From contig NW_003314277.1 of the NCBI RefSeq assembly GCF_000143415.4, positions 1,811,185-1,875,184 of the forward strand: a stretch of DNA of 64,000 bases, written 5' to 3'. Shown piece after piece: positions 1 to 64,000 of the stretch. The number at the start of each line of letters is the position of its first letter. Position 1 is the first letter of the stretch. This stretch comes from Selaginella moellendorffii. Taxonomy: Eukaryota; Plantae; Lycopodiophyta. The notes below the pieces were generated by a model. The model searched no databases and was not told the DNA's origin. It was given only the letters and a program-made list of their open reading frames with translations. The translations under genes were made by a program, and so were the position numbers.

Positions 1-11
1 CACAACTTGAT

Positions 12-464
12 TGTAAAAAACTAAAGGGAATAATTTGATAGACGATCCATACGGTTAAGGGTCTTGGGATATTTAGGGTTAAATGTCCTTGGGTTCAAAT
101 AGTACTTGGAGTGACTTCTTAGGAAGTCCAAATTCAAGAGCTTATATTTGGTATTAAAGAGATCTTGACTCTGACTTTATTGGTTAGTTTACATGTTGAG
201 ATTGACAGTTTAGTTGCCTCCAATTGGGCTCGACCCAAGGGGTAGGGTGTTAAGAGAACAAGGCTCTCAAGAGAGCTACGGCTCTTAGCTTCCGTTCACG
301 AGGGTGTGAATTTATAGGGAAGTTTGGTAAATTCTAAGCAACCAAAAGGAACAACTCGAGAGATGATCTATATAGGCTTTAGGATATTTGGGGTTAAACG
401 TCCTTAGGTTTGAATATTATTGGGTCAAGTGATCTCCTAGAAAATCCAAATTCAGGAGCTTATA
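12..464 (+). mobile_element. Cassandra-like TRIM (terminal-repeat retrotransposon in miniature) with 5S rRNA-derived LTR core, decayed
   Basis: Two ~135 bp direct repeats (12-146, ~333-464), both ending GAGCTTATA. Degenerate iMet PBS (TTTGGTATTAAAG) at ~147-159 and ~185 bp non-coding internal region. LTRs contain GGGTTAAATGTCCTTGGGTTCAAATAGTACTTGGAGTGACTTCTTAGGAAGTCC, which resembles the plant 5S rRNA A-box to C-box segment. No TSD seen. Confidence 0.7.
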
Positions 465-933
465 TGCTTGTGCTTAAGTCTAGTCTAATCTAGAGAGGGG
501 GATTGAGAGAGAATTTGGGAATCTATGAATGAATAGCTAACACTCTATTTCTTGTATAATGAGTAGTTAAAACCAAGTAGGACTAAGTAGGAGCTATTAC
601 AATAGGCAATAACTTTAGCAAGTGAACTTAATCAAGGCTAAGGCACTGATGGTCAAATAAACAAGGTAAGCTAATAAATTGTGATTTATAATTTGGTATC
701 AAAGTGGGTCTTGGATTTAACTCTATTGGTTGGCTAGAGGAATCACACTAAATGTTGAAATTGACATTTGGCAGGTTTAGTTTGCCTCTGGCTGGGCTCG
801 ACCTGAGGGGTAAGGTGTTAAGAGAGCAGGCTCTCGAGAGAGCTGCAGCTCTCAACTTCTGTTCACAAGGGTGTAAATTTGTAGGAAAGTGTGGTGGATT
901 GTAAGCAACCAAAGAAAACAACTTAAGAGACAG
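465..933 (+). mobile_element. Chimeric retroelement fragment: gypsy LTR 3' end + PBS + TRIM internal region + start of TRIM LTR
   Basis: 465-690 aligns by eye with the 3' part of the gypsy LTR at 22630-22886. PBS TTGGTATCAAAG at ~692-703. 704-899 aligns with TRIM internal region 160-332. TGTAAGCAACCAAAG at 900 is the TRIM LTR start. Confidence 0.65.
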
Positions 934-949
934 AAATAATATTAATAAA

Positions 950-2989
950 GGAATTGATATACCACCATGGGAAAACCATACAAGCCACGACATGATCCTC
1001 CGCAACACCATTTAGTAAAACAAGTTTATCATTGCTAGATCATTATCGAGTAAAGCAAGTATCAATGGTCTTTAATAAAGTTTACTAGCAATCATTAATT
1101 GCAAAGAAACCAACAATCATTCTTCAACTTACCTTCATAAGACCCAAACACTAAACTCATGTCATCGAGTCATATATTTATCCAACATGAACGTAATACC
1201 CCAGGTATGAAATAAAAGCTCATGAACAAGCACAAACTAAATGACCACTCAAATCGAATCAAACTGCAATAAACTCACTAAAACATTTAGCCAATAGCTC
1301 TAAACATGTCTTGAAGAGGCTAGCTATGCATGATGAATACTCAGTCAAAACTAAAGTGAAGACAATAAAATGGATTTATAGTGGTACACAACCTCCTCAT
1401 AGACAAAACTATATTACAAGTACTAACATTTCAACTTTTTGCAACTTCAAAGGTTTATATGAATATCAAGTGCCAATTCAATTTGACAAAATGTAACATA
1501 AATGCCACACCCCATCAGTAGAGATTTATAACACCAAACACCACTAACTTTTATTCACAACTCAAACAAGTTTATGCTATCTCTTTTTGACCAAACTCAA
1601 AACTAATCTAACACCAAGTTACTTAAGGAGCAATAGCAAGGTTTCCTATAAAAGAATTGAGCAACTCAAGTCTTCAATAGCAAGCCTAAACAAAATGGTT
1701 TAACATTTCACCACTATCCATTCCACAACTCATCATTTGTAAGACCATCATTTCCAACATGCACCAAAATAAAGGTTCTTAATTGCATGATATGAATATG
1801 AGCAATAAGTTAACATCTTGTTGTAAATCATTTCTCCCAAAAGAGAAAATGATTTATGCATTTGATCCTTTGTCCTTGAGGACTCTCTTTTCAATCTCAT
1901 CTTTAACCAAACCTGAAGCTTGTATTTGCCCTGTCTTCAGTCCAATCCAAGAAAAGTTTATGAAAAAGCACAACAAGAACTACTTAAATTAATAGATTTA
2001 TCCCTACAGTCTTAATTAATCCATTTATAATCATGCTTATGAAGGATCCACTAGTGTCATGCTAAACAGTTATGGATTAGCTTATTTGCCACTCAAAGCA
2101 AACCCAAAAGAGGTTTACTTTCACCCATGGTACATGATTCAACTCATGGAAACCATCAATAGACTAACATTAACTTTGCCAACTCAAAATATAACCTTAA
2201 GTTGTTAATATGCCTCACTCACAAGCCCAAGCACAAACTCATGCAAACAAAACATCTTAGTCCAACTTATGAGCCCAAGAGCAAGCTCATAAAATATGGT
2301 ACAAAAAGATAACCAAAATACATACCCAAGGAACAAATATAAAGTCTTAGCACCCAAATATATACCCATTTGGATTATTGCTTTCATCTCTGTGTATGCA
2401 ATGAGACTAATTGCCCAATCTCATTAGATAGTACTCGTTGAAATGTATACTCTGATACCAAATGTAACACACATGGATTTCACCCTTTATCCTATGGTGA
2501 TTTATCATAGAATAACCACAAAGTAGAATCTAAACCCTTTATGTGCCACATATCATATGCTATGTGCCATATGCCATGTGTCCAAAGATAGTGAAGTGAA
2601 ACCCAAGTTTCAAGGCCTTAGGCCACTGAATAAAAAAATGGAGCCAAACTCTCAAGCATGAAGCTAAGGAGCAAATGAACTAAAGCATAGAGCGACTCTC
2701 AAATATACAACCCAAGGAGTAAAAGGGGAGCAACTTGAAACAGTCCTAGAACATCCAACATCCCAATGCTAGAATCAGCACATAGAGCTAAATGAAGTTT
2801 GGCGTTATTTTAACATATCAATGGCCTAACACGAGGATATAAGTATTTCATCAACTAGCATATAGAACTTGGGTTTAAACCCAAGCTAGATGCAAAACAA
2901 GGACAGGCATGCAAGCAAGAGTTAGATTATGCCTCAGGTTAATTAATCATGCCTAACCTACCCAACTAAACTTATTTATACAAATAACA
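950..2989 (-). mobile_element. Highly decayed Ty3/gypsy LTR retrotransposon fragment (LTR ~2463-2989, PBS, gag/RT remnants)
   Basis: Minus-strand PBS TGGTATCAGAG at 2460-2450, next to the LTR end (..TGTTACA). Minus-strand remnant DGVWHLC near 1515-1495 resembles gypsy RT DGSWRLCVD. Many stops and frameshifts. Confidence 0.55.
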
Positions 2990-3299
2990 TAGTTTTGGTT
3001 TATAGTTTTTATATAAGGAAGTACTTAATTACATAAATTATAAATGAATTAGGAATTAATATTAATTGTAAAATAATATATATTGTCTTTATAAACTATT
3101 TGAAATAAAGAAATATATAGTTACTATTAAATATAGAAATGGTAAATAATATATTTTAAAAAATCATAATATTAGTTAACAATTGTATATTATGACACAA
3201 TTTAAGAATGAAAAATTTAGTAAGTTTGCAACCAAAATCAAAGATAAGTTTTATTTCTAAGTGTTTCTGAAAGGATTTTATATTGCTATAAATAAGTTT

Positions 3300-3692
3300 T
3301 TAAAAATAATTATATATTTCATACCGTAAGTAGCAATTATTATCTGCAGAACACATGGCAAATCCAGTTGATAACATAGTTTGTTGATCATTGAAAGCTA
3401 TTATAACAGCTAAGCAATGTAAGCAATCTTTAGCATTTGAACTTATAGAACAACGAGATGTTCCATATATTTCTGTTGGTGACTTGTAATTGAGTGTTTT
3501 TGAAATGGCATCCTTAGAATATATTTGTCTATAGACATCAGTTAATTGATCTCGAAACCCTTCAGGGGCTATTTCATTATTAGATCTAAAATATCCTGGA
3601 GTAATATCCTCACAAGGTTGTGAAAAACTGGTTCTAACTAGTATCAGAAAACTATACACCAATAATATAGTAGTTGTGAAAACAAATTTCAT
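3300..3692 (-). CDS. Secreted single-domain DUF26/Gnk2 (ginkbilobin-2-like) cysteine-rich protein
   Basis: Intact single-exon 130 aa ORF with a hydrophobic signal peptide, the C-X8-C-X2-C motif (CSISSNAKDCLHC) and a C-terminal CYLRYE.Y.YF typical of DUF26. Confidence 0.85.
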   Translation of the reverse strand: MKFVFTTTILLVYSFLILVRTSFSQPCEDITPGYFRSNNEIAPEGFRDQLTDVYRQIYSKDAISKTLNYKSPTEIYGTSRCSISSNAKDCLHCLAVIIAFNDQQTMLSTGFAMCSADNNCYLRYEIYNYF

Positions 3693-4597
3693 TACAATAA
3701 GTATAAGAAGAATATAGATAGTAAAGTTGTGTAAATTCTATGCTTATAATATTCAATATGTCTAGTACAATAAATACATATGATCATAAATTATAAAATA
3801 TTTATAACAAATCCATAATTTGGTTTTAACAAAAATAACACATAAAAATAAAATTTATAATTAAAATTTAATTTTTTTGTAATTTTTATCTTTAGATAAA
3901 TACCAAATGGACAAATATCTAATGGATTATCCAATGACTATATTCCTTCTACTAACACTTATTAGAAAGGTTATTAGAAGGGGAACTTAGAAAATATAAC
4001 AGTATTTTTTATAAAATGGTTTTTAGTTTGCCATTAGGTAAAAATATTATAAGTGGATATTTTAAGAATATTATAAATAAAATATTTGAAATTTTATATA
4101 CTAATTAATTAGCATTTTTGTTTATGAGTGCTAATGGGTAATGGATATATCAAGAATATACTTGGATATTCTAACATAATTTATCTTTATTTAAAAGTGC
4201 TATTGGCATCGGGGGACAGATATACTCTTACCCTTGGATTTGTACAATTAATGGTTTGGATGCATTGCTTTCTTAGAAACGGTTATGGCCCTTTGTATCT
4301 AAGGGTTCACCATCAAATCAAAGATGTGAAGAGGGCAGTGAGGATATAGCATCGTCTCAAGGTTTGGTCTCCACCAAATTGCTGCACACTCTCCAATCTG
4401 GGAAAAAATGGGAATGAAAAAAACCAAAGTTTCTTCATGTATATTTCCGCCATACCAGCCAGCTGGGCTGGATTGAAGCTGCCGTTGGAGAAAACTTGCT
4501 TGTGAGCTTCCTCTTAAATCCTTCCAAACAAGTTTTCTCCAATCTTGCAACAACCAAACTTTCATGGTTAACTTTCTAGTCAACTCAAAAGTCAAAC

Positions 4598-4783
4598 CTT
4601 GCCCATTGACTTCTTAAAGTCATCCACACACAAGGGCCGAATTTCCACATCGTCATTTACTTTCTCGTTGAGCTGCAAAGATTTTGGAAAGTTTGAGAGA
4701 GTAAGAGTCAAAGTTGTAACTACCTCAGCTTCCTTGGCCAGAAGCTCCCGCACTGGCACGTAAGCAGCTGCAGTACATAGGTT
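4598..4783 (-). pseudogene. Captured two-exon fragment of an AAA+ ATPase (ATAD1/Msp1-like family C-terminal region)
   Basis: Exons 4783-4724 (NLCTAAAYVPVRELLAKEAE) and 4672-4598 (LNEKVNDDVEIRPLCVDDFKKSMGK) with AG/GT boundaries. The rest of the gene is absent. Confidence 0.7.
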
Positions 4784-7700
4784 CTATATACATGGCGAGG
4801 AAGCTTGAAAAACGTATTCCCGAATTGCAGGAGCAGCAAGTGTGGATAGAGGATTACACTGCTAAATTACATCACTTGAATCACCAAACCAAAGGTATCA
4901 ATCTCTGCTCTTTGTTACTCATCACTCTTTGGTATGATCTTCTCTTTTCTTTTATTATTTCTTGTGTCAGGAGTGTAAGAAGCTCTTTGTGGTTCTCCTC
5001 CCCAAAAAACAATACTTCGCTGTTCAAGCTACTGGCAGTTCGTTGTTAAAGCTCTACGACAATGTACAGGTAAAAGAAGAAACGTGTAATGACTGCCACT
5101 CCCGTTTGTGTTTTTTTGTTTGAGAATTTTTTTTTCCTCTTTTGCTGATGTGAGAATCGCTACTGCAGATATATGGCCCAGTGATCTCCGTAACAGCTTT
5201 CAAGGTTCACTTTTAATGCCATTAGTGGCTGAAGTCTGCCAATCTGGGTGAAATCAATGTCACTTACAACAGACATAAAACCACCATTTGTCTCCGAGTA
5301 AAGCTCCAGCAGCCATAGAGAGTATCTGCCAGGAAAAAAACAGTTAGATAGCACTGCAAGTACTGGGTATCCAATAAACCAACGGTTTCAAGGGAGAGCG
5401 ATCTGCACACGGTAGACACAGTCCACAACGAGAGTAGAATGGCCTCTTCTTTTGCCGCTGCAGTTTCACAGGCTTATATTGAAAGCGTCCGAGTTTTAGA
5501 ATATGATGAAACTATAAAAGGCTGTTACCTCAGTTAGGTCTATGTCACTCTTAGATCTGTCTAGATCCTCGGTTGTTTCCCCAGGTCTGACAAAGTTGGT
5601 TGTAGATGGTTGAGAGGCCGGAAAAACACCAAACTGTTTTTCATTAGAAGGTAGGAAATGTCTATCTTTAAGAAGCAAAGATCTCCCTTCGTTTTGCTTC
5701 CCAAGTGGTGTCGAAGTACATGCAAATAGTAAGCTTACCCAGCTGTGACTGAACAAACTCTTTTACTGCGTGTAGGCCAGAGTCGTTGAGCGGACACCTT
5801 CCAGGAGCGATTTGAATGAGGTTGTTTATGGACAGGTACCGAGACTTTTTGTTCTTTCAGTTTTATTCACTTTTATCATTTGCAGGACCATCAGGTGCGA
5901 GATGATCTGTATTTGCTTTGAAAGGTGCTAAAGTACCTTCCATTGTTTTGTTCTTGACAGGAATGTCGAGTGGAGAAGCCACGGCCCCCGTCACTGCAAA
6001 TCACGAACGGTCCGGATCAACACTCCTCGGATCCAAGGATCCACGCAAAGGATATGGAACTCTTCGTAGAATTTGCATTTTCAATGGTGAGATTGTGCAA
6101 AGGGCACAAGGATTTTTTTTCAGTAAACAAGTCCTTTCCGTGTTGATGTGAAGTCGGTTCTGGTCTCTGCACCCTGATGCTACTGCATTCTCACGAAGCT
6201 TCCTCTTTTCCACCTACATTTGAAGTATTGCAGAAGTACATACTAAAAGAGCGAGTGCTCATTGCTAATGGTTTTTCCTTTCCTTGCAGTATTATTGCAC
6301 AGGGGCGGCTTGATTGGAGCAGCCAATGTGTTAGCTTGCAATCTCTTTCATGTTCCTGGTTCCCTCCAAGCTTCAAGTTCCAGGAAACATCCAAATCCTG
6401 TCTGCCACTGCTGCTCCTCGTATGTACTTACATATAGGTTTCCTGGTTTGAGTTATACAGAATTTCTTCCAACAGTTTTTGAGGCACTCTGCATAAGGAG
6501 ATTAGGTGCAAGTCAGGCATAAGCCTGTGGCAAACAGTTACAATGACGGCTACAAGCATTCTAGGTACTCAGAATGTTTCTTTAACCCCCTTTCTATACA
6601 CATATGTATTTGCATCTTTTGATTTATCCATTCTACATTCTATTGTTCTAATCCTTGATAGCTTTAGTATTTCTCCATACTACTCCCCAGTGAGTTTTAA
6701 TATTTCTCCAACTTTTCTTTGGATTTCACAAGTATCCTTATTTGCTGATTCATGGGGTTTGGCATGATCACTTTATAACACTAACACCTCATATATTTGT
6801 TTGCCAGTTTTTCTTTCTCTCACAAGTCTCAAATTGAAAGGGAAGACCAAGCTTGAAACACAGCCCCAGATGCAGATCCCAGGAGTTTCTAGGCGCTCCA
6901 TGCCAATAAAGCCGCTAGGGGAGATCCTTCAAGTCATCATCTTGACATGGCGTAAGCAAAGATTTATAAAAAAAACAGAAAAAGTGTAACTCATACCACC
7001 ACCCATAATCTCTGCGCAATTTATTTCATCTCCCTAGGCATTAGTGAAAACGAGATGGTGGCAGCTGCCATGGATACTGCCACGTGAAAAGGAGCTGCCT
7101 GGGGAGGATGAACAGGCAGCTTTAAGAGAAAAGCAGGGTTAGCGGCTTCAAGAAATGGCAGCAGCAGAACGATCCTCAAAGGTTACTGATTTAGAAAATG
7201 AGGTGGAATACTTGAAGAACCTTTTTCGGGATCTGGACTGATTGGAGAATGGGCAAGAGGACTCTTTGCTGGTAGAAGCAGGATTTATGACAAAGCAAGA
7301 AGCACAATTTTTTTAAAACAAGGTAGTATGTAAAGCTAAGGGAGAAAGCATTAAGGTGGTAAAAGATAGTGAATAGTTGCGACATTCTAACATCACAGAA
7401 GTACCCTCTTCTTAAAATTGCAGAAAGCCTTTTATTCAAGGAACAGTTGCGTAAAATACAAGTTTCCTTTTTGTCAGCTGTTTAGCTTCTGTGTGTTCGG
7501 CATTAACAATTGAAGATTTTGCACCACTGGCAGAAAACCCAAAAAATCGGGATCGTGCACTTGAGGGACACATTTGAGCAAAAGCTTTTGGAATCTGACT
7601 TTGTTCTTATGTCAAGATTTCAGGATAAATACAACACAGAGAATAGTCCTTGGCCTTGCTTTAGAGAGATCTCCAAGGTACATAGTTAAATTCATCACAT

Positions 7701-9070
7701 TTGTTTCTGTTATTTTCAACTGCACATGTGTTGCCCCATCAAGCCAGATGACTGCTCAGATTCTTCTCAGATAATTCAAATTCTCTGCTTGAGAAAGTTG
7801 TGATCGCAACAAACAAGTACTTCAAGTCGCCTGGATTGCTGTCAATATTTGATCATGACTTAAAAGCACTTGGATAGAATTCTTTCACAATTTTTTGCAG
7901 GCCTGGCACTGAAACAAAGTGGCATTGACAATGAAGTAGCCAATGAACTTACACGTGACTCAAGTTGTGTAGTTTATTATACATAATACTAAGATATATG
8001 TGAAACATCAGCTACTCGAGCAACTTGGGGAAGGTGAGTATGACACATTTCTTGGAGCTTCCTCTTCATAGTGGCCTCCCACGCCTCACTTCCATCATCA
8101 TTAGTACGTGATGAGTGAGAACGAACGAAATGCCTTTAAAAGAATAAACAGATTTACATAACATATAATATGTATAAGATGAGCGTCTCTAGCAAAGTTC
8201 TCCAATTGTACCTTGAAGCATTGTTCAAAAAAAATGCAAAGAGTAAGACAAGCATCCAGATGACCATTGTGTTTGTGGTGCCATATAAGAAGAGGATCTA
8301 CCTCCGGAACTAAGTGACTTGTGCAACGTTTCTGAGCCACCCAACTTAGACAACACTTGGGCCATAACAATCCTTTTCTAATGTTTTCTGATCAGACAAG
8401 TTGCATCAAAGAACTTCTTGGGTTCATGATTGGAGTTTAGACTATGACCCTTTACAGGAGTAGTGACAACAGAAGTAGGTGAAGATTTTTTTTCTAGATT
8501 CTTGAGAGTCCAGAGCTGGTTGCCAGAATCTGGTAATTGAACTTTTATTATTATAGATATACTCTTTCTTTTGGTTTTGAAGGTATGCTTAATCAACTTG
8601 CAAAGACTTATGAAAAGCTCATTGAATTGCTAAAAGACTTACTGGTGGTGAGGAGGATGCAAAGAGAGACTCTTCCCATTCTTTTTTGACAAATTGTCAA
8701 CTACCAACCTTGGAAAAGGATAATCCCAGGATCTTTGCTGAGCCATGTCTAAAGGAGTGTCATTATATAGTCATTTACAGCTTTTAATGCAATATGTTGG
8801 TCACAGATAATTTCTTCCCCTCTTCTACGAGGCTAGAGTGGATGAAAGTGCTTATAAGCTGCATTTTGCACCTGCAAACTTTCTCTTTTCTTTTTTTTTA
8901 GACCACATAAAAGTCTACCTAAGATGCCACCAAGTCTCATTAGCGGGAGAAGTCTCATTACAGGTAAAATCAGCATAAGTCATTGTTCTATTATTTTATT
9001 TTTTAAAAAAGTGTTGTTCTAACCCAAAGTATGTATGATTACATTTTTTCATACTGAAAACATTCTCTAC

Positions 9071-9100
9071 TTTTTCAGCGGAGCTGGGATCCCTGTTAGT
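9071..9100 (+). mobile_element. Degenerate internal Helitron 3' terminus
   Basis: TTTTTCAGCGGAGCTGGGATCCCTGTTAGT versus the intact TCTCCCAGCGGAGCTGGGATCCCAGCTAGT at 20191-20220. The stem is weakened and CTAG has become TTAG. Confidence 0.65.
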
Positions 9101-9794
9101 ACTCTCTTATAACGGTTATGGCTGTTCATATCTGAGGGTTTCATGTTTGACTCTCTCTTGTGTCACTGTGCAGCATTGGGAACGAAACAAGGAGAGCAAG
9201 CTTCACTATTGATAAGTTTCTTTCTCTCATTTTTCACAGTTGAGTCGCCACTGTTTCTGGGTCTCCAGAATGTATACTTTGGAACGGGTATGTGTATGAT
9301 TTACGGTCTTTGCAATGTCGTTTGAATGTGTTTGCATAAGAACAGGTCATGAGTACTGGGAAGATGAAGGCATTGAAGAAAAAGAGCTAGCATGCAGGTA
9401 AATGATGAACATATTTCACCCATATGATCCTGTCACCTATAGGTATCAACATACTTCTGTGTGACCAGTGTTTAAATTTATCCTTTCGTCCTGATTACAG
9501 AGTGGAGCCTCTGATATCTATTCTTTTTGGAGAAGGTCAGTGAATATCTTGGGATACAGGTAATCATAGTGCTTTGTAAGTTTTGTTGTCAAAGCTAGAG
9601 GAAATTCTTCGGTTTGGTTTTGTCACAGTTTTTTATGGTAGTATGGTGACAGAAAGGCTATCTAGAAGTCCCAATGGTAGACTTAATGCTACAAGTAAGT
9701 CTTCCTCTTTGCTATCACATCATTCTCATGTGGATCCAGGATACAAAATCTGAGCACCACTACATATTGGTATCTGATAAACGACTGCAGTGGC

Positions 9795-9796
<2 letters not shown>

Positions 9797-9838
<42 letters not shown>
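9797..9838. repeat. (GA)n microsatellite
   Basis: Visible GA run of about 20 units with one interruption. Confidence 0.95.
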
Positions 9839-12261
9839 GAGATTTGGAGTTGGAATCACAGCAGCAGCAGCATCACCAGCAAGAAGATCTTAAGGCCATG
9901 AGAATTCTCCACCAGAATTCTCAACCCAGTGGCAAGGTGAGCTTCACTGTGGTTGCGGTGCTCTAGAGCAGGTTAATGACCATGCGTTTCTCTACAGGGG
10001 CATGGTGCTGTATAAATCCAATTAGTCTGGAGACAAGGAGCATCATCACACCCATGGAAGTGTATCAATTATTGTGACACACTAGGTAGGATCCAATCCA
10101 ACTTCAGCAACTTGCAGAGAAAGAGAGAACTAAGAAAAACAAAGAATAGTGGCCATGGCCATATCTGGACAAATTAAGTGAGATTGTGTTGTAATACTAC
10201 ATTGTTTATAAAGTGTCTCCTGCCATTGGCTGTCTAGAAGTCCCAATGGTAGAGCTAATTTGTAAGTCGGAATCACAGCAGCAGCAGCAGCATCACCAGC
10301 GAGAAGATCTCAAGGTTGCACGAGAATTCTTCACCAGGTATTTCTCACATGTACGTAGTGGCAAAGCCAGTGTCGGTGAGCAGGTTGGTGTGAGGGACAG
10401 GGATGAAGATCTCACGAAGGACAGGGAAAAAGATCTTGTAGGGTCTGCCATCGCCCACAAGCAGTGGAATTACGTTTTTTCAAGCTTCCCGGAGGAAGAC
10501 TCAAGTCTGGAGAAAAACAGTAAAGAAGTTTCTTTCATCATTCACTCTGCTAACTTTGATAAATCTGCTAACTAGAGGTGGAAGGATTGAAGAGGAAGCT
10601 CATGAGCAACCAATGGTAGCTTTAATCCAGCCTGGGACAAGTATGATGGAAATACATGAAGATATAAAGAACTTTGATTTTGTTCATTTCCATTTCTTCT
10701 AGTTTGGAGTGTTTGTGGCAATTTGGTAGAGACCAAACTTTGAGGCGCTACATATCTTTACTGCCCTCCTCACATCACCAAACCAAAGGTACTGATCTTT
10801 GTTCTTCATTACTCATAATTCTTTTGTATGATCTTCTCATTTCTTTTATTATTTCTTGTGTCAGGAGTGTAAGAAGTTCTGCATGGTTCTCCTCCCCAAA
10901 AGACAATACTTTACTGTTTCAAAGAATCTCAAACTGCTGGCAATTCCATTGTTTAAGATTTATGATAATGTAGGTAAGAGAAGAAACATTTAATGTCTAC
11001 ATTCGCTTTTTTTTTTTTGTTTTTTTGTTTTCTTGCTTTGAGAAAGTTTTTCTCTTCCTTTGCTGATGTGAGAATTGTTACTGCAGAGATATGCCCAGTG
11101 ATCTCTGCCATCTTCTTGCAGCTTTCAAGGTTCACCTTCATTGCCATTGATTGTTGAACACTGGCAATCTGGGTGAATTTTTTCTTCCTTTTCTCCATTT
11201 TGTAAAACTATTAACTTACTATGAGTGGCTCTCTTTTTTTGTTTCAAACGTTTCTCTTATAAATGAAGATACACTCCCTCAGCTGGATAAAAGTGTAATG
11301 GAATCAAGAAAGAAATAAAAAATTACATGCCTACCATATACAATGTGTGTATACGATGACAAGAATATGTCAACCCACCTGAAGATTCTTGGGCAAGATG
11401 TGGAGGTGCTAATATTGTTTAATGCAGGAAGCAAATGAGTTATGTGAGCAGATGGAAAGCCTGCAGTTAGTGTTAATCAACAAGCTTTCTTGAAACAGCA
11501 AAATACAAAAGCGATGACAGTACAGCCAAGATGCAGTCGCTACATCTTTAATTGAGAAGGAAAAGAATAAATCTGCTACTAAGAGAAGACTGTGGGCTTT
11601 GATGAGACAGAAAAATCTAAGACCGAACAGGAGGTACTAAAGATTACGGAAGAACTTGAAGATGCATGGGAGTTGAACAGGTTTCTCAAAAAATACATTG
11701 CTGGCTATACATAAAAAAAATGGATGTCAGTGTGCAAAAGTGGAAGCATTTGTGATTTTTCTTCATGGTTTGGAAGGAATCTTACCTCTGTTCTCCCTGT
11801 GGGTTTGAAAATTAAAGAGTCACCAGGTCTTATGTATCTGTGTTGCCTTTGTCAAAGATTTACAAAAGTCCAACTCTTTTTCACTTTATATGGTTTGGCT
11901 CTTTCTTGCTTTATAATAGTCTAGATTTCTTAACTCTCAAATTTTCGAGTATGCACAATAGGAAACTAAAATTCACAGATCTCACTTATCAGCATTGCTT
12001 TGGTCAAAAAGTTATATTTAATGGCCTAACACTATTGTGAGACACAAAATCCCTAGGCCCCAAAGTGGAGCCGGAAGGGCGCCACATGGTAATGGCCGAA
12101 GCGAGAGCCAAACGAGCGTAACACGTTTGGACCAAAAGCTCCAACTTGAAAAGTCAAGAGTGGGAGTGGAACTCCCAACGAAGTGCTCGAGGAACGAGCA
12201 CGAAGCGAGCAAAAGGCAAGGCTCCAAAAAGGGACCCAAAAGGACCAACACATGACACGTG

Positions 12262-12547
12262 GGAGTGTCCGAGATGGACTCGAGTTGGAGTCCGAAGTGG
12301 AGTCCGAGATGGACCCGAGTTGGAGTCCGAAGTGGAGTCCGAGATGGACCCGAGTTGGAGTCCGAAGTGGAGTCCGAGATGGACCCGAGATGGAGTCCGA
12401 GATGGAGTCCGAAGTGGAGTCCGAGATGGACCCGAGATGGAGTCCGAGATGGAGTCCGAGATGGAGTCCGAGATGGACCCGAGATGGACCCGAGATGGAG
12501 TCCGAGATGGAGTCCGAGATGGAGTCCGAAGTCGAGACCGAGACCAG

Positions 12548-12579
<32 letters not shown>

Positions 12580-12670
12580 TCGGAACCGAGACCGAGACCG
12601 AGGCCGAGGCCGAGGCCGAGACCGAGCCCGAGCCCGAGTCCGAGTCCGAATCCGAGTCCGAGTCCGGAGC
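12262..12670 (+). repeat. LTR minisatellite (11-12 bp units GGAGTCCGAGAT/GGACCCGAGAT/GGAGTCCGAAGT, then CCGAG(A/G/T) hexamers), 5' LTR copy
   Basis: Directly visible tandem array that generates low-complexity ORFs in all frames. Confidence 0.95.
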
Positions 12671-15600
12671 CTGAGAGGGTGAAAGCCCAAAGCGTTCGTC
12701 TCCCAGACCCTGGGGGGTTTGGTGAGCTCCAAAAGTATAGTAGGGGGAGGACTGCAGTGGAGCTAGTTTGGCCAGGAAAGGCCAGTTTGGCCCAGGAAGG
12801 CCGGACCCAGTGTTGGGTGATGAGCTGCCCACTGGGAAGTCCAAGACTAGAGTGAACACAGACCGACAAGCGGGGTAGCTTGGTGAAGTGTTCAAGAGCC
12901 GGCTCTAGTTCCCCCGGGAGATCGACTGGCCGATGCTCCCAGTCCAAGTGTGGGTGGCACTACCTACTTGGATACCTGGTGTGGCTCAACGGAACCCGCT
13001 CTAAGCCCATGGCTAGAGCACCCAAGGGCAGAAGGCGAGGAGAGTACCCAGGTGGCTCGCGTAAGGCCACGGTGTTCCGAAATGTTGTCCCAAAGGCTCA
13101 GACTGTGGAAAGGAAGAGGAGCAGTCCTCTGGGGTAGTGACCAAGGACACAGTCGTGTGGTGAGGAAGTCCCAGAGGACCGTGGGACTTAGTGGTCGGGC
13201 CTGTGGGTCTCGATCCAGTGGCAGTGTTGGCAAACACGGCCAGGGGCAGAAAGGGACTTAGTGGGGACTGACAGAGGGATATTGGGGAAGGCTATTCCCC
13301 TTGTCGGTGGGCATCCTAAGGATGCTAAGGAGTGGATCTGAGATGACCACTCACGGATGGTTTGCCTAGTCTTGGAGAGCCAAGACTGTGATGCAAGTGG
13401 TATTGGACTACCAGTGTGGCAAAGGTGATTGGGCATGGCCTTAGCGTAACAGGCTGCTATGTCGGTGGTACCTTTGAGTGTCGGTCATGGGATCGGACAC
13501 GTGGAGCACTTGGACCAAGTGCAAATGTTGAGTGGCATGGATGCCATTCTCGGGGCTAGCAAGTCCCAAGTCCTGGGTTGGACTTATGGAGGTTGTGAAT
13601 GAGACTCCTCCAAGTGGTCAGAGGTGTGGTTAAGTGACTAAAGTAGAATGGAAAATTTAGTCGCTTACAACTTGGTATCGGAGCTGTTCCTTAGTCCGAC
13701 TTTTATTGGTGCTCAAGTATATCACCACTAGTGTTGGCATCGGAAGGTCCGAGGAGTGGGCTTATCCTTGAGGAGTAGCAAGTCGGGAAGACATGGCTCT
13801 CCATTACAGTTCATGTGTGAACTTGTAGACGAGGTGGTGGATAGAAAAGGGCCAATAATGGAACGACTTTGGGATCTTGGGAACAGTATATGGTTTTCCT
13901 CAAAGAGTTGAGGATGTGATCCAGATGAGCGTTTGACTTAGCAAACTGGCTAATGTAGTTGTGGTAAACAACTACAGTTGGGATCACGGGAAAGATAAAG
14001 ACTCCAAAGCAATAAAGGAGTCACAAGATTTTCCTCATATAGTTGAGGTTGGTGCTCATGAATGTGAGACCAGAAGTAATGACCATGGGAGGTCAAATAC
14101 GGAAGAGGACTCAAGTCCTTGAAAAGGTAGCCGGAGCTACCTCTAATAAATGCTGGAACAACCCAAGGAGTTGGGGGTGTATTAAGTGGATGAGTTGGTG
14201 TTCTCATCACATGGACAAGTAGTCCTAAGGGGCAAAGGTTGCCCCAGAGAACAAAATCAAGTGTCGGAGTAACACTTGTGAAAATAGTCCTTTTGAGTAG
14301 GACAGGAATGCAAGAAGTGTATTCCAGTGAGCTAGTGCCTCACAAGTAGGACTTTACGGGTCTGTGGATTAACCAAGTCCAAAACTGCTGGATGACTCAA
14401 GTAGAGTCAACGAATGGTCCTAAAAGGACTGATGGAAGCATTTGGACTGAGGTGTGTTGTACCCCACAAAGGATGGGGGGGGATCATAGGATCCAAGGAT
14501 GAGAACAGAGGGTATCTCATCGATGGCAAAATGTGCCATGCTAAAGTTATGGGAAAGGTGTTCCCAGAAGAAAACAACTTTGACATAAAGTTGTGTGTGA
14601 CCTCTATAGTGCTGTGCTAACGGATGGTTGGCATGAGAAAGAGCGGTGTTGGTCTTGGCAAAGACTTAGACACGAAGGGGAAATGTCATAGAGGTAGGCT
14701 CGTGGAGCCGATGGTGTGGAGACACCAAATGTGCCAAGGTGTGATACCTTGACGCTATGTTGGTGGGTTCATGAGAACCCTTGCCAAAGGAATCCCAATG
14801 GAAATGGGAATAGCATAGCCTAAGCTGCAGAGCATGCAGTTGGAGTGTGGTGACCCAGATAATGATGGAGGTGTGAAAGCACCAAGCAATGAGTTGTAGG
14901 ACTTGACAACTATGAAGCAACGAAGCAAGAGGTGCAAAATAACTGGTTAAACGGGTAGAAGGTAGCTACCCAAGACTTCTTAATAGCATAGGGAAGTTGG
15001 ATATACCCTTACGGGGGATAAGTTGCTTGTGTTGCGATATAGTAAGTCAATGTCATAAAAGGAAATACTCATTGTCAAGAAAGCCATCATTGGGACACCC
15101 GAACACTCTAGAACACCAGAAGGTGGTGTTTGATGTCGCGAGGGCAATGGATAAAGCCCAAGGGACTAAGTCCCTAGCGAATGATGGATAGAAGGTGCTA
15201 TCCAAATGTCCAAGGTTGCGGAGACAAGAGAGGACTGTCTACCCGAGTTGGACAAAGCCAAACATGGAATTTTGGCAAGGCTAGTGATGGGCATGTAAAG
15301 GCCCATAAGCAACAATATAATCCCAGTGTGTGGGATTATAAGGTGAGCATACCCGGATTGAGGAACCACTCCCTAGGCTATTGGGTAGGTTCATCCCTAA
15401 GAATACTTGCTAAAGCATGATAGAAAGTGCAAAGCTATCCTCCTTGTCTGGAGGAGAATGACCAAAGGAAAGGTGTGAAGCCAAAAAGCAAGAAGTAAGG
15501 GGATAGAACCGAACCGTAGGAATCAAAGGGCATAACCAAGGTTGGTTATGCCAGCTGGGAGTGGAGAATCAAGTGGGGGCTCGAGGGTGTTGCTGCTAGC

Positions 15601-16153
15601 AACCGTGATGCCATGGAGAGTCTAAAATATGGAATTGTCCATGTTAGACTATGTGGCATTTGGAAGGCTTGCAAAAAGGGAGGCCTTAGCAAGCTGAGGG
15701 ACAGAGTTCCTTCAAGGTTCCCAAAGACGATTCTAGGTAGTTTAGTACCTAGAAAGGCCAAGTGTAAATGGTTCATGGAACGCGCGAAATCAGAGTGGCG
15801 CAGCAGAAGCGTGGTCTTGAAGCTTGCCATGAGGCAAGGCTATCAAGGTTAGGGAAGTAGTTCCCGAGTGTTCAAAGAGAGGGCTTTGAACGAAAGTCGA
15901 TGGTCAAGGACTTTCACGCTTATGCAGGAACCATGTTACAGTGGTCGGAGGACTTGCCAAGCGAGATTGGCACGTCGGGGGAACAAATACCCTAGTTGAA
16001 GGTGATAACTTCAAAAAGGGTGGGCCATGGGGCCGAGCATAGAGGAGTCCATGCATGATCACAGACATGTCAAGTGAGAGGACTTGGCAGTGTGGAGGAA
16101 CTAGGTTCCTAAGTTGCGATCTGTAGCGCGCTTTAAAAATAAGATGGTGCACC

Positions 16154-16560
16154 GGCGTGGGGAGTCACGCCAGGCATCTTGTGTGATGCCGTCCGTAGAT
16201 GCATATACGGAGGTTGGGTTCGAGTCCCGACCCTCTAGTGCTTGGGTTCGAGTCCCAAATCACTAGGGCGTGGTGATGGTTTGGAATATGAGGACACTCA
16301 TATTTCGGTGGTCATGGACTCTCAGTGGGGAGACTGGTTTGGGCACACCGCCAAGCGAGGGATGCCTCGGAGTCGTGATGCACGGTTAGATTGCTTAGTG
16401 TGAAAGCTCAGCATATCTAACTTGAACGCTTTGGTGCAAGTGGCACCAAGGTCGTGGTGAGTGAGATGGGGACACCTAATCTCAGTTGCTATGAACCCTT
16501 GGCCGTAAGGGCTGGCTTGGGTGCACCGCCAAGTGTGGGGGATGCCCCCGGGGTTATAGT
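16154..16560 (+). other. Structured RNA-like module: five consecutive hairpins, two with TTCGAGT T-loops, plus a duplicated ~110 nt unit
   Basis: Stems at 16154-16171, 16173-16190, 16192-16211, 16212-16232 and 16233-16268. GGGTTCGAGTCCC occurs twice. A homologous block lies at ~25420-25665. Confidence 0.6.
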
Positions 16561-17576
16561 CAACAACTTGGAGGTCTAGAAGACCAAGTACCTCTTGGCA
16601 ACTCTGTTAAGGTGCCAAGGTGAGATCACTAGGTGATCTTATGGCCAGATAAGGACAAGGTCCTTGGTTGGCTAAGGAATGAAGTTCCTGGTTCAAAATG
16701 TTGAAATTGAACTGTTTAAGGTGGTGTGGCTTGGTCGTGATGACCAAGTGGGAAGAGCACATAAGGGAAATAAACTATGTCCGTGCGATGGCATAGTGAG
16801 TCCGAGGAAAGTAGTCTCTATAAAAGACCCATGGGAGGGTCACGAAGTTGGGCCGTGGATAGAGCCCATAGCAGAAGATGCTAAAGAGACGTACTAGGGG
16901 TGAACATCCTCCGGACTTGGCAAAGAAGAGTCTTTGCTATGGAACCGAAACAATACCTCAAGGAGGGAGGTAGAGATTCGATGTTGCTTGGTGCAACAAT
17001 CAATGGATAGGAGCAAAAGATGAGTGGCCAAGATAGGGCCGTGGAATCCCTTGGAAGGAATCCAAGTGACAAAGTTAGGCGAGGAACACTAATGTGTTGG
17101 ACGCTAACAAGTTGCGGGAAAGGAAGTGTGTTTCCAAGGAAGGATTCCGAAATGCTCCGATTTGGCGAAAGTGGAAGCTCCAAGGGAGGGAGCGGTAAGG
17201 TAGCCAAATGATAGGGCCATGAACAGCCCTAGCACAAAGTATGATAACTGGAACTTTGGCACGAAATAGAAGAGAGGATGATGGTGCCCTCGAGTAGAGA
17301 ACTTCCTAGGATGGGAAGTGGAGTTGCACAAAAGGTGCAAGGCAAGGTGTCGGAGACACCTAGGAAATTGACTCCAAGAAGTCAAAATTCAAAGTTCCAA
17401 AGTGCAAAGGTTATATCAATGGAAATTGAGACTACTCGAGAAGGACTAGTGGGATTGACTTAGAGAAGGGTCTCTAAGAGGTTTAGCGAGAACTAAACCA
17501 ATAAAAGGAGAAAACCACTATATGTGGTCCAATCAGTCTCTAAGTTGGAGAGACTACCCTCCTTAGAGGATATGCA

Positions 17577-17665
17577 CAAGGCATGGTGAGCCTTCAATGT
17601 CCCACCATTGACGAATATGGAGAAGGCATGGTGAGCCTTCAATGTCACACCATTGACAAATATTG
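17577..17665 (+). repeat. ~45 bp tandem duplication upstream of the PPT
   Basis: AAGGCATGGTGAGCCTTCAATGTC(C/A)CACCATTGAC(G/A)AATAT occurs twice. Confidence 0.9.
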
Positions 17666-17993
17666 GCTACGCGCCAAGGATGGAAATGGTAACACATGCG
17701 GGTGTTACTTTATAAAATGGTTCACCGTTCGATGAGGACATCGAACTTCGTCTATGGGTGGTGGAGTTGTGAGACACAAAATCCCTAGGCCCCAAAGTGG
17801 AGCCGGAAGGGCGCCACATGGTAGTGGCCGAAGCGAGAGCCAAACGAGCGTAACACGTTTGGACCAAAAGCTCCGACTTGAAAAGTCAAGAGCGGGAGTG
17901 GAACTCCTAACGAAGTGCTCGAGGAACGAGCACGAAGCGAGCAAAAGGCAAGGCTCCAAAAAGGGACCCAAAAGGACCAACACATGACACGTG

Positions 17994-18476
17994 GGAGTGT
18001 CCGAGATGGACTCGAGTTGGAGTCCGAAGTGGAGTCCGAGATGGACCCGAGTTGGAGTCCGAAGTGGAGTCCGAGATGGACCCGAGTTGGAGTCCGAAGT
18101 GGAGTCCGAGATGGACCCGAGTTGGAGTCCGAAGTGGAGTCCGAGATGGACCCGAGATGGAGTCCGAGATGGAGTCCGAAGTGGAGTCCGAGATGGACCC
18201 GAGTTGGAGTCCGAAGTGGAGTCCGAGATGGACCCGAGTTGGAGTCCGAAGTGGAGTCCGAGATGGACCCGAGATGGAGTCCGAGATGGAGTCCGAAGTG
18301 GAGTCCGAGGTGGACCCGAGATGGACCCGAGATGGACCCGAGTTGGAGTCCGAAGTGGAGTCCGAGATGGACCCGAGATGGAGTCCGAGATGGAGTCCGA
18401 GATGGACCCGAGATGGACCCGAGATGGAGTCCGAGATGGAGTCCGAGATGGAGTCCGAAGTCGAGACCGAGACCAG

Positions 18477-18508
<32 letters not shown>

Positions 18509-18635
18509 TCGGAACCGAGACCGAGACCGAGGCCGAGGCCGAGGCCGAGACCAAGCCCGAGCCCGAGTCCGAGTCCGAATCCGAGTCCGAGTCCGAGTCC
18601 GAGTTCGAGTCCGAGTCCGAGTCCGAGTCCGGAGC
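17994..18635 (+). repeat. LTR minisatellite, 3' LTR copy (233 bp longer than in the 5' LTR)
   Basis: The LTR-to-LTR offset is 5732 before the array and 5965 after it. Confidence 0.95.
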
Positions 18636-20379
18636 CTGAGAGGGTGAAAGCCCAAAGCGTTCGTCTCCCAGACCCTGGGGGGTTTGGTGAGCTCCAAAAG
18701 TATAGTAGGGGGAGGACTGCAGTGGAGCTAGTTTGGCCAGGAAAGGCCAGTTTGGCCCAGGAAGGCCGGACCCAGTGTTGGGTGATGAGCTGCCCACTGG
18801 GAAGTCCAAGACTAGAGTGAACACAGACCGACAAGCGGGGTAGCTTGGTGAAGTGTTCAAGAGCCGGCTCTAGTTCCCCCGGGAGATCGACTGGCCGATG
18901 CTCCCAGTCCAAGTGTGGGTGGCACTACCTACTTGGATACCTGGTGTGGCTCAACGGAACCCGCTCTAAGCCCATGGCTAGAGCACCCAAGGGCAGAAGG
19001 CGAGGAGAGTACCCAGGTGGCTCGCGTAAGGCCACGGTGTTCCGAAATGTTGTCCCAAAGGCTCAGACTGTGGAAAGGAAGAGGAGCAGTCCTCTGGGGT
19101 AGTGACCAAGGACACAGTCGTGTGGTGAGGAAGTCCCAGAGGACCGTGGGACTTAGTGGTCGGGCCTGTGGGTCTCGATCCAGTGGCAGTGTTGGCAAAC
19201 ACGGCCAGGGGCAGAAAGGGACTTAGTGGGGACTGACAGAGGGATATTGGGGAAGGCTATTCCCCTTGTCGGTGGGCATCCTAAGGATGCTAAGGAGTGG
19301 ATCTGAGATGACCACTCACGGATGGTTTGCCTAGTCTTGGAGAGCCAAGACTGTGATGCAAGTGGTATTGGACTACCAGTGTGGCAAAGGTGATTGGGCA
19401 TGGCCTTAGCGTAACAGGCTGCTATGTCGGTGGTACCTTTGAGTGTCGGTCATGGGATCGGACACGTGGAGCACTTGGACCAAGTGCAAATGTTGAGTGG
19501 CATGGATGCCATTCTCGGGGCTAGCAAGTCCCAAGTCCTGGATTGGACTTATGGAGGTTGTGAATGAGACTCCTCCAAGTGGTCAGAGGTGTGGTTAAGT
19601 GACTAAAGTAGAATGGAAAATTTAGTCGCTTACAACTATTATGTCTTAGATTTTGCATTTCTTTCTCTCTTTTAGCAGTTTCTTAACATCAAATGCTTTG
19701 TGATCAAAAGAGAGCATGCAAAAAGTTCCTCTGCAAGAAGAACCCCCAGGCTGCCTTTGATGTGTTCCAAAGGCGATGACTCTGAACTCAATATCCATGT
19801 TGAGTAGAATAAAGCTGCTTGGGTCCTCAGTAAACTTCCACCACCTCTCTTCAATTTCTTCTTGCCACTTTACAGTAAGTCACTGAAAAAATCTAAGATT
19901 CTCTAGAACTTCACTGGTTAAAACTTAGACAAGAAATCTAGAATAAAAAGCAAGCCTTTGAACACTTCTGTTTTTATCCTGGTCCTTTGATTTAAAACCA
20001 AGTGGGTTATGCTAGAACACCCTCCCTCGATATCAAGCTTTCAAGTAAATGTTTTAACTTTTAATTATGGATATCTTATGTTCCACTTACAGCTATAACT
20101 TTCAACTGATTATTTTAAAATTAATATTAAAATGCTTACTCTTGACACTAAAATGCTTAAAAATTCAATGTGCCCAAAATATTTTGTACTTCTCCCAGCG
20201 GAGCTGGGATCCCAGCTAGTTTACATTAATGTTTATAATTTATAAACTTCCTTAAACACTTCCATATATATTCTAAATATTTATAAAATCATTAGTTAAG
20301 ACTTTTTGGGATATCACCAAATGTTTATTCTAAACCACCATAGGGTAAAAGGTGAAAACCATGTGTACATAATATAATC

Positions 20380-20780
20380 TAGCTCTCTACTTGTGTGTTT
20401 ATCTTTATTTTGCATTTGTTTTATGTTCCATACTATGTTAGTGATGGAATACCTATATCCTTGCGTTAGGCCATTGGTAGTTGAAATAATGCTAAACTCT
20501 GTTATTTCCATTTTATATACTAGTCTTGGCATTAGGATTCTAGATGCTTTAAGATTACCCAAATGTCATTTTGTACTCCTATCCCTTCATTTTTTGGGCT
20601 ATATACTCAAGAGTTGTTTCATGCCCCAATTTTTTTGTTCCTTGGTTGTAATTTGGGAGTTTGGCTTTGTACTTTTATTTAAAGGCTTAAGGCCCTAAAA
20701 TTCAAGTTCTGCTCTGCTGTCTTTGGCATACATGTCCAAGGGTTTAGGTTTTACTCTGTGATTATCTTATGGTAAACCAA
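20380..20780 (+). mobile_element. Decayed LTR fragment homologous (inverted) to the LTR at 2463-2989
   Basis: For example, TATCCTTGCGTTAGGCCATTGGTAGTTGAAATAATGCTAAACT is the reverse complement of ~2795-2840, and AAGGGTTTAGGTTTTACTCTGTG matches ~2515-2540. Confidence 0.65.
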
Positions 20781-21039
20781 AATAAATAAATAAATAAGAT
20801 AAAAGGAAAAAATTGAAGTGAATTAAGACATAGCATATGGATATATATTATTGTGTCTTACTATGATGAGAAAATCTGATTTTAATGAAAAGGGGCTTAT
20901 CATTCATTAAAATTTACTCTTATTCATAGTCTTTTTTTATTTATTTTTAAACCTCTATATACTATTGTCAAGCCATTTCCTTTACTTATAATCCACTATA
21001 TTTCGTTGTAATTCATGCCCAAGCAAAGAGCAGCAAGAG

Positions 21040-22000
21040 AAAACTAAATCACCAAAAATCAATTTCAACATGTCATATGATTAAAATAAATTACTAAATA
21101 TCAATTTTAACATATTAGAGTTTCAATACTACTCAAACTCAAGGATATGTATCCCAAGACTCTTAATCAATTAGAAAAAGGAGTGCACTTTTATTTATAG
21201 GTTCTTTCCTTTTTATCTTTAAATGATTCCTAAAGCCTTGCTTTCTTAATACTTTACCCTTTCCAAATATCAATTTCAATATATAGTTAATTCAAACTTT
21301 CTAAAAGTTTTCCTATCCTAGTATTACTCAAACCTAAAAATGTTTAATTCAATATATTTTAAAACTTTTAACTAATTAGAAAAGAGAGTGCACTTTATTC
21401 ATGAGTTTTTCCCTCTAAACCTCAATGGACTTCTTTAAATCTGTACCCTTTAGTTGTTTACAATTCATTATGCTTTTTTGCAAGTTTATACCCTTGTGAA
21501 TGAAAGTTAAGAATTATAAATCTCTCAAGAGTCTTAGTCTCTTAACGCTATATCCCTTGATTTATCCCAAACTATCAAATGTCAGTTTTAATTCAAGTTT
21601 AGCCTAATAAGAACAAACTAGACTGCTAGATTTTTAATTTCAAGATGTGGTATGATTCCCCTACCCAACCAAACTTAACCGCTCAATATCAATCTCAATA
21701 TGTGATATGATTCCCCTAGCCAACCAAACTTGATTATTAAATATTAATCTCAATATCTGATATAATTACCCTAGTTAACCAAATTGGACCATAGAGTCAA
21801 ACTTAAAACCCCTCTACCAAACATAAACTCCCATATTCAAACTTTCTAAAAGGTTACCCAGTCTAGTATTACTAAAGTCCAAAAATACTTAACTTCATGA
21901 ATAGATTGAAAAAAGGGGTCCATTTTTATTTGTGGGCCCTTTTCTATTAATCCTTAAACCCCTTTGAACCTTTCTCAAATCATTCCCTTTAATATATAAT
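21040..22000 (-). mobile_element. Second, more decayed Cassandra-like TRIM copy/array with 5S-like LTR cores
   Basis: Minus strand GAAGTTAAGTATTTTTGGACTTTAGTAATACTAGACTGGGTAACCTTTTAGAAAGT (~21897-21842), with a second copy at ~21350-21297. PBS remnant at 21821-21812. The internal region matches 704-915 and has three ~60 bp tandem units at ~21635-21790. Confidence 0.6.
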
Positions 22001-22320
22001 AATTATTGATAGCATATAAATTTTTGTCTAAAAATCCACTAACAACTAAACAATAGCCACCTTAGGAATAGAAAATAAAAGAGGAGGAGAAAGAGGAGCT
22101 TGGAATAGCATTAACCATAAAGTTTTAAGGGTGATAAACAACTCAAAGTCGTAAAACTAAAACTTCAAGGCCAATCTAGTTCTTTTACTTTAGCAATAAA
22201 ATGACAACAAAATGATCATCCTTTAGTAGCATCTAAGAACTATGCAAGTATACATAGAGTTCTTAAAACCCTAAACAACTACTAGACACTTATTATCTAT
22301 TATGAAGTAGTTCATCTTAG

Positions 22321-25300
22321 TGTAAGGAACCAACTTCTCGAGGTGTCGTAAGCTAAAGGATCCCCGAGAGTATGACCGAAATGATAAAGAGTTCATCGGA
22401 TGAGACTGAGTCTGAGATTGAGTCCAATACTGACTCTGAGACCGAGTTTGAGACTGAGTCCAAAATCGAGTCCGAAACCAAGTCTAAAACCAAGTTCGAG
22501 ACTGAGTCCGAGACTGTGTCCCGAAGCAAGTGTTGCATTTAAGGGTTGGGATTTAGAGGGTTCCATGATCAAGTTTTGTTGTACCAAAAGATGTTAAGAA
22601 CCTAGAGGTTGATGTACTTGACTACTTGTGCTTGTAGGGAGTGTAGCCGAACCTTAAGTCTAATTTAATTTAGGGAGGGGGATTGAGAGAGAATTCAAAA
22701 TCTGTAAATGGATGGCTAATGCTTTTGTTGTTTATGCAATGAGTTGTTGAAAACAAAATAGACCGAGTAAAAAGTGATATAATAAGCGGGAATCTTGGCC
22801 AAGGGAAATTAACTAAAGCCAAAGCCATGATGGTTGGATAGATGAGGTAAGTTAGCAAATTGGAAAAGAAAAATTTATGGCTTACAATTTAGTATCAAAG
22901 CCTTTTCCTTAGTTCTAGCAAAGAATAGAGGTAGATTGCTAAGAGATGGCTAAGACAAAGCATAAGAGAACTAAAGTGGAAACAGAACCTCTTCCAAAGC
23001 TAGAGCCTTTAGTCAAACAAGAAGCTATGGATGAGGAATCCTTGCATCAGGAAAACTCTAGTGAGGAAACTTCCAAACAAGAGTCCGGTGGTGAGGTTTA
23101 GTCGTCCAAGGTTTAATTAAACGTTCTAGAAGGACAATTAGCATAAGCCAATGCCCTACTAGAGACCCTCATATGCAAGCTAAAACATGATAAAAAGCGA
23201 AAGAAGAAGCAAAAGACTGCAGATGCTAGTAGTGCAAAAGGTGTGGACCCTTTGGCGGGGACTAAAATAGAACTGAACAAAATCGAACAAACTAAAGTGG
23301 AATCAATCCCTCAAACAACTTCCAAGTACAAACCAAAGCCCCCACCGGTCTTCAAGGGATTGAATGATTATAAAATGGTGGAGGATTGATTTTATAATAT
23401 AGAAGATTACTTCTGAGTGTTGCGGTTACCGAGCTTAGAGGTGCTAAACCATACTTAGCAAATAATGCTAAGTCTTGGTGAAGAACAATAGAGGTCAACG
23501 AAGGACTAGTAGACACTTAGGAAATGATGAAGGTGAGAATTTGTGCAATTTACGTCCCTCCGAATGCTACTTTGCACCTAAGAGATGAGCTAAATAAGCT
23601 GAAGCAGACAGGAACTATTCAAGAGTATATGAATGTGTTTATAGCAAAGAGGATCTTTATCATAGACATGGGCGACATGGATGCATTCCATGCCTTATAT
23701 AAGGTTTACAGACCTAGGCTCAAGGCAAGGTGATGTATTAGAACCTGACCAACTACAAGGAAGCATTAAATGCAATTATCAAGGTGCATTTCAATAATAA
23801 CCTGCAAAAGGGGAATAGAATGTGGTTAGGGTCCACATTTAACAAAGGAGGCAAACCAAGGGGGACATATGGCAAAGGATATTTAATTGCCAATGAGCAA
23901 GTACATGGGAGAGTCAAGTGAAAAGAGACAAACCCACTGATTAGAAGGTCAAATCTACTAAAAGCATGGGAAACAACATATGCTTCAGCTGTGTTGAAGT
24001 AGGATACTTTTTAAAGGAATGTCCCTACCTGAAGAAAGCCAGAGTTAATATCGCCATTAAGTTGGGTGAAATCCAAATTGAAGTACGTGATCCAGTCCCT
24101 AACTCAAAGTTATTCATTACACTAGTAATTTTGGTAAAAAGTCGTTCGCAACATCTACTAACCCTCTGAGGGAAGCTCGAAAGTAGTTTTGTTAAGATCT
24201 TTATTGATATAGGTGCTTCGGATAATTTTGTAGCTATAGATATAGTCTGGCAAGTTGAACTAGTGGTGCAATAGTTGGGTGAACCAAGGACTATAGATTT
24301 TGTTCAAGGTAGCCAAACCATCGATAAGGTACTTCGACAAGCCAAAGTCAAAGTAGGGATATTGAAAGTAAACATGGATTTCACCATGTTAGACATTGTG
24401 GGATTTGACATGATCTTCAAGATGGATTAGTTCAATTAGTTTATAGTAGTTTTACATGGACAAAGTAGGAATCTTGTGGTATTGGCGAATGCCCAAGGAG
24501 AATGATACATGGTGTAAGCTCAGAATCTAAAGGTAGGGCAAAGTAAGGCCAAAGACTCCTGCTTAAACTTGGTGTTCACGAGAGGACAACTCATTAAAAG
24601 AACCAAAGTAGCATTTTTGTGCTTACTCTTAGTGAGGAGTGATAGAAAGATGGGAATAGAAAAAATACCTTTGATGATTTAGCAAATGTTAAACCAATTT
24701 CAAGATACCATGCTAAAGGAGTTACTGGCAGGGTTACCCCTCATACGACTAATAGAACATAAGATCAAATTGGTCAATAGTGCTAAGGTGGTGTTCTATC
24801 GATTAAATGAAAATGAACTTGAGGAGCTCAAGTGCCAACTTGAGTTGGTGGAAAAAAGGTATATTAGGCTGGCCAAGTGGCCATATAGGGCACTAGTGTT
24901 ATTTGTGAAAAAGAAAAATGGCTCTATACATTTGTGCATAAACTATCAGTTGCTCAACAAGTATATAAAAAAGAATAAGTACTCTTTACCAAGGATTGAC
25001 AACCTATTCAATAGGTTGAGAAAGGCAAAATATTTTTCGAGGATTGATCTAGGTCAGAGTACTATCACATCAAGGTAGCAGAGGAAGATGTCGAGAAGAT
25101 AACTTGTTGGACAATGTATAGAAGTTTTGAGTTTCTAGTGATGCCTTTTGGGCTATGCAATGCATTAGCGATGTTCTCAGCACTGATGAATCACATTTTT
25201 GTACCCTATCTGGATCATTTTGTGGTCATCTACATTGATGACATCTTCATCTATAGCAAGACGCTAGAGGAGCATGTCAAACACTTGACAGAGGTGTTTG

Positions 25301-26844
25301 AGAAAGTAACAGAACACAAGTTGTATGCTAAAGAAAGCAAATTTGCTCAACAAAAGGTAAAGTAAACAATCTGAAGGCATGCCAAAGGTAAGTTAATTAG
25401 CATGGGTTAGCTAAGTCGACCAGGTGTAGGGAACTACATTTGACTCCCTGCGGGGATATTAAATCCATAAATATATTTTACAAAGGTTAGGTTCGAGTCC
25501 CAACCCTCTAGTAAAGCAAGGCTAAATTCAAATCCCAACCCTATACTATGACATGGTGAGGTGAGAGGTATAGAGACACCTATAGTCCATTGTCATGGGC
25601 TCTTGGCTGGGGAGGTTAACTTAGGCATACCGTTAAGTGGGGGGATGCCCCTAGAGACATAGTCAACAAGTCGTAAGATTAAAAAGAGACATGTATCAAA
25701 CTTCTATGGGTGGTGGAGTTGTAGGAACTAACTTCCTGAGATGTTGTAGGCTAAAGGATCCCCAAAAGCACGACCGAAATGATAAAAAGTTCATCGAATA
25801 GGACCCAGTTCGAGATCAAGTTCGAGACTAACTTTGAGACCGAGTTCGAGACCAAGTCCGAGATCAAGTTTGAGACCGAGTCTGAAATCCAAGATCAGGT
25901 TCGAGACCAAGTTCGAGGTCGAGTCTGAAACAAAGTCCTAGATTTGGTCCGAAATCGAGTCCAAAATCGAGTCTGAGACTAAGTCCAAGGTCGAGTCCAA
26001 GACCAAGTCCGAGGTTGAGTCCGAGATCAAGTCCAAGACCAAGTTCAAATACCAATACAGGTCATGGGGTGAAAGCCTAAAGCGTGTGTCTCCTAGGGGG
26101 CAAGGGCGTTGTAGGGGGTTCCAAAAGTATAGTAGGGATAGTGATGTCTAATAACTAGTCTTGAAAGAACTCTCCAATGGTGCTTTCAAATTGACTTGAG
26201 GTTGAGATTGGGGCTTAGGGGCCTTGGGTGGAAGTGAGCATGGACTCGAGTGGTGTTGGAGGGGCCACCCAAGGAAGTGCTCAAGAGCAACTCTCACTCC
26301 TAGAAGGGAAACTCACTACAATGCTTCAGACTTATATGATGTGATGCTTTATTTGAATACCTTGTAGCTCATTAGTCCTCACCCTTCCTAGGGGATTAGG
26401 CCTTCCCTTCAAGATGGAAGTGGGGGAGTAAAAGTACCCATACCAAGCTGTTAAGCCATGATGTTTCCCCCCAGTATCCCAAAACAAGTGTTGCACTAAA
26501 GACTTGGGATTTAGAAGGACCCATGATCAAATATTGTTATACCAAAGGATATTAAGAACTTGGAAGTTTAGCGTGTTTGGCTGTTTATGCTTGTAGGGAG
26601 TGTAGTTGAACCTTAAGTTCAATTTAACCTGGAAAGGGGGATTGGGAAAGAATTTGGGAATCCGTGGATGGATGACTAACGCTTTGTTGCTTGTGTAGTG
26701 AGTTGTTGAAACCAAGTAAAATCAAGTAAGAGTTGGTACAATAAATGAGAACCTTAAAAAGGGAACTTAAATAAAGCCAAGACTATAGTGGTCAGATAAA
26801 TGAGGTAAGTTAGCAAATTGGAAAAGCAAAATTTATGGCTTACA
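22321..26844 (+). mobile_element. Old, internally deleted Ty3/gypsy (chromovirus-like) LTR retrotransposon
   Basis: LTRs at 22321-22886 (internally deleted) and 25720-26844. TSD CTTAG/CTTGG, degenerate PBS TAGTATCAAAGC at 22890-22901, PPT ATGGGTGGTGGAGT before 25720, and CCGAG hexamer arrays in both LTRs. Confidence 0.9.
22946..25365 (+). pseudogene. Disrupted gag-protease-RT; RNase H and integrase missing
   Basis: Gag LKQTGTIQEY, zinc knuckle remnant CFSCVEVGYFLKEC, protease IDIGASDNF (~24200), and RT motifs [33 protein letters not shown] and YIDDI. Many stops and frameshifts. Confidence 0.9.
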
Positions 26845-27138
26845 CTTGGTTGCGAACAATTGGCTAAAGATGCATTTACTCTCTTACATAAGCACACTTT
26901 TGAAACTAATATTAAAAGTATTTACATATAAGATGAAGGGCTTAGTGTAGTGGGGGTATGCCACAACTGGAGGAGTTGTCAAAAAAATTTTAAAATCTAT
27001 AAATGTCTATTTATAATCTTCAGATTATATGAAAGATAATGTGGATGACTTCAACAATGTTTGCAATAATGCAATATGATTAGAAAAATGATCAATAAAA
27101 CGTCTAAGATATTGCACCTTACCATAATGGTAGCAACA

Positions 27139-27628
27139 CTCGGGGTGGTCACTCTTATATAACCGTATATATCATCTGCATGTACAGATTGGGGTTATTT
27201 TGGGTGCAAACCATACATATACATACAGGCCTCAGGGTTGAGTTTAATTTGAAAATTTTCGTACGTACGAGTAGGGGAGGAGGTGGAGCTCCTCTAGGGC
27301 TCTCTATAGTAGCAAGTTGTAGAGGGCAATAGATCTCAAGCATAGTAGGTATGGAGCGTGATGTTATTGTGTATGTAGAGGATGGGGATCAAAAGAAACT
27401 TGTGGGTTTCGTCAGGGTTTAAAGGAAATATATATATGCTTTATGCAAAAATAACAAAATATTCCACGTATATATAAGAATTGGGGGTTTATTTAAGATT
27501 TGAAAAAATACTTATATGTAAGGGTATGGGGCAAATTATGAACAACAAAAAAAGTATACTAGGCCCCCTATTCTAAACTTCCAGAACGCAGATGATATAT
27601 AATGCTTATAAAGAGTGACCACCCTGAG
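27139..27628. mobile_element. MITE (~490 bp; hAT- or Mutator-like)
   Basis: ~45 bp TIRs CTCGGGGTGGTCACTCTT...ATCATCTGC / GCAGATGAT...AAGAGTGACCACCCTGAG. Flanking duplication TAGCAACA (8 bp), or GTAGCAACAC (10 bp) if the ends move inward by 1. Confidence 0.85.
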
Positions 27629-29856
27629 TAGCAACACTAGAAATATCCACCTTAGCTTTTAGTATCTAAAAGAACTTAAAAGCAAGTATTATTTATTGTT
27701 GATAATTATTTGGTGAACTAATAGCTTTACCCTAAACAATTTAAGAGATTAGTAGTGTGAAGAAAAATGGTACATATTTGAGATAATCATATTATTAAAT
27801 AAACATTAGTCAATGCTAAATTGAATATTCCCTAAGGTTCATACACCCTAATACTTTGAGACTTTTGAATAACAAGCCAAGATCTTATGAATGGATATCA
27901 AGAAAATGTTAAAGAAGGGTCTTTTGGTGACTGATACCAAATTAAATTTTTTATTGGACAAGCATCTTTAGTTGGAACAGAATGATACATTACAATCTTA
28001 ACCCCATAAAATAAATCAAGGTTGAAAAAATTAACATACTTCTTCTTGAGTTGGTCAAATGCAATAGCATAAAGACCATCTAAAGGGTCTAGAAAGAGAA
28101 TAAAAGAGTAAGAAGGAAATTCAATAAATAATAATGAAAAAAATGAAAGGAATAAAAGAGACATAAGGGAGTATGAGACAAGTTAAAAATTTGATTTAAC
28201 ACTACCTTATAATCACCAATACATACAACTAAGTTCACATTGTCTCACCTATTTGCATGTGTACTGCCATTGTTATAAAGAATGAAGATTGGCTCTACTA
28301 CACAATATAAATGTAAATAGGATATAGCAATAGGCTAAACAATAGAAAATAAACTCAAACCCATATTAACTAACACATAAAAGATAACATGAGACTTTTT
28401 ATTATAAAAATGAATTTAGAAAGTGAATATTGTATAAACTTTTGACAAGTGAACCCTTTAGTGGTAGGATGGAGGGGTCACTGACTTATTTGTAAAAAGA
28501 CACTCCATTACTTCTATAACTTTTTATTTTTTGAAAGAATCTTTACATTGACACCAATATGATATTGTTGAACCAAGGCCTTCATTTAGTAATGGAAAAT
28601 GCTAATTTGGGAAACATTGATACATATGGACAATTTTATCACACATCAATAGCACACATCACAGCCATATCCTCATCCTTATCTTCATCATTGAACACAA
28701 GCATTAGTAACATCAACTTCCATCAAAACTAGATTATCTTTTATGGGAAATAGAGTTGAAGCACATCTATCTATAAATGGGAGAAATGATGTTTTATAAC
28801 ATTATATTATTCAAAGAGTGTTGGCAAGGGTGGTTCAACTAGCATATGTATAAATCCCATAAGATTTTGACAAAGCATTAGTTATAAAATTCTCAAATTG
28901 ATTCACTTTGACATATTTAGTTCTGCACAAAGCAAGAAGCTTTTAAAGCAAATACTAAGTTACATAATGAACTTAAATGGCACTTGACAAAGATGATACA
29001 CTTGTTAGAAGATATTATTATAATTATCAATATGTCCAACTGCACATTTAAAAACATCTAGGAGAAGATTCCAATTTGTATGGGTGGTTGCACTTAGACC
29101 ATTATAACTATTGCAATACTATCTTTGAAGACAAGTGGAAAACTTATACAAATGCTAAATATCATCCCAAAAAATGATAAATGGAAATCATTACAAATTA
29201 ATCAACCCAATGGTACACATCATTGCTAGAATTCCTATAAATGAAATATAGCTAGCCACAAAAATTGATTGTAAAAACAATTAAGTCTGATTGTTCAATT
29301 GTAACCATATAATATCAAACAATTGCACCAGCTACAAGAGGGGCTACTATAAGAATATTTAAAGAATATAAAAGCTAAATCTAAACAAAAATAAATATCA
29401 AATCACTCATTAGACAATTAAAGTTACACTATATCTTTCTGCTAATCCAAATAATTTGTTATGCATTGCATGTAGCAATGCTTGGTTTGCTTAATAGTAG
29501 TATTATTCCTACTTATCAATCTAATTGATCAAATAAAAATTTAGAATTATAAATATGTTTATAATTTATAAATACAAGATTAATTTTATTGCATATCAAG
29601 TTTATAAATTATAAACATGTTATAAATTATAAATACAAAATTATTATAAATTAATAACAAGCGTTAGATAGTAAAATATCCTAGAATTTTCAAGCAATTT
29701 CTAAATATATTCACTAAGCAAACCAAAAATTTTTAATAACCATTTCAAAAACACAAGCAATGCCAAAAAGTTGATGTTTCAATAACCATTTCAAATACAC
29801 ATATTAAAATATTATTAGAATATTCCCTTGGTTCCACAGGATACTTTTTTACAAGA

Positions 29857-31569
29857 CTAGAAAAATCTGGCGTTATAGTCTTCCTCCACAAATCCAGCAA
29901 GAATGACAGCATCCTTTTGCCAGCCGAGAAAATCCTTCAGTTTTTCCGGTGGCGCCGCAAATGCCGTCGAGAGTGTCTCCTCGTCTAAAGCTTTCAAGAC
30001 CGAGCTCGCACCTAAAACGTCACAAAGTTAGCGTAGAACAAGGGAGAAACACCAAACGTACCACACAGGAACTGGGGATTATTGGGTGCCGCCGACGTGC
30101 TGAATCCCACAAACTCGAGAGCACCCTCGCGAGAAGCAATCTGGCTCATCGGGAAGTAGCGAGGAACAAAGACGATGGTGCCCTCCTTGACGGACTTGTT
30201 GAGCGCGCTGGTACCGTTTGGAAAAGAGATCTGGAAGACGCCTTGGCCTTTGGTCACTAGAGCGATTTCGGCTGCTCGTGGATTCCAGTGTGGAGCAAGA
30301 ATAGCGGCCTAGACAAAAACAAGGAAGGAAAATGGTTTGTGGAGAAACGGATGAAACCCGGAAGACTTACGGGTTTCAGCGAGACTGCAAAAACTCCAAC
30401 GCTAGCGTTTCGCAACGGAGCGTACTGGCGTCCATCCACAGCAATTGTCCGGCCGTTGTCGTTCTCGAAGTCGGGCTTTTTCTTAAAGAGGTTGAAAGGC
30501 TTGGCAGGCGAACTGGACTTGCCGCCACCATTGTCAAAGAGCTCTGACGAAAAGCTGGAAATGTAGTTCAGCCAGGACCAGGACCAGGAGGCTCTTGAGC
30601 TCTTTGATTTCCTGGAAACAAGCTCCTGGAACCGTGCCTGCGATGTGTAGACGATCGGACCTTGGTCCTGGTTGCTCAGCACTTCAATCACTTCCTCGGA
30701 CGACACCTGAAAGAGTTTTCAGAAAAGTTTCGAGGAAAATCCAGGCTACTTGACCTTGAAGGACGCAGCTAGAACGTCCGAGTCGAAACCTGAGAGAATG
30801 GTCAGTGGATTTGTTCCACCACCAACAAACGCGGACTGCCAGAGAAAAGTCTCTAATCAAAACAATGATGCTAAGCAAATCAGCTTACTTGGAAGACTCC
30901 AGTCTCGAGACTTTCTGAGGTGTCGAACATGCCAAAAACTCGCAGCCTCTGTGCCTCATCCGTGTTAAGGATGTAAAAGACGAGGCCTCCAGGAATCACA
31001 TAGATATCTCCAGCTTCAAGGTCTTGCTGGTTCAATCCATCTTCCACCCATCCAAGTCTCATCTTTCCTGAAAAGAAACGAAGAAAAGAAGCTCCTCGAC
31101 CAAGAAAAAGATCCCAAGTACCTTTGAGAACGTAGAGGACGCAAGGAGCATCGATGTACTGCGGCAGGAGGAGCGCCTTGGGCTCCATTGTGATGAAGTT
31201 AACACCAATGTTGTTCGATCCCAAAACGCCAGCCTTGTCCTTCCTGCCGGGAAGAACGTGGATCTTCCCCGCCTCGGTGCTCACTATCTCCACAGGCTTC
31301 TCAAGAACAAATGGGTTCCTGCCCTTGTGCTTCGAGCTGTGCCCTTCATCGTCGTCCTCATCGCGATGTTTGCCTCCTTCGCGATCATCCTCATCGTGAT
31401 CTTTGCCTCCTTCGCGATCATCGTCCTCACCCTCGTCTTCGCGATCGCGATGCCGCGGCTCTCGATCGCCATTGGACGCCGCATCGAGCCGGAATCCTCC
31501 CCGCGCGACGACGGCCTGGAGAACCAGTAGCAATGCTAGGAGAACTAGCCAGATCCGAGGAGAAGCCAT
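29857..31569 (-). CDS. Vicilin-like (bicupin 7S globulin) storage protein, multi-exon
   Basis: Signal peptide and acidic N-terminal repeats. Cupin motifs FITMEPKALLLPQYIDA, LEAGDIYVIPGG, PFNLF, PHWNP, FVPRYFPMSQIAS and LEFVGFSTSA. Short GT-AG introns; stop at 29857-29859. Confidence 0.92.
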
Positions 31570-31720
31570 GATATTCTGGGCAAGAATAGACGATCAGCAC
31601 CGAAATCTACCCCAAGATCGTCCAGACTGGAAGAGCGCTTACCTCAAGAACACGCGGGAGAAGAAAGATGGGGTTCCATTCTCCTGTCCAATTGGCCTTC
31701 TTATCAAAGCTTACGCTTCG

Positions 31721-31731
31721 TGCATGCATGC
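31721..31731. promoter_or_regulatory. RY repeat (CATGCATG) ~150 bp upstream of the vicilin ATG
   Basis: TGCATGCATGC. RY is the established B3-domain (ABI3/FUS3/LEC2) site in storage-protein promoters. Confidence 0.55.
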
Positions 31732-31905
31732 GTAGAGCCGCCAATTGGCGCCACTATCACCGTCGGATCCAGGCCATGATCAACGGTTGAAATTTACATA
31801 AATTCCTTCCTCTGTACAAGGAATGAAAAAAATAAAATAAAAACTCTCTTTTCCACAGAACTTTGGTTCTTTGGATCTTTGGCGCTGTGATTTTGAGAAG
31901 ATCGA

Positions 31906-33524
31906 TCAAGCTTTCTGTGGCTCTGTCAAGAATCTGTTCACAGTAGCAACTATGGCATCGATCTCGTCGTTGGAAAATCTCTGCTGGATGTTTTGGATAA
32001 TCTGCTCGCGAGAAAAAAAGAAAAAAAGCCATCCTTTAGAGCCGATCTGATGCGAGAAAAAACTTTCACGTACCAAGTAGAGCTGGACTGGATCGGGCCT
32101 TAAGTTTGCTATCTGGATGCGTTCCAGCGGGCAAAGTCGACGGATCAGTGGCTCTCGAGAAAGTTTTCTCAAGTCTTCGATGCTCTGCAACGCTGCCGGG
32201 GTCTGGAGGAGATATCTACGGACCTGTCGAGGAGAGCCAACCATCATAAACACATCCAGACTCCTCGGGTTGCGAGCATACCAAAACTTCCGACTGGCTG
32301 ATGCCATCCCTGCTTTGCAGAAGATCGAGCACTTCAAAGTTGCTCAGTCGGCCACAATCAGCTTCGAGACTGCCAGGAAAAACGAAGAAATCCATCACAA
32401 ACTTCAACGAAAGGAGGAAAACTCACTTACACTTTTGTGTTGAGTGGTTCTCTCCTTGCTGTTGGCTCTTGCTTATCGGGCTGGCGGACAGAAATCTCCA
32501 CAGTAGACTCACCGAGAGAAGGACTGTCCGTTTTCAACCGTTTCGGCTGAAGGTGACGAGAACCCAGCAGTTTATTGGTGGAGCCGCCAGCCGTTTTGAT
32601 GTCACTCGAGAATTCCTTGAGTGTCTCGGCAACTTCCTGTTCCTCCACTCTCGCAGTAGCACTTTCATCCATCTCCTCGCCCTCGATCGCGCTGGAAACG
32701 CCCACCAATCTATCCGGCCGTTCGGGATTGTCATCTTCAAGCCATGGAGCTCGAGAGCAACCTTGCGAGCTTTCAGGAGGAAGCGGCGGTGGCTCGTCGT
32801 CGTCTTCCTCCTCCTCGTCATTGTCACTCTCCGTCTCGGTCTCCTCCTCAAGCACCTCGTCCTCCAAGTCGTCCTCCATAAATCTCTTCCTGTGAATCAC
32901 CTGTAGAGAGCTCCAGCGAAACCTCTCCATCCGCTCGAACGCCACCACTGGCTCGTAGTGAGCAAACGAGAACCCATGATAGTTGCTATGGTAGACGAGC
33001 CGCATAACGTTGTCACTGTGATCTTCCTCGTCGCCCAAGATCTTCCCAGTGTCCGCGAGCCAGATCTGTATCGGCCTCCCCAGGAGCTCTTGCAACCAAA
33101 ATGCGCAGAAGTGATCCCCCCAGAGCCCCCCACACGAGGCGCTCAGCCGCATCTTACACAAGTAGACCAGCGCGGCGTCCTTCTCTGTGAGCTTGATCCT
33201 CCCCAGCTCTGGGTGGAGCTCCTGCAAATTCTCCAGCACCAGGAAATTCTCCATCCACTCCATCGCCTTGGGGTCCTTGCGGTGGAATTTCTCCCTGTAC
33301 AAGCTCACCATCGCCCGCCGGAGGCACACGGAGCTCTCGTAGGCCTCCTCCTCGCCCAGGAGATAGAGCACGGAATCGAAAAGGCAGTCGCCGGCGCTGT
33401 AGGGGTAGCCCACGATCCGGCGCAGCCCCTTGCTGCGCAGCACGCGATCAATGTAAGGAACCTGGAAAATCCGCCGCGCGGGGCGCAGCCAGGAAGAGCC
33501 CTCGTCCTCGTCGATCGCGCCCAT
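31906..33524 (-). CDS. OTU cysteine protease - acidic linker - RNA polymerase III subunit RPC9/C17 (Rpb4 family) fusion, ~475 aa
   Basis: Exons 33524-32431, 32369-32282, 32223-32074 and 32001-31906 join in frame via GT-AG introns of 61, 58 and 72 nt. OTU motifs AGDCLFDSV, LWGD and RLVYH...AHYEPV. RPC9 motifs KVLEADCGRLSNFEVLDLL, VRRYLLQTPA, ERIQIANLRP and IIQNIQQRF. Confidence 0.75.
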
Positions 33525-33786
33525 GAACCCTAGCACAGGGTTTTAGATTTTAGGGCTTCTGTGGCCATTTTCCCGCCCCGGTCTTTTAGGGCACGGAAAT
33601 AGTACAGAGCATTAGGGTTAGGTCTACCTAAAAATATAACGCACGACCTTTGCCTGGCTCCTCATGTTCTTTTGTCCTCCAAAGCCATGCACCTACAAAT
33701 ACTACTAGTTTACAACGATTCGTGCTATAAAACCACACAAATGGATTCAATCGATCGATCAAACTTTCAAACCATCTATCTCTAAG

Positions 33787-35035
<1,249 letters not shown>

Positions 35036-35162
35036 GAAGAGGTTGATATAAGGTGGCGAAATCGGAAAGTCAATAAAAGTGTAGGTAAATGCAATAAGAT
35101 ATTATCTCGGCCTAACTTCATCACTTGCTTCTATCATTTTTCCTTTCTTCTTGATCAAGAGG

Positions 35163-35705
35163 ATGTGCTTCAAGCTGTTTTTTGCATCTTTTTCCATCTT
35201 TGTGACAATGATCAAGATTGGCCACTGTGATCTTCTCAATTGTCTCTTGCCACGGTCGCCTTCGTCGAGAAACTTGGTGTACTACATCCATGGGATCCGG
35301 GTTCCAGCGAATTCTTCCCAGGTACAAAGCATCTTGCCCTTTCAAGGCCAGCAATTTCTGGTCCAGCGACCTTTCCCAAACGGCTATGGAGAAGTTTTCA
35401 GGAACAAGATCACCGAGAGCTACGAGTACGACTCTCGCCAGATCGGAGTGTACCAAGGAAGCTACCCGACAGTCCGAGATGGATCCGTGGTCTCGCTGCG
35501 CGGGACGATCTCACTCGCGACCAGCGATGGCGTTCGTGCCCGGTTTAACGTGAGGGGCCCCTACGATTTCTCGCAGCTCACGTCCATCATGCCAATCTCG
35601 GGAACTCTCGGCGGTCGAAGCTTTCTGGGGATCCAAAATGCGACCGTGCTCTTCGCGTATGGACGAAATGGTGTGGTTAAAGGCCAGGCAAAGATCTGTG
35701 TGTAG
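35163..35705 (+). CDS. Divergent dirigent-like secreted protein (single exon)
   Basis: Signal peptide. LVYYIHG, YGEVF..KITE....S..IGVYQGSY and MPISGT.G..F.G resemble dirigent motifs I-V. Confidence 0.55.
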   Translation: MCFKLFFASFSIFVTMIKIGHCDLLNCLLPRSPSSRNLVYYIHGIRVPANSSQVQSILPFQGQQFLVQRPFPNGYGEVFRNKITESYEYDSRQIGVYQGSYPTVRDGSVVSLRGTISLATSDGVRARFNVRGPYDFSQLTSIMPISGTLGGRSFLGIQNATVLFAYGRNGVVKGQAKICV

Positions 35706-35934
35706 AAGTTTGACCGTGGTTGACTTTAATTGACAAGCTTTGAGTTTGACTAACCGTGGACCTTGTAAATTGACTATGTTTGACTGCGTGGGAATGTAAT
35801 GTTCCATGAATGCGCCCCACCTACATTGCTCAGGTCTTTAAACGAGACCTGTCAGAATCGAAGGAGGTGTATAGAACAATAAAGGGAAAAGAAGAACAGG
35901 AGATTGGAGTTTGGAGTTTCCAAGCAAAGCGCCA

Positions 35935-37297
35935 ATGGAGAAAAATCTTCACCGCCTTGTCTTGGGCCTGTATCTCCTCAATGCGTGGGGAGGAGCGAGC
36001 GCGAGCCTGGTGCCCGCATTGTTCGTGTTTGGCGACTCGACGCTGGACACGGGCAATCTCAACTACAGGCCCAACACCGTGCATTTGATCCGGACGGAAG
36101 AGCTTCCCTATGGCCGCGACTTCGTTCCTCCGGGGCCGACTGGGCGAGCCTCCAATGGCAAGCTCGCCACAGATTTCTTGGGTAAGCCCACGATCGATCC
36201 CGTCCTCTATCTCTCTCTTTCTTTCTCGGGAGTTTTTTGATCGATCCTCTTGATCAGCGGGGTTTCTGGGGCTTCCCACTCCAATTGACGATCTCGAGCC
36301 GGACGCGCAGGGGCGAAAGCTCTTCCAAGGGATCAACTTCGCGGCCGGAGGCTCCGGCATTCTTAATGGCACAGGACTGGTACGTACTATAGCGACAGGA
36401 TCGTCAGGAAGTTTGGTTCTTTACTGTTCTTGAGAAAAGTTTGAAAAGTTTGGTCTCTTTGTCGTGATTCCCAGACGACCGTATCCCTGTCGCAGCAGCT
36501 TGATGCCTTTGAGGGCTCCATCGCCAGCATCAACAAACTCATGGGATCACAGGAATCATCCAGGCTCCTCGCAAACTCGCTCTTTCTCCTCAGCACTGGG
36601 AACAACGATCTCTTCAACTACGTCTACAATCCAAAGGCGAGGTTTCGCTACTCCCCGGAGTCTTATAACACTCTTCTCCTCTCCACGCTTTCCAGAGATC
36701 TCGAGGTCTGTAAAATCACAAGCACATCGATACGTATGATCGATCTTTGGTTGTTTTTCTTTAGAGACTTTACAGCTTGGGAGCTCGAAAGCTCGTCGTC
36801 CTCTCGCTTGGTCCCCTCGGATGCACGCCACTCATGCTTAATCTTCTCAACTCGGACGGCTCCTGCATTGGCGAGGTGAATAATCAAGCCAAGAACTTCA
36901 ACGCGGGCTTGCAATCGCTGCTCGCCGGGCTGCAAACCAAACTTCCCGGGAGCCGGCTGCTCTACGCAAACGCGTACGACATTCTCTTCAGCGCAATCCA
37001 GGACCCCCGAAAACACGGTAAGTTCTCCAGAAGCTCTTCGTCTCGTTTCGAGCAAAAGATTTGATTGATTGATTGATCATCGGTGGTTTTGTTCGAGCAG
37101 GCTTTCGATACGGGAACGTTGCTTGTTGTGGATCTGGGAAGTTTCTGGGGTCAGTTTTGCAGACTTGCAGTGGCCGGACTTCAGTGTGCGCTGATTCGAA
37201 CGAATACGTCTTTTGGGACATGGTGCATCCTACACAAGCCATGTACAAGCTCGTCACAGACGAACTCTATGCCGAGCTTGTGAAATTCATCCTCTAA
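35935..37297 (+). CDS. GDSL/SGNH esterase-lipase (5 exons)
   Basis: Motifs FVFGDSTLDTGN, PTGRASNGK, GINFAAGGSG, GNND, LGPLGCTP and FWDMVHPT. Confidence 0.95.
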
Positions 37298-37403
37298 AAT
37301 CTAATACATATGTTAATGATCATATAGTATGAACTTGCATTGAAATGTTAAGAAAGCATTGAGATATTTCATAATCATATTATTGTTTGGGGTGGCCGTA
37401 TTT

Positions 37404-37745
37404 TTATTTCGAGGGATTCAATGGTTTGCTAAAGTACTCGTTGAGACCGGGCATGATCTGCGTCTTCTTATCACGCAAGAACCTTCGCAATGGATGGTTG
37501 TGATAGACTTCTCCCTAGCTGTGGTTATCCAGCCGTCCATACTTTCTATCGTCTTTGTTCACCCTTTTTACAGATCAAATTACCATGAACTCTACCATGA
37601 GGAGAAAAGATTTTTACCTCACTTCTGGATCAGTGATGAGCTTTCTTGCGGAGAGATAAGCCGCCAATCCAACGGCGCCAATCACGAAAACTCCCAATGG
37701 ATACACTTCCGGCTTGAGCCAGCGTTTCCTAAACGTAGCGTCCAT
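37404..37745 (-). pseudogene. B12D: B12D/NDUFA4-like mitochondrial protein with an in-frame premature TAG
   Basis: Exon 1 MDATFRKRWLKPEVYPL...DPEVR; exon 2 VNKDDRKYGRLDNHS*GEVYHNHPLRRFLRDKKTQIMPGLNEYFSKP. TAG at 37517-37515. Confidence 0.8.
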
Positions 37746-37786
37746 TCCTTTAGCTTTTCCTTGGCCACTAGAACTTTTTGAACGCG

Positions 37787-37842
37787 GTATATTCCTGTAT
37801 ATTCCAGCTCTAAGAATATACCATCTGGAGCTTAGAATATTC
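37787..37842. promoter_or_regulatory. Four P1BS-type GNATATNC sites upstream of B12D
   Basis: GTATATTC at 37787 and 37797, GAATATAC at 37814, GAATATTC at 37835. Confidence 0.6.
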
Positions 37843-37998
37843 CTGCGAGACATCAGACTTTCCGGAAAGGAACTTTAAACAACCAGAAAATAAAAATAAA
37901 TTTTAAACAGTCTCTTGAGTTTGATCATTGTTATTGCCACGAACAACACTCGATCGATCCAGAAAGAGGAATCGATGGATCAAGCAAGAAAATTGTGC

Positions 37999-38298
37999 TC
38001 ACTTGGGCCGCGATCCCTTCTTCTTCCCGGCCGCGGCAGCGCTGGCGGCAGCCTTGGTCTTGACCGGATTGATCGAGGCGGCGGCGACGTCTGGATCGAG
38101 CCACTTGAGAGAATGGCGATTGAAGAAGGGCCAATTGGGCACGGTGATGAGCACAGTGAGGATCACACCTCCGGCGTAGACGAGCATCATCAGCTGGAAC
38201 GATGTGCGGAAGTAGCCGGCGAGGAACGCAGCAATCGCCCATCCCACCAGCATGTACTGCATCAGCTCCTCGGCCAGCTTCTGCCCCTTCCAATCCAT
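37999..38298 (-). CDS. SPCS1: Signal peptidase complex subunit 1 (SPC12)
   Basis: MDWKGQKLAE, two transmembrane segments, VPNWPFFNRHSLKWLDP. Confidence 0.92.
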   Translation of the reverse strand: MDWKGQKLAEELMQYMLVGWAIAAFLAGYFRTSFQLMMLVYAGGVILTVLITVPNWPFFNRHSLKWLDPDVAAASINPVKTKAAASAAAAGKKKGSRPK

Positions 38299-38663
38299 CG
38301 CGGAGATCGATCGATCGATCGAGAGAGAGAGAGCGCAAGAGAAAGAGATCGCGCAGCGCGAGCGCCAAACAAACCCTAGCCCCGAGAAGCCCTAAAAAAG
38401 ATCTTGTCGAGGAGAGGGAGTATAGGCTAGGGTTTCGTGACGAGCGGGGGCGGCAGTGGAGCTTTCGGCGCAGCGGCATTGGCGATTCTCGCGTCGGCAT
38501 CATCGATCCAGGCTCGCATCTGTAAGCGCGCCTCGAATTTTGGGATAGGTTTTAGTGCTGCTACTCGGGAAGAATCGTCCGATTCCAACGATAGATCGAG
38601 CTGCTGTACAGGGAGCCGAGGGGATTCCATTCCTTTCTGATTTTCGCTTGCATTCTTTCGTCC

Positions 38664-40630
38664 ATGGCGGGGCTGCTTGGCGGTGATCCTGCTCAGTTGA
38701 ATTTGGATGCCGGTGGCTCGTCGGCCATTTTGCAAGGCAAACTCGAGGAGGCCGACCACTCCAGCACAAATTGGTACTTTCCCAGGGAAGAACTTGACAG
38801 GACATCGCCATCGCTCCGTGATGGAATCGACTCGAGAAGGGAGACTTACTTTCGAAAGTCCTACTGTACTTTTTTACAGGACCTCGGCATGCGACTAAAA
38901 GTGTAAGCTTGTTCTCTTCTCCTTCGTCTTGTTCTTCTCGGATTTTTCTTTCTTTTCTTCTCTCACTCAGACTCATTGACGGTTTGATTTTTTTTCTTGT
39001 TCTTTCGTTCTTTGCAGCCCACAGGTGACTATTGCCACCGCAATTACATTTTGTCATCGTTTCTATCTTCGGCAATCCCATGCAAGAAACGATAGATTTG
39101 TAAGTTCTGAGTTACTGTTGACGCCTAGCTGATACTGATAAGCTTCGTACCGATCTAGATGATTGCTACTGTGTGTATGTTCTTGGCGGGGAAAGTGGAA
39201 GAAACCCCTCGCGTCTTGAAAGACGTAATATATGTTTCTTATACTCTTAGGAATAAGAAGGACCCTTCTGCAAATAATCGGATCAAACAAAAGGTCTGAA
39301 ACTTTTTCTCTACTGGTTTTCTCTGCTGCTACTGCTGAAAATCTGCGTGGAAAACTCTCTCCAGGATTTGTACGAGGCACAAAAGCAGCTTGTGCTGTAC
39401 GGGGAGCGCCTCGTCCTCACTACACTAGGATTCGATCTAAACGTTCACCATCCATACAGACCGCTGGTGGCCGCCATAAAAAAGTTCAACGTCTCTCAAC
39501 ATGCGCTGGCTCAAGTTGCGTGGAACTTTGTCAATGATGGGTAAGCTCTCGCACACCAGTAGGAACTTCAGTCTCGACTGGAGTGTTGGAGTCCGTGTTG
39601 TTTCATCACTTTGATGAGATGGGAATGAAGCAGTGGAAGGGATGTGCAGGCTACGCACATCGCTCTGCCTGCAGTTCAAGCCGCACCACATCGCCGCTGG
39701 TGCCATTTTCCTGGCTGCAAAGTTTCTTAAGGTGAAGCTGCCGATCGATGGTGAGCGGGCTTGGTGGCAAGAGTTTGATGTCACGCCTCGGCAACTGGAA
39801 GGTACGTTCTCTGGACTTTGATAGACTCTAGTTTCCATTGTTCTTTTTTGTTTCATTTTCATGGTCGTATTGAGAAAGGGATGCACGTCTCCTATTTTTT
39901 TGCAGAAGTCAGCAATCAAATGCTGGAACTCTACGAGCAGAACAGGGCGGGACAAAACTCTCGAAGTGACGCGCTGGAAGATCCAAACGCAAGCGACAGG
40001 AACGGGGTGGAGCCGGCAGCAAACGGCCACCTCCCGCCGGAGGAGCAGCGACGGGAAGCCGCCCTTCCACCACGCGAGGTGGAAAACAACAGAGATGGCC
40101 ACTACGAGATGGAGCGGGCGCAAGCACGGCCAAAACAGGTACCCGAGACTCAGAATGGTTACGACAGTAGAACCAGGGGGGAGGCCGGCGATCGAAGAAG
40201 GGTGGCGGATCAAACCGACACCGCCCGTGACGAAGTTCACCACAAAGACTTTGCGGACAGCAACTTGGATGATAGAGTGGAGAGAGTACAGCAACAACAA
40301 CAGGATTCCAGCAAGAGGAAACGAGAGATGATCGAGAAGAAGTGGTCCAAGCCCGAGGAAGGCGAGCTTCCTCCAAGCCGGGGCGAGGATCAACAGCAAC
40401 ACTACCATTCATCGTCACGGCCGACTGGAGAGAAACGCTACGATTCTAGCGACCGGGACTATCGTAGCAGCCGAGAGTCTGGACAGGATTATCGCCACCA
40501 CAGCAGCGACCACCACGGAAGTTATCACTACCAGGGTGGCGGCGGCGAGAACCGGAGCCGGAATCACTCCAAGGATCGAGGAGAGTGGCAAGAGCGGGAT
40601 CAAAAGAAGAACCGGCACAAGTACTCGTGA
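38664..40630 (+). CDS. CYCT1: Cyclin T1 (P-TEFb subunit), multi-exon
   Basis: WYF.REEL...[79 protein letters not shown]. Confidence 0.93.
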
Positions 40631-41568
40631 AGAAAAAAGACGAGAAAAGGCTTAACTAGTACGAAATGCTTCCGTGTTGTACGATTCGGGGGTTTGGTAC
40701 GGCGTCCGGTGTTTTGACTTGAATTGGTGTCGTTGTCAACGGTGGTCTCGAGATTTTCACCCCATGTGATCGACCGAGGTAAACAAATATTTTCCGTTGA
40801 CGACGTTGACATACCGCCGCCTCAAAAGGAGAGATTATTTTTTTCACCTCATGATAAAAAGCGCGTGGTAAACATTCGTACTGTAACTTTGGTGATCTTA
40901 GAAACCACGAGAAAAGGTGTTACCTTGTCCTGGATGGATGGATTTAGCAAAGATTGGAAATATTTTTCTCGTGGTGATGTTCTTGGAACCATGGGAATGG
41001 ATCACGTCGATTCAAAGACAATGACGTTCTTCTCTCCTTTCCTCGGTTGCATACATAGTACTCCAGGGCAGACCTTTTGCGTTGTTTATAGTTTAGTTTC
41101 GCAGAGACAATGGTGGTGGTGGCCCCAAGAAATCCCACGAAGAACCCTAAAATCTCAACGGTCGCGATTGGCCAGGCCCCGGGCAATCAAGGGCTAACGG
41201 GAAAACCAGCGCGATCGGGGGATCGTTGTCCCTCATCAATGTCGGAGGCCGCCGACCGCGTTCTCGATCGTTGGATGGCGAGAAAAAAACTGCAATTAAA
41301 AACGATATAAAAACGAGTTAATGCAATTAATATTAGTGAGGAAAATGGGAAAAAAAGGTGGAAACGAAGAAGTCGCAGTTATTATTTTGTGATTATTTAC
41401 TGATTTGATCTTCTCGAACGTGGACATTGATAGGTGCGGAGATTTTCGTACTTTGCGCGCGTAGATGCGTGCATACATACGCTTTGGTGGTGGCGCTACC
41501 CTTTTTCTTCTTTCTTGTGTGTTGTAATTTTGCTGTTCTTGATTTAGGGTTCTTCGCTTCTTCTCCAA

Positions 41569-43287
41569 ATGGATCCATTCCAGGGCGATGTGTTTGGCGA
41601 ATTCGCGCACGACGACGAGTCGCTCAATCAGCTCGTCGGCAGCGGCTCCTTCTGCTGCGCTTTCTCCCAGGATCATCATCAGCACCACCATCAATGCCCT
41701 TCGTTCTCGCTCGACGCCGCCTCCAGCACCTGCGACCATCTCCTCTCGCCTTCCGACACCGATTCCTTCGGAATTCCTGGCAAGAATCACAGCCCCGGCT
41801 CCGCCTCCGAGAACCTGTCCATCATCTCCTCTTCTTGCGGCGGCGCGTCGTGCTTCCTCGAATTTGGCGGCGCTGGCGCTGGCGCTGGCTCCACCGACAG
41901 CAGCCCCGCCTCGTCCATCGTGGAGCAAGCCGCCGCTTACACCACCGCCGCTGGCTTCGATCATCCTCCTCCTCCGCCACCGCCCCCGGTCGATCTCCAT
42001 GGCGCCGCGTCGCTGCTCGAATCTTGGCACTTTCTCCAGTACGAGTCTCTCCCAGGTCTGCTGCATATCCCAGAGCCTGTGGATCACTTCTCCAAGCTCT
42101 CGGGATCCTCCTCCTCGCCGCCATCGTTCGACCTCCTCCCCGGTGGCACTGCCTCGTCCCATGACGACGTGATCATCCTCGGCAGCTTGCTCGATCACCA
42201 CCACCCGCATTCTCGAGCTCACGAGGTCATGATCCAGCAGCAAGAAAACGCTCCCCGAGCCGGCGATGATCGTCACGTCCCTGAGCAGGAGCTTGCCCGC
42301 GGTGCTCGCCTCGCGCCTTGCAGTGACGATGATCACACCGATATCGACATGATCGATCGCCGCGAGCTTTGCAGCAGCAAGGAGCAGCCCAAGCTCATGG
42401 AGGTCGAAGCCTCGCCTCCAGTGGCAGCGTCTCATCAGTCCAACAAGCGTCAGCGTGGATGCTTCACGCTCCAGAACGTCTCCGAGTCACTCCAGCACCA
42501 CTCGGTGATCTTCCACAACGTCGGAGTGGCGGCCAAATTGTCCGAGGCAATGCTCCTCCAGATCAACAGCAGTGTGGCGAGGAATCCATCTCCAGTATCT
42601 CCAGTCGCAGCTTCGGCTCGGAATCCAAGCAGCACCATCACCAGCAGCAGCGCCACCACCACTACCAGCACTGGCAGCGGCGGTGGCGGCCATGGATCAT
42701 TCTCGTATCGATTCAAGGAGACGGTGGAGCCGCAAAGCATCGCGGCGAGGCAGCGGCGGAAGAAGATCAGCGAGAGGGTCCGGGAGCTGGAGAAGCTGGT
42801 CCCGGGCGGGAACAAGCTGGATACGGCGTCGATGCTGGACGAGGCCATACGGTTCGTCAAGTTCCTCCAGATACAGGTCCAGCTTCTTGAGGCCGTTGGT
42901 AATGGAGGGCATGGGAATTATGGCGCTAATAATCACTGCCTTAACGTGCCTCTTAATCACCAGGCCAGGATGTTTCCGTTTTCCTCATCGCCCAGTTCCT
43001 CCATAGCCATCTCTTCTCCTTGTTCTTCTTCCTCGTCCTCTTCTTCTTCTTCTTGTGCTTCCTCGTCGTGTAACTTGGCTTCCATGGCGATCGCGACGAG
43101 CTCGGTGGTGGCGATGAGCCCGGCCTCGATCGCGGACTCGGTGCTGCTGCTGGGATCCAGGAGGAGTTCGTCCGCGAGCTCGTCCTCGCCGCTGGTGCTC
43201 ACCGAGACGCTGCAGCATGCCCTGTTCAAGCACAAGCGCTGCGTTGCGACGATCCAGCAGTGTCCAGTGGAGCACTTGCTGCTGTGA
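41569..43287 (+). CDS. Intronless bHLH transcription factor, subfamily VIII (VIIIa/b-like)
   Basis: [47 protein letters not shown] within a 572 aa ORF. Confidence 0.9.
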
Positions 43288-44918
43288 TCGTCGAATCTCG
43301 ATCCAGTAGTCAGCATTATCTTCTAGGATTAGTGCTCTTGAGTTGAAAACGTTGGATGTTTCTCCATGCTAGACTATGATTGTATCAATATTTAACTTTT
43401 CTCAAAGCAAAGCAGTTTACCATATAAGACACCAATTGTAATGATCAAAAAGATGATCAAGAAACATCGGCTCTGCCCGAAAACTTTAGACACGAACTTT
43501 TGAAGTGCAGCAACTTGCAAGTATTTTAAAGTTTTTCGAATTCTTTTCTAGTTATTTAAAAGCGCTTTTCAAATTCTTTGTGAGTTCTGTGAAGATGATG
43601 ATATAACAAATAAAAAATCGACAGTATGCTTAGAAAAAGGAGAGAAAAACAGCAAAGGACACATGAAGCTGCAGTCTCCATCGCAAGAATTCAATGTGGA
43701 ATGTTTTCAGATTGAATGGAATAGATATGTTGCGTGGGGAATCATGATCCTCATATGAAACCTCGAGTTAATGTAGGCACATATCACACATCAGTCTGAT
43801 TGTTAGGGTGATGCCTTTCGGTTTGAACAATCCTCGCAACAGAAAAGAAAAACATAAACAAATCATATGCACTTCCCTTTCACTGTGGTTATTGGAGTCC
43901 AGCCAAATGATTCCCAAGTAGCAGCCGTCCGTATATTCCAAATTCGACCATATGCTGCCTGCATGCACACACAGACACCAACAATCAATTCTTTGAAATT
44001 GTGCGTGTGCACGCGACTGATGTTTCAACCATTATTATTACTATTATTTTAGAAAAGTTTAAAAGTAATCTTCAGCCCAGCTCCAGATAGTGATAGACAA
44101 GTTGTAACAAGGCTCTAGTTTTTCATATGCAATCAAGGTGGCCATCAAAACACTTACAGGCAGCAACCGCGCTAAATTAACTCTTTCTCTTTCTCGCTCG
44201 CTCGGCTTGGGCCTTGCTTTCTCCTCTGCGTTTAATTTCGCTCTGGGAGATCTTTTGATTGCGTTGTTATGATCCATGAATGTTTTGCATTGACCTGTGG
44301 CAAGAAATCGATAACCACACAATAATGTTTCTCCCTGTAGCTTGATTTCTTTGAAAGGAATGAAAGAGATGCACGTATGCATGCATACCTGGTCCGAAAC
44401 GCGTGTGTCCTCACGTCCACCTTCATTCTCGGCGTTATCTCCCGGATGGAGATTGTTCGTGGAGATGGAGCTCATCCATCTTCACTCGCATTATAATGCC
44501 TGGGAAAGGAAAAGAAAACAACTTGCTCCAAACTCGGAGAGACCTTTCACTCACGTCAATCGCTTCACTCACTTCTCACTGCTACTCTCTCGGTCGTTTG
44601 GCTTACCCATCGCGCCGTTCCAACCAAGGGCTTGGTCCAAAATGGTCGATTTTGATCCTTGTGGCGCGTATGAACTCCCTTTAAGTGCCTGACGAAACTC
44701 TGTACCATGTTACGTTGTCTTAAGATAAAACGCGGTGTGGCTCATGCCTGCGTGTAATCATAATGTTTGCTGTCAAGGAGAAATATAATGGCTTTAACGA
44801 GCTTCGACTTGCCTGCTTCCATGGTGAGTGCTGGTTCCAGAGCGTTGCTAACTGGCGCCACTACCTGCGAATCCATAACACTGCTGAGTCGTACTGCGAT
44901 TGAAAGCCCCGCAGGGTA

Positions 44919-47469
44919 TTAACCTTGGCTGGTCGGTCGTGCACGGTTTGTCTCGCTCAAACGCGTAGGGGCTATATGAGACAAAGCCGAGTGAACATCA
45001 TGTAGCTGCAAATAAGAACTTACCAGCCGGTGCTCGGGAGCTTTCCTTGCTCTCAAACAAGGAGAGAAAAACTCGTGCTGCATTGCCTCGCGAGCGCTTA
45101 TCCTCTCTTCGGGGTTAGCTTTCAGGCACTTGCTGATCAGGTCGAGAAAAGAAGAAGGTAGTTCAGGTGATTTGATCCACTCGGATATGGAGGTACCATC
45201 ACAATCGTGTTTCAGTTCCTGAACGGCAAGCTTTTGATAAAACCAAGAAAGAGAGATAAAAAATAAAATCGTTCTACCTCAAGGAAGCACGTTTTTTTGG
45301 TTCCCACGAGTTCTTTCAACTCCCTTGTACCACATAGCTTTGCAATCTCCTGGATTGTCCTGCAGCATGCGTATGAAGAGCAATAAGAGAAGTTTCTTAA
45401 ATGCAACAGATGGTCGTACTTGGGGACTCCACCGTTAGAAAAGGGCAGCTTTCCAGTTGCGATCTGGAGTAGCGTTACAGCAGCGGACCAGATGTCAACC
45501 TTTACAGTTTGTGGAGAACCCAGCAAAACCTGTATCCAAGTGATCACATAGAGTGAAAAGTGCAGGAAAAATCAGCTAAGTACCTCTGGGGCGCCATATC
45601 CTTTTGTTCCAACGCAAGCTATTCTCCCTGGTTTTACAACTTCAGAGGGTCAGCACGGCTGTAGAACAAATGCTTACGTCGATCGAGAGAACAAGACGGA
45701 TAGATTGTTGCGAGCGGCTTGATATCTGTGACTGACGTCGGCTTCAAACCCACTCTCTTGCGAGCCTGGTTGGAAGGGATATTGCTCGTCACATATTCCC
45801 TGAGAGGCTTTCTTGTCATCTGCACAGGCTGCATGTGTTCCTAAAGAGCAGAAATTCATCTCAAGAAGTTATAGCACAACATGGAATAGCCTACCTGAGA
45901 CTTATAGTCAGCCGAACGTAATCTCTTTAGCATTTTATCGAAATCTTCGGCGTCTGCCTCCAGTCGAGAGCACTGTAATAAGGCGTTCCGTTCCTCTGTG
46001 AAAGTAATGTCGGCTGGCAGACTGCATTGCATCTGTCTGTTTTGGTTTGGCAGTCTTCCTGATCACATAAAGAACTTTCCATAAATTGCTAGAATAGATT
46101 GCCAATAGAATGCTTACTTTTAGCCCTTCCAGCGAGATCCTGTTCCTTGCAATAACGAAAGTTAGCATCCAGATAATAAAACTATAAAAGCGTACCAATG
46201 CAAGATTAAAATCCACTAAATGCCCCACTTTGCTTTTCCTTGAATAGAGGAAATTTCCTGGCTTCACATCCCTGTGTATAATGTTCTGCAGAAGTTCAAA
46301 TGTAAAAACAGTGTTGACAAAAAAAAAAAAAAACAGGCCAACCTTTTGGTGCATGTAATTCAGCGCTTTGAACAGATGAAAACCATACGATCGTAGATCA
46401 TTCATACTAATGTCTTTCTTCAGCGACTGTAACAAATTAAGTTAGTCTAGAAAGTGGAAGAATAGTGTAAAACCTGAATGCTGTCGTATTCGACATGTTC
46501 CAGAACAAGATATTTCTTTTCACCGTCTCTAATGACTTCCTCCAACCTGATTATGCTGTGCTTGCCTCTATGTAAAGCAGAAACATCAAACGAAATCTTA
46601 CGAGAATAAAGATAAGCTTACCCAAACAATTTCAGCAATTTTATCTCCTTGTCAACACTCGCAGCAATTTTATCTCCTTGAAGTGGACCTGTGAGAATCG
46701 TTAGCAAAAGCCCTGGCCCAAAAAATATACAAAGAAACAACGCACACTTGATGGCAAAGAGCCGGCCATCTCCAAAGCGCCTCGCCTTAAAAACCACGCT
46801 ATAAGCTCCTGAAAATATAAAGTTAGAGGATGGAATCTAGAGCGAAAGAATTAAAATGAGAAAAAGGAAAAGAATTACCCGAGCCTTCCACGCCTTCTAT
46901 CCTGTAGTTCTGCAAATTTGGAATGGGGATTGGTCCCTATGAAAGCCAGAAGTTAGGCTAGAAAGAAAGCTCCAAAAGAAGGCTACCTTTGTTCTATGGT
47001 GGAAAACTTCGTCGATGGCTTTAGCACTGTGTGGCGCTATCGGAACAAGCTCATGAGCGACCTCTTGCCTTTGATCCTCGTTGTCGGGAACTAAATTTGA
47101 AGCCTCGAATTCGAGGACAGTCTCACCTTGGAGATCGTCTGGGGCTTCGAGACAAGCCCTTTGATCTACCGGCAAAGAATCCACGTCCGCGGCGACACCA
47201 TTTCCTTTGCCCTGATTACCGTCACGATTGGCGCCGGAGAGCTCCAGATCTTCTTTTGCCTCGCACTCCACAGCACCAGAGTCGCACCTATCGGCGCCAG
47301 GGCAAGAGATGAAGAGCCTTCTGGCTTTTCCCTTGAGAGGAGGCGGCGGCTCTTCCTCTGGTCGCCTTCTTTTCTCCAGACAGCTGCCTACCTGCGATGG
47401 ATCCACATCCAGCTTCCTGCGAATGTAGCCGCGAAATCGCGAGAGCAATGCGATGGAGAATCCCGCCAT
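44919..47469 (-). CDS. CDC7: CDC7-like Ser/Thr kinase, many short exons (3' end approximate)
   Basis: EGSGAYSVVFKA, FAIKCP, HRDVKPGNFL, LVDFNLA, kinase insert, VGTKGYGAPEVL, KVDIWSA, RISAREAMQHEFF. Confidence 0.85.
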
Positions 47470-47566
47470 CGCTACGCCACGGTTGCGCGCGATCTGAAGA
47501 ACCCTAGGTAGCAAAAAGTAGCGGGAAAATTTCAAGTGATCTATTAGGGTTTATGGTTTTAGGGCT
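47470..47566. promoter_or_regulatory. 97 bp bidirectional promoter with oppositely oriented telo-boxes
   Basis: AACCCTAG at ~47500 and TAGGGTTT at ~47545, between the divergent CDC7 and coilin ATGs. Confidence 0.6.
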
Positions 47567-49822
47567 ATGGCATTGAGGCTTCGTCTCCGCTTCGATGGCG
47601 CTTGCGGCCTCGCGAAGAATTCGCAGGGCATGCTGCAGTGGTGGTTCTCGGTCTCGGATTCCATGGCGACAATCGCTGATCTCGCCGCGGGGATTGTGTC
47701 GTTCTTCCACTTACAGCGCTCTTGTCCTTACGGTGTTCTTCTCCTGGTAAGCATGTAAGAAGTGAATGTAGGCCTCTTAATCGATCGACCAGATGGAAGA
47801 TTTCGCTCTGCCGCCCTTGCAATCGATCGGCTTGCTGAGTGACAAGGATATCATCACGTAAGTTTTTTCAATGTTCGTTCCTTCTCTTGAAAATGTAATC
47901 GTTTGTTTTGCAGTGTGAAGCCTTTGGAATTTCCTCCACACGCGCCTTTGAAATGGGGACAGCTCCCAGAAGAAGACGATGGCAACAAAGTGCTGAGAAT
48001 TTGCGCTCAAGATGAGTTTGAAAAGGAGTCGGGCGGATACAAAAGCGAAGACGAAGGGCTCGCACAGACAGCTTCCATCGACGAAGATTTTCCGAGAAGG
48101 CCAAGGTCTTTGCAAATGAAAGAGAGGTACCGTGTTTTATTTTTTTTTCCTTTGCTGCCTTTGTGACTTGGAAACATTCTTTAGGCTGAAGAAGATGTTA
48201 AAACCCGTGGCCAAAGTTTTCAAACGTAAGACTGCCAATGTTGACAAGAAGCCGAAAAGAAAGTAAGATTGTGTGATATATTTGTGCGTTGTTTCTATAG
48301 CGCCGATTTGCAGGAAACAAGCAGAAAAAGATGAAACCGAAAACGGTGAGGTGTTGTCGAGCAAGAAGACCAAGAAAAAGAAGAGAAAGATCGAAGAAGA
48401 GGAGGACGACAGCTCAGAAGACGATAAACATGAAGTCCAAAAAGATGAGCCCAGGTACACATTTTAGGCTCTCGTGTACGCTTGTTGTCTTGTGGCATAA
48501 GTTGTTCTCACGTCTTATGACATATCAGAAATGACGAGCCCAAGAACAACGAAGCACAAGAAAAGGTAGACGCTTATTATTGAAAGATACTCAACGAAGA
48601 TTGTATTGCAGACCATTAGTAGGAGTTCTCGAAGGAAGAAAGCAAAACGTGCTTGGCTAAGAACGAACAAGCTCGCACAGGCTGCGGAAGTGAGTTTCTT
48701 GTTTTCTCATGTGTCCCAAAACACTATTTCCATTGCAGGTTGGTCGTGAAAACACTACAGTTGACATTCAGTTGCCAGAGGAGCAAGTTGCGAAGCCTAC
48801 GGTAGTAGCTCCCGGGCATATACGATTTGAACCTCTTGATTCTGGTATGTGAGCTTCTCTCAAGAGTAAGATTCTGACTCTCGTGAAATGGCTGTGCAGA
48901 TGAAAACGAGAGCACTCCTGTGGTAAGCTTGGTGTTAGAGATGTTTGCTTGATAATTGAACAACCGGTTTTTTTGCAGCCTATGAATTTTGGTGGTGGAC
49001 TTAAAAGCAAGAAGCAGGGGCAGAGTTGGGGCCAGCAGAAGCGATCAGGACGCCAGGAGAGAACGTGGAACAGCACAGTGGGAGAAGAAGCAAGAACAGT
49101 CCAAGAATACAAGACCATTGCAGAGGCAACGCTCGATTTTAACAGCCTTCCGCTGCTGCAAGGCATTCCAGAGGTTTAAATTGATTCCAGAATTTGTTTC
49201 AGTTGACGGAAGTTTTTACTTTGCGGCAGGAGGGAGATGTTCTTGCTTACAAACTGGTGGAGCTATCCACATCTGGAACACCGGAGGTTTCTTCATTCAG
49301 AGTAAGTTTCAACTCCACAAGTCTCTTAGTCCTTAAAGCCTGTGTGGTTTGACAGGTGGGAAAGGTTACAATCTACGACAATAACTCGAAGGTTGTGAAA
49401 CTGGTTCCAGTCCAGGACTATCCACTGGAAAGAATAAATGAGGAGTCGGAATTCCCCGAGCCTTACCAGGAAGATGGCTCGCTCGAGGTAAATGCCGTGG
49501 ACGTGTTTTTGGCACTAGAGTTTCCATGATTCCAGATGGATATCTCACTCCTTGTGGAAGCGCACATACTCCAAGGGAACACCACAACGAGCACACAGAA
49601 CACAAAGACGACACCTTCTGGTATGAAACTCTCCTTCAAATTTTCAAACTTCCAAAACTCTCTACTGCAGAGAATGGTTTGCTTCCTGAGCCAGCGAACA
49701 AAAAAGAGGAAGAGCTCAAGGTCCCTCCAACAAAAGCCGAGAGGTGGCAGATCAAATCCATGAAAGCTGCCGGCTTGAGCGCTACACTGGATCGGCTACG
49801 CGCTACATGCCTAGACGAGTGA
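47567..49822 (+). CDS. COIL: Coilin (Cajal body scaffold), multi-exon
   Basis: N-terminal LRLRLRF..W...TIADL...CPYGVLLLMEDFALPP...LLSDKDII; SRSSRRKKAKRAW; Tudor-like EGDVLAYKLVELS...PEVSSFRVGKV. Confidence 0.88.
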
Positions 49823-49829
49823 GAGCTCC

Positions 49830-50849
49830 TCAAATTAGATCCGCGAAGAACGACGAAGAGCCACCACCAGGTACGTGACTCTTCCCCCTCCTGTCCATCT
49901 CTTCCTCGTTTCTAACGCTCGCATTCGCAGAGCCACCGTTGCTAGAGGCGGAGTTACCAGTCATGTCCCAGAGCTTCAAAACTTGATCGTGAGAAACGCT
50001 TCCCAGCACCGACTTATCAAACGAAAACGCCAGCCTCTCCACTGGGAAGTCCGAGTGCTCGCCAATCACGCCAGTGATCCGGTTTGGCAGTATGGAAACT
50101 TGGCGGATGATCCCATCGCTGGAACCGGTGATGAGCGTCGCCTCATCCAGCTTGAGCATGGAATCCACGGAGCTGGGATGACCCACGAAGCGATCGTCGC
50201 AGTCCTGGAACTCACCCCACGAGTAGAGCAATAGAACTCCACTTTGCGATCCACACACTACTTTGGTGCGTTGTTTAGCGAGAACCACCGAGAGGAGCTC
50301 GTCCTCGGAGAACTCGGACCGAAAATCCACCTTGTTCCTTCGCAAGCTGCTCACTGCTAGCGTTCCATCGCCGCTGACGCTCAGGAGCTCCATCATCTCG
50401 CCCACGAACTCGAGATCGCTGACGAAGTCCTCGTGCGCGGCGATGGATCCAACGCAGCGGCTCTGGCGGGTGTCCCAGATCTTGATGGTGCCGCCGTCGT
50501 CGCCCGTGGCGATGGTGGTGTCGGTGAGATTGACGATGCGGTTGATCGCGGTGTCGTGCGCGTCGGGGAATCGCGAGACGCGCTGCCCGGATTCTACTCC
50601 CGTGGCGTCGATGGAGCGATCCGGGGAGACGGAGAGGAGGATCTCGCCGGCGTTGACGAAGGCGAGGCCGCGGCAGGATTCCTTGTGTGGGCGGCAGGAC
50701 CAGAGGCGGCGCGGCGGCGGAGGATCATCGGCGGCGCAATCGGCGTACCTGTAGAGGTGGATGCGGCCAGAGACGAGGCCGGCGGCGACAAGCGGCGAGG
50801 AGGGATGGAATGCGAGGTCGAATGGCACGGATTTGAAGTGGATCTCCAT
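49830..50849 (-). CDS. WDR55: WD40 protein WDR55 (intronless)
   Basis: FDLAFHP, HKESCR, ATGDDGGTIKIWDTR, SGDGTL, SEFSEDELLSV, DCDDRFVGHP, GEHSDFPVE. Confidence 0.9.
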   Translation of the reverse strand: MEIHFKSVPFDLAFHPSSPLVAAGLVSGRIHLYRYADCAADDPPPPRRLWSCRPHKESCRGLAFVNAGEILLSVSPDRSIDATGVESGQRVSRFPDAHDTAINRIVNLTDTTIATGDDGGTIKIWDTRQSRCVGSIAAHEDFVSDLEFVGEMMELLSVSGDGTLAVSSLRRNKVDFRSEFSEDELLSVVLAKQRTKVVCGSQSGVLLLYSWGEFQDCDDRFVGHPSSVDSMLKLDEATLITGSSDGIIRQVSILPNRITGVIGEHSDFPVERLAFSFDKSVLGSVSHDQVLKLWDMTGNSASSNGGSANASVRNEEEMDRRGKSHVPGGGSSSFFADLI

Positions 50850-50967
50850 GGCCGCGGCGCGCAAGAACCCTAAAAACCCAAAACCTCTTAGAGCTTTATG
50901 AATGGAATGGAATGTTCTCCAAAACAAAACAAAGGAAAAAATGCTGGGGAATTCGCGAAGCTATGGA

Positions 50968-51311
50968 TCATCTTTGTGGCTCCAATGGCGGCTTCCCTGT
51001 CATGTTGGCAACGACCTGCGCAAGAGAATCGATCTAAATGAGAAGAGGAGGAGAGATTCTTGAGCTCAAACTCACGGATTTAAGATTGGGGTTTGGAGGC
51101 TGCTCGGATTTGTAGAGCGCCTCGCGCAGCGGAGGAACAACGAGCGGAAGAATCAATCCTGCCCACCAAAATCAAAGACTTTGACCCCCAAACTGCGAGA
51201 GATCGCTCAATTCCACTCACCGATCGATGCTACGATGCCGCTGATCACTAAAACCGGCTGGTTGAGCACCAGCGCCTTCATCTTCACATTGAATCCATGC
51301 GTGTCCCCCAT
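50968..51311 (-). CDS. Small mitochondrial complex I subunit NDUFA3/B9 (NI9M)-like, 3 exons
   Basis: MGDTHGFNVKMKALVLNQPVLVISGIVASIGLILPLVVPPLREAL...: single transmembrane segment with the QPV...G..LP.VVPP pattern. Confidence 0.6.
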
Positions 51312-51693
51312 TTTGCCTCTCCTCTCCCTCGCTAGAACCCTAGAATCTCTTCTAGCCCTAGCACCACATTTCTTGCCACGTGTCAGTACGAAGAATATTT
51401 TAAATTTAAAAAAGTGATTCCTCTTTCCTCGATTCATCCATGCCTTTCGGTTGCCTCAACTGTCAGCCTAAAGTGGCGCGCCGACGGCCTCCAGCGCGCC
51501 ACGTGGCCGTCTCGAAGCGTTCCCTGGATTCATGGGAATGCATATAGCTAGGCGCGATGAGAGAGATCCAAAGTAGAGAAGAAGAGGGCCAAATATATTT
51601 TAGGGTTCTTGGGCGCGCGCGCGCGCGGGGCTCTCGTCCAATGCCGGCTACCGGCCGATGAGACGGCGGCGGCACGATGGTATGTAGAGAGGA

Positions 51694-53794
51694 ATGGCGA
51701 CTGCACGATCGATTCTCCAGGTCGTTGAGAGCTTCCAAAAGTCGCGCACGCTGTTTGCCCGGACGATCGCGGAGCTCGCTCTAAAGCCACAGGTATACTG
51801 CCTAAATCCAAGAACACCGCAGCTTAATCTCTATGCAAGGTAAGCTGGAACAAGATCTTTCGATTTGATAGAGATCCAAGAATTCCTTTTTCTTCTTCCT
51901 CGTGCTTGATCTGTGCTTGTTTGTGATCGCAGAACGTGGAGATTCTCCACAATGCCGGTGTTCTGGTCTTGCTGCGACCACTCTTGCTGGATTGCATCCC
52001 ACAAATCCAGCAATTGGCAGCGCTGGGCCTCTCCCGGCTCGCAAACTACAGCGAAGAGCTAGCGGAGGTTTTTGTCACGGAGAAAATCCTCCAGCAAGTT
52101 CTATTCCCCCTCAGGTAACTCGCCATACAAAAAAATTTCTGTCCAAAAGAATTCTCCTCCATCTCTAATCGTTTTTCTCTCCTCTTACCTCTCAGAGATA
52201 TCAATCGTCACAACAAGAAGGCCGCCGCGAATGTCCTGCGAGCTGTGGCCAAGCACACGGCGCCCCTGGCACAGGCGGTGGTGGAGTCTGGAGCTCTGGA
52301 GCCACTGGTGCATTGCCTCGAGGAATTCGATCCATCCGTCAAGGAGGCCGGCGCGTCGACGCTGGCCAACATCGCCAGGCACAACGCTCGTCTCGCCCAG
52401 GCCGTGGCGGACGCTCGAGCGATTGGATTCCTCATTCTTTGCGTCCAGGTATGTAAAAGCTCAGCAATCTCTTCTTCCATCCTGCTAAGATGAAACTCAT
52501 GAACTTGTCAGGAACCCGAGATTGCGCTGCGAACAGCCGCAGGCACAGCGCTCTCGGAAATAGCAAAACATACCCCGGAGTTGTCCCAAGTTGTGATCGA
52601 AGCTGGAGCTACACCACACCTTGCCGCGCTCCTCACGCACAATGACTTCAGAGTAAAACGAGTGGTAAGTTTCTCTCGTCCAAACAAAGCTGGTAAAATT
52701 TACGTACCTCCTTGTCTACCAGGGTTGCTTGGCGCTCAGTCAGCTGGCCAGACACGTCGAGGATCAAGCAGAGGTTGGCCACGAGCACTTTCTCTCGCTG
52801 ATCTTCATTTGGTTTCTAATCGTTGCTCTGTAGGCCGTTGTGGAGCAAGAGATCTTCCCCAAGATGTTCGGCTGCTTGAAAGACCAGGATCCCCAACTCC
52901 GAAGAAACGGAGCCACTCTGATACGCGAGGTCGTCAAGCACTCGGCAGCGCTCGCCCAGCTTGTTGTTGGCGCCGGTGGACTCTCCGTCTTGATCGAAAA
53001 CATTTCGGACACTTTCGGCAACGAGCGCTTGCCAGGTACTCTCTTTTTTTCCTGTCCAGTTTCCTGCCACCTTTCTTTTTGTCCTGTGTTTCCTGCCACC
53101 GCAAAGTAACCAACGCCGGGGACTGTACAGGTATAATGGCTGTCGGCTACATTGGCGCCTTCGACGAGATGCTGTCCAGCTCGGTCATCGCGTCAGGCGG
53201 CGTGGCGGCGATGGTGTGTGCACTCGTTCAGGAGCACGAAGACCACATCAAGAGCGCGTCCGCATGGGCTCTGGGACAGATCGGCAAGCACGGCCCCGTC
53301 CACGCTCTTGCCGTTGCCGAGGCCGGAGCGCTCCCACACCTGGTCGCCACCTTCCTGTCGAAGACCAGCAGTGAGGACCTCCAGTCCAAGTGCAAGAAAG
53401 CTCTCAAGAACCTCTCGGACCGTCTGAGTCACCTCCCCGCTCTGGATTCGCTGCTACAGGTACGTCCATCTTGTTCTTTGAGCTTCTTCGCTGAGAGACT
53501 GTCGGGGCTTTGTCACAGGGACCAATGCTGCCTGAAGGTATACTCAAGTACGTCCTAGGCTCTCTCGCGAAGGTGTTGGCCGCGGATAGTGATGCCAGAG
53601 CCAAGTTCGTGACGTCTGGCGGCTTTGAGAAGCTCCAGAACCTGGCAGCCGAGCCGGGCACGGAGCTGCGCGAGTGCATCGACCTCATCAACAGCGTCTA
53701 CCCGGTGGAGATTGTCCACTACTACTCTCCAGGATACTCGGAAGTCCTGCTGAAGAAGCTTACTGGTGCGAAGCCAGCCATCCCCGTAGGCTGA
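51694..53794 (+). CDS. SPAG6: Flagellar central-pair armadillo protein PF16/SPAG6
   Basis: ILQVVESFQKSR, LLRPLLLD.IP.IQQ.AAL.L.RLANYSEELA, CLEEFDPSVKE, EDHIKSASAWALGQIGKH, YPVEIVHYYSPGYSEVLL. Confidence 0.93.
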
Positions 53795-53913
53795 GAGGCG
53801 AAAAAACTTTGTCGAGCTGGTTGAGCTCCACGGCTGAGCTTGTAAGTGTAAATGTGTGGCAAAAACGTCGAGTACGAGTTCGTCATCTCGGTCTTTTCAA
53901 AACGGGCATTCCT

Positions 53914-56424
53914 TCACCTCACTTCGCCTTCTTCCTCCTCTTCTTCGATCCACCCCCCTGTTCCTGTTCGTGCCAGTTCCTGGACTTGGATCCCCAGCGA
54001 TGGTGCTTTACGTCTGTAGAACCTCACATTAGACTCGGCCAGAACCAATCCTTTTGCTGCCACCAGCTTTTCCGCAACAAGCTCGTCAACCGTGATTTCG
54101 GCGACGGGGGTCCGATTTTTCCAGAAAAACTTCTTCACAGCCCTTTGGAATTCCTCCAGCACGCCTTCGCCAAGAACCGCTCTAACCACGAGTTCGCACA
54201 CTGCTCCCGATAGAGCCCTCGAATCCAGCGTCAGCGGGAATCCAGTGAAGTTCAAAACGCAGGTGCTGGTGCCCGACGTGAAATTCTTGGGCCTATAGAC
54301 TGCTCCCGGCCAAATGTAAGTGGGAGGCCTGTGTAGTGTCAACGGCAGCTCCTTGTGGCAGAATTCTCGCGTGAATCTGATATAAGCGGACATTAGTGCA
54401 TCCGCATCAGCATCCGATTGAAGAAAGACTAGTGCCTTGGGCTCTTGCCCCACCCAGCTTATCCTCGTGATGCAATCTGCCACGCTTTTTTCTGGTTGCA
54501 ACTTCTTCATCCCCTTCCGCAGCAGCATCCTGAGCTTGGTAGGATCATAACGGGAAGTTTCAGTCGGCAAGTTGACGATGAAAAGAGTTTTCTGCGCGTG
54601 AGGCTGGAATGGCCTCAGGACCCGGCCAGCCACAAACAACCTGTCCTTGCTGCTCATCAGAGCGCTCGCAGCCTGCTCTTCGAGTATTGCAAAGCAGCAG
54701 CCCTCCCTGAAAAGCACGTCTCTGAAAGGAGGCTTGCCTTCTTCCAGCACGCTGGTTCTCAAAAGCACCGTCTCCAGGGCCTCGGCCAGTGCACATCTGA
54801 ACTGTCTCTCGGCAACCGTGCAAACTCGACACCCGTCGAATTGCAGCACTTTGTAGATGCTTGATGATGCACCGGTCTTGTACGCCGCACGAGGTCGCTG
54901 GTAACCTTCTGGGCGAAACAACGAGAACTTCAAGTCATCCAAGGAGAACTCTTCTGTAGCCCGGACATAAATTTCCATGAGACGGTTGGCCATATCCTCG
55001 GAAGAGAATATTACCCGCCCTCCATCCGCTGCAGCATCCCACTTCACCTGGAATTTCAGGTCCGCTTCACTTGTATAATTCTTGTGCTTTCGAAAGAGAC
55101 CGACGAGCAGCTTCTTCAACTGTTCAGAGTCGAACGTTTCTTTTTGGAACCCCCCAAGCATGATGGACACTTGGTGAAGGCCCCTCTCAGCCACTTGTCT
55201 TTGCCCAGCCCCAGAAAGTCCTTGCATGTGTTGAACTTGACGGTCAATGTTGGATGTAACACGAGCTAAGGGTCTTGCCTCCGGAACTCTATCTTGCTGT
55301 TTGCCTTGTGCTGCATGTCCTAAATCGAATCGCACGGAACGCTGCTTCTCCGTCGATGGACACTCTCGCACCTTTGTGTTCTTTGTCTTCGCTGGGCTTT
55401 CCTGTTGTTGAACGCTACTCAGCTTAACTGGTTCCTCCCGGTTTTGTTGCTCAAGGTTACTCCCCTTCTGTCTTCCCTGTTGTTCAAGGCTACTCTGCCT
55501 CTGCATCGATGGACAGTCTCGCACCTTTGTGTTCTTTGATCTCAAACCGCCTGGGCTTTCCTGCTGTTGAACGCTACTCAGCTTCTCTGTTTCCTCCCGG
55601 ATTTGTTGTTCAAAGCAGACTCGCTCTTCAAGGTTTCTCGCAGTTCTCTGGCGGCATTGTTGACTTGCTGGCGAGACATCACTCTCCTCGGAAACTTGGA
55701 AAGGCTCTCGCGACAGTGGTAGAGTCCTGACGCCACAGCAGATCACCAAGTTCTGATCGATGTCTGACGTGATGCTTCCATCCAGCTTGCAACTGTAGAA
55801 AAGCTTCTCAACTGCTGCTTTGTCTGTGAATTCGACATACGCTGCCGCTGGCAAAACGTGGACAGAACCCACCACCTTTGATGTCAAGTCCCTGTTCAAG
55901 ACCCCACTAAAGTGGGCTTCTAGCTTGTCCCCGTCCTCCCAACTTGGAGGAAGACCACTGAGGTACACAAACTTTGACGACACCTCCAGAGATCGTACTA
56001 CGTTTACCACGTTGTTTCCATGCCCCTCAAACTGCCTGCTCGCTGTGTAGAGCCTTTCCAGCGCAAACCTTTTCCCGGCGATGGAGAAAGGCGAGCTCGT
56101 CTCGTCGCGACAGACCTGGAAGAGCAGCTCGGCCATGAGCTCCGTGTAGAACACCAGGATGGCCATGTCGCCCTCGACATGCAAACAGTAGAACACCTTC
56201 TCCACAAACTCGTCACAGGGCGGGAAGAACCGGAAGCGCTTGCGAAGAATGTCGTCGGCGAGCTCCTGCAAGGCCTCGGGGCAAGTGTGCTTCTTTGACA
56301 GCGCACGCACCACGAGAGAGTAGGAGCGCTCCTTGATCGCTGGCCCGGGGAAAAAATCTGGTGCTTGAGCTGTCGCCGCCGGCTCGAAAAATCTGGCTGC
56401 TACCGCCTTGGGCAAATCCGGCAT
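53914..56424 (-). CDS. Intronless 836 aa protein with ~6 degenerate RRM-like (U2AF65 RRM1-like) domains, paralog B
   Basis: RNP2/RNP1-like FVYLSGLP...AAYVEF and LFIVNLP...KALVFL. Domain ends FRPEGYQRP and HRPPTYIWP. Colinear with 57090-59558. Confidence 0.75.
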   Translation of the reverse strand: MPDLPKAVAARFFEPAATAQAPDFFPGPAIKERSYSLVVRALSKKHTCPEALQELADDILRKRFRFFPPCDEFVEKVFYCLHVEGDMAILVFYTELMAELLFQVCRDETSSPFSIAGKRFALERLYTASRQFEGHGNNVVNVVRSLEVSSKFVYLSGLPPSWEDGDKLEAHFSGVLNRDLTSKVVGSVHVLPAAAYVEFTDKAAVEKLFYSCKLDGSITSDIDQNLVICCGVRTLPLSREPFQVSEESDVSPASQQCRQRTARNLEERVCFEQQIREETEKLSSVQQQESPGGLRSKNTKVRDCPSMQRQSSLEQQGRQKGSNLEQQNREEPVKLSSVQQQESPAKTKNTKVRECPSTEKQRSVRFDLGHAAQGKQQDRVPEARPLARVTSNIDRQVQHMQGLSGAGQRQVAERGLHQVSIMLGGFQKETFDSEQLKKLLVGLFRKHKNYTSEADLKFQVKWDAAADGGRVIFSSEDMANRLMEIYVRATEEFSLDDLKFSLFRPEGYQRPRAAYKTGASSSIYKVLQFDGCRVCTVAERQFRCALAEALETVLLRTSVLEEGKPPFRDVLFREGCCFAILEEQAASALMSSKDRLFVAGRVLRPFQPHAQKTLFIVNLPTETSRYDPTKLRMLLRKGMKKLQPEKSVADCITRISWVGQEPKALVFLQSDADADALMSAYIRFTREFCHKELPLTLHRPPTYIWPGAVYRPKNFTSGTSTCVLNFTGFPLTLDSRALSGAVCELVVRAVLGEGVLEEFQRAVKKFFWKNRTPVAEITVDELVAEKLVAAKGLVLAESNVRFYRRKAPSLGIQVQELARTGTGGWIEEEEEEGEVR

Positions 56425-56953
56425 CGCCGCTGGCGGGCCTGCGCTTAGAAATCTGTGAATCTTTCGGAATCAGCGCCGGCTTTCCAAGCGTTTGGTTCTA
56501 GCTAGGAACTGGTAGACCAAGTTACCTTGACGATCGGAAATATTTCGCCCTCTCCCCGGATTACGACGATCGCGCAAGCACTGCCGCCGGGCGCCGATGT
56601 CCATCCGCCGCTCCAAGAACTGCCACTCCCCGATCGCGATCGTGAGAGAAAGAACGCAAGAACGCCGATTCCCGGCGGGGATTTTCACCTGGAGCCCCGG
56701 CGCTGCTGATCCGCCGGGCCTGGAATCGGCGCTCGCGGCGGACGCTAGGCGGCAGCGGCGGCATTCTTGGACGGGAAGAAGAAACCTCCGCCATTCGGTT
56801 GTCGCTGGCGCGGCGCGTCCGTGGTACCTAGCGGCATTTCAATGTAAAACTAACAAACACGCAAAATGGGAAGCCCTCACAGCTATACCGTGCCATCTTT
56901 CTCCATAGCATAGCAGGGAAGGAATCTTGGTGATGCAGACATCTACGGCAACG

Positions 56954-57085
56954 GCATATACCCCTTCGTTTTAGACAGAATATCCTATCTTGACATACTC
57001 CGGGCACGGAATATCCTTAGACCTAATAGCATATTCTTTCCCTTTTCAAGCAGCAGAATATCCCCTCCGTTTGGGTAGAATATTC
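56954..57085. promoter_or_regulatory. Six P1BS-type GNATATNC sites in 132 bp
   Basis: GCATATAC 56954, GAATATCC 56978, GAATATCC 57009, GCATATTC 57029, GAATATCC 57056, GAATATTC 57078. Confidence 0.65.
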
Positions 57086-57089
57086 GCTC

Positions 57090-59558
57090 TCATTTTTCTT
57101 CCTCTTCGATCCAGCCTCCAGTTCTACGAGGAGATCCTTCTTCTCCTTCGCGAAAAACCGTGGCGTCATAGAACGAAATGTGGTGCCCGGCCAGCGTCAA
57201 TCCTTTGACATCCACCAGCTTGGCGGCGACGTCCTCCTCCACGATCAAGCTCGCAAGTTCGCTCCCCTTCTGCCAGTAGAACCGCTTGAAAGGCCTCTCG
57301 CCCTGCTCCAGGATGCCATGCTTCGCCAGCGCCATCTCCAGCAGCTCGTTCACGGCCCCCATGAGTGGGATGGGATCCAGCCCCGGGAAAATCCCCGCGA
57401 CGTGAACTTGCCACAGCTCTGGTTGCTGATGATCATCGCCCCAGCCCGGCGGAAGATCTAGATCGATCTTCCTGTCCCTCTTCCTGTAAGTTGCTCCAGG
57501 CCGGACGTAGCGCTCGTGGCGGAAGATCACCAGCGGCATGTCCCACACGCAGAAGTCGAGCGTGAAGTTGACGTAGGCGCTCATGAGCGCGTCCGCGGCG
57601 GCCTCGCTGCGCAGTGTCACCCTGGCCACGCTGCGACCTGACCACTCGATCCGCTCGATGGTGCTGCGGTGGTCGACGCTCATCTTCGCCAGCCCCGACG
57701 CGAGCAGCTGTCCGAGCTTGTCGAGAGTGTTGCCGACGGCCTCCGGGAGCTCGGCCACGAACAAAGTCACCTGGACTTTGGAAGTGTAGATGGAGAGAGG
57801 CCGGCGAGCCACTGTCAAGCCGACGCAGGCTGAGACGAGAGCGTTGGCCACCACCTCGTCCAGTACCGCCACAGCCTTGGTCTCGAAGTTCGTGAAGCTC
57901 TTGAAGAGAGGTTTGCCTTTCTCCACCACCCCGTGTTTCAGGAGCATCCTCTCCACGGCCTCCACGAGAGCTCCTTTGAGTTGCTCGCGGTGCAAGTGAA
58001 CGCCTAGCCCGTCGAAGGTGACGGCTTTGCCATCGGTTGACAGGTTGCCTTCTCTGTAAATCGCGCCTGGTCGATGGTAGCCTTCCGGTCGAGACAACCA
58101 GAACCTCGAGCTGTTCAAGTAAAACTCTTCCGGGAACTGCATGTAGTTGTCCAGAAGGCGATCCACGGTGTTCTCGGAAGAAAAAGCGACTACCGCCTCT
58201 TTCGGAGATCTCCACGAAACCTCCGGTTCTGCATCGCTGTGGAGCTGGAACTTTCGAAGCATGCTCGAGAAATGGTATGCCACTCGCTCCGAGTCGAACT
58301 TCTCCCTGGTAAGTCCTCCGATCACTAGCCCGCATTGCCTGAGCCTGAATTCTCGTCTCTGTCTTTGCATTTCTGGCGGAACTGCTTCTTCCCACACGAC
58401 CCGGCAGCCCCTCTGCGTTGGCGGCTCCCAAACTACTTGACGGCAGCTCGGACCTGTCGCTCGGGGAGATGGAGTTCCGCATTCCATCGAGTCATCGATG
58501 TGCACGTTTCGGATAATCTCCTCGGGCGACCGCAAAGCTTCGCCTTGCTGCTCAACTTGAGGAGTTGACGTCCTTGCCGCTGGAGCTCCTACCTTGTCAA
58601 CTTGTTTTTCCAGATCCTTGAGTTGCACTGTCACCTTTTCTCTAGTTGAGCTTGCAACTTCACGCCGCTTCCCCGCCGGAGTGCTCGTCATTGTCTCCGT
58701 AGCGCAAGAATCCTCCAAAGTTTTCCTCTTCTCTTCGAAAACAACCTCTTGCTCTTCTGCTGATGCGTCACTCGACTGGCTCCTCCGACCTGGGACCACT
58801 CTCCACAGCGGCAAAATCTTCCCGGAGCAAATCACAACCTCCTGGCCAATGTCCGTCACGATCCTCGCGTCTTGCTCGCACCGAAAGAAGAGCCTGTCAA
58901 TGGCTGCCTTGGACGTACACTCGAGATACGCGGCCCCTGGAAAGACCCGGACCGATGTCACAACTTTGAATGGAAAGTCGCTCTCCAAGAACCCATTGAA
59001 GTATCTTTCGAGCTTGTCCGCGTCCTCCCATTTCCGTGGAACTCCGGCTAGAAAAACGAACTTGGACGCTGGGACTGGCCCTGCCGCTGCTGCTTCCGCC
59101 AGGAAATTCTCGATCATTCGGCACTGCTCGCCTGACCGATCGTAGATCCTCTCCAGCGAGAACCTCTTGCCGGCGATGGAGAAAGGCGAGATCGTCTCAT
59201 CGCAGCACGCGAAGAAGAGAAGCTCCGCCATGAGCTCCGAGGAGAACACCAGGATGCCCATGTCTCCATCGACATGCAAGCAGTAGAAAACCTTCTCCAC
59301 GAATTCGTCACAGGGCGGGAAGAATCGAAAGCTCTCCCGGAGAATGCCGTCGGCGAGCCGCTGCAAATCTTCGGGGCAAGTGTCCTTCTTGGAGATCCCG
59401 CGCACGATGAGAGAGTAAGATCGCTCCTCCTCTCGAAATATCGGCGCTCCCTCTGCCAAAGCATCCGGCTCGCGAGGATGTGTGCCCGCCGCAAGCCTCT
59501 CCAGCCTCTTCTGGAATGCGAGCATGAAAATCTGTTCCTCGATACCTCGATCGCGCAA
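57090..59558 (-). CDS. Intronless ~820 aa multi-RRM-like protein, paralog A
   Basis: Near-identical block FRFFPPCDEFVEKVFYCLHV shared with paralog B; FVFLAGVP...AAYLE; SRPEGYHRPGA; FRHERYVRPGA; C-terminal RRTGGWIEEEEK. The start may be the ATG at ~59526. Confidence 0.75.
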   Translation of the reverse strand: MRDRGIEEQIFMLAFQKRLERLAAGTHPREPDALAEGAPIFREEERSYSLIVRGISKKDTCPEDLQRLADGILRESFRFFPPCDEFVEKVFYCLHVDGDMGILVFSSELMAELLFFACCDETISPFSIAGKRFSLERIYDRSGEQCRMIENFLAEAAAAGPVPASKFVFLAGVPRKWEDADKLERYFNGFLESDFPFKVVTSVRVFPGAAYLECTSKAAIDRLFFRCEQDARIVTDIGQEVVICSGKILPLWRVVPGRRSQSSDASAEEQEVVFEEKRKTLEDSCATETMTSTPAGKRREVASSTREKVTVQLKDLEKQVDKVGAPAARTSTPQVEQQGEALRSPEEIIRNVHIDDSMECGTPSPRATGPSCRQVVWEPPTQRGCRVVWEEAVPPEMQRQRREFRLRQCGLVIGGLTREKFDSERVAYHFSSMLRKFQLHSDAEPEVSWRSPKEAVVAFSSENTVDRLLDNYMQFPEEFYLNSSRFWLSRPEGYHRPGAIYREGNLSTDGKAVTFDGLGVHLHREQLKGALVEAVERMLLKHGVVEKGKPLFKSFTNFETKAVAVLDEVVANALVSACVGLTVARRPLSIYTSKVQVTLFVAELPEAVGNTLDKLGQLLASGLAKMSVDHRSTIERIEWSGRSVARVTLRSEAAADALMSAYVNFTLDFCVWDMPLVIFRHERYVRPGATYRKRDRKIDLDLPPGWGDDHQQPELWQVHVAGIFPGLDPIPLMGAVNELLEMALAKHGILEQGERPFKRFYWQKGSELASLIVEEDVAAKLVDVKGLTLAGHHISFYDATVFREGEEGSPRRTGGWIEEEEK

Positions 59559-59783
59559 GAACTACCTCGATCCCCTCGATCGCGCGATCGCAGTGGATTC
59601 TCGAAGATTTTCGTCGCCGCGAGCAAACATTCCAAGATACCTCTCTTTCCCGCACGCGAGCCCGGACAATCGGGATCGCGAGTATTGTAAAATCATCCAA
59701 AAAGACCTAAAGCCTGCCCTCCTTAAAAACTCGCACAGCCATTTGTCCATAGCTCTCCTAATGACTAGCACGCTTCACAGCAG

Positions 59784-59874
59784 GCATATTCCAAGAACAT
59801 AACGTCCCACAGCCAGAATATAACACGAGCCGGAATATATCACGAGACAGAATATACGAAGAATCAAAATATAC
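59784..59874. promoter_or_regulatory. P1BS-type cluster (2 perfect + 3 near matches, ~17 bp periodicity) upstream of paralog A
   Basis: GCATATTC 59784 and GAATATAC 59850; near matches GAATATAA 59816, GAATATAT 59833 and AAATATAC 59867. Confidence 0.5.
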
Positions 59875-60492
59875 CAACCACGGTATTAGTGTTCCTATTA
59901 ATCAAACCATAGTTTTGTTTTACATAAGCAGCCCGCTCGCTTCAACAGCTCTTTTTTTTTCTCGTGTTTGTTCTTCACGACGCCTTTCTGCGTGAAACCA
60001 ATCAACCTGTATACACGAAAACCGCATTAGCTCCAAATGCTCTCTCTCACCTACACATTTTTTACACATGAGAGTATCACCCTGAAAAACCTGCACGCTT
60101 CAAGAAAACTTTGGAGACGAGGAAAAAAGAAAACGAGGAAGACCAGAAAAAAAAGGATACCTGAGAGACAAGCAGCAGCTATAAAAAAAAATCCTGTTAT
60201 GTTAGTATCAACCTGGAGAGAATGCAAAGGCAAGCAGCCATGCAGGGACCAAGTAGAAGAAAGCAAAAAAAAGGCCTGCTCGGGAATGGAAAAAGCCCGG
60301 AAGAACAAAGAAAAAACCGGGAGAGAGGGAAGAACAGGCAAGACCAAGCAAGCAAAAAATCCAAAAGTTTTGCACATCAAGGTGGTGCCCTGCACACCTG
60401 CACAGAGTGGAGATCTGTGAGCTATGTTTGATGCCACCTGCATGAAGGAAAGCAAGGATTTTCAAGAGAAACCAACCAGAGAGCGTTGCGAT

Positions 60493-61647
60493 TCACTCGG
60501 CGCCGTATGGAAGCTGGTTTCCATTCGCTTCGCCGCCACCGCCGCCTCCGCCGTGCTCCTCTCGCTCCCTGTTCCATTGCTCGATCCTGGCTCGCCTCTC
60601 CACGCTGCCTTCCCGGCCGCCGCGCGATCGAGGACTGCGGCTGCGGCTGCCATCTCGCCTCCGCGGTCGATCGTACCTGCTGTGATGATCGTAGTTACCT
60701 CCTCGATCATCGTACCTCCGTCGTCGATCGTCGTAGTGGCGACGGTCGTCTTGCCTGCGAGGACTCATGCTGCGGCTTCTGCTGCGTCCTCCTCGTCTTC
60801 TGTAGCCTCCAAACAGCCGCCTCCGTAACTCTCTGCAGCAGAGACAATGTCACAAGAACAGGAGTCAGAAAATAAAAAACAGTTTTTGGATGACCAGACC
60901 TTCCAATGCGTCGCAAGTGCATGAAGTTGCAGTAGCCTCCACGGTTACAAGTGTTTTCTTCGTACTGACGACATGTAGCTTCTCGAAAATCGGTCACAGG
61001 CGAAAAATCAACGATGATGGGTCGACCTGCAAAGAAAAACATTTTTGAAAAAACAGGAGAGAAGAGGAACACGCAAACCTGCATAGAAACGTCCTGATAG
61101 TGCCTTCAGAGCCGCAGCAGCTTCTTCCTCCTCCCTAAATTGCACATACACATTTCCAACCTGAAAGGAAGCAACGAAGAAAACAACGAACAAAAACAAA
61201 AAACAAAAAAACAAAGCATCAGAATAAAAATGAGAAACACAAGGCTTACCATATGGTCTGCAAGATTGTCGCACACATTGAGGCTTTCAATCTCCCCATA
61301 CTTGCTGAGCTCCTCAAACATATCCTCGTAAAAGTCCTGCCAAGCAAACAAAAACGAAAAAAGAAAAAATTGAGACCCACAAAGCAAATCTCAAGAAACC
61401 ACTCCAGTACCTCAAAATGCTCCTGGATTTTCTTCTGATCCATCGTCTGCCCATTCAGATCCATCCCCGGCGTCGCCATATCCGGCCTCTGGTACATATT
61501 CGAGAGCAGCAGCGTGGGGCTGATTGTGGGCTTGTTGTGGAGCCTGGAGCAGCGGTCGCCATGGCGGCAAGCACCGATCTTGAAATAGAAGGGGCAGTTA
61601 ACGCGATCCTTCTCTGTGCCGAAGATGGAGGCGAGATGCTCCGCCAT
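60493..61647 (-). CDS. U2AF35: Splicing factor U2AF small subunit (U2AF35), multi-exon
   Basis: [82 protein letters not shown] tail ending [14 protein letters not shown]. Confidence 0.97.
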
Positions 61648-61815
61648 CGCCGAGAGCTGCGTAAACCCTAGAACAACCCTCCCAACGCGTTTGACCTAGA
61701 GGACGCCACCGCCACACGATCCAGCCACAGTACTGGATCACGGGCGCGACGTCACCGCGCGGGGGAATATACCGTTACCGCCCATTAGAATATTCTATGT
61801 TACAAAGCGTACACC

Positions 61816-63500
61816 TCATCCTGTGGTGTTGAATGTGAATTCCTCGTTCGTCGTGAGTTTGTCGCCCTTGTTCTTCCCAAGTGATGGGACATCGTCCTGG
61901 AAGTTGAAGCTCCTGGTGGAAGAAGTTCTCTCCACTGCGAGATCGTCAGAGATTGCGAGCTCCAAGCTTCCATCGATCTTCTCTCCACTGCCGAACGAAT
62001 CCATCTTTCCATCGCTCTCGCTCGAGAGCGAGTACCTGGAGCTCGTCACGCTCACCATCTGTCCCTCCGGCGAGCTCGAGGATCGGTCCAGGTTCTCGGC
62101 GGGACGAGGGCGATCGCGAGCGCGAGGGCGAGATGGCGACGCTGGCTTCACGTTTGTCCCGCCGGTCCAGACCATGAAGTAGAAGTCGATCGGCTCGCGA
62201 GCTTGCCTGTGAGATGAGATCTTCTCACTGATGGAATGAGCGTTGAAGCACCGGATGGCTCCCGAGGCCGAGACGAACCACGGCGTCACCTTCTCGCCAG
62301 CAACGCGGGAGACGACCAAGAGCTTGTTTGCTGAGCATGCCGCGTCGTAGATCTTTCGTAGCCCCGCTCGATCGGCCGCTGTTCCTATGTCTACCGATGA
62401 AACATAGCAAAATCCCTGCGAGAAAAAGTTCAACTTTAGCGCAGTTGGAGATCACTTCTACGCACCTCTTCTGTGCAAGTGATATTGACACCGAGCCGAG
62501 CTTCGTCATCGGTGGGCTGGAGTGTGATCGCGATCTCTCCTTCCGGTGGAGAGTACCAAAGCCTGATTGCCCGAGTTACATTAATTTCGGTACCTTCTAG
62601 TTCATGCAATGGATACATTCCCGAGTTTACCATCCCCAGAGGGTCCTCGGGATTGCTCGATCCAAAGTATTTCGACGTTGAGGACTGATACCAGAGATCA
62701 GCTTTGAAACGATAGAGAAAAAAGGAGAAGGAACTGGCATACCTGTAGAAACATTGGCTCGCTCTGGATATTCACAAAGATCACTGGAACGCCGGAGCTC
62801 TGCGAAGCCGACAGCCACGCCATTGCTCTAGCTGTAGTGTTCTCGAGATCGCCATCGCCACCCTCGTTGGCGCGTTGGAACGGCATCAAAATGAGCGAGA
62901 AAACCATGGCAGAATTGGGCGATGGGAGGAACTGGTGCATTTTGGATTGCCATGGATAGGAGATGAGCCGGTCCTTTATGGAGACTTGCTGGGAGACGCA
63001 GGGCCTCTTGAGCTTTTCCATAAGCCTTCTAGTCTGGTCTGCAAAACTAAGTAAAGTTCCATCAAATCACACTGTTCTAGGCAGTCGAGCAAGAAAAAAA
63101 TCCAAGTAGTACCTTGCAGAGCCACGCATTCTTCCTCGGTAGAGTCCATGAGCAGTGCGACGTAGTTCTTCTGGACGGGATCCGCAAACAAGTAGAGCTT
63201 CTTGCGCATCATCGCTTCCTCCGAGACAACACACACGCTCAAATCGACCTTAGTACCTCTTCGCTTCACTCTCGCCAGTGCCGTCTCGTTCGCCTTGTGG
63301 ATCTTCCGGAGCTCGCGCTGCAAGCCATACTTCCCGTCCTTGAAAGGCGCGCTGGCAAAGACATTGACCTCTTGCTTCACCGCCGTGATCTGCTCGATTA
63401 CATCCCCGGGCAGCAATCGGCCCTCGCTCCAATCCTCGGCGCCGCAGCCAGTGATGGATTTCACGGCCACCAGCGCCTGCCTCTCCGTCGGCCCTCCCAT
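61816..63500 (-). CDS. Conserved plant protein of unknown function with PDZ-like segments, multi-exon
   Basis: Spliced reading EDWS...LLPGDVIEQI, TTARAMAWLSASQSSGVPVIFVNIQ, RAIRLWYSP..GEI.I.L...RLG..I..TEEGFCYVSSV, KLLVVSRV.GEKV.PW. Recognised only as a plant family of unknown function. Confidence 0.65.
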
Positions 63501-64000
63501 GGAGAATCAAGATCGAGCAAAATGCTCATCCATCCAGCCTCCAAGCTCCGCGGTAGAAAATTCCCGAATTCCTGCGAGACGAAGTAGCCTGGAAATCAGC
63601 GCACAGGGATCGAGAAGAGGATTCCCCTGGCCCTGTTCGCCGCCATAGCCGTGCCGCACTGCCGGGCAGAGACGCGTTTGAAAAGTACTAGCACTAAGGT
63701 TTGGGCCCAAGATACTTTTCTTTAAATCCGGTTTAGGGTTCGAATTCTTTGACGAGCACTTGGGGGCTTTGCCAGGATTTCTAGGGTTCTTGGGAGCTCG
63801 CGCGCGAATCAAATATTTCCAGGGCTTGTGCTAGCGCCTTGATTTCCAGGGCTCTTGGCGCGCCGATCGCCACAATGTTTAGCGTCAAGGTTCACGAGAT
63901 AGGGGATCACTCGGTGCCGTCGGAGTTGCCGGATTGGATCGAGACCCTGAGGTTTTCTTCCGGGAATCCCAGAGTGGAGACTACACGCGGCGAAATGCAT

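Follow-up and report, generated by a model that had tools for sequence, protein, structure and literature searches.

A likely Helentron-derived OTU exon spliced in frame to the RPC9 exons of a Selaginella moellendorffii gene

RPC9 (C17 in yeast, CRCP in human and NRPC4 in plants) is the Rpb4-like stalk subunit of RNA polymerase III (Pol III), a conserved and normally stand-alone component of the polymerase that makes tRNAs and 5S rRNA. Within the 64-kb stretch of Selaginella moellendorffii DNA analyzed here (the window), an open reading frame for an ovarian tumor (OTU)-type cysteine protease runs without a stop codon toward a set of RPC9-like exons. This arrangement raises the questions of whether the two parts form one gene and one protein, where the protease came from, and what such a protein might do at Pol III.

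The coding sequence (33524..31906, minus strand) comprises four coding exons and three introns and, when spliced, spans 1428 nt and 475 codons. Exon 1 (33524..32431) is an intronless, stop-free open reading frame of 364 codons plus 2 nt that runs into a GT donor. Its first part (32940..33524) carries the annotated ATG (33524) and the putative OTU domain (residues ~21–195), the remainder (32439..32939) encodes a linker of ~165 residues, and its last 8 nt (32431..32438) read ACA AAA GT. Intron 1 (32370..32430; 61 nt, GT..AG, phase 2) links this OTU/linker exon to the RPC9 exons, so that the exon end ...AAC ACA AAA GT/GTAAGT is spliced to give a protein reading ...NTK-V-LEADCGRLSNFEVL across the junction. 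Exon 2 (32282..32369) encodes the predicted RPC9 N-terminal helices (LEADCGRLSNFEVLDLLQSRDG...) and aligns with human RPC9 residues 3–21. It is followed by intron 2 (32224..32281; 58 nt, GT..AG, phase 0), exon 3 (32074..32223), which covers the middle of the RPC9 domain as matched by Pfam RNA_pol_Rpb4 and human RPC9, and intron 3 (32002..32073; 72 nt, GT..AG, phase 0). The coding part of exon 4 (31906..32001) supplies the predicted C-terminal helices and a TGA stop (31908..31906). The 3' UTR (31727..31905) extends to the ends of RNA contigs at 31732 and 31727 and contains the palindrome CGCCAATTGGCG (31739–31750).

The spliced translation is identical to RefSeq XP_024531737.1 (P0037; locus LOC112346614), which, together with the exact coordinates, bears out the original prediction that a 61-nt phase-2 intron joins the OTU frame to the RPC9 exons. 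The allele on the other haplotype, XP_024539513.1 (LOC112349395), is likewise 475 residues long. Both RefSeq models are automatic predictions carrying only the name "uncharacterized protein"; the proposal of a novel chimeric protein therefore stands as to the chimeric gene, while its novelty must be qualified, as both alleles already exist as gene models. The locus is single-copy, with only the two allelic copies known, and is flanked by the same peroxidase and cupin neighbors on both haplotypes; tblastn searches with the three parts of the protein found no second copy within the 64-kb window. A short 5' flank (33525..33640), the presumed promoter, is shared with the divergent peroxidase gene, 262 bp separating the two ATGs. 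It contains a TATA-like run (33628–33637) and two telo-box-like AACCCTA motifs, at 33613–33619 (sense) and 33526–33532 (antisense, abutting the ATG), a motif that occurs 17 times in the window against an expected 6.05.

Transcript contigs show that the chimeric gene is expressed as one spliced mRNA. The junction 32431^32369, which the original prediction had named as the joint to check in RNA, was present as a spliced joint in four runs, each from a different study and each contributing one contig; the shorter side of the joint measured 90 nt or more. The joints of introns 2 and 3 were present in all four runs, and the contigs lack exactly 32002–32073, 32224–32281 and 32370–32430. Single contigs span 31732..33484 (1586 nt) and 31727..33404, and another reaches 33520; the longest thus stretch from the 3' UTR to within 40 nt of the start of the open reading frame, and since their introns are removed, a fusion mRNA exists. 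Variant letters in the contigs correspond to the differences between haplotypes, and hence both alleles are transcribed. None of these runs is registered as RNA, and their RNA nature was assigned from their spliced contigs, small total size and uncovered flanks, the intergenic flanks having no coverage in the contigs. The annotated ATG at 33524 was not covered by RNA contigs in the four runs, and 31-mers of the 140 nt upstream of it (33525–33664) were absent from all RNA-like runs, so either the 5' UTR is very short or transcription starts inside the open reading frame.

Two other arrangements of the 5' region were considered and set aside. A TATA-driven start near 33600 seemed unlikely, given that words of 33525–33664 are missing from every RNA-like run. 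An upstream mini-exon (using a uATG 44 nt upstream and the donor CT/GTGCTA) that would skip the OTU exon and yield a stand-alone RPC9 was rejected: the corresponding joint does not occur in the contigs, its donor is weak, and the RNA runs contain no sequence from this region.

By profile and fold comparison, residues 363–475 match a complete RPC9 domain that has no start codon of its own. Pfam RNA_pol_Rpb4 (PF03874) exceeded its cut-off of 25.6 bits both with residues 360–475 (35.8 bits) and with the entire protein (27.9 bits), the match spanning profile positions 46–114 of 116 and thus only the C-terminal half of the profile; the allele XP_024539513.1 scored 33.9 bits. In a HMMER search of PDB sequences the best four matches were all RPC9 proteins, with E-values of 2.6e-6 (human), 0.31 (S. 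pombe Rpc9) and 0.35–0.41 (S. cerevisiae C17), and no Rpb4 appeared up to E = 10. The predicted fold of residues 365–474 had an RPC9 cluster as its best Atlas structural match (TM 0.84). These Pfam, human RPC9 and structural matches agree with the earlier reading of the three exons as a complete RPC9. The characteristic N-terminus of the family, K-V-L-E-A...L-S-N-F-E-V, is present, although, relative to human RPC9, the module lacks ~16 residues in the stretch separating the first helices from the mid-domain part. It also bears a 362-residue N-terminal extension, in contrast to known RPC9 proteins, including Arabidopsis NRPC4, which are small stand-alone subunits (PMC4417161). In the alignment to human RPC9, V3 pairs with V365 and Thr363 (ACA, 32438..32436) stands at Met1, a placement that also rests on the alignment to S. 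pombe Rpc9; the usual start codon is missing, as originally noted. The module is not a stand-alone polypeptide with its own start, its frame being open upstream to 33524; the nearest in-frame methionine, originally placed ~70 codons upstream, is in fact M285, 78–80 codons away.

The N-terminal part (residues ~21–195) is predicted to adopt a divergent OTU fold that retains both catalytic motifs, the cysteine box GDCLFD (residues 45–50) with Cys47 (codon 33386..33384) and HYEP (residues 189–192) with His189 (codon 32960..32958). Both lie at positions equivalent to those in known OTU proteases, as had been proposed. GLWGD (residues 133–137) aligns with the WGG motif, and HYEP pairs with a motif of yeast Otu2, HYNSL, which lies at the C-terminal end of the OTU domain there and which we take to hold the catalytic His of that enzyme. 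In the family alignment (A1), D46, C47, F49, Y121, W135, G136 and D137 are kept, and Cys47 is nearly invariant. Pfam OTU (PF02338) was matched across its full profile (2–128 of 128) at 19.8–22.4 bits, below the cut-off of 23.3; the expected PF02338 plus PF03874 architecture was thus recovered for the RPC9 part, whereas the OTU part fell short of its gathering score. In a Foldseek search of the PDB, the top 46 matches of the AlphaFold model of this part (pLDDT 82.9, pTM 0.78) were all OTU domains (probability 0.96–1.00; TM by target up to 0.68), and the Atlas structural matches were OTU clusters. Cellular and viral OTU deubiquitinases (yeast Otu2/OTUD6, human OTUD5/DUBA, OTUD1 and OTUD3, and nairovirus vOTU) share the predicted fold (Foldseek probability 1.00, E from 4e-5) and the placement of the Cys and His motifs; however, identity to them is only 14–21%, and the Selaginella Cys box is G-D-C where theirs is usually D-G-x-C. 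Among these, Otu2 is itself a deubiquitinase whose activity takes place in association with a large assembly, the 40S ribosomal subunit.

Between the two modules lies a Glu/Asp/Ser-rich linker that is predicted to be disordered (pLDDT <50 for residues 198–401 of the full-length model) and includes an acidic run (217–247), a TAGG sequence with a GG motif (311–314) and an NLS-like PKRLK (327–331). Against Pfam it matched no credible family, the sole match, to PBP1_TM, reaching 15.5 bits where the cut-off is 27.8. A 164-codon linker of such composition stayed open in just 0.035–0.06% of shuffles.

Turning to the source of the OTU exon, an exhaustive HMMER search of 1.84 billion proteins returned ~25 true OTU relatives, all orphan open reading frames with 25–40% identity and none of them a cellular plant OTU enzyme; the nearest, P0002, is 36% identical. 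At one locus (L002/L003) the relative is followed on the same strand by DUF6570 (weak), PIF1 and Exo_endo_phos, and at a second (L009) by Helitron_like_N, PIF1 and Exo_endo_phos, also on the same strand; these transposon-linked relatives are 28–31% identical to the Selaginella OTU. At a further locus (L004) an RPA-like DUF223 open reading frame lies upstream. Placement of an OTU gene upstream of RepHel is recurrent cargo of Helentron/HLE2 elements (PMC11417382, PMC4067079). Because the sole relatives are orphan frames, two independent ones lying upstream of Rep/helicase/endonuclease genes, a Helentron (HLE2) origin of the Selaginella OTU exon is likely, and the two loci in Helentron layout lend weight to the mobile-element source first suggested for this intronless exon. 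The Selaginella frame resembles Helentron/HLE2 OTU frames in being intronless and in the shared GDCLFD, GLWGD and HYEP motifs, but it differs in having no stop of its own and in being spliced to a host gene. Searches of the 64-kb window by tblastn with the Rep, helicase and endonuclease frames of L002 and L009 found no credible RepHel or endonuclease remnants, and no recognizable transposon ends were identified at the locus. With no RepHel nearby, no element ends and only two allelic copies, the locus would be at most a relic and not a resident element.

One further OTU relative, P0007, comes from Taxus chinensis and has no transposon genes listed beside it. Six long proteins (P0003, P0013, P0014, P0017, P0021 and P0023) were discarded as OTU relatives, as they are WD40 proteins with spurious repeat matches to residues 146–194. 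Two short sequences of ~60% identity (P0029 and P0031) were rejected as Selaginella orthologues, being fragments from AT-rich metagenome scaffolds.

Comparison of the two haplotypes shows that the reading frame is preserved beyond chance. No indels occur in 1428 coding nt (12.9 expected), whereas the 775 non-coding nt compared in the gene and its surroundings contain 7 events (P ~2.5e-6); the linker considered separately has none against 4.5 expected (P = 0.012). Substitutions amount to 0.9% of the coding sequence versus 1.9% of non-coding positions (Fisher P = 0.047), and divergence peaks in intron 3, with 7% substitutions and 2 indel events. Coding changes between haplotypes number 13 in all, a small basis for a dN/dS estimate.

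Taking these observations together, we consider it quite probable that the locus is a real, lineage-restricted chimera in which a Helentron-type OTU open reading frame serves as the 5' coding exon of a host RPC9 gene, its 475-residue product tethering an OTU domain to the Pol III stalk. We propose that an intronless Helentron (HLE2)-type frame became the first coding exon of the RPC9 gene. Lacking a stop, it would read through the acidic, disordered linker to a donor 8 nt past the former RPC9 start codon (now ACA), and the 61-nt intron would then join OTU and linker in frame to the three RPC9 exons. Translation from the ATG at 33524 would yield the 475-residue protein; its RPC9 module could pair with RPC8/C25 in the Pol III stalk, and the flexibly tethered OTU domain may strip Pol III or adjacent proteins of ubiquitin or a ubiquitin-like modifier.

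A first alternative accepts the fusion mRNA but places translation at an internal methionine (M72 or later, down to M285), giving an RPC9 with a long extension that lacks Cys47, the OTU part acting as leader or spacer and not as an enzyme. The RNA contig 5' ends (33520, 33484, 33404 and 33404) all fall within the first 120 nt of the open reading frame, and the end at 33484 is followed by adapter, as at a true fragment end. Together with the absence of the upstream 140 nt from RNA-like runs, these ends are consistent with transcription beginning below the ATG, in which case the first AUG would be that of M72, in frame but past Cys47. M72 is moreover the next AUG in any frame and has the better context (G at -3, versus T for the first ATG). 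However, one contig reaches to 4 nt from the annotated ATG, and contigs normally fall short of 5' ends. Between haplotypes, codons 1–71 show two synonymous and no non-synonymous differences and no indel; the Cys box and all other conserved family positions are intact even though the nearest relative is only 36% identical; and the MGA... start aligns with the start of that closest relative, P0002. We therefore regard initiation at an internal methionine as unlikely, though a plausible competitor to the full-length chimera.

A second alternative, which we hold to be similarly improbable, sees the RPC9 part as an extra and possibly decaying copy, perhaps a fragment picked up beside a transposon, with Pol III using an ordinary RPC9 encoded elsewhere and the fusion being neutral or unconnected with Pol III. 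Between haplotypes the RPC9 exons show four non-synonymous changes and one synonymous change, which hints at relaxed constraint, although the numbers are small (four versus one), and among the exons they are the most divergent (1.5%, versus 0.5% in the OTU domain). The domain is also short and divergent, with a Pfam match confined to the C-terminal half of the profile, and Arabidopsis offers a precedent in its two C17 paralogues, just one of which was detected in Pol III (PMC4417161). Against a spare copy, a word-index protein search with residues 362–475 found no stand-alone relatives of 63–200 residues at E 1e-3 or E 10 in a collection that includes the RefSeq proteome of S. moellendorffii; four candidates shared words with the module and none of the four scored. 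The lack of a similar stand-alone protein argues that the module has no recent parent copy, but the search is a weak test for distant copies, and the same dearth of word-sharing relatives would also suit a short, divergent duplicate. The locus being single-copy with identical host neighbors on either haplotype, the frame free of indels, expression in runs of several studies and the full predicted RPC9 fold also speak against this alternative.

A third possibility, that the locus gives two products, is very unlikely. Read-through of the intron 1 donor gives GTG TAA, so an mRNA retaining this intron would end the protein at residue 365 and encode the OTU and linker only, with RPC9 made separately from an internal start or released by OTU self-cleavage at the GG of residues 313–314. 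OTU-fold proteases of arteriviruses and tymoviruses do cleave their own polyproteins, and both alleles carry TAGG in their linkers. However, the spliced form alone appears in the contigs of all four runs, bearing in mind that contigs drop rare forms; no in-frame AUG lies between M285 and the RPC9 domain; the linker is not ubiquitin-like; and self-cleavage is pure conjecture. An assembly or gene-prediction artefact has virtually no chance of explaining the fusion and was ruled out by the same structure on two independently assembled haplotypes and by exact junctions in contigs from four studies.

The preferred reading, a full-length OTU–RPC9 chimera, also has a bolder form, in which the fusion is the sole RPC9 of S. 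moellendorffii and every Pol III stalk carries an active, domesticated Helitron-type protease that clears Pol III, or the chromatin of Pol III genes, of ubiquitin or a related modifier. We consider this stronger version improbable, less so than two separate products but more so than either an internal start or a spare copy. The literature searched contained no published description of an OTU–RPC9 architecture, in agreement with the initial statement that no described protein of this kind was known. We know of no case in which RPC9 is fused to an enzyme domain, nor was any such description found in that literature. Among the closest parallels are primate SETMAR, a SET domain joined to a mariner transposase, and the chimeric transcripts of plant Helitrons; in these, a coding exon of transposon origin is likewise joined in frame to exons of the host, and the product is expressed at a host locus. 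Unlike SETMAR, the transposon part here would be an accessory protease and not a transposase, it sits at the 5' end in place of the host start codon, and its host partner is a core subunit of the transcription machinery.

Were the RPC9 part a spare copy, or the OTU part not translated, this would be an ordinary lineage-specific chimeric gene of modest interest. If instead the complete chimera is translated and becomes part of Pol III, it would represent a natural instance of an enzyme of the deubiquitinase type attached directly to a nuclear RNA polymerase, and a clear instance of a transposon's accessory gene, as opposed to its transposase, being domesticated by supplying an essential host gene with a new first exon. 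Should the fusion prove to be the only RPC9 of Selaginella, Pol III in this lineage would contain a built-in stability regulator not known in any other organism. The locus also offers a handle on the role of OTU proteases in Helitron-like elements.

The fusion gene LOC112346614 lies on the minus strand. Exon 1 runs from an ATG at 33524 to 32431 as 364 codons with neither intron nor stop, ending AAC ACA AAA GT directly before GTAAGT, and is followed by intron 1 (32430..32370; 61 nt, GT..AG), exon 2 (32369..32282), intron 2 (32281..32224; 58 nt), exon 3 (32223..32074), intron 3 (32073..32002; 72 nt) and exon 4 (32001..31906), with TGA at its end. The spliced coding sequence comprises 1428 nt or 475 codons, and the translation spanning the first junction is NTK-V-LEADCGRLSNFEVL, just as in the original prediction. 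The whole translation is identical in every letter to RefSeq XP_024531737.1. A second 475-aa model, XP_024539513.1 (LOC112349395), is located on another scaffold between the same peroxidase and cupin genes, and therefore represents the other haplotype of the locus. RefSeq names both alleles "uncharacterized protein" and nothing more; no further copies are known.

Contigs of four public runs from four studies were placed on 31200-34300. In every run one contig omits exactly 32002-32073, 32224-32281 and 32370-32430, segments whose ends are CT..AC on the plus strand and hence GT..AG on the minus strand. The spans covered by single contigs are 31732..33484 (1586 nt), 31727..33404 and 31952..33404; the fourth run contributes two (31857..32798 and 32806..33520). 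Contig coverage of the intergenic flanks in this interval was zero in all four runs, which amount to 24-57 Mb of contigs each versus about 200 Mb in DNA runs of the same organism. No record labels the runs as RNA, but contigs that are spliced, assemblies this small and flanks without coverage leave no other reasonable reading. The predicted junction 32431^32369 is therefore used, in intron-less contigs from four of four runs, and the chimeric mRNA and its gene are very probably real. Variant letters in the contigs coincide exactly with sites that differ between the haplotypes, indicating transcription of both alleles. Some retention of intron 1 may occur, as contigs cannot reveal rare isoforms; the resulting protein would stop two codons into the intron.

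Turning to the 5' end, contigs terminate at 33520, 33484 (with adapter next), 33404 and 33404, so that exon 1 is covered as far as 33520 and the ATG itself lies in no contig of the four runs. No RNA-like run contained any of the 31-mers sampled from the 140 nt upstream of it. Since contigs commonly end before true transcript ends, the 5' UTR is most likely very short. Were transcription to begin below 33524, the first AUG would be M72, which is in frame and past Cys47. The full-length protein is probably the main product. The short 5' flank, presumably the promoter region for the mRNA joining the OTU/linker exon in frame to the RPC9 exons, contains telo-box-like motifs and is shared with a divergent class III peroxidase gene (33787-35035, plus strand; signal peptide, FHDCF motif), the two start codons being just 262 bp apart. 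Contigs derived from paralogous peroxidase transcripts also cross-map within this gene in all four runs, at 34015-34054, and their sequence on either side is unlike. Across the window there are 17 copies of the telo-box core AACCCTA where 6.05 are expected (17 was reached in 0/100 shuffles), with sites at 33526-33532 and 33613-33619 by the fusion-gene start and several close opposite-strand pairs elsewhere (e.g., 38372/38428, 47500/47545 and 63734/63782).

On the 3' side, a cupin/germin-like gene (30880-31569, minus strand) begins about 160 bp past the contig 3' ends. Peroxidase, fusion and cupin genes form a very compact three-gene block whose order is conserved between the haplotypes. A perfect 12-nt palindrome, CGCCAATTGGCG (31739-31750), a few bases before the contig 3' ends (31727-31732), may have a role in 3' end formation or be a chance occurrence. 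The haplotypes differ by about 1% across genic 30000-39600 and by 6-14% in substitutions, plus large indels, across 26000-29200, probably a repeat-rich, AT-rich block that is structurally different between them. The segment 12000-20000 has high G+C and strongly positive GC skew (0.19-0.26).

The N-terminal part matches the whole Pfam OTU profile over residues 43-190 at 19.8-22.4 bits (cut-off 23.3). The proposed two-Pfam architecture thus holds for RNA_pol_Rpb4, which exceeds its cut-off, but not for OTU. Searched exhaustively with HMMER, 1.84 billion representatives gave 32 hits to the OTU part, none of them a cellular plant OTU enzyme. Six were spurious WD40 repeat proteins; the others were short orphan ORFs at 25-40% identity, save two short fragments at about 60% on AT-rich metagenome scaffolds. 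Alignment of these relatives defines a family signature, (V)GDCLFD ... GLWGD ... HYEP, and all its invariant or near-invariant positions are kept in the Selaginella protein (L34, G45, D46, C47, F49, S65, Y121, M125, W135, G136 and D137). An AlphaFold model using the family alignment was confident (pLDDT 82.9, pTM 0.78), and its top 46 Foldseek matches in the PDB were all OTU domains (probability 0.96-1.00), including nairovirus vOTU, human DUBA/OTUD5, OTUD1, OTUD3 and yeast Otu2. A profile search placed GLWGD opposite a WGG motif and HYEP opposite the C-terminal HYNSL motif of the yeast Otu2 OTU domain; we take HYNSL to hold the catalytic His of that enzyme. Retention of both catalytic motifs, GDCLFD (Cys47) and HYEP (His189), agrees with the original prediction. 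Together, the kept motifs, modeled fold and profile pairing identify this part as a predicted OTU-fold protease that retains its catalytic motifs and belongs to a subfamily at the very edge of what Pfam recognises.

A mobile-element source for the OTU exon, as originally suggested, gains support from the genomic context of its relatives. P0004 occurs on two ocean-metagenome scaffolds and is followed, ~3-5 kb downstream and in the same orientation, by ORFs for DUF6570 (weak), PIF1 helicase and an Exo_endo_phos endonuclease; P0027, on an unrelated JGI scaffold, is followed by Helitron_like_N, PIF1 and Exo_endo_phos, and an RPA-like DUF223 ORF lies upstream of P0005. In published Helentron/HLE2 elements an OTU gene precedes those for Rep, helicase and endonuclease, and both DUF6570 and the endonuclease are reported to be almost exclusive to HLE2 (PMC11417382, PMC4067079). 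The closest relative, P0002 (36% identity), is on a 1.1-kb contig that offers no context, and one relative from Taxus chinensis places the family in land plants. No Rep, helicase or endonuclease remnant was found in the 64-kb Selaginella window. Because of this, and with only two allelic copies known, the OTU exon is most plausibly a solitary remnant of a Helentron/HLE2-type element. The metagenome scaffolds (L002 7001-13421, L003, and L009 7496-16366) derive from eukaryotes and carry apparently intact Helentron-like units ordered OTU, DUF6570 or Helitron_like_N, PIF1 and endonuclease, about 6-9 kb on one strand in L002 and L009, which are possible references for this OTU subfamily.

The linker (residues about 196-362) is rich in Glu, Asp and Ser, contains no Pfam family above cut-off and is predicted to be disordered (pLDDT <50 over residues 198-401). 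Both alleles contain TAGG (residues 311-314; about 32583-32594, minus strand), whose Gly-Gly resembles a ubiquitin-type protease site, and PKRLK (residues 327-331; about 32532-32546, minus strand), resembling a nuclear localisation signal. A run of 164 codons of linker composition is stop-free in about 0.04% of shuffles. Between haplotypes, the 1428-nt coding sequence has 13 substitutions (5 synonymous, 8 non-synonymous) and 0 indels, versus 12.9 indels expected (P about 2.5e-6) and 7 indel events in 775 nt of introns, UTR and flanks; the linker alone has 0 versus 4.5 expected (P = 0.012). Divergence is 0.5% in the OTU domain (2 synonymous, 1 non-synonymous), 1.5% in the RPC9 exons (1 synonymous, 4 non-synonymous) and about 3% in introns. 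By this comparison the entire 475-codon frame is being preserved; the excess of amino-acid changes in the RPC9 part, from five sites only, hints at relaxed constraint there.

Residues 360-475 match RNA_pol_Rpb4 at 35.8 bits (cut-off 25.6). Of the solved structures, human RPC9 matches best by sequence (E 2.6e-6), then fission and budding yeast RPC9/C17, with no Rpb4 up to E = 10; the ESM Atlas model of the protein superposes on an RPC9 cluster over residues 365-474 (TM 0.84). An RPC9 domain in three exons is accordingly confirmed, as is the missing start: HMMER aligns Val365 with human RPC9 Val3, so Thr363 (ACA, 32438..32436) occupies the Met1 position, and M285 is the first in-frame AUG met going upstream. 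The stretch from the first helices to mid-domain is ~16 residues shorter than in human RPC9, and the module is divergent, a word-index protein search yielding no relatives and no stand-alone 63-200 aa protein sharing words with it. A spare RPC9 copy is a live possibility, since only one of two Arabidopsis C17/NRPC4 paralogues was detected in purified Pol III (PMC4417161).

Translation from 33524 would yield an OTU domain linked by a flexible acidic tether to RPC9, a module that could dock on RPC8/C25 within the stalk of Pol III. The tether would give OTU reach to neighbouring subunits or chromatin proteins, from which it may remove ubiquitin or a related modifier. We regard such an active, Pol III-tethered deubiquitinase as a tentative and rather doubtful proposal. 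Both halves are of known kinds, an RPC9 stalk subunit and a Helentron-type OTU; recruitment of a transposon exon by a host gene is a known process, and RefSeq models exist, so that the claimed novelty is confined to the OTU-RPC9 combination, for which we found no description in the literature searched. Domain-architecture look-ups would miss the fusion, as its OTU falls below the Pfam threshold. Its significance would rise sharply only if it were the sole RPC9 of this plant and its OTU were active.

Follow-up and report, generated by a model that had tools for sequence, protein, structure and literature searches.

Two tandem Selaginella genes from an undescribed family of multi-RRM proteins in land plants

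Two intronless genes lie in tandem on the minus strand of the Selaginella moellendorffii scaffold GL377581.1, directly downstream of the gene for U2AF35. We have analysed them within a stretch of 64,000 nucleotides (the window). The two, here called paralogues A and B, are members of a multi-RRM protein family of land plants that had not been described and that has so far been found in the moss genus Sphagnum, the lycophyte Selaginella and ferns.

The overall explanation that we lean towards, with slightly more confidence than doubt, is a family of multi-RRM adaptors with a four-RRM core. The ancestral core would have consisted of four RRM-fold domains, numbered here as in paralogue A: D1, D2, D5 (extended by a rigid RP..Y.RPGA.Y) and a degenerate D6. 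In the lineage of A and B the D5-D6 module was duplicated before the two genes split, giving six domains, and most RNP aromatics would then have eroded. We infer an adaptor function for the family: the proteins would work in the nucleus as adaptors of the RNA-binding or RNP kind. Their RRM array would hold RNA, or in A and B partly protein, and a conserved, disordered TGGW(I/L)E-acidic peptide would dock on a conserved partner through its Trp. RNA binding by A and B themselves is uncertain because their RNP aromatics are largely degenerate. Among the candidate partners, we would place the cap-binding complex/SERRATE (ARS2) axis ahead of another Trp-pocket protein, and both ahead of the UHM of U2AF35; the first place is given because A adds an EEGEV motif of the ARS2-recruitment type.

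The two genes and their domains

The features on which the analysis is built are listed below, with positions counted from the start of the window.

53914-56424, minus strand: paralogue A, the downstream gene (paralog B of the original prediction), an intronless coding sequence of 836 aa plus stop that begins with ATG, from the open reading frame and its translation
56041-56337, minus strand: domain D1 of A (aa 30-128), a degenerate RRM that aligns with the first RRM of moss and fern relatives
55720-55983, minus strand: domain D2 of A (aa 148-235), RRM-type, from the D2 HMM, the family alignment (A7) and weak PDB profile matches
55183-55719, minus strand: variable Q/E/S-rich linker of A (aa 236-414), unalignable between A and B
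54601-55182, minus strand: module M1 of A, that is D3 (aa 415-516) and D4 (aa 520-608), from hhalign against M2
54007-54600, minus strand: module M2 of A, that is D5 (aa 609-712, ending in LHRPPTYIWPGAVY) and D6 (aa 718-806), from an AF2 model and fold searches
53917-53961, minus strand: C-terminal peptide of A, TGGWIEEEEEEGEVR, a Trp-acidic motif plus the ARS2-recruitment-type EEGEV, modelled as disordered
57090-59525, minus strand: paralogue B, the upstream gene, an intronless coding sequence that starts with the ATG at 59525 and encodes 811 aa; its six-domain plan is that of A
57093-57122, minus strand: C-terminal peptide of B, TGGWIEEEEK, from the translation
60493-61647, minus strand: the gene for U2AF35, the small subunit of U2AF, with five exons read in three frames; listed here as a neighbour

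The reading frame of B (57090-59558) is open from a TTG at 59558, which would give 822 aa; its first ATG is the one listed. The two proteins align from end to end with 39-42% identity (E 6e-158), as expected from the original description of two same-strand, intronless tandem paralogues of about 820-840 aa. Both genes are also uninterrupted on the other haplotype (L002), with ORFs of 824 and 844 aa, the longer being the intact allele of A. For one allele the public annotation gives a truncated 608-aa model, which is corrected here. A transcript/assembly index gave no exact match to the A or B protein beyond the genome, and no experiment or expression data on either gene were found.

The domains of A and B have the RRM fold, a beta-alpha-beta-beta-alpha-beta sandwich of about 80-100 residues, in agreement with the original prediction. 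For D5-D6 the assignment is based on fold searches and on an AF2 model of M2 (mb39e634bfc81; pLDDT 86, pTM 0.82) that contains two such domains, and for D3-D4 on homology to D5-D6. For D1-D2 it is based on the family alignment, on Pfam RRM_1 matches in moss members (best E 2.4e-6) and on weak PDB profile matches, which are nearly all RRMs. Of the family members checked, only the fragment P0015 is not matched by the D2 HMM. When A is compared with B, D1 is conserved best (dN 0.13), and the moss and fern RRM that aligns with it has canonical RNP2/RNP1 and matches Pfam RRM_1. A and B themselves have no Pfam match at E <= 1, and most of the relatives scanned likewise lack any Pfam match. Moss and fern members carry canonical RNP2/RNP1 in D1 and D5 and RNP2 only in D2 (e.g. 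LYVGNLP, HYAHVEF); set against the moss members, the RNP aromatics of A and B are mostly degenerate, as had been noted. The domains are not xRRMs of the LARP7/p65/Pof8 type, which have a C-terminal helix 3 across the sheet and no RNP1/RNP2.

The two-domain module is duplicated, as originally proposed: hhalign matches M1 (aa 415-608 of A) to M2 (aa 609-806) with a probability of 99.4% (E 6e-22), and the single domains pair as D3 with D5 (98.5%) and D4 with D6 (97.2%). Unit endings of the type L.RP.(G/T)Y.(R/W)PGA.Y occur in A and B as described, in the forms LFRPEGYQRPRAAY, LHRPPTYIWPGAVY, LSRPEGYHRPGAIY and IFRHERYVRPGATY. The linker of A holds a repeat of its own (55327-55623), two copies of about 45-50 aa each that are 65% identical (E 2e-16).

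Relatives, evolution and the C-terminal peptide

Few protein families are mapped as well as the RRM proteins, yet Pfam has no model for the core domains of this one, and no paper on it was found in the literature. An HMM search of 1.84 billion representative proteins returned only 13 further clusters, 15 in total, and those named come from Selaginella paralogues, Sphagnum, Pteridium, Ceratopteris and Adiantum. Contrary to the original suggestion, the module is not specific to one lineage, given that the family occurs in Sphagnum and ferns. All share the four-RRM core, seen as a D2-D5-D6 architecture with D1 added by alignment. The rigid extension is at the C-terminal end of D5, where the RP..Y.RPGA.Y motif is near-invariant (R95, Y99, R101, P102 and G103), and D6 has a conserved GALNELFER-type helix. 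D5 and D6 form a well-defined new pair of RRM subtypes. In the moss members a CCCH finger sits between the two.

In a tree of the modules, M1 of A pairs with M1 of B and M2 with M2 (support 100/98 and 84/89), therefore the module duplication predates the split of the two genes. The dS between A and B is about 1.5 and the duplication is thus old. The dN/dS is 0.3-0.4 in domains and about 1 in the linker. For D4-D6 between A and B it is 0.5-0.7, which is high for RRMs. Between the haplotypes of paralogue A it is 0.38-0.41 in domains and 0.9 in the linker, for which the haplotype values span about 0.9-1.3. These substitution rates suggest, somewhat more strongly than not, that A and B are old tandem duplicates, both under purifying selection.

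Both proteins close on the predicted TGGWIEEEE, and EEGEVR is added in the downstream gene (A) only. The Trp-acidic motif TGGW(I/L)E is conserved in A, B, P0004 and Sphagnum, where it reads TGGWLEDDDD, within otherwise unalignable disorder; an eight-residue Trp-acidic peptide is thus common to Selaginella and mosses. Ferns lack the motif, as do Selaginella paralogues C, D and E. The fern and Selaginella C relatives have clear basic clusters at their C-terminal ends that A and B lack, which counts against a nuclear location.

The published ARS2-recruitment consensus (ARM, ELM LIG_ARS2_EDGEI_1) is [ED][ED]GE[ILV] in a disordered acidic context. The EEGEV of A (aa 831-835, on both haplotypes, pLDDT under 50) fits this consensus, in line with the original suggestion. 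The motif is present in 3 of the 15 family proteins, compared with 0.3 expected by shuffling: A, Ceratopteris (EDGEL) and Sphagnum, where EDGEL follows TGGWLEDDDD after 114 residues. B, P0004 and most ferns lack it, and where it occurs it is not at a conserved position. We treat this enrichment of sequence matches as only a lead.

Rival readings and comparison with known systems

It is quite unlikely that A and B are splicing factors derived from RRM1 of U2AF65, forming a lineage-specific 3' splice-site module in which the Trp tail is a ULM docked on the UHM of the neighbouring U2AF35. The predicted resemblance to U2AF65 RRM1 stands in shape, as a structural alignment ends with R95-P96 of the model on U2AF65 residues 228-229. 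That said, U2AF65 is not the clear top match that was expected: its Z lead in the fold search is below 1, so that the Pof8 xRRM and nucleolin rank level with it. Sequence profiles reach it at best with E 0.4, for one D5 profile. Module, motif-half and moss/fern profiles give no U2AF65 match at E <= 10, and with two profiles, from which U2AF65 is absent, CPEB, ZNF638 and PTBP1 lead instead. The likeness is that of a shared RRM subtype, and common descent is not demonstrated. U2AF65 RRM1-RRM2 has only 12-16% identity with the A/B family, with no significant or stable profile match. The family has its domains in another order and number (four or six RRMs), and the relative domain orientation differs as well (rmsd 9-17 Å across both domains). 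U2AF65 also has an RS domain, a ULM and, as its third domain, a UHM, none of which is found in the family. Neither A nor B has a run of RS/SR/RD/RE repeats, and over a length of more than 800 aa they contain only 8-10 RS or SR dipeptides, which bears out the original remark on the RS domain. No C-terminal UHM follows two RRMs, D6 being followed only by a 30-aa disordered tail. Arg-x-Phe is the UHM signature, and in D6 it is not conserved across the family alignment. A ULM is defined by a conserved Trp with basic residues before it and acidic or N/Q residues after it (PMC6511859). In the family the Trp always comes directly after T-G-G, and next to it stands I or L, then an acidic stretch. Basic residues further upstream are inconsistent: B has RR, A a single R, Sphagnum K and P0004 none. 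We thus rule against the tail as a UHM ligand motif, contrary to the ULM likeness first proposed. The AF2 model leaves the tail free. In the neighbouring U2AF35 gene, exon 1 matches zf-CCCH (E 1.9e-8), the annotated 290-aa product combines zf-CCCH and RRM_1, and the gene lies on the same strand about 970 bp upstream of B, as originally noted. However, no such adjacency was found at three other family loci (Selaginella paralogues C and D, and the Sphagnum locus), and the position of A and B is most likely a coincidence. Nothing was found that links A or B to the recognition of short introns, as the original prediction had proposed.

A possible, if doubtful, reading by analogy makes the family effectors of the cap-binding complex and SERRATE (ARS2). 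The Trp peptide would sit in the CBP80 Trp pocket and EEGEV/EDGEL on the basic zinc-finger leg of SERRATE, as in ZC3H18, NCBP3 and PHAX, and bound RNAs would be routed to processing or decay. The joining of Trp motif and EEGEV in the tail of A, the similar pairing in Sphagnum, the EDGEL of Ceratopteris, the excess over shuffling and the moss CCCH finger are consistent with this. Known ARS2 effectors pair a CBP80-binding Trp site with an acidic ARM motif, and many of them are CCCH or RNA-binding proteins; the ARM motif is reported to be functional in plants. Against this, most members lack the motif, its position drifts, and known CBP80-binding Trp sites sit in helices. Acidic tails also yield such matches easily, although a local shuffle of the last 40 residues of A gives P 0.008. 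Alternatively, A and B could be RRM-fold scaffolds that make protein contacts only, or drifting duplicates of little function, which we consider unlikely. The degenerate RNP1/RNP2 of most of their domains relative to the moss members, the high dN/dS of D4-D6 and the truncated annotation of one allele would fit; but ORFs of 811-844 aa are kept on two haplotypes, the domains are constrained relative to the linker, and the tail motif has been retained since the split from mosses. An origin from retroelements, by comparison with the RRM-containing ORF1p of LINEs, would explain the intronless and tandem state, yet it is highly improbable: the match is no better than to dozens of cellular RRMs, copies are few for so large a search, orthologues lie at unrelated single-copy loci in mosses, lycophytes and ferns, and neither a reverse transcriptase nor an endonuclease nor any repeat context accompanies them.

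The multi-RRM adaptor family that we prefer makes the SERRATE/CBC hub a testable lead. In a bolder version, which we think rather unlikely, the family would be an ancient CBC/SERRATE effector restricted to seed-free plants; its RRM/CCCH array would select RNAs, and the conserved TGGW(I/L)E-acidic peptide, together with EEGEV/EDGEL in the members that have it, would contact SERRATE as well as CBP80 or a different Trp-pocket protein. If true, an RNA-fate pathway would have been lost or replaced in seed plants. A weaker variant makes the Trp peptide a non-canonical ligand of the U2AF35 UHM. For now the value of these results is mainly a clean start for bench work with Ceratopteris, Sphagnum or Selaginella, and not a demonstrated new mechanism.

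Several known systems resemble the family in part. The best PDB sequence matches of the moss/fern D5 profile are RRM1 of CPEB3/4, ZNF638 and PTBP1, which are borderline (E 0.016-0.27, at or below the edge of significance). They align at strand 3 and helix 2, the ...YAF.QF.SE..ADAIMD.YIE pattern of the family, but unlike it have no RP..Y.RPGA.Y extension and no paired D6 domain. The nearest protein-language-model clusters, for the whole protein and for D5-D6, are the RRM-like repeats of PARP14/NMI/RBM43 (Pfam RRM_PARP14_3, NID), with scores of 0.79-0.86, where anything below 0.9 is a lead at most. These are arrays of degenerate RRM-like domains, as in A and B; however, they belong to animal families with other partner domains, and there is no Pfam match at E <= 1. 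ZC3H18, NCBP3, PHAX and ZFC3H1/Red1 differ from the family, whose Trp peptide is TGGW(I/L)E-acidic and not a known CBP80-binding helix, and in the acidic ARM motif, which most family members lack; the searches run gave no sequence homology between them and the family. Like the family, these effectors join short disordered peptides, an acidic [ED][ED]GE[ILV] and a conserved Trp site, to domains of the RNA-binding or CCCH type.

Genes A and B and the family they belong to

The paired genes A and B each encode six RRMs and belong to a family of seed-free plants that is undescribed. The family is probably an RNA/RNP adaptor, recruiting a partner via a conserved Trp-acidic peptide. We number the RRM-type domains D1 to D6; D3 and D4 form module M1, D5 and D6 form module M2, and a linker separates D2 from D3. 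The features of the two genes are as follows.

53914-56424, minus strand: gene A, a long ORF of 836 aa
57090-59558, minus strand: gene B, a long ORF of 822 aa from a TTG (811 aa when started at the 59525 ATG)
55327-55623, minus strand: two-copy Q/E/S-rich repeat in the linker of A, units of ~45-50 aa, 65% identical (E 2e-16)

As the original prediction had it, these are two paralogues, neither of which carries an RS domain. They are long minus-strand ORFs (836 and 811-822 aa) and can be aligned over their full length with 39-42% identity (E 6e-158). The linker repeat of A is missing from B, and a TRF scan of the tandem genes turned up no coding repeats. The exact protein of B is encoded on scaffold GL377581.1 of the Selaginella moellendorffii assembly GCA_000143415.2; beyond the genome itself, the assembly index contains neither exact protein. 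Searching by exact protein for transcripts of A or of its allele returned nothing, and a look-up of the Ceratopteris relative P0009 gave no record.

The other haplotype (region L002, scaffold GL377566.1) carries both ORFs intact, with lengths of 824 and 844 aa. For the A allele, the public model SELMODRAFT_403402 (608 aa) diverges from the 844-aa ORF (L002:8001-10535, GL377566.1) past about residue 555 and terminates in unrelated sequence. This is an annotation artefact; the locus is mis-annotated and the gene is not broken. Comparing the haplotypes gives a dN/dS of 0.3-0.4 for the domains and of 0.9-1.3 for the linker. The duplication that produced A and B is old, because dS between them is about 1.5. 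D1 stands apart, with an A-B dS of 0.55 (A 56041-56337 against B 59136-59429) where the other domains range from 1.0 to saturation, which suggests that the 5′ part of the genes is subject to gene conversion or to constraint at the nucleotide level.

Pfam gave no match in A or B at E <= 1, and word-index searches returned only the alleles and the paralogue for A (whole, or residues 415-836) and a single Sphagnum cluster for the relative P0004. When 1.84 billion representatives were searched with an A/B profile HMM, 15 proteins were recovered at E <= 0.001. The named clusters are further Selaginella paralogues (412408/438595, 402266/408603 and LOC112347613), Sphagnum species, Pteridium, Ceratopteris and Adiantum; the remainder are Logan transcripts. 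With relatives in Sphagnum and these three ferns, the label 'lineage-specific' given to the pair cannot be kept. The same search found no seed-plant members, an absence that is provisional given the A/B-centred profile. No paper on the family emerged from literature searches with the locus tag or with the combination of WIYLD, CCCH and RRM domains. Two relatives are used repeatedly below.

L010:10001-17456 and L011:393-6485: Sphagnum fallax relative, 2030 aa, with four RRMs, a CCCH finger separating the last two of them, and a ubiquitin-binding WIYLD domain
L005:8001-12203 and L006:840-5042: P0004 (Logan SRR22405887 and SRR36092047), a single uninterrupted 4.2-kb ORF

In the Sphagnum protein the WIYLD domain is N-terminal and the finger forms an insertion separating D5 from D6; the 2030-aa ORF is found uninterrupted on Logan contig SRR12193047. 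P0004 has 1400 aa, is 51% identical to the Sphagnum protein and probably comes from a moss. Since it too is one uninterrupted ORF, large exons or intronless genes seem usual in the family and not specific to A and B.

When the six domain HMMs were mapped onto the relatives, the order D2, D5-type, D6-type was common to them, and in the family alignment a D1-type domain precedes D2. The family core therefore has four domains (D1-D2-D5-D6), and the six-domain form is specific to A and B. A BLASTP self-comparison detected no internal repeat. Profile-profile comparison matched M1 (A 415-608) with M2 (A 609-806) at a probability of 99.4% (E 6e-22), with D3 scoring 98.5% against D5, D4 97.2% against D6, and D1 only a weak 54% against D3. 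In a maximum-likelihood tree of the modules, M1 of A pairs with M1 of B (100/98) and M2 of A with M2 of B (84/89); the module was thus doubled before the gene was duplicated.

Fold of the domains and the comparison with U2AF65

The domains were predicted to be RRMs, and this was borne out. An AlphaFold2 model of A 605-836 from an 18-sequence family alignment (mean pLDDT 86, pTM 0.82) shows two beta-alpha-beta-beta-alpha-beta domains, fixed relative to each other, and then a disordered tail. The full-length model of A, from a two-sequence alignment, reached a pLDDT of 39 and was used for secondary-structure order only. Pfam RRM_1 matches the moss D1 (best E 2.4e-6), and a D1-D2 profile gave weak matches that are nearly all RRM proteins. 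Taken with the Foldseek matches, these results identify the domains as RRMs. Other identities were tried and rejected, namely membership of the xRRM class, a UHM identity for D6 and an origin of A and B from a retroelement ORF1p.

The expectation that U2AF65 RRM1 would be the top structural match literally came true, but it does not discriminate. Foldseek placed U2AF65 RRM1-RRM2 first (E 2.7e-8) with IMP3 RRM12 close behind, then NONO/SFPQ, hnRNP A2/B1 and HuR; rows of the structure search differing by less than 1 Z unit count as tied. In the structural alignment, residues 3-96 of the model lie on chain residues 144-229, which puts the Arg-Pro of the family on residues 228-229 of U2AF65, at the beginning of its RRPHDY segment. 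This comparison of the RP.DY register was made from the VIA alignment ranges and U2AF65 numbering; the one residue confirmed by a PDB title ('D231V variant') is the Asp at 231. The family signature after D5 is R95, Y99, R101, P102 and G103, all invariant or nearly so.

PDB sequence searches with full-length, module and motif-half profiles gave nothing significant. With a ten-sequence D5 profile, U2AF65 came up at E 0.4 together with CPEB4 (0.22), CPEB3 and Musashi, all short of significance; a half profile from helix 2 to the motif did not match U2AF65 at E <= 10; and a D5 profile weighted towards mosses and ferns matched CPEB4 (0.016), CPEB3, ZNF638, PTBP1 and Nrd1, with U2AF65 not among the matches. 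On the predicted model, U2AF65 RRM1 holds as the nearest solved shape; the profiles do not support descent from U2AF65 in particular.

The degenerate RNP aromatics noted in A and B are real, most RNP positions there being non-aromatic. Moss members have canonical RNP2 and RNP1 in D1 and D5, and RNP2 only in D2; the fern D5 reads KDYAFFQF. Judged by these patterns, the family is likely to bind RNA; for A and B this is uncertain.

Gene neighbourhood and U2AF35

Upstream of B lies U2AF35, whose exons we read frame by frame, with a reference search on exon 1.

Upstream of B, stop at 60493, minus strand: U2AF35, five exons with an RD/RS-rich tail (three frames read)

Exon 1 encodes a CCCH finger (E 1.9e-8), and the public annotation gives a 290-aa product with zf-CCCH and RRM_1. 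The U2AF35-B spacer has a 17-bp tandem repeat (2.7 copies, 59811-59856), and the Arg/Asp-rich last exon of U2AF35 has a 21-bp repeat (2.6 copies, 60684-60737).

The placement of A and B on the same strand, next to U2AF35, was confirmed on both haplotypes, with the identical order U2AF35, B, A. None of the three other family loci has U2AF35 beside it: Selaginella paralogue C neighbours DUF3537/DUF789 genes, paralogue D is flanked by Myb-type and acetyltransferase genes, and the Sphagnum gene has a TIR-NB-ARC gene nearby. We read the adjacency as coincidence. Neither a functional link to U2AF35 nor a role in recognising short introns is supported.

The Trp-acidic peptide and the ARS2/SERRATE-recruitment motif

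A and B share the predicted RTGGWIEEEE-type tail, and one of them has the EEGEV extension; both end in TGGWIEEEE, which A follows with EEGEVR. TGGW(I/L)E followed by acidic residues also occurs in P0004 (position 884 of 1400) and in Sphagnum (position 1769 of 2030), each time within disordered, otherwise unalignable sequence. It is a conserved short linear motif, since an eight-residue match containing a Trp cannot be chance. Ferns and the Selaginella paralogues C, D and E lack it.

This peptide was likened to a UHM ligand motif (ULM), in which by definition the Trp comes after basic residues and is followed by acidic ones or N/Q (PMC6511859). The family Trp has T-G-G before it and I or L after it, with no conserved basic residues upstream; it does not fit that definition, and the ULM reading is not supported.

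The EEGEV of A is a genuine match to the ARS2/SERRATE-recruitment motif (ARM), with consensus [ED][ED]GE[ILV] (PMC9402713; bioRxiv 10.1101/2023.07.25.550453); Arabidopsis examples are noted in ELM. EDGEL matches it in Sphagnum, 114 residues past the Trp motif, and in Ceratopteris. The Ceratopteris richardii copy (P0009, KP509_06G038500) is at residue 149, in the disordered N-terminal region, far from the motif sites in A and Sphagnum. The ARM is carried by 3 of 15 representative proteins, against 0.3 expected from shuffling, and is missing from B and from most family members.

Overall, the original observation is confirmed and its interpretation holds in part: it stands for the RRM fold, the nearest shape and the ARM-type motif, and is not supported for the U2AF35 link, the ULM, lineage specificity and short introns. 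In known effectors of the cap-binding complex (CBC) and ARS2, an ARM is paired with a CBP80-binding Trp site (bioRxiv 10.1101/2023.07.25.550453). Together with the excess of ARM-type motifs, this pairing argues for a possible SERRATE/CBC link of the family as a better lead than U2AF35.
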